From Octopus bimaculoides (lineage: Eukaryota), in assembly GCF_001194135.2 (NCBI RefSeq), contig NC_068983.1, forward strand, positions 22,419,327 through 22,483,326: 64,000 bases of DNA, given 5' to 3'. Under the pieces are notes generated by a model. That model did not search any database and was not told where the DNA came from. It saw only the letters and a list, made by a program, of their open reading frames with translations. Positions 1 to 64,000 of this stretch are shown here, piece by piece (within the stretch, counting starts at the first letter, position 1; every line of letters starts with the position of its first letter). A program made the translations under genes and the position numbers.

Positions 1-26473: not shown

Positions 26474-26840
26474 CCTTTTAGCATCCAAATCACTTGTCAA
26501 ATGTAAGCACACTGGACAAAATACTTAATGGCATTTCTTCTTTATGTTCTGAGTTCAAATTCTGCCACGGTTGACTTTTCATCTTTTTGGGGTTGATGAA
26601 ATAAGTATCAGTTGAGCACTGGGGTCAATGTAATTGACTGGTCCATCCCACAAAAATTTCAAGCCTTGTGCTTTATATATAGTAAAAAGGATTATTTTAA
26701 ATTAATCATGCATTATCTCATAGCTTTCAAATTTTTATATAGTTGTTTATTTTTAGGTGTGAGAGACCAGATGTGACCAGTTTGAACATAAGACAGGTAG
26801 AATATTTGGGCCATACATGACCAGTTGAAATGCTGTAGAG
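26474..26840 (+). mobile_element. piggyBac-type MITE D1 with a nested B2 SINE (~26510-26690)
   Basis: ttaa-ccttttagcat...tgctgtagag-ttaa; D1 halves lie on either side of B2 sequence. Confidence 0.65.
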
Positions 26841-27175
26841 TTAACACAGTCATCAGAACTTTTAATGGCCACCAAATAAAGGATGCTATCCTCAAACCAT
26901 AGATTTGCACCAAAATGCCCCCCCCCCACCACACACACCGAACACTTGTAGCATTGTAGCCGCACACCCGCTCAGTGCAAAAGGCATTCAAGGGCTAGGT
27001 GTGGTGACATTAAATCAGATGACAGATAATGTCTACTATCCAAAAACAGGAACAGTCTCACCAACTGGTTCTCACACAGCTGCCATGTATCCAATTTCAC
27101 TCTCAGTAATTTGGTCGACTCCAAACTCTAGAAGACACTTCTCCAAGGTGTTGTACAGTAAGACTGAACCTGAAA

Positions 27176-27357
27176 GGTAGCGAGCCTGCTTAGCGGTATT
27201 GACGTTCTGAGTTCAAATCCCGCCGAGGTTGACTTTGCCTTTCATCCTTTCAGGGTCGATAAATTAAGTACCAGTTACGCACTGGAGTTGATATAATCGA
27301 CTTAATCCCTTTGTTTGTCTCCTCTATGTTTAGCCCCTTGTGGGCAATAAAGAAATT
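27176..27357 (+). mobile_element. SINE B1 (internally deleted), inserted in an old SINE A
   Basis: B1 body and tail; ~15-bp TSD aga(c/t)tgaacctgaaa on both sides. Confidence 0.85.
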
Positions 27358-27716
27358 AGATTGAACCTGAAACCATATCGTTATGAAGAAGTTTATGATC
27401 ATACAACTGGGAACTAAATTTAAAACTTCAGAAAGCAAGACATCTGCTAAGTATTCACTCAATAACCTTTGCGATGCAGTAACTGCACTTATCAGTCATG
27501 TACTGCATCCTAGCAACATTTGAAGTTAACAGTTATTGATGCTGTTGTTAACCTTAGCTATATCTGATCTGGGCTGCTTGGGTTGAATTACAGACCTGTT
27601 TAAAATCATCATTATAATGAAATAACCTTCTTTAGGGAGGAGTCTAATACAACAGCAAATATACCGAACTTAAATGAGTAGAAATAATTTAAGAATAAAA
27701 AGTACTCCCCCTAGTA

Positions 27717-28011
27717 CAGGGGTTTTCAAACTTTTTGACTTGCAGATTCCTTTATATTTCAGGCTTTACTTTAGGGACCTCCTTATAAACGCTTATGAAA
27801 TTTATACATAAATATTTGCTTAAAATAACATATTTTTACATTTATTTATTTAACAGTATTTAACAAATAGGTTTATTGTCAATTAAAAGATTTCGATTAA
27901 AAAACATATATAAAATCAAATCGCCCATAAAAAGTATTTGCTGTCCACGGACCCCTTGTCTTGTCCATGCGGACCCCCTGTGGTCCGCGGACCACAGTTT
28001 GAAAACCCCTG
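27717..28011. mobile_element. hAT Buster-type MITE, complete (295 bp)
   Basis: Perfect TIRs caggggttttcaaact / agtttgaaaacccctg; perfect 8-bp TSD ccctagta at 27709-16 and 28012-19 (NNNTANNN). Confidence 0.95.
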
Positions 28012-28589
28012 CCCTAGTATATAACTATGATGATGACAATTGTTGCCATATTATCTTAGGGAAAGAACACACTGGACATTGATCCAAGATACATTATGTC
28101 TCTAAAACAAAAGCGAAATTTTCACCGCTGGAAATACCTTTTGATTATAAGACTGCTTGATTGGAGCTGGCCTCAGGTCAAATCATAACAATGACAACAA
28201 TCAAATGATCTAACTGCACCAAGAGAGCCCCTTAAGTACACAACAAATCAGTTACAGCGCATTTAAGCTCAAAACTTATGAATTGATAGCTCAAACAGAG
28301 CTGTCTCAGACAAGCTATCCATCAATAATAACTGCCACTTTACTAATCTCACAAAATTTAGTCAGTTCTGTGCCTAATGGTCACATCTAATGTTGTTAGA
28401 AATATAAAAATGATTACCATATTCCAATATAAAAAGCATGGGTTATATAACTAAATAAATGAACAAATAAATAAAAGTAATATTGATTCTTCTGATAGAT
28501 ATAGTGCAAACATATAACACTGTGCATTCAAGTTTAAAGTTCAGGAAGATTTACATATTACATAGCATCTTATCTATGTTATCTGTGTG

Positions 28590-28935
<346 letters not shown>

Positions 28936-29662
28936 CTAAAACACACATACAAACATGGTGTTTTGAACATCTACTTTACAAAACTATTGACACACAAAAG
29001 AAAAAAGGTGGTTTAGTACAAGTAACAAAATAATGAAGAGTGAGAGGAGGAAAAGTTGGAGTAAAGAGAGAAAGAAAAGCAGACATGGCGAGAGGAAGAC
29101 AGAACCACAAAATGGTTCTCTGGAACTCTCAATGGAAGTATGAGTTCAACCTACCTCCCCCCATTCAGATATCAGCGGCAGTACCACCACCACTACATCA
29201 CCATCCCCGCAACAACCATGGTCAAGATAAAATTGATGGAATGAAACTAAGACCATTTTAACAGACAAGAAGCATTAATGTTAAGCTAAGTTGATATGTT
29301 ACAGTTCTTTAATAACAGACAAGATGAAAGAGGGGAAAGCGCATGTGTGGGGGAGGGTGATAAAAAGAAGAAGAAAAAAATCTCATGATAAAGAAGAACA
29401 AAGAGAGGAAGAAGAAGAGACACCATTAAAAGCAATAATAGAGTAGTGAGGAAGCTAATGTCAGGGAGAAGATCTAACCACAATTGACTAGATAAAAGAT
29501 CAATATCACTAATCATAAAAAGCAGATGAAGATATACATTAAATCTCAATACAACAATATGGCAATCCCTTTATGTACAAAATTCCATGGTTTTCTGCTT
29601 AGTTTTAATTTGTACAAAGTTTTTTTTTCTTTGTTGCTGCTATTGTTAATTTACTTTTCTTT

Positions 29663-29695
<33 letters not shown>

Positions 29696-29946
29696 ATGTT
29701 AGTACAATCAAATGTTATAGAGCAAGACGCAAACATTTGCTAAGAAGAGACAACAAAATGGTGGTATGAGGTCACTGCTTGAAGACATTTACTTCAGATA
29801 CACCACTTACTGCCATTGGAAAAGGCATAAACATCACACAACTTCAATTTCATCTTCTCACAAGTAAAATAAGCAGCAAATATATTTGACCTTTTCTGCT
29901 AAATTGTGTGATATTTTGAGTTATAGTTCTAATTGTTTTTGACATG

Positions 29947-30136
29947 TCAAGGAATGACGATTCTTTTGCCGTGCTGCCAAAGGGAGACAATTTTCCAACC
30001 ATGCTGCAAAGAAGAGACAATTCTGTAATCAAGCTGCCAAAGGGGTACCAATTTGACTGGGATATTGCTGAAGAGTATGGACAGTACAGTCATCGTATGG
30101 TCAAGGGATGACAATTCAGTTACTATACTGCCAGAA
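29947..30136. repeat. Degenerate ~30-bp tandem repeat, about 6 units
   Basis: Recurring (g)ctgccaaagggagacaatt-like motif at ~30-bp spacing. Confidence 0.6.
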
Positions 30137-31833
30137 CTGTCGTCCTGCTACCATACTACAAAGGAACAACAATTCTACAACACAATGCTACCAAGTAATG
30201 CTAATTCTGCTACTAATACTGCCATGGCTTTTGGCAATCTCATCAGGCAGAAAAAAAAACAATCAGATTTGTTGATCTTAGCTACAAATGCCTAAAAGTA
30301 CTTGCAAATAAACGGACTAATTAACACAAAAGTCACTCTCAAACAACACACTCAAACCTCTGACCCACAGACATGCTGTCTCCCCATTGCCTTTGCTGCA
30401 GTGTGACCTCTGCTCCTCAAAGCACACTGATCTTATCCAGCTTCCACACAGGCATTCCTGACTCAATCCATCTTGTCTTGTCGCCCCTGCCCTTGAGTCA
30501 AAAGCTCACCAACCATAACCTTCAGTTCCTGCAGCAGCCACTAGGTCCAGTTCTTCCTCTCCAGTTATTTCCTGCAGCTAGAAACTAAAAACTACAGATA
30601 CAGCACCACCTTTCCAGATACCAATGGTCAAGAACCTCTTATAATCCATAATTTATCAGTAAGAACTTCTAATTTCTGTAGTTGCTACACTAGTTTACTG
30701 GGCAGCTCTATTCCACAGTACCTTGTACTGAACAGGATTAATAAGCTTGTGTTATCTATACAAGTACCTGTATTTCATATACTTATTGAAGTAAATTTGA
30801 TGTTTGTTTAATTTAGAGGTGACACCCCTCATGCATTCAGTAATCTTGGAAGGGTTTGGAATAGAAAGTTCCAGAAAATCCATGCTGTACCTGTATTAAA
30901 AAAAAAACATATTAACCAGTTTTGGAAGGCCTGCAAAAGAACACAGGCATAGATCTTGGTTTAAATTACTATATTATACAGGTCAATCACTGGTATAAAT
31001 CTGATAAATTTCAACGAGACCTAATAATATAGCATGTCATGTAACATGATTATCAGACATTTCTGTATGTGAAAACATATTGTTTATAGCTTAGTATTTA
31101 GTTTAAATGCAAAAAAGGGAAGGAAAAAACGATATGTGGGTTATAGCACAATTATATGATAAACACCAAATATGCTTCCAGCACAGAAATGTTTGATGAT
31201 TAACAAGGCATTCCACAAGTCTAATAAAAATTAATGGATGCCTATCAAAGTAAAAATCAGCATTATATTTTGGTACAACAGCTTGCACAACTGATTACAT
31301 ATACCTGAGTTCAAACAAGCATTGTTGTGTCTATCGACAAAAGACCAACCAATTCATACTTCTTCAGTCTGCTAAGCTCACAAACAGGTTCTAATTTTAC
31401 CAATGCAGTTGTATTGTTAATATAAAGCAGAAAAGAGCATCTAGCAGCAAACAGAATTTCTTCTGCAATACATAAATTTGCATTAAAACAAAAAATAAAA
31501 AAAATTTTTTTAAATGTTAATAAATCCAGCCATACCAGTATATGGGGCAGAGGTTGGATAAAAACAGTAGAACTTGTTATTATTAAATATTGTTTAGAAT
31601 TCATTTTACCATATTTGCTTCAGGGCTTGCTTACACCCCCTACACTGGGAGAAATGTTGCAGTTGATTGTCTTCTTGTTGTGAACCAACTATGAGGTAAA
31701 AGAAAAGTACCTAACCTGTTTTTGTTAGTCTGGTGAAACTGGAATTAAATAGAGTTATACGTCTCGCTCACAGGCATCACACAGTTACTATGATGGTATA
31801 TCTTAGATTTATGATCACATAGTACGCTTGTGT

Positions 31834-32217
31834 GGAGGCGCAATGGCCCAGTGGTTAGGGCAGCGGACTCGCGGTCATAGGATCGCGGTTTCGATTCCCA
31901 GACCGGGTGCTATGAGTGTTTATTGAGCGAAAACACCTAAAAGCTCCACGAAGCTCCGGCAGGGGATGGTGGCTAACCCTGCTGTACTCTTCCACCACAA
32001 CTTTCTCTCACTCTTTCTTCCTGTTTCTGTTATGCCTGTAATTCAAAGGGTCAGCCTTGTCACACTGCGTCACGCTGAATATCCCCGAGAACTACGTCAA
32101 GGGTACATGTGTCTGTGGAGTGCTCAGCCACTTGCACGTTAATTTCACGAGCAAGCTGTTCCGTTGATCGATCAACTGGAACCCTCGACATCGTAAGCAA
32201 CGAAATTCCAACAACAA
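31834..32217 (+). mobile_element. tRNA(Arg)-like SINE, full length and young (octopus OR-type by resemblance)
   Basis: Box A tggcccagtgg, box B gtttcgattcc, gactcgcggtc anticodon-arm remnant, (CAA)n tail; the family name is from memory and unverified. Confidence 0.75.
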
Positions 32218-32524
32218 GTACTCCTGTGACATTCTTAATTGGCCATCTGCAAAGCTTTCTATTCTTTAATAAAGGGAGTATGATTAATATGGGAAGCTGC
32301 ATGGTATTTGATCATGTTTGCTAGTGAGATGCTAATGTGATGTGTTTATATACACATAAACAATAGTTTCCTGTAAATAAACATTCACACATGTTTTATT
32401 ATCATTTAGTTAAAAGAAAAGAGGAAAACCGAAGGCTTTTCCAGGCTCTTGCACATGGATGAGATCAACATTCTTACTTTTCAGTTTAAACTACTGAGTT
32501 AATGCTACTGTTTAACTGAGTCTA

Positions 32525-32749
32525 TAATTCATTATTGCCCACAAGGGGCTAAACATAGAGGGGACAAACAAGGACAGACAAAGGGATTAAGTCGATTACA
32601 TCGACCTCAGTATGTAACTGGTACTTGTTTAATCGACCCTGAAAGGATGAAAGGCAAAGTTGACCTCGGCGGAATTTGAACTCGGAATGTAGCGGCAGAC
32701 GAAATACCGCTAACCATTTCGCCTGGCGTGCTAACGATTCTGCCAGCAA
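32525..32749 (-). mobile_element. SINE family B1
   Basis: Near-consensus B1; 12-bp TSD taactgagtcta at 32513-24 and 32750-61. Confidence 0.92.
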
Positions 32750-33204
32750 TAACTGAGTCTAGTATATGATATAATCTCCCTATTGCATAAAGATAAGCAG
32801 ACAAAAAAAAAAAAGTAACCACTGTGAGTACTGCACTCAGTAATATAACCATTCTGCTAATGGTGAAATCTTCATGCCAATATTAAGCTTTACGACTGCT
32901 ATTACTGCTACTTCTACTCCTTCATTAAGTCTTTGAGACATATAGTTATGTACATGTTCAGATGAGTCAACAACTGAGCCTTGTACACGGTTGGTTTCAT
33001 AAGCAGAAGATAAATATAGCTGTCAAAGCTACCTCACATCACAACCCCAGTCTTTCAATAATCAAAAACAAACAAAAAAAATTTTCTTTTAAAACACCAA
33101 TAATATAGCCCTGATGCTCAAATTAAAATTGGGATGAGCATAGCTGGAATACCTTTGATCAATCGGTCTTCTTGAACAGAGCTGAAATGCGGTAAAATAA
33201 TTTC

Positions 33205-33590
33205 TTTGCTAACATATGCACAGACATGGCTTCAGGTTCAGCTCCACTGCACAGCACTTTGGGCAAGTGTCTTCTAGTATAGCCGTGAACTGACAAATGC
33301 CTTGCAAGTGAATTTGGGAGATGGAAACTGTGTGTAAGCCTTTGACTGACCGATGGATCGATCGATCGATCGATTGGTCGATCTTTGTGCTGGTCGCCCC
33401 ACCACCACCATTTGACCAATGGTACTGGTTTGTTTTCCCCCACCCACCCACCTTAACTCCAACAAAAAAAAAAACAATAGACTTTAAAAAATAGTACTAG
33501 AGACAATTTGTTTGATAAAAACCTGTTAAGGCATTGCTCCATCATGGTCACAGTCTTATGACTGAAACAAGTAAAAAAAACAAGTAAAAA
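33205..33590 (+). mobile_element. Older SINE A copy with (GATC)n in place of the central microsatellite
   Basis: Degenerate A head and tail around gaccgatggatcgatcgatcgatcgattggtc. Confidence 0.7.
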
Positions 33591-33918
33591 GATAAAATAG
33601 ATAAGCACAAGGCTGAAACTTTGAAGAGAAGAGGAAGGCTTAATCAAATTTNNNNNNNNNNNNNNNNNNNNNNNNNNNNNNNNNNNNNNNNNNNNNNNNN
33701 NNNNNNNNNNNNNNNNNNNNNNNNNNNNNNNNNNNNNNNNNNNNNNNNNNNNNNNNNNNNNNNNNNNNNNNNNNNNNNNNNNNNNNNNNNNNNNNNNNNN
33801 NNNNNNNNNNNNNNNNNNNNNNNNNNNNNNNNNNNNNNNNNNNNNNNNNNNNNNNNNNNNNNNNNNNNNNNNNNNNNNNNNNNNNNNNNNNNNNNNNNNN
33901 NNNNNNNNNNNNNNNNNN

Positions 33919-34170
33919 ATGTATATATATATGTGTGTATGTATGTGTGTTTGTGTGTCTGTGTTTGTCCCCCCACCATCACTTGACAACCGATAGTGGT
34001 GTGTTTACGTCCCTGTAACTTAGCGGTTCGGCAAAAGAGACCGATAGAATAAGTACTAGGCTTCCAAAGAATAAGTCCTGGGGGCGATTTGCTCGACTAA
34101 AGGCGGTGCTCCAGCATGGCTGCAGTCAAATGACTGAAACATGGCTGCAGTCAAATGACTGAAACAAGTA
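33919..34170 (+). mobile_element. SINE family A 3' half with a duplicated tail
   Basis: Near-consensus; 25-bp tandem duplication at 34115-34164. Confidence 0.88.
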
Positions 34171-34906
34171 AAAAAAAAAAAAAATCTCCAGAAAGATCAA
34201 ACGCAAAGTTAACCTCAGCGGGATCTGAACCCAGAACACAGACGTCCAGAACAAATCACTTGCAATGCATTCTACCTACTGCTGTACAACACTGCCAATT
34301 CACCACTCTTCCTGGAGAGAGGTGTTATGGTTATATACACACAAATATTCCAACTATAGACATAAATATTCCAAAGTAAATATTCAAACAAACAGTTGGT
34401 GGTAATGGCATGTGAGGCAATTCAATAAGGTATTTTTCTCCAATATACACACACCTACAAATCATAACATGTCAATATTATGTAGTTCTTGCATGAAAGA
34501 GAGGTAAGTTCATTACAGATATATGTAGCTGTTATATAGACAATAATACACTTCACATGCCTGATCACAATTAATCCATAGTTGAGCTATAGATTAATCA
34601 CTTCCGAGAAGGATCTTGATCTTTTTATTTTCATTGCTGTTGTTATCGTTGTTGGTAATCAGTATTACATTACAAATAGAATAATAATAGCTGAACACCA
34701 CCAAAGTAAAGAAAACAACACCTTCGCTCAGCTGCTGTACACTTACAAACACAAACATGACCACACACACAGAGAAGGTAAAGCATATACAGACAAAGCA
34801 AAACGTAGACACAGCCCAGGCAAAAACAAAGTAAAACACACACAGAGACAAAGTAAAACACATGCACACACACACACACACACACGCACACGGATAAAAC
34901 ATACAC

Positions 34907-34944
<38 letters not shown>

Positions 34945-36058
34945 AAAACACATACAGAAGTAAAATACAAACAGAAACAAAACACCTGCACACATTGCTT
35001 AAGCTCTAGTAAAAAAGAAAAGAAAAAAAACTAATCATTATGTGCAGGCATGACTGTTTGATTAAGATGCTAGCTTTGTGACCATGTGGTTTTGAGTTCA
35101 GTCCCACTATGCAGCACCCTGGGAAAATTATTGCCTTGTGAGTGAATATAGTAAACAGAAAGCGTGTGGAAGCCTAAGATTGTATCATTGTGTGTTGCTA
35201 AATAAATCTTTGCAAGTCCATGTCTCATCATTCAGGTCCCTACCCTAACCCCTTCAATTACTCCTTTCTCCCTGAAAAAATGAAATCTCAGAAATTCACT
35301 TCCCAATCATAGATATATTCACATGCATCAATTTCGTAAGTATTGTAGGACCAGCAACCATCATGATCACAGCTCTTTCATATAAGACACACACATATAT
35401 GGGAAAAACTTTATCTTACAAACAGTTGTCTTAATTCACATATAGTTATACACTTGGGCTATAATTTTGAATACTTAATTGGTAAATTTTGAATACCTAA
35501 ATGGTAAATTAGTATTTCTCTGAAGAACTACTTGTGAAACAAGACAGCTGGCTTGTAAGAATGAATATTATTTGATAAAACTTCACAAATGTATTTGTAT
35601 TGAGTACTTTTCATTCACAATGTCAGTAATAACTGTATTTAACCATATATATTTATATATATCACCATCATTGTTTAACGTCCACTTTCCATGCTGGCAT
35701 GGGTTGGATGAAGAAATGTATATACATATGCACAGCGCTCATCATGTGAAAAGCATTCTACAGCCTGATGCCCTTCCTGATGCCAACCCCCACCTGTTGC
35801 CAAGCGAGGTAGTTTTTTCCCTCTCTCTCTCTCTCTCTCTCTATCGGAGAGGCACAAGCACCTACACTCACATATACACACGTGGCAGTAACTTCCAGCT
35901 ATCAAATTCAATCACAAAGCTTCAGTCGGTCTGGGGCTATAGCAGAAGATACCTGCCCAGGGTGCCATGCGGTGGGACTGAACCCAAAACTATGTAGTTG
36001 GGAAGCAAGCTTCCTAACCACACAGCCATGCCCGTGCCTACATATATACATTATATAT

Positions 36059-36178
36059 AAGGCGGTGAGCTGGCAGAAATGTTAGCACGCCGGGCAAAAT
36101 GCTTAGTGGTATTTCGTGTCTTTACATTCTGAATTGAAATTTCGAGGTCAACTTTGCCTTTCATCTTTACGGGGTCAT
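36059..36178 (+). mobile_element. SINE B head, adjacent to a minus-strand SINE A fragment (~35885-36040)
   Basis: ggcggtgagctggcagaaatgttagcacgccggg... Confidence 0.8.
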
Positions 36179-36221
36179 ATAGAGACAGTCAGCCAAACAC
36201 ACAGGCACACAGGCATGCATG

Positions 36222-36274
<53 letters not shown>

Positions 36275-37719
36275 GCTTAGCACAGATTTCATCTATCAAA
36301 CTCACTCAAAAGACATTAAATGTCCTAGGGTTATAGTAAAAGACACTCGCCCATTCTATTTAACACTGATTGTGAAGGTCGATGTGCTCAACTAATTTAC
36401 AACATAGTCAAGCATTCAAACATTACAAACTATAAAGCTTAGGTGTTAAATGCATATGAACAAGGCACATCATTCTACTTGCTTCAGTCAGCAAGGCTGA
36501 CAAAGCATTGACTAAGAGCAGATTGGATTTCTTTAATAGTTGGATGCTTAACAATAGAAAAGACATCCAGCTGTAAAAGTAATTTGCAAAAACAATATGC
36601 AAAAGCAATGAGCTGAAGAAGGAAAAAAAAAAAGAACTATCTTATTCATGGAAGCATCAATGGAAATACATGCAACAAATGCGTGTGTGTAAGCATGTAT
36701 GACTGTATTGAATGAAATAATGCTTAGTCTTATGATGGTATACAAAGATGTTGTCAACCTGCAAAACAATGCAGGTAATTCAGTGTTCAAACAAAAGGAG
36801 CAACAATTTAATCCAGGTGAGAGAATCTCACAAGACCACACTTCTCATAATGCATACATAATTTTGCAAACAAAAATCATTTTAATTAATTGTACCGTCA
36901 CTTTCTTGAGTTCAAAGCACACGTACTAAAACTACAGGATAATCCAGTAGTACACCAGCAGATTACATAAGATTATTTCTGTTACCATAGCAATACCTCA
37001 TGAGCAATTAAAACTAATCCAATCAAGTGAAAAAAAAAATACTTAATTATGATACAGTGCTGTGCACCTGAGTAATGAAAAGATCTAAAAACAAAAACAA
37101 AAATCAAAGGCCATGTTTATGAGAAAACATCTAGTCAAGATGGCTGAAAAACTAAAAATAAAATTAATAAAAACTTAGAAAAAGTTTAAACAGCAAAGAA
37201 AAAAAACAAAGCTAAATTCAATATGAACATAATCCACACTATAATCCACAGCTTAAGGCCAAATAATAGGATGAGAAGACACATCAACATGAATGAAGAG
37301 GAGAAAAAGAGAGAGAGAGACTAATATATGTCAAAGAAACAACATAGGAATGAAGACTCATGGGAGTTATTTTTCGTCTTCAGTTAGTTCTTTGAAGTAT
37401 CATCCAGTCCATCATTGCTGCTGCTGCTATTAACAACAATAACAGCAGCAGCATCCTTAATTTGTTTAGGGATTTTTTTGTTTTTTTGTTGTTGTCTTTT
37501 AATGCAGAAGACAGCATGGAATTTTTAAGTCAGTCATTTATCAATTTAAACAGTCGAAGAAATGGAGGTAAAGTCAGTTCAATTGGAAAACTGAATTTTT
37601 GAGTGAGAGCACTTCATTTTAACACACTCACAAACAAACAAAAAGCAAATTCTAGAAACTCAAGAATAATAGAGATTAGTAAAAAAAAACAAAAAAAAAA
37701 AACAACTAAGAAATAATTA

Positions 37720-37790
37720 TTTATATTATTTACATTTGACGGATATTTGTCCTCATCTTGTTTGTTAACACAACGTTTCGGCTGATATAC
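37720..37790 (-). mobile_element. 71-bp 5'-truncated insertion, probably a Penelope-like pseudo-LTR end, carrying the 3' half of a minimal hammerhead
   Basis: 12-bp TSD aagaaataatta at 37708-19 and 37791-802; minus strand reads gtatatcagcc-GAAAC-GTT-gtgtt. Confidence 0.6.
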
Positions 37791-38025
37791 AAGAAATAAT
37801 TAACAAACAATTTGCTGGCTTAAATGTTACAGATGAATTTCTCGCTTTTCATCCTTTGAATAGACTTCGATAACAATAATCATATTTAATTTGTTAAATG
37901 TGAACAGTCCCCAGAGTTGAACCTGCTTTCTCCCTTTGCAACATATCTACTACAGTTTAAATAGTTGCTTTTGGATTAGAACTCTGGCCAGTACTGTTTA
38001 AGATTTTGTGCCACAAAGCCTTTAA

Positions 38026-38240
38026 CCCTTTAGCATTCAGATAACTCATTCAAATGTAATGCCTATTTATCCACATTGTTTTGAATTAATCATGCATTAC
38101 TTCATGGCTTTAGAATGTCAGTGCTGTGATTGCTATTTTTAGAATGACATTGTAGGGTAGGTGTAAGAGGCTGGGTTTGATCAGTTTGAACATGAATCAG
38201 GTAGAATATTTGGGTTACCTTTGACTACTTTAACTGTTCA
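38026..38240 (+). mobile_element. piggyBac-type MITE D1, right end decayed
   Basis: ttaa-ccctttagcattcagat... matches D1. Confidence 0.75.
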
Positions 38241-38886
38241 AAGTCTTGCCACAGAATGAACACTTTAAACAAAGCATATATTATCAAGATTTCTAGTCAT
38301 TAGTATTCTGCCTTTATCGTAGGCACATTGTTCAACAGAACAGCCAACGAGAGCCCTTATGCAGCCACTTGGCCTGCTAGAAATATCACCCAAATCTCCA
38401 TCAAATTAGATCCTACTGTCTTAAGAAAGGACACATTGATACTCCTAAAAATATGAGACAGTCACAACTGAAATGCCATTGATTGGTACATTTGATTAGA
38501 ACTAACCTGGAGCTGAATAGCAACATCTTACGATAATACAGTCCCCATTTTTAAAAATTAGCAATGGACCTACTTCCGTATAGCAATAAAAGGTAAAGAA
38601 TAAAACACGTACAGAATTAGCAACATCAGCATTTAAAATCCACATTTCCATGCTTGCTTGTAAGAGTCATATAAAATTTGTTCAGGCAGATTCTTTTACA
38701 CAGTCAAATGCCCTCCCTACTACCAATCTTCACCTGTTTCCAAGCAACTACCCTGTAACTAGACAGGTTTTTCACAGAAGACTGGAAATAAACAACATTG
38801 CTAGTATAACAAAGATGCTAAACAAGGCTACACACATACACAAGCACACACACATACACACACACATTGGGCCTCTTTCAGTTTCT

Positions 38887-39120
38887 TATTTCTTTATTGC
38901 CCACAAGGGGCTACACACAGAGGGGACAAACAAGAACAGACAAATAGATTAAGTCAATTATATCAACCCCAGTGCGTAACTGATACTTAATTTATCGACC
39001 CCGAAAGGATGAAAGGCAAAGTCAACCTCGGCGGAATTTGAACTCAGAATGTAACGGCAGACGAAACACCGCTAAGCATTTCGCCCAGCGTGCTAACATT
39101 TCTGCCAGCTCACCGCCTTA
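38887..39120 (-). mobile_element. SINE B1, full length, nested in a minus-strand SINE A
   Basis: Near-consensus; ~10-bp TSD tttca(g/a)tttc. Confidence 0.9.
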
Positions 39121-39730
39121 TTTCAATTTCTATCTACCAAATCAACTCACAAGACTTTGGTCAGCCTAGGGCCATAATAAAAGACATGGTGCTACGCAGT
39201 ATGACTGAAGACTTCATAGTTGGGAAGCAAGCTTCTTACCCCCACACAGCCATGCCCACACCTATAGAAATACTGAATTTTTTTAAATACATGATGTGCA
39301 TGTATTAGCTAATGCTCTACTGAAGAATAAATACTTCAATGACAGCATTTGAGCTAAACATTGCAACATTTGAATTTACTGAGTAAACATTTCATCCTGT
39401 TCAACAGATGTTTACAACACTAATAAAATGTTATATGGATATAACTATTGTTCTAAGGCTATTTTTCCTGCTAAAGTCGGAGTCAAACTAGCAGAGCCCA
39501 TGACAGTTTTCTCCATTTTGCTTTACCCTCTACATCCCCATCTTATCAACCACCTTCAATTTCTCCTCAACCATTTTCAGCTATATCTTTCCTCTTCTAT
39601 TTGCTTCCTATATCCATTTCCATCACTTACCACCCATCTTCCCTTAGCACATGATCCAACTATTTTCTTTTCATAACATCTATTACTGGCTGTCTTTATA
39701 GTGTGTGTGTGTACATTTTATTTTAATATA

Positions 39731-52732: not shown

Positions 52733-53049
52733 ATAAAAACAAATAGTAAATGAGTATATGCATATATACGTACAGGTATGTGCATACCGACATCCACCTG
52801 TATGTATAGGTGCATATCTGCGTACAGGACATTGCAAACAAAACGTAGACAAGAAAACACACAAGCCACATAGAGAACATTTTCCTTCATCAGCTACCCC
52901 CATTTTAACTCCGGCGTTTCGAAGAGCTGGGTAGGACGCATCGTTAAAACGGCTCCTCCCATGGACCGCAAATTAAATTTGTATACACAAATTAAACCTT
53001 GCCATGGAGGAATGTAGTGGCGGACAAAAAACAAGACAGGAAAACAAAT
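52733..53049 (-). mobile_element. Unclassified CpG-rich element (Penelope-like or retrozyme-like?) running into a gap
   Basis: Complex, CpG-retaining sequence with sharp borders, unlike its flanks; carries the hammerhead core motifs and a long hairpin. Confidence 0.55.
52887..52958 (-). ncRNA. Candidate hammerhead ribozyme with non-circularly permuted (pseudoknotted) topology
   Basis: 5'-GAGGAGC CGUUUUAAC GAU GCG UC^ CUACCC A GCUCUUC GAAA CGC CGGA GUUAAAAUG G GGGUAG CUGAUGA-3'; full core plus P1 6 bp, P2 7 bp, P3 4 bp + 9 bp. Confidence 0.72.
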
Positions 53050-53770
53050 NNNNNNNNNNNNNNNNNNNNNNNNNNNNNNNNNNNNNNNNNNNNNNNNNNN
53101 NNNNNNNNNNNNNNNNNNNNNNNNNNNNNNNNNNNNNNNNNNNNNNNNNNNNNNNNNNNNNNNNNNNNNNNNNNNNNNNNNNNNNNNNNNNNNNNNNNNN
53201 NNNNNNNNNNNNNNNNNNNNNNNNNNNNNNNNNNNNNNNNNNNNNNNNNNNNNNNNNNNNNNNNNNNNNNNNNNNNNNNNNNNNNNNNNNNNNNNATATG
53301 TATGTATGTATGTGTTTATGCCCCCACCATTGAGTGACAACTGATATTGGTGTGTTTATGTCCCTGTAGCTTAGCGGTTCGGCAACAGGAACCGATAGAA
53401 TAAGTACTAGGATAAGTCCTAGGGTCGATTTGTTCGCCTGACTAAAGGCGGTGCTCCAGCATGGCCACAGTCAAATGACTGAAACAAAAGAATTAAAGAA
53501 TAAGTCAGCAGAAGGAAACTTTGAAACTTCAACTGTTTAACTAAAATGTCCAAAGCTGAAGTAGCCAACAAAACACTGACCTATTTAACAATGAGCAGCT
53601 GGTAGGGCAAGTCAACTGAATACACACACACACAATCTGTCCACACATACATATATACACATTGCATGCATACATACACACACACACTCTCCCACAGCTT
53701 TGACAGAAAGAAAATAAAACAAAAATCTCTTGACATTTAACTACTATTGAAACAGTTTAAACAGCAGTAA

Positions 53771-53802
<32 letters not shown>

Positions 53803-54173
53803 ACAAGTACATCCACAAAGAAGGCCTGTATGTGATCACTTGTATTGTGAGAAATAGCAGTTAAATATGTCTCAATTCTAGTCCTAAAAATAGAAAAGAC
53901 GCATACAATAAGAATACTGTTAAAAGCAAAAACAAAAAAAAGTTTGTCATAGCATGAATTCCTTTGAGTTTAGTGGCCTAAGGCTAAACTACAAGTACTA
54001 TGAAGAAAGAACTATGCTTCACTCGCTAAAAATAACAGTCTATACTCCCTCAAACCACATCCATTCATTGCATATTGAGAACTACATTGCACTGTCTGAA
54101 ATTAAGATAGCTGGTCAATCCTAGAATGCTTTTGATTACAGGTCTACTAAACCAAACCTAACTGGGATCTTAA

Positions 54174-54393
54174 CCCTTTAGTGTTCAGATTAATTTGTCA
54201 AAAGTAATCCTTATTTATTCACATTTCAAAAAATTTATCTGATATTATTTTGTAGCTTCAAGATAGGAAAGATGTAATTGCTTATTTTTAGAATGACATT
54301 GCAGGGAAGGTGTGAGAGGCTGGTTCTGGCCAGTTTGAGCATAAAATGTGTTGAATATTTGGGCCGGATACAGCCAGTTTAAACACTAAAGGG
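54174..54393 (+). mobile_element. piggyBac-type MITE D1 with TTAA duplication
   Basis: ttaa(54170-73)-ccctttagtg...cactaaaggg-ttaa(54394-97). Confidence 0.88.
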
Positions 54394-54464
54394 TTAAACT
54401 AAGATTTAGATACTCTAACTCCCTTAAGAAATTGGTAAATGGTCTGAAGGAACCACTGGATTTA

Positions 54465-54835
<371 letters not shown>

Positions 54836-56361
54836 TGAAAGTGAATGTGAGGGATCTAATGGTAACATGGAGTGAGTGGTAAAGAAGTTTGAGGGAGCCA
54901 TCTGTAACACATTGGAACACATGGATATAGAGGAAGCATTTGAATTAACATGCTGAAGCAGACGGATATAGTATGAGGGTTGTAACTGTATAGTATTTAG
55001 TTACAACTCTTTATGCTTTAACTTGAAACTCTACAAGAATTAACCTGCACTTTTCATCTTTTCAGAAACGCTAAACACTGAGCAAGCACTGGAGGTCATT
55101 GTGGCACTCTGCCAACATGAGTTCAATACCACCAGCATTGAAGCACACAATTCATTGATACAGAATTAAAATAAATACCTTGCAGATACTATGATAACAA
55201 TTGTGACCACCTCTGCTTTTGGGATAAATTATATTATATTACTCTCCACACATTTCAGCTCTTTGTAAGTTTAATATAAAATATACAAAAAAAAAAAAGT
55301 TACTTTCTTTTCTGTTGGAATATGATTACACTGCAAGCGAGACATTAAATCTTCTCACGCAAGTAATCAAGATTTTGAACAGCAGGTGTATTTATTCCTT
55401 TACCAAGCTATGGAATGGGTGCCATTTTTATTTTCGTTCTTAGAATCATAATTTTGTGAGAACACCAAAGTACTGAGCATTCCCATTAAGCCTAAATAAA
55501 AGAATTCTCTTCACAATAAAATTCTGACATATCATTGAGTAGTACCAATCAGCACTGCCTGATGAAACTATAGAATACTGCTAACTGAACAAATATTTCT
55601 CAGCAGTAGTCCTATAGATCAAACATTTAAGATGTGCTTATGGATTGAATTTTATTGTCATATTTCAACTGGCAATCAAGCTGTGACTATCTGGTTTTTG
55701 CTTTGGGCACACCATAGATTTTAGAACAGAAGCACTAGATTTGCTTATTTGAAATGGTCAGAGATAATTTGGGTATCACATGGTTCTACAGGCTTTCTGT
55801 TTGAATGTCTTCTTTTTCTACATCCACCACACTTATTTCATATTTCATTTTTAATTCATTTCAAAAGTTTTACTAACTGTCTCCCACCCAGCTTAAAAGC
55901 TTCAATTAATTTTTGTGCATGTGTGTGTGTCAATATTCCTCTATCTCTGATCTACATTACTGGATGTTGGTTAGCTCTTAGCTTCAGCTTGAGGAGCAAG
56001 ACTAATGTTACAGGAGAAAACTGTCAATAAACAAAGCAGTCAAGCAACATTCCAAGGTGTGGCTAAAGTAAGTAGCTGTGAGATAAATCTCTCATTTCGT
56101 ATAGGATGCTGATACATCGGATAACTGGATAACTGCTCTCTGAGAAGAATTCAAACACAAATACTACTGCAAGCCAATAAATCAATTTCAGTGTTGTTGT
56201 TGTTGTTGTTGTTAGACATGATGTTCTAGGATTTAGGACTCAGAAAACAGGTAGTATCCCCCACTCTTTTTTTTTTTTTTTTTTAAGATTATAAAGGCAT
56301 TGGCAGAGATTTAGCTGCGATGTTAAACTGATCAAGCAATTGCATATATGCAACCATACCA

Positions 56362-56730
56362 GGCACAGACGTGACTGTTTGGTAAGAAGTTTGCTTCCCA
56401 TCATCATAGTTCCCAGTTCAGTTCCACTGTGTGGCACCATCAGCAAGTGTCTCTTTACAACTATAGCCTCAAGCCAACCAAAGACTTGTGAGTGAATTTG
56501 GTAGACAAACACTAAAGGAAGCTTGTTGTGTGTGTGTGTTCCACACCACCACTTGACAACCCGTGTTGGTATGTTTACATCTCTGTAACTTAGCAGCTCA
56601 GCAAAAGATACTGATAAAATAAGCACCAGACTTAAAAAATAAATACTGGGGTCAATTCATTTGGCTAAAACTTTTCAAGGCAGTGCCCCAGCATGGTCAC
56701 AGTCTAACGATTGAAACAAGTATTAAAAAA
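56362..56730 (+). mobile_element. Older SINE A copy
   Basis: Degenerate but complete head to tail. Confidence 0.8.
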
Positions 56731-56749
56731 AAACAGCTTTCCAATATTA

Positions 56750-57125
56750 TCTTTCACTTGCTTCAGTCATTGGACTACGGTCAAGCTGGGGCACCACCTT
56801 GAAAGGTTTAGGCAAACAAATCAACACCAATACTTACATTTTTAGTCCAGTATTTATTCTATCAGTCTCTCTTTGCCAAACTACAACATTGCAGGGATAT
56901 AAACAAACCAATACCAGTTGTCAAGAGATTGTGGGTGACAAACACAAACATTAAGACACACATACACACACATCTAATATACACAACAGCTTCTTTCAGT
57001 TTGTCTACCAAATCCACACACAAGTCTTTTTGGTCAGTCAAGGCCTTATAATAGAAGATACTCACCCAAAATACCATGTAGAAGGACTGAACCTGGAACC
57101 AATGTAGTGCGGTTGGGAAGCCAAC
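56750..57125 (-). mobile_element. Older SINE A copy, tail-to-tail with the previous one
   Basis: Reverse-complement tail, CA microsatellite and head. Confidence 0.78.
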
Positions 57126-58749
57126 TGAACACCATATTAAATATTGCAAATGTTGTAATGGATGCAACTGCTAAGAAAACTAGGGAGACGGCAACCTCCA
57201 TTCAATCAAAGAAAAAACATTATTAGTATCATATGGGAAATGGTTCAATTAACTATAATCTCCTTAGAAAATTTCACTTAGTGCTTCTTCAAAAGATATC
57301 AATAATTATACTAACTGAATTTTTAGCCTTTGCAACATATGTTTCTTGACAGAGAAAGCAATGCCCCCCCCCCCACTCTCTCTCGTCTCTCTAGCTAGCT
57401 AGCTCTCTGTCGCTCTCTTTCCACTATCTTTTGATGGCAGTTAAAAGTCTTTTATTAAAGACATGACACATCTTCAGCATGTAACAATAACCAAAATCCA
57501 TGCAAAATTAAACAGTCAACTTAAGCATTTTTTTTTTTTTTCTTTTCAAGAGTTTCTTATTTTTCCATGCTAGTATTGATTTTAGATAGTTGAATTGTTT
57601 AAAGCAGGTGTTTAACAGTCACATACCCAACCCACACAATGATGAAGAGAAGAAGCACAATCTAAATGACTAGATATGCTTTGCTTACTTACACCTGCAA
57701 TATAATGTCTGGTCTAAGATTTGAACCTCTGAACTTACAACGGTTAAATAAATCCTGAAGTAGACACATTAGTGTTAATACATTTAATGCATAGACCATT
57801 AAAAAAACGATAACTTAAAAAGAAACATGCATGCAGTTACACCAGGTCTCTCTAATGATTAATGATTTTACATGTTCCATCTGTGATCAAAAGCTGTATA
57901 TAACTAAGGAGTTAGATGTAGTTATCAAAAGATTCACAAATGAAGATGTTCATCAAAAGATAGAATAGACAAGCATAAGCAAGAATTTATATATATATAT
58001 ATATATATATACTGAAGGATGCCCCTCATGCGTGTGTGTGTTACAGTCACATTGCCATGATATCATGTGATAGTTGTAAACAAATTTTGCTGTCACATAA
58101 GTGGTATCTATTTCCAATCTTCTGTGAAAACAGATCTGACTTTACTTGAAAAAAAGTGAAGGTTGCTAACAGAGAGGGCATCCAACTGTAGAGAAACCAC
58201 CCCCAACAAATTCTGTCTGACCCATGCAAGCATGGAAACATAGATAATAAAATTATTATATATGGATGTCTGCAGATATTTTTCTAACTGGTTAAAGCCA
58301 CTGTTTTATGAAATTGTTTGGATTTTGTAATCTTAATGAACTTTTAATATATACATATTATTATTAGAGACAACTTGGAATGTGTTTTTCTTATTCTGGT
58401 CCCACTAGTGAAACTTAACCCTCACCGGGTAATCAAAGCTGCTGAATACAGAGGCTCCATTCAGTAGCAAAGATGATCTACATTTAAGATATATTAACCT
58501 TAAAACAATTCTTTTATTCCACACCAAATAAGACAATTTGCTATGTTAACAACAGATGTCTCATCAGAAGTTTTTAGTACAGGTTAGTACAATCAATACA
58601 AGTCTCATTACTAAAATAGACTCATACTCAAATACACTAAAATTACATTGGTAATATTCCAATTGGACAACAGCAAAATAGGGTTAAAAGTAACAGTTCC
58701 AAATTAAAATGCAGTTCAGGGATGTAGTTAGGGTTATTTGAAAGTTTAG

Positions 58750-59185
58750 CCCTTTAGCATTCCAATTACTCTGTCAAATGTTATGATTATTTATGCAGAT
58801 TCTTCTGAATTAATCATGCATTATCTTTTAGCTTTGAGATTTCAATGATGAGATTGTTTATTTTTAGAATGATGAGCGTAGCCGTTGCCAGTACCTCCTG
58901 ACTGGCCTTCGTGCCGGTGGCACGTAAAAGCACCCACTACACTCTCTGAGTGGTTGGCGTTAGGAAGGGCATCCAGCTGTAGAAACTCTGCCAAATTAGA
59001 CTGGAGCCTGGTGCAGCCATCTGGTTCACCAGTCCTCAGTTAAATCGTCCAACCCATGCTAGCATGGAAAGCGGACGTTAAACGATGATGATGATGATGA
59101 TGATGATGATTGTAAGGTAAGTGTCAGAGGCTGGATCTGGCCAGTTTGAAAATAAAACAGGTAAAATATTTGGGTTAGATATGGG
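58750..59185 (+). mobile_element. piggyBac-type MITE D1 split by a young RTE family C 3' end (58874-59109)
   Basis: D1 left half ends at gaatga and resumes after the (GAT)n tail with tgtaaggtaagtgtcagaggctggatctgg. Confidence 0.82.
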
Positions 59186-61062
59186 TGGTAGGGCAACTGA
59201 AGACTATATGCAGGTAAACACAGTATAGTAGAAACACACAAAGCACAGAATAGTAGAAAAGTATGTATGTAGGACAAGATGAGATGGTGACAATTGATCT
59301 TCCAATCAAACCTAGGAAGCTATGCTTCTGTTGGTTTTTCTAAATATTGATATTATATATTGGTCATGACACCTAACAGAAATGTTACTATTTTCTGGTG
59401 ACATAAAAAGCACCCAGTGCACTCTGTAGAGTGGCTGGCATTAGGAAAGGAATCCAACCATAGAAACTAAGCCAAAACAGACTATGGAACCAGGTACAGC
59501 CCCAAGTTCCTATCAATTTGTCTGACCCTTACCAGCATAAAAAAAAAGATGTTAAATGCTGATGACGATGATGATAATTGATGAGGGCATTTGAGTAAAC
59601 ACCATAAGGCATCTTATCCAAATGCTGATCCCTCTGCTCTGAACTGGCTCCCATTTTTTCTTTTTTTCCTTTTTTATTATCAACCTTGAAATAATGTAAG
59701 GCAAAGCTGACCTCAGCAAGATTTGAACACGGTGCACAAAGAGTCGGAACAAATAATGTGAAGCAAGCTGTCCAACATTCTAATGACTCAGCCAATTTGA
59801 CACCTATGATGACAAAGACACAAATACAATATGGTTAATCATGTGGAAAAAAAAAACATCTGAGATGTCACCCACTCAGATATTTGAAATTAAAAGCCAG
59901 GAGTCAATATAAACCAAGTAAAAGCTGTTACTCATATATCAAACTATGTTCTTAATGCCAGACAGGAACAGTTATCATCAACTAAGTAACTTTGAACTGA
60001 ATGACCAGATAGGTAGCAATTTTAGTACATATATAATCATAAAATTACACTGTATTTCAATTGGGTGTAAGGTTTTGTGTCTAATTATTTCATTTCATTT
60101 CATTTCACAAGCCAATGTCACAAGGTTAACAGAGTAACATTAGCATTATTTAGTTGGTGAATGTTGCAGAATAAAGTTTAGCTCCTGGCAAGTCAAGCAT
60201 AAGACCCAGATTTGATTGCTTGCTGAGACAATTTAACCTTCCTTCTGTTAATAAAGTTTCAGAAGAATGCCACCTCCAAATAAATCTACAGTCTTAATTT
60301 CCATTTGCCACTTCAAATATATTTGCAGTCTTACACACAGAAAACACTGTTCAGTTTCATAAAACTGAGTCACATGAAGATAATGCCAACACACACATGC
60401 TTATGGTTATCCGCTGAACCCATTGAAGAGTATCTCCATTTGTGGGGGGTTTTTTACAACAGTATATACAAATCCTTAATGTATAGTTTCAATCACAAAT
60501 GGGACATGTAAATATTTGGTTGGACAGGCTGGGTATAATACTTGCACACCTCTTCTGTATGAAAACACACACAACATCTCCATCATCATTTTCACATCCT
60601 CTTTTCCATGCTTGCATGGATGGATCAGGTAAAGTTTATTAAAGCAGGCTTTCTACAACTGGATGCCCTTCCTGTTGCCAACCCTCACTCATTCCAAACA
60701 AGGTAATATTTCCCCGATGGCCAGACATTTTGTCATGGAATACTGGAAATGAATTACATTGTTTGTATGACAGTGAAATTCATTTACAACTATCGCATGA
60801 CATCAAGACAAGGAGACAAACACACACATATACAACAAGCGTCTTTTAGTTCCCATCTATTAAAAAAAGGCTTTATTCAGCTATACTAAAAGACACTTGC
60901 CCAAGGCGCCACGCAATTGGACTGAACATGAAACCAAGTGGTAACGAAGAAAATTTCTCAACCAGAGAGAGAGAGAGAGAAAGAGTTTTGCTCATATTTT
61001 CCTTGCTGTTTCTTTCTGTTCCTACATATATATATCATCATTTAACATCCGCCTTTCATATT

Positions 61063-61395
61063 GGCCCACATGCTGGTGGCACGTAAAAGCACCCACTACA
61101 CTCTGAGAGTGTTTGGCATTAGGAAGGGCATCCAGCTGTAGAAACTCTGCCAAATCAGATTGGAGCCTGGTGTAGCCATCTGGTTCACCAGTCCTCAGTC
61201 AAATCGTCCAACCCATACTAGCATGGAAAGCGGACGTTAAACGATGATGATGATAATATATATATAGATATATATATATATCTGCCAAATCAGATTGGAG
61301 CCTGGTGTAGCCATCTGGTTTTACCAGTCCTCAGTCAAATCGTCCAACCCATGCTAGTATGGAAAGCGGCCGTTAAACGATAATGATGATGATAT
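61063..61395 (+). mobile_element. Two tandem RTE family C 3' ends; the second is shorter and sits in the tail of the first
   Basis: ctgccaaatcagattggagcc...ttaaacgat(gat)n occurs at ~61146-61255 and ~61281-61395. Confidence 0.85.
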
Positions 61396-62169
61396 ATACA
61401 GGCAAACAAATACAAATAATCAGTGTTTTCTAGTAGTCATTCAAACGTTTTCATAGAGGCATAAGTCAAGCAGGTCTGCAATAAATTCTCTCTCTCCCAC
61501 ACATCGAAATCATGTCATCTGTTGTAACACACAGTATTTCAGGTCTGATCTAACTACTACTCACCAAGACATGCACAAAAATCCTTCCTTTTGCTCTATC
61601 TACAGTTCATCATCCATGACCCTCTCACCAGACAATCTTCCTCATGTTCAGAGTAATTAATTATACAACACTATATATAAGACTAGTGGGTACCCATGGA
61701 AAATCCCTGGGTGATAAATGTTCACTTTTACAGTTAATTACTTGCAGCTAATTACATTTAGAGGGATTTGACTGAATAAAATATATGTTCCTCTTCATCA
61801 TTTAATACATAATACACACACAATTTATACATGGTCAGCTGAACTTATAACATACATTTTACTAGTCTTATAATTTCATTAAATCAAAATTACAGAGATG
61901 GTAGCAACTAATTGCCTCTGATGCACATGTCAGTGTGATGAACAAACAAAGGGAGACACACTGCATATTATAATAGTTGAAAGGGTTAGGGTGAACATCA
62001 ATAAATCCAAGCATCCAGAGAAATGCCTTCATAAGCACCACTCAAAGCAACCTCAATGCCTACCTCAGAGGTGGGAAATGCTACTCTAATTTCAGAGACT
62101 ACATGGTCACTTGACTTGCTAGAAATAGCAAACAAACTTCCTCTGAATCATATACTATATTATCTTATG

Positions 62170-62440
62170 AAGGCACATAACCTAATGGTTAGGCTGTTGC
62201 ACTCATGATCATCAGATCATGGGTTTGATTCCTTGATTGGGCAGCACATTGTGTTCTTAAGCAAAACACTACATTTCACGTTGCTCCAGTCCCCCTTTTC
62301 GATCAGGATGGAATATTGGCCTGCTCGCCTAGCCAGTGGGGTAGTGTCATTGGAAAGCCAAAACAATGCAAAATGCATCGTGACCAGCAATGTGTAAGAA
62401 CATCTGATAACCTGGTCAGTCACATGGTTACGTGATTATC
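62170..62440 (+). mobile_element. Old tRNA-derived CORE-like SINE
   Basis: aacctaatggttagg...gggtttgattcc head followed by attgtgttcttaagcaaaacact...gttgctccagtcc. Confidence 0.62.
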
Positions 62441-63641
62441 TTATAAAAGAATGAACATATCAAACATACACCTTGATACACTATATCTGAAACAAAAGGC
62501 TAGAACACCTGTGAATGCAAAGTCTATTTTTGCATCTAAGAGTCTATTTGTGATGCTTAAAACATTTTTTTTCCCCACCTCAAAATAATCAATGTAAAAA
62601 TGTTCTATTGAAAAATTGCAAACCAATCATAATACAGTCAGAAGCCAAACAACAACACTGTGGCACAGATTCTTTCATTTTCAGCCAGCACATCATTCAA
62701 TGTCACTACATATCCACAACTGTGTCGTCATTACTCCAATATTGCATTCCTCTAGAATTTCTTTTCTCACACATTAACTTTCTAATAGCAGTTTAAACTG
62801 AACATCAACAGCGCTAATCTTAAACAATGTACAAAAAGGTTATGTGCACTGCCCCGCCTACATTGACTAATTAATACACACATGCACACACACACACGCA
62901 CAACCTTCACTATACTAGATCTTTAAAGTTAACATTGTACATTCAAGCAACTCTTTATAATCTTGCATTTCTTATGGAGAAAGTCTGCCATTCGTACAAA
63001 GAGAGAGAAGCTTTTTGTAGTCAATAGAAATAGCAATTCTCTAAATTCTTTGCATCTTTGAACTCTTTCTCCATTATGCTATCACCAACTTCAATGCCTC
63101 AAAGGTTTTCAGCAGGAGTTTGGCTTTGCCTTTCATCACATCAAGAAAACATTAGCACTGTCAAATAAGTCAACTATTTTTCTCCCGCTACCTTGCAAAT
63201 ACAACAATTGTGTCTAAGAAACAACAAATCAATGCTATCATGCTCAGATTTTACATATGTGCTTACTAAAAATGAAAAGAAATAATAATAATAATAAAAA
63301 AAAAAACAAGCATTAAATATATACTAACTACTCCATCTCTATTCTGTGTGAAGTGTTTTGGAAACTGTTTGTTTGAATACTCTCAGAAGATTATTCCAAT
63401 TCTCCAATAATCTATTTTGAAGAGATTCCTGCCATTAATTTACTAAATGGTTAAATTTTCTGACAAACAAACAAACAAACACACCAACTCCCAGTAATTA
63501 TCTACACGTGTATTAGAATGTAACAAACAACATTGATACCTGAGAATCCTTTCCCTTCACTATGGAACTTGTGATTTAGATTACCTGTATTAATTGCTCC
63601 AATAAAACCCTATTATTATTACATCACTTGATGATCCTTAA

Positions 63642-63862
63642 GCCTTTAGGTACGAACCCACCTGAAACTGCTCCCAGACCTGTGATACAAACTGCCTGTT
63701 TTAAAATGATCTAAACCAAAAACCTATTATAATTTAATACGAATTCATGTGCTAAACATCAGCTTAATAAGAACAAAAGTTATTTTAATAAATTCTTTAT
63801 TATTTTCAAAACTAATTGAAACAAAAGCAGTGTATTTCAAAAGAAATATAGTAACAAAAGGG
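63642..63862 (+). mobile_element. piggyBac-type MITE family D2 with TTAA duplication
   Basis: ttaa(63638-41)-gcctttaggtac...gtaacaaaaggg-ttaa(63863-66). Confidence 0.78.
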
Positions 63863-64000
63863 TTAAAATGAATTCAAAATCAAACTTCTTTCATGAAAAC
63901 ACAGACATGAACGACAAAGCATTTGAGAAGACAATAGGTGCAAGTATGGCTCTGTGGTTACAAAGTTTGCTCCTTAACCACATAGTTTCAGGTTCAATCC

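What the first reader, a model, noticed from the sequence alone, without database searches (positions are those of the whole stretch)
52887..52958. Complete hammerhead ribozyme core in a non-circularly permuted, triple-pseudoknot order
Seen (minus strand): CUGAUGA 52893-87, GAAA 52920-17, and a GUC cleavage triplet with the predicted cut between 52935 and 52934. P1 is CUACCC(52934-29)/GGGUAG(52899-94), flush against C17 and C3. P2 is GAGGAGC(52958-52)/GCUCUUC(52927-21), giving the conserved G10.1-C11.1 pair. P3 is GCGU/ACGC, extended past a GAU/CGGA internal loop (tandem G.A, k-turn-like) by a 9-bp helix CGUUUUAAC/GUUAAAAUG. The arm order is 1-2-3-1'-2'-3', so all helices cross, and the backbone break falls between A9 and G10.1. 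Established: types I-III are circular permutations and cannot give this order; natural non-circular permutations of hammerheads have been reported, so it may match a described motif. Inference: the distal ends of the three helices meet in a second junction with 0-1 nt linkers, and the P1-P2 link could replace the usual loop I/II contact. A fallback P2 (A-inserted GGA/UUC after CUGAUGA) is only 3 bp. It lies on the inferred host-transcript strand, so it could cut the intron co-transcriptionally.
Basis: partly seen in the sequence, partly recalled or inferred. Interest (0 to 1): 0.92.

Follow-up and report, generated by a model that had tools for sequence, protein, structure and literature searches.

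The report
Rearranged hammerhead look-alike in octopus DNA
A 72-base stretch of octopus-type DNA holds every conserved piece of a hammerhead self-cutting RNA in a scrambled order close to a recently described rearranged type. One core strand is split and no related copy was found, so it is most likely a coincidence that only a simple test-tube cleavage assay can settle.

Summary
On the minus strand, 52958-52887 carries CUGAUGA, GAAA, GUC and four helices (6, 7, 4 and 9 bp) flush with the core.

In that class a fourth helix ties stems I and II. The candidate is that four-helix architecture rotated: type SGC's free ends are closed by GAU, and the chain is opened between A9 and G10.1. No validated hammerhead splits the CUGAnGA/stem II strand.

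The evidence for function is thin:
- No relative was found in any collection I could search, so covariation cannot be tested.
- The region is single copy in the window.
- The stem II 5' strand has a stronger competing partner upstream (-14.9 vs -8.9 kcal/mol).
- Nested folding is no better than shuffles.
- No host gene was found.

Decoy-core controls in the real sequence give about 1e-4 such constellations per 64-kb window, which is a few per octopus-sized genome.

Verdict: most likely fortuitous (about 0.68). About 0.15 that it is a real split-block SGC-like ribozyme. It is cheap to test in vitro.

The parts
52952..52958 (-). GAGGAGC: proposed stem II 5' strand (10.1-10.7). It lies 71 nt upstream of A9 instead of following it.
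   Evidence: Pairs with 52921-52927 (6 Watson-Crick + 1 G.U, duplex -8.9 kcal/mol). It is also the 3' arm of a stronger hairpin with 53002-53012.
52943..52951 (-). It is the counterpart of the 3' strand of the type-SGC fourth helix, which follows 10.x.
   Evidence: Published alignment.
52940..52942 (-). GAU: linker or internal-loop strand. It closes what are the free 3' and 5' ends in type SGC.
   Evidence: compared.
52935..52939 (-). GCGUC: stem III strand 16.4-16.1 plus C17. The predicted cut is 3' of 52935.
52929..52934 (-). CUACCC: stem I strand 1.1-1.6.
   Evidence: duplex -8.1 kcal/mol with 52894-52899.
52928..52928 (-). A: 1-nt linker from stem I to stem II (2-3 nt in the published type-SGC RNAs).
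52921..52927 (-). GCUCUUC: stem II strand 11.7-11.1.
52914..52920 (-). GAAACGC: G12 A13 A14 plus stem III strand 15.1-15.4.
52910..52913 (-). CGGA: linker or internal-loop strand between stem III and the fourth helix (0-44 nt in type SGC).
52901..52909 (-). GUUAAAAUG: the other strand of the 9-bp fourth helix, lying between 15.x and 2.x as in type SGC.
52894..52900 (-). G linker plus GGGUAG: stem I strand 2.6-2.1.
52887..52893 (-). CUGAUGA: core C3-A9. The chain leaves the core after A9.
52879..52886 (-). AGGAAAAU: holds the fallback contiguous stem II (inserted A + GGA). It also pairs with GUUUUCCU 53038-53045 in the nested minimum-energy fold.
   Evidence: GGA/UUC duplex +1.8 kcal/mol.
53002..53012 (-). 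UUCCUCCAUGG: upstream competitor that pairs with CCAUGGGAGGA (52954-52964) and sequesters the stem II 5' strand.
   Evidence: duplex -14.9 kcal/mol. Present in the minimum-energy and centroid structures of the 180-nt fold.

Best explanation
This is most likely a fortuitous constellation in single-copy, non-coding octopod DNA. A local imperfect hairpin (stem III plus the 9-bp helix) has a 17-nt loop and two flanks that happen to complete a hammerhead core on paper.

If the minus strand is transcribed, I expect the RNA to populate ordinary nested folds. The hairpin forms, GAGGAGC is held by its stronger upstream partner, and CUGAUGA/AGGAAAAU sits in a long-range stem. I expect no cleavage, or only very slow cleavage, and no selected function.

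Shown: the motif, its chance frequency, the competing pairings and the absence of detectable relatives. Inferred: the lack of function.
For: - Chance rate is about 1e-4 per 64-kb window from decoy cores in the real sequence. That is a few per 2-3 Gb genome, no rarer than any plausible rate of true, never-before-seen split-core hammerheads.
- The weaker version is common: core plus two flush helices occurs at 0.2 per window, and a second example sits at 36557-36650 on the + strand.
- The CUGAnGA/stem II strand is split. That strand is contiguous in every aligned sequence I read, and the defining paper assumes it cannot be interrupted.
- The stem II 5' strand has a better partner upstream: -14.9 vs -8.9 kcal/mol. 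Its pairing probability in P2 is 0.003-0.015 in nested ensembles.
- Folding energies are no better than shuffles: z = +0.87 for 106 nt and -0.75 for 180 nt.
- The region is single copy in the window.
- No relatives were found in viral, JGI metagenome or GTDB contigs, nor among 5.8 billion proteins via six-frame ORFs, and the adjacent ORFs are not on record. There is therefore no covariation.
- The authors of the permuted class expected false positives from descriptor searches and accepted only candidates with covariation.
Against: - Four helices totalling 26 bp, only two of them G.U, are all flush with a perfect core. 0 of 3778 decoys reached this.
- The fourth helix has exactly the connectivity that is required for cleavage in type SGC.
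- When rotated so that A9 joins G10.1, the sequence passes the same descriptor as the validated SGC-1 and SGC-3.
- An extra nucleotide between A9 and G10.1 is tolerated in HRIMA-1 and is conserved in metazoan Penelope-element hammerheads, so backbone continuity there is not rigid.
- Nested-fold statistics and Rfam are blind to this class: a genuine type-SGC RNA gets no Rfam hit.
- The absence of relatives is weak evidence, because no eukaryotic genome collection could be searched by DNA.
Confidence: 0.68

Rival explanations
1. It is a working self-cleaving hammerhead of a new connectivity. It keeps the type-SGC four-helix fold but is circularly permuted, so the chain is open between A9 and G10.1. 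Stem II forms with the upstream strand, the A9.G12 and G8.A13 pairs stack on it across the nick, and the 9-bp fourth helix holds stems I and II together. Cleavage occurs after C17 (52935).
For: - Perfect core and four flush helices.
- Element-by-element correspondence with the validated type SGC, including 9-bp fourth helices and 0-2 nt linkers.
- The rotated sequence passes the descriptor.
- An inserted nucleotide at A9/G10.1 is tolerated in natural hammerheads.
- A single-sequence descriptor hit without covariation (GCS-1) did cleave in vitro.
- The chance rate is only about 1e-4 per window.
Against: - No precedent for a split block C.
- The two tails leave the core at the metal-binding A9/G10.1 site.
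- A stronger competitor exists for the 10.x strand.
- The stem I to stem II linker is 1 nt, against 2-3 nt in the family.
- It is single copy, and there is no conservation or expression evidence.
- Genome-wide, a few such matches are expected by chance.
Confidence: 0.15
2. It is a regular type-SGC hammerhead with block C intact. Stem II is the contiguous A-inserted GGA/UUC after CUGAUGA, and the upstream GAGGAGC is irrelevant.
For: - S-G-C order.
- One inserted nucleotide after A9 is the rule in HRIMA-1 and in Penelope-element hammerheads.
- G10.1-C11.1 is kept.
Against: - Stem II would be 3 bp including a G.U, with duplex energy +1.8 kcal/mol.
- The fourth-helix 3' strand does not follow 10.x. 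The nearest downstream option, which I read off the sequence and did not compute, is a 6-bp CGUUUU about 37 nt away, against 1-6 nt in the family.
- The 9-bp helix with the upstream strand would then be unexplained.
Confidence: 0.04
3. It is a relic DNA copy of a small circular or multimeric RNA that carried a type-SGC hammerhead, linearised inside the core when it was copied into the genome. It would no longer be functional.
For: Joining 52887 to 52958 gives a 72-nt unit that is a complete type-SGC hammerhead. Natural SGC RNAs are thought to sit on circular RNA replicons.
Against: - There is no tandem remnant. Read off, the flanks do not continue the unit; only AGGA after A9 resembles GAGGA.
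- 72 nt is far below any known replicon or retrozyme.
- No second copy in the window and no match in metatranscriptome or viral collections.
Confidence: 0.03
4. Only the local hairpin (stem III plus the 9-bp helix, 52951-52901) and the neighbouring hairpins are real structure. They would belong to some other element, such as a transposon end or a small-RNA precursor, and the hammerhead letters are incidental.
For: The hairpin is the only part supported by nested folding, with pairing probability 0.4-0.65 in 200-250 nt context. It has adjacent hairpins at 53012-52954 and 52993-52976.
Against: - Fold energies do not differ from shuffles.
- There is no Rfam family.
- There is no other copy in a window that is full of repeats.
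- Hairpins of this size occur at about 1% of positions.
Confidence: 0.05

Closest known systems
Type-SGC hammerhead ribozymes (HRIMA-1 motif and variants; Eckert, Friedrich, Weinberg & Weinberg, NAR 2023, PMC10085705)
   Same: - The order is cleavage-site block, then GAAA block, then the 2.x-CUGAnGA strand.
- All core nucleotides are present, and all stems cross one another.
- A short linker runs from stem I directly into stem II.
- A fourth helix forms between the segment separating 15.x from 2.x and the segment next to 10.x. It is 9 bp here and 4-12 bp in the family.
- Linkers at the distal junction are 0-2 nt.
   Different: - The 10.x strand and the fourth-helix partner lie at the 5' end instead of the 3' end, so the chain is broken between A9 and G10.1. 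The family's own termini are joined by GAU.
- Stem III is 4 bp (about 4-6 bp in the aligned rows).
- The stem I to stem II linker is 1 nt (2-3 nt in the family).
- Stem I differs in sequence from HRIMA-1's conserved AUGUU/AACAU.
- It sits in an animal genome, not in metatranscriptomic virus-like RNAs.
- It is a single sequence without covariation or assay.
Type-CSG and type-GCS hammerheads (same paper)
   Same: They are also non-circular permutations with crossing stems. GCS-1 is a single sequence without covariation, which is the same evidential status as this candidate, and it cleaved only partially in vitro.
   Different: In both, the three blocks are intact. Here the sequence upstream of GAGGAGC has no 2.x-CUGAnGA, so it is not CSG.
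Canonical type I/III hammerheads of animal genomes (Penelope-like elements, retrozymes, Schistosoma SINE, intronic HH9/HH10)
   Same: The catalytic core, the GUC site and the G10.1-C11.1 pair are the same. The setting is an animal genome, possibly an intron. Penelope-element hammerheads carry an extra nucleotide between 9 and 10.1 (PMC4209133).
   Different: Those are nested three-way junctions, are usually multi-copy or deeply conserved, and are recognised by Rfam models. This candidate has no Rfam match, is single copy in the window and cannot be drawn without crossing helices.

Membership tests
Hammerhead ribozyme (any type) | Conserved core: C3 U4 G5 A6 N7 G8 A9, G12 A13 A14, A15.1-U16.1, H17 | tested here: met
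   CUGAUGA 52893-87, GAAA 52920-17, U52936, C52935.
Hammerhead ribozyme (any type) | Three helices flush with the core, with a G10.1-C11.1 pair | tested here: met
   P1 6 bp, P2 7 bp, P3 4 bp, all flush. This holds on paper only.
Hammerhead ribozyme (any type) | Each of the three core strands (blocks C, G, S) is uninterrupted | tested here: not met
   Blocks S and G are intact. Block C is split: 10.1 lies 71 nt upstream of A9. The contiguous alternative is 3 bp at +1.8 kcal/mol. The rule is stated in PMC10085705.
Hammerhead ribozyme (any type) | Site-specific self-cleavage 3' of H17, abolished by core mutation | not testable with these tools
   Needs in vitro transcription and a cleavage assay.
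Hammerhead ribozyme (any type) | Match to curated covariance models | tested here: inconclusive
   No hammerhead hit at gathering score, nor at E<=10 locally or E<=1 window-wide. A genuine type-SGC RNA (L001) is also missed at E<=10, so the negative result is uninformative.
Type-SGC hammerhead | 5'-to-3' order S, G, C | tested here: inconclusive
   S, G and the 2.x-CUGAUGA half of C are in that order. The 10.x half of C precedes S.
Type-SGC hammerhead | Fourth helix joining the 15.x-to-2.x linker with the segment adjacent to 10.x (required for cleavage in SGC-3) | tested here: met
   GUUAAAAUG 52909-01 pairs with CGUUUUAAC 52951-43, which directly follows 10.7.
Type-SGC hammerhead | 10.x follows CUGAnGA after 0-1 nt | tested here: not met
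   Only A + GGA (3 bp) follows. When the sequence is rotated in silico the descriptor is satisfied with offset +1.
Type-SGC hammerhead | Covariation in stems I-III and the fourth helix across homologues | not testable with these tools
   No homologue was retrievable. Octopod genomes cannot be searched by DNA here.
   Read: G42.A10 and A41.G11 are possible next to the 9-bp helix. That leaves C13 and G12 opposite U40, which is a 2+1 remainder and not a 3-nt bulge. Whether the loop bends is unknown.

The most novel reading that the evidence does not exclude
The 72-nt element is an active hammerhead whose CUGAUGA strand and stem II strand are not covalently contiguous. It would be a rotation of the type-SGC four-helix fold, opened inside the catalytic core, sitting in an animal genome. 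The three-block rule for hammerhead permutations would then be too strict, and descriptor searches that assume intact blocks would have missed a class.
Probability: 0.15. Interest if true: 0.75.

Novelty: not a real feature. Interest (0 to 1): 0.38.

Why it matters
If it cleaved, it would be the first hammerhead with a break inside a core strand, and the first non-circularly permuted hammerhead reported from an animal genome. That would widen the search space for ribozymes, because all published permutation searches assume three intact blocks. It would also give engineers a new way to split the enzyme.

If it is a coincidence, as I think more likely, it is a useful calibration point. In a repeat-rich 2-3 Gb genome, a perfect core with four flush helices is expected a few times by chance. 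A paper fold without covariation or an assay is therefore not evidence of a ribozyme.

Tried and rejected
- **Steric impossibility.** I first judged the fold impossible, because a 16-layer stem III stack would have to be joined by 0-1 nt to the ends of stems I and II. I dropped this after reading that validated type-SGC RNAs have the same connectivity, down to 0 nt.
- **Rfam as a test.** There were no hits, but the control showed that Rfam 15 also misses a genuine type-SGC RNA. I gave it no weight.
- **Nested-fold z-scores**. They are not significant, but they are weak evidence for a pseudoknotted class. Validated SGC RNAs reach only z = -1.3 to -2.6.
- **Relatives by DNA pattern.** Nothing in viral, metagenome or prokaryote-genome collections.
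- **Relatives through six-frame ORFs.** Nothing.
- **Other assemblies, through exact ORFs next to the motif.** Not on record.
- **Part of the abundant SINE-like repeat or another repeat in the window.** No.
- **tRNA or tRNA-like.** None.
- **Host gene.** No Pfam hit in 10 long ORFs. GC-richer islands did not look coding by eye. I did not pursue the orthologous intron because no exon could be anchored.
- **Back-splicing to join A9 to G10.1.** Read off, there is no AG/GU at the required positions.
- **Type-CSG reading.** There is no CUGAnGA upstream of GAGGAGC.
- **Planted or foreign insert.** Unlikely, because the stem II strand is embedded in an inverted repeat with the native upstream flank.

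Full report
**What is there.** The window is a draft eukaryotic assembly with 8 N gaps, about 35% G+C and many microsatellites. It is from an octopod. A hAT-like ORF at 821-1129 is 81-85% identical to Octopus vulgaris proteins, and pieces of a SINE-like repeat match predicted proteins of O. bimaculoides and O. sinensis.

On the minus strand the finding reads, 5' to 3' from 52958 to 52887:

GAGGAGC-CGUUUUAAC-GAU-GCGUC|CUACCC-A-GCUCUUC-GAAA-CGC-CGGA-GUUAAAAUG-G-GGGUAG-CUGAUGA

P1 has 6 Watson-Crick pairs. P2 has 6 plus one G.U and starts with G10.1-C11.1. P3 has 4 pairs, including A15.1-U16.1. The distal helix has 8 plus one G.U. My own descriptor script recovers this as the only complete hit in the window on either strand.

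**What it corresponds to.** Eckert et al. (PMC10085705) divide the hammerhead into three blocks:
- Block S: 16.x-H17-1.x.
- Block G: 11.x-GAAA-15.x.
- Block C: 2.x-CUGAnGA-10.x.

They validated the non-circular orders SGC (583 sequences, with covariation, cleavage and compensatory mutants) and CSG (2 sequences). They also found one GCS sequence.

Their alignment shows type SGC as S-(2-3 nt)-G-(0-44 nt)-IV5'-(0-2 nt)-2.x-CUGAnGA-U-10.x-(1-6 nt)-IV3'. Helix IV is 4-12 bp, ties the distal ends of stems I and II together, and is required for cleavage.

The candidate has S, then a 1-nt linker, then G, then CGGA, then a 9-nt strand, then G, then 2.x-CUGAUGA. That is the SGC order, and the 9-nt strand pairs with the segment directly adjacent to 10.x.

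The difference is that 10.x and its helix IV strand lie at the 5' end. The candidate is the type-SGC four-helix architecture rotated: the family's free ends are closed by GAU, and the chain is open between A9 and G10.1. When I rotate the sequence in silico it passes the same descriptor as the validated SGC-1 and SGC-3.

This also removes my first objection, that 0-1 nt linkers are sterically impossible. Cleaving SGC RNAs have the same connectivity, and the authors note they cannot yet explain it.

**Why I do not accept it as a member.**
- Block C is split. The paper treats the blocks as uninterruptible, and block C is contiguous in every aligned sequence I read, with at most one inserted nucleotide after A9. 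A conserved extra nucleotide is also typical of animal Penelope-element hammerheads.
- The contiguous alternative here, A plus GGA/UUC, is 3 bp with a positive duplex energy, and it has no helix IV partner nearby.
- The upstream 10.x strand has a better partner. UUCCUCCAUGG (53012-53002) pairs with CCAUGGGAGGA (52964-52954) at -14.9 kcal/mol, against -8.9 for P2. AGGAAAAU, right after A9, pairs with GUUUUCCU (53045-53038).
- In nested ensembles only the stem III plus helix IV hairpin is populated (pairing probability 0.4-0.65, against about 0.01 for P2).
- Fold energies do not differ from shuffles. This is weak evidence for a pseudoknotted class.

**Chance.**
- With G.U pairs allowed and any block order within +-100 nt, core plus P1>=6 plus P3>=4 occurs 0.20 times per 64-kb window in Markov sequences. 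With decoy cores in the real sequence the rate is 0.21. A second such hit exists on the + strand around 36557-36650.
- Requiring a stem II 5' strand of >=7 bp anywhere gives 0.005 per window. Three helices totalling >=17 bp gives 0.011.
- A >=9-bp helix at the helix IV geometry occurs at 1.05-1.3% of positions in this repeat-rich sequence.
- No decoy out of 3778 reached all four helices. The single apparent hit was the candidate itself, through a decoy pattern that matches CUGAUGA.
- The product is about 1e-4 per window. That is significant for one window. However, an octopus genome of roughly 2.7 Gb (my own knowledge) holds about 42,000 such windows, so a few chance instances per genome are expected.
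- The rate of real, never-observed split-core hammerheads cannot be assumed to be higher than that. That is why I keep the functional reading at 0.15 rather than near zero.

**Relatives and context.**
- The 250 bp around the motif is single copy in the window. It is not part of the ~180-bp SINE-like repeat, which has at least 25 copies here.
- A pattern keeping stem I, GAAA and CUGAUGA found nothing in viral, JGI metagenome or GTDB contigs.
- A six-frame ORF query found no homologous proteins, and the adjacent ORFs are not on record. Covariation, the criterion the field uses, therefore cannot be tested with these tools. No eukaryotic genome collection is searchable by DNA here.
- Rfam gives no ribozyme hit anywhere in the window. 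A genuine HRIMA-1 RNA fetched as a control (L001) is also invisible to Rfam 15, so this counts for nothing.
- I found no evidence for a host gene. There was no Pfam hit in 10 long ORFs and no convincing exon. A>T on the + strand in 27 of 32 bins is compatible with minus-strand transcription but does not prove it.
- An N gap begins 91 nt upstream of the motif, so part of the context is missing.

**Verdict.**
- There is no evidence that it is a ribozyme. One defining feature of every known hammerhead is not met.
- Most likely it is a fortuitous constellation (0.68).
- A real split-block SGC-like ribozyme remains possible (0.15). It is cheap to test, and the authors' single-sequence GCS-1 shows that such hits can cleave.
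- Smaller rivals: an intact-block SGC with a 3-bp stem II (0.04), a relic of a circular RNA copy (0.03), and an unrelated hairpin element (0.05).

Noticed in passing
window 821-1129 (-): A hAT-type transposase C-terminal fragment, 81-85% identical to Octopus vulgaris 'SCAN domain-containing protein 3-like' proteins. This places the window in an octopod genome. Pfam gave no hit at E<=0.01.
   Followed up: partly
window, e.g. 6850-7027, 13186-13377, 24255-24413, 44624-44797, 50803-50999, 52534-52735: A SINE-like repeat of about 180 bp, with at least 25 copies in both orientations in 64 kb (75-91% identity). It accounts for most of the long 'ORFs' in the window.
   Followed up: partly
window 52418-52484 and 52495-52561: These two stretches are 100% identical and flank the 10-N gap 52485-52494. 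This is most likely an assembly duplication at a scaffold join.
   Followed up: no
window 15696-16290: A minisatellite with period 32 (higher-order 129), about 18 copies at 82-86% match. It produces the 230-350 aa repetitive ORFs on the minus strand.
   Followed up: partly
window 36557-36650 (+): A second, weaker hammerhead-like constellation in G-C-S order: GAAA at 36557, CUGAAGA at 36613, cleavage-site H17 at 36644, P1 5 bp, P3 4 bp, and no stem II. It illustrates the 0.2-0.5 per window background.
   Followed up: yes
window 53045-52879 (-): The motif sits inside a run of nested complementarities: UUCCUCCAUGG/CCAUGGGAGGA, a 7-bp hairpin at 52993-52976, and GUUUUCCU/AGGAAAAU. Overall stability is not above shuffles (z = -0.75). 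Whether this is a small foldback element is unknown.
   Followed up: partly
L001 254-326 (-), contig Ga0265779_101469: A genuine HRIMA-1 type-SGC hammerhead from a JGI sample is not recognised by any Rfam 15 model, even at E<=10. The permuted class appears to be missing from the library.
   Followed up: yes
window 52754-52826 and 42020-42500, 45295-45370, 49410-49700: Sub-threshold hits to the mir-297, mir-3149 and mir-466 models. All lie on TG/CA/TA-rich simple repeats that fold back on themselves, and all are far below gathering scores.
   Followed up: no
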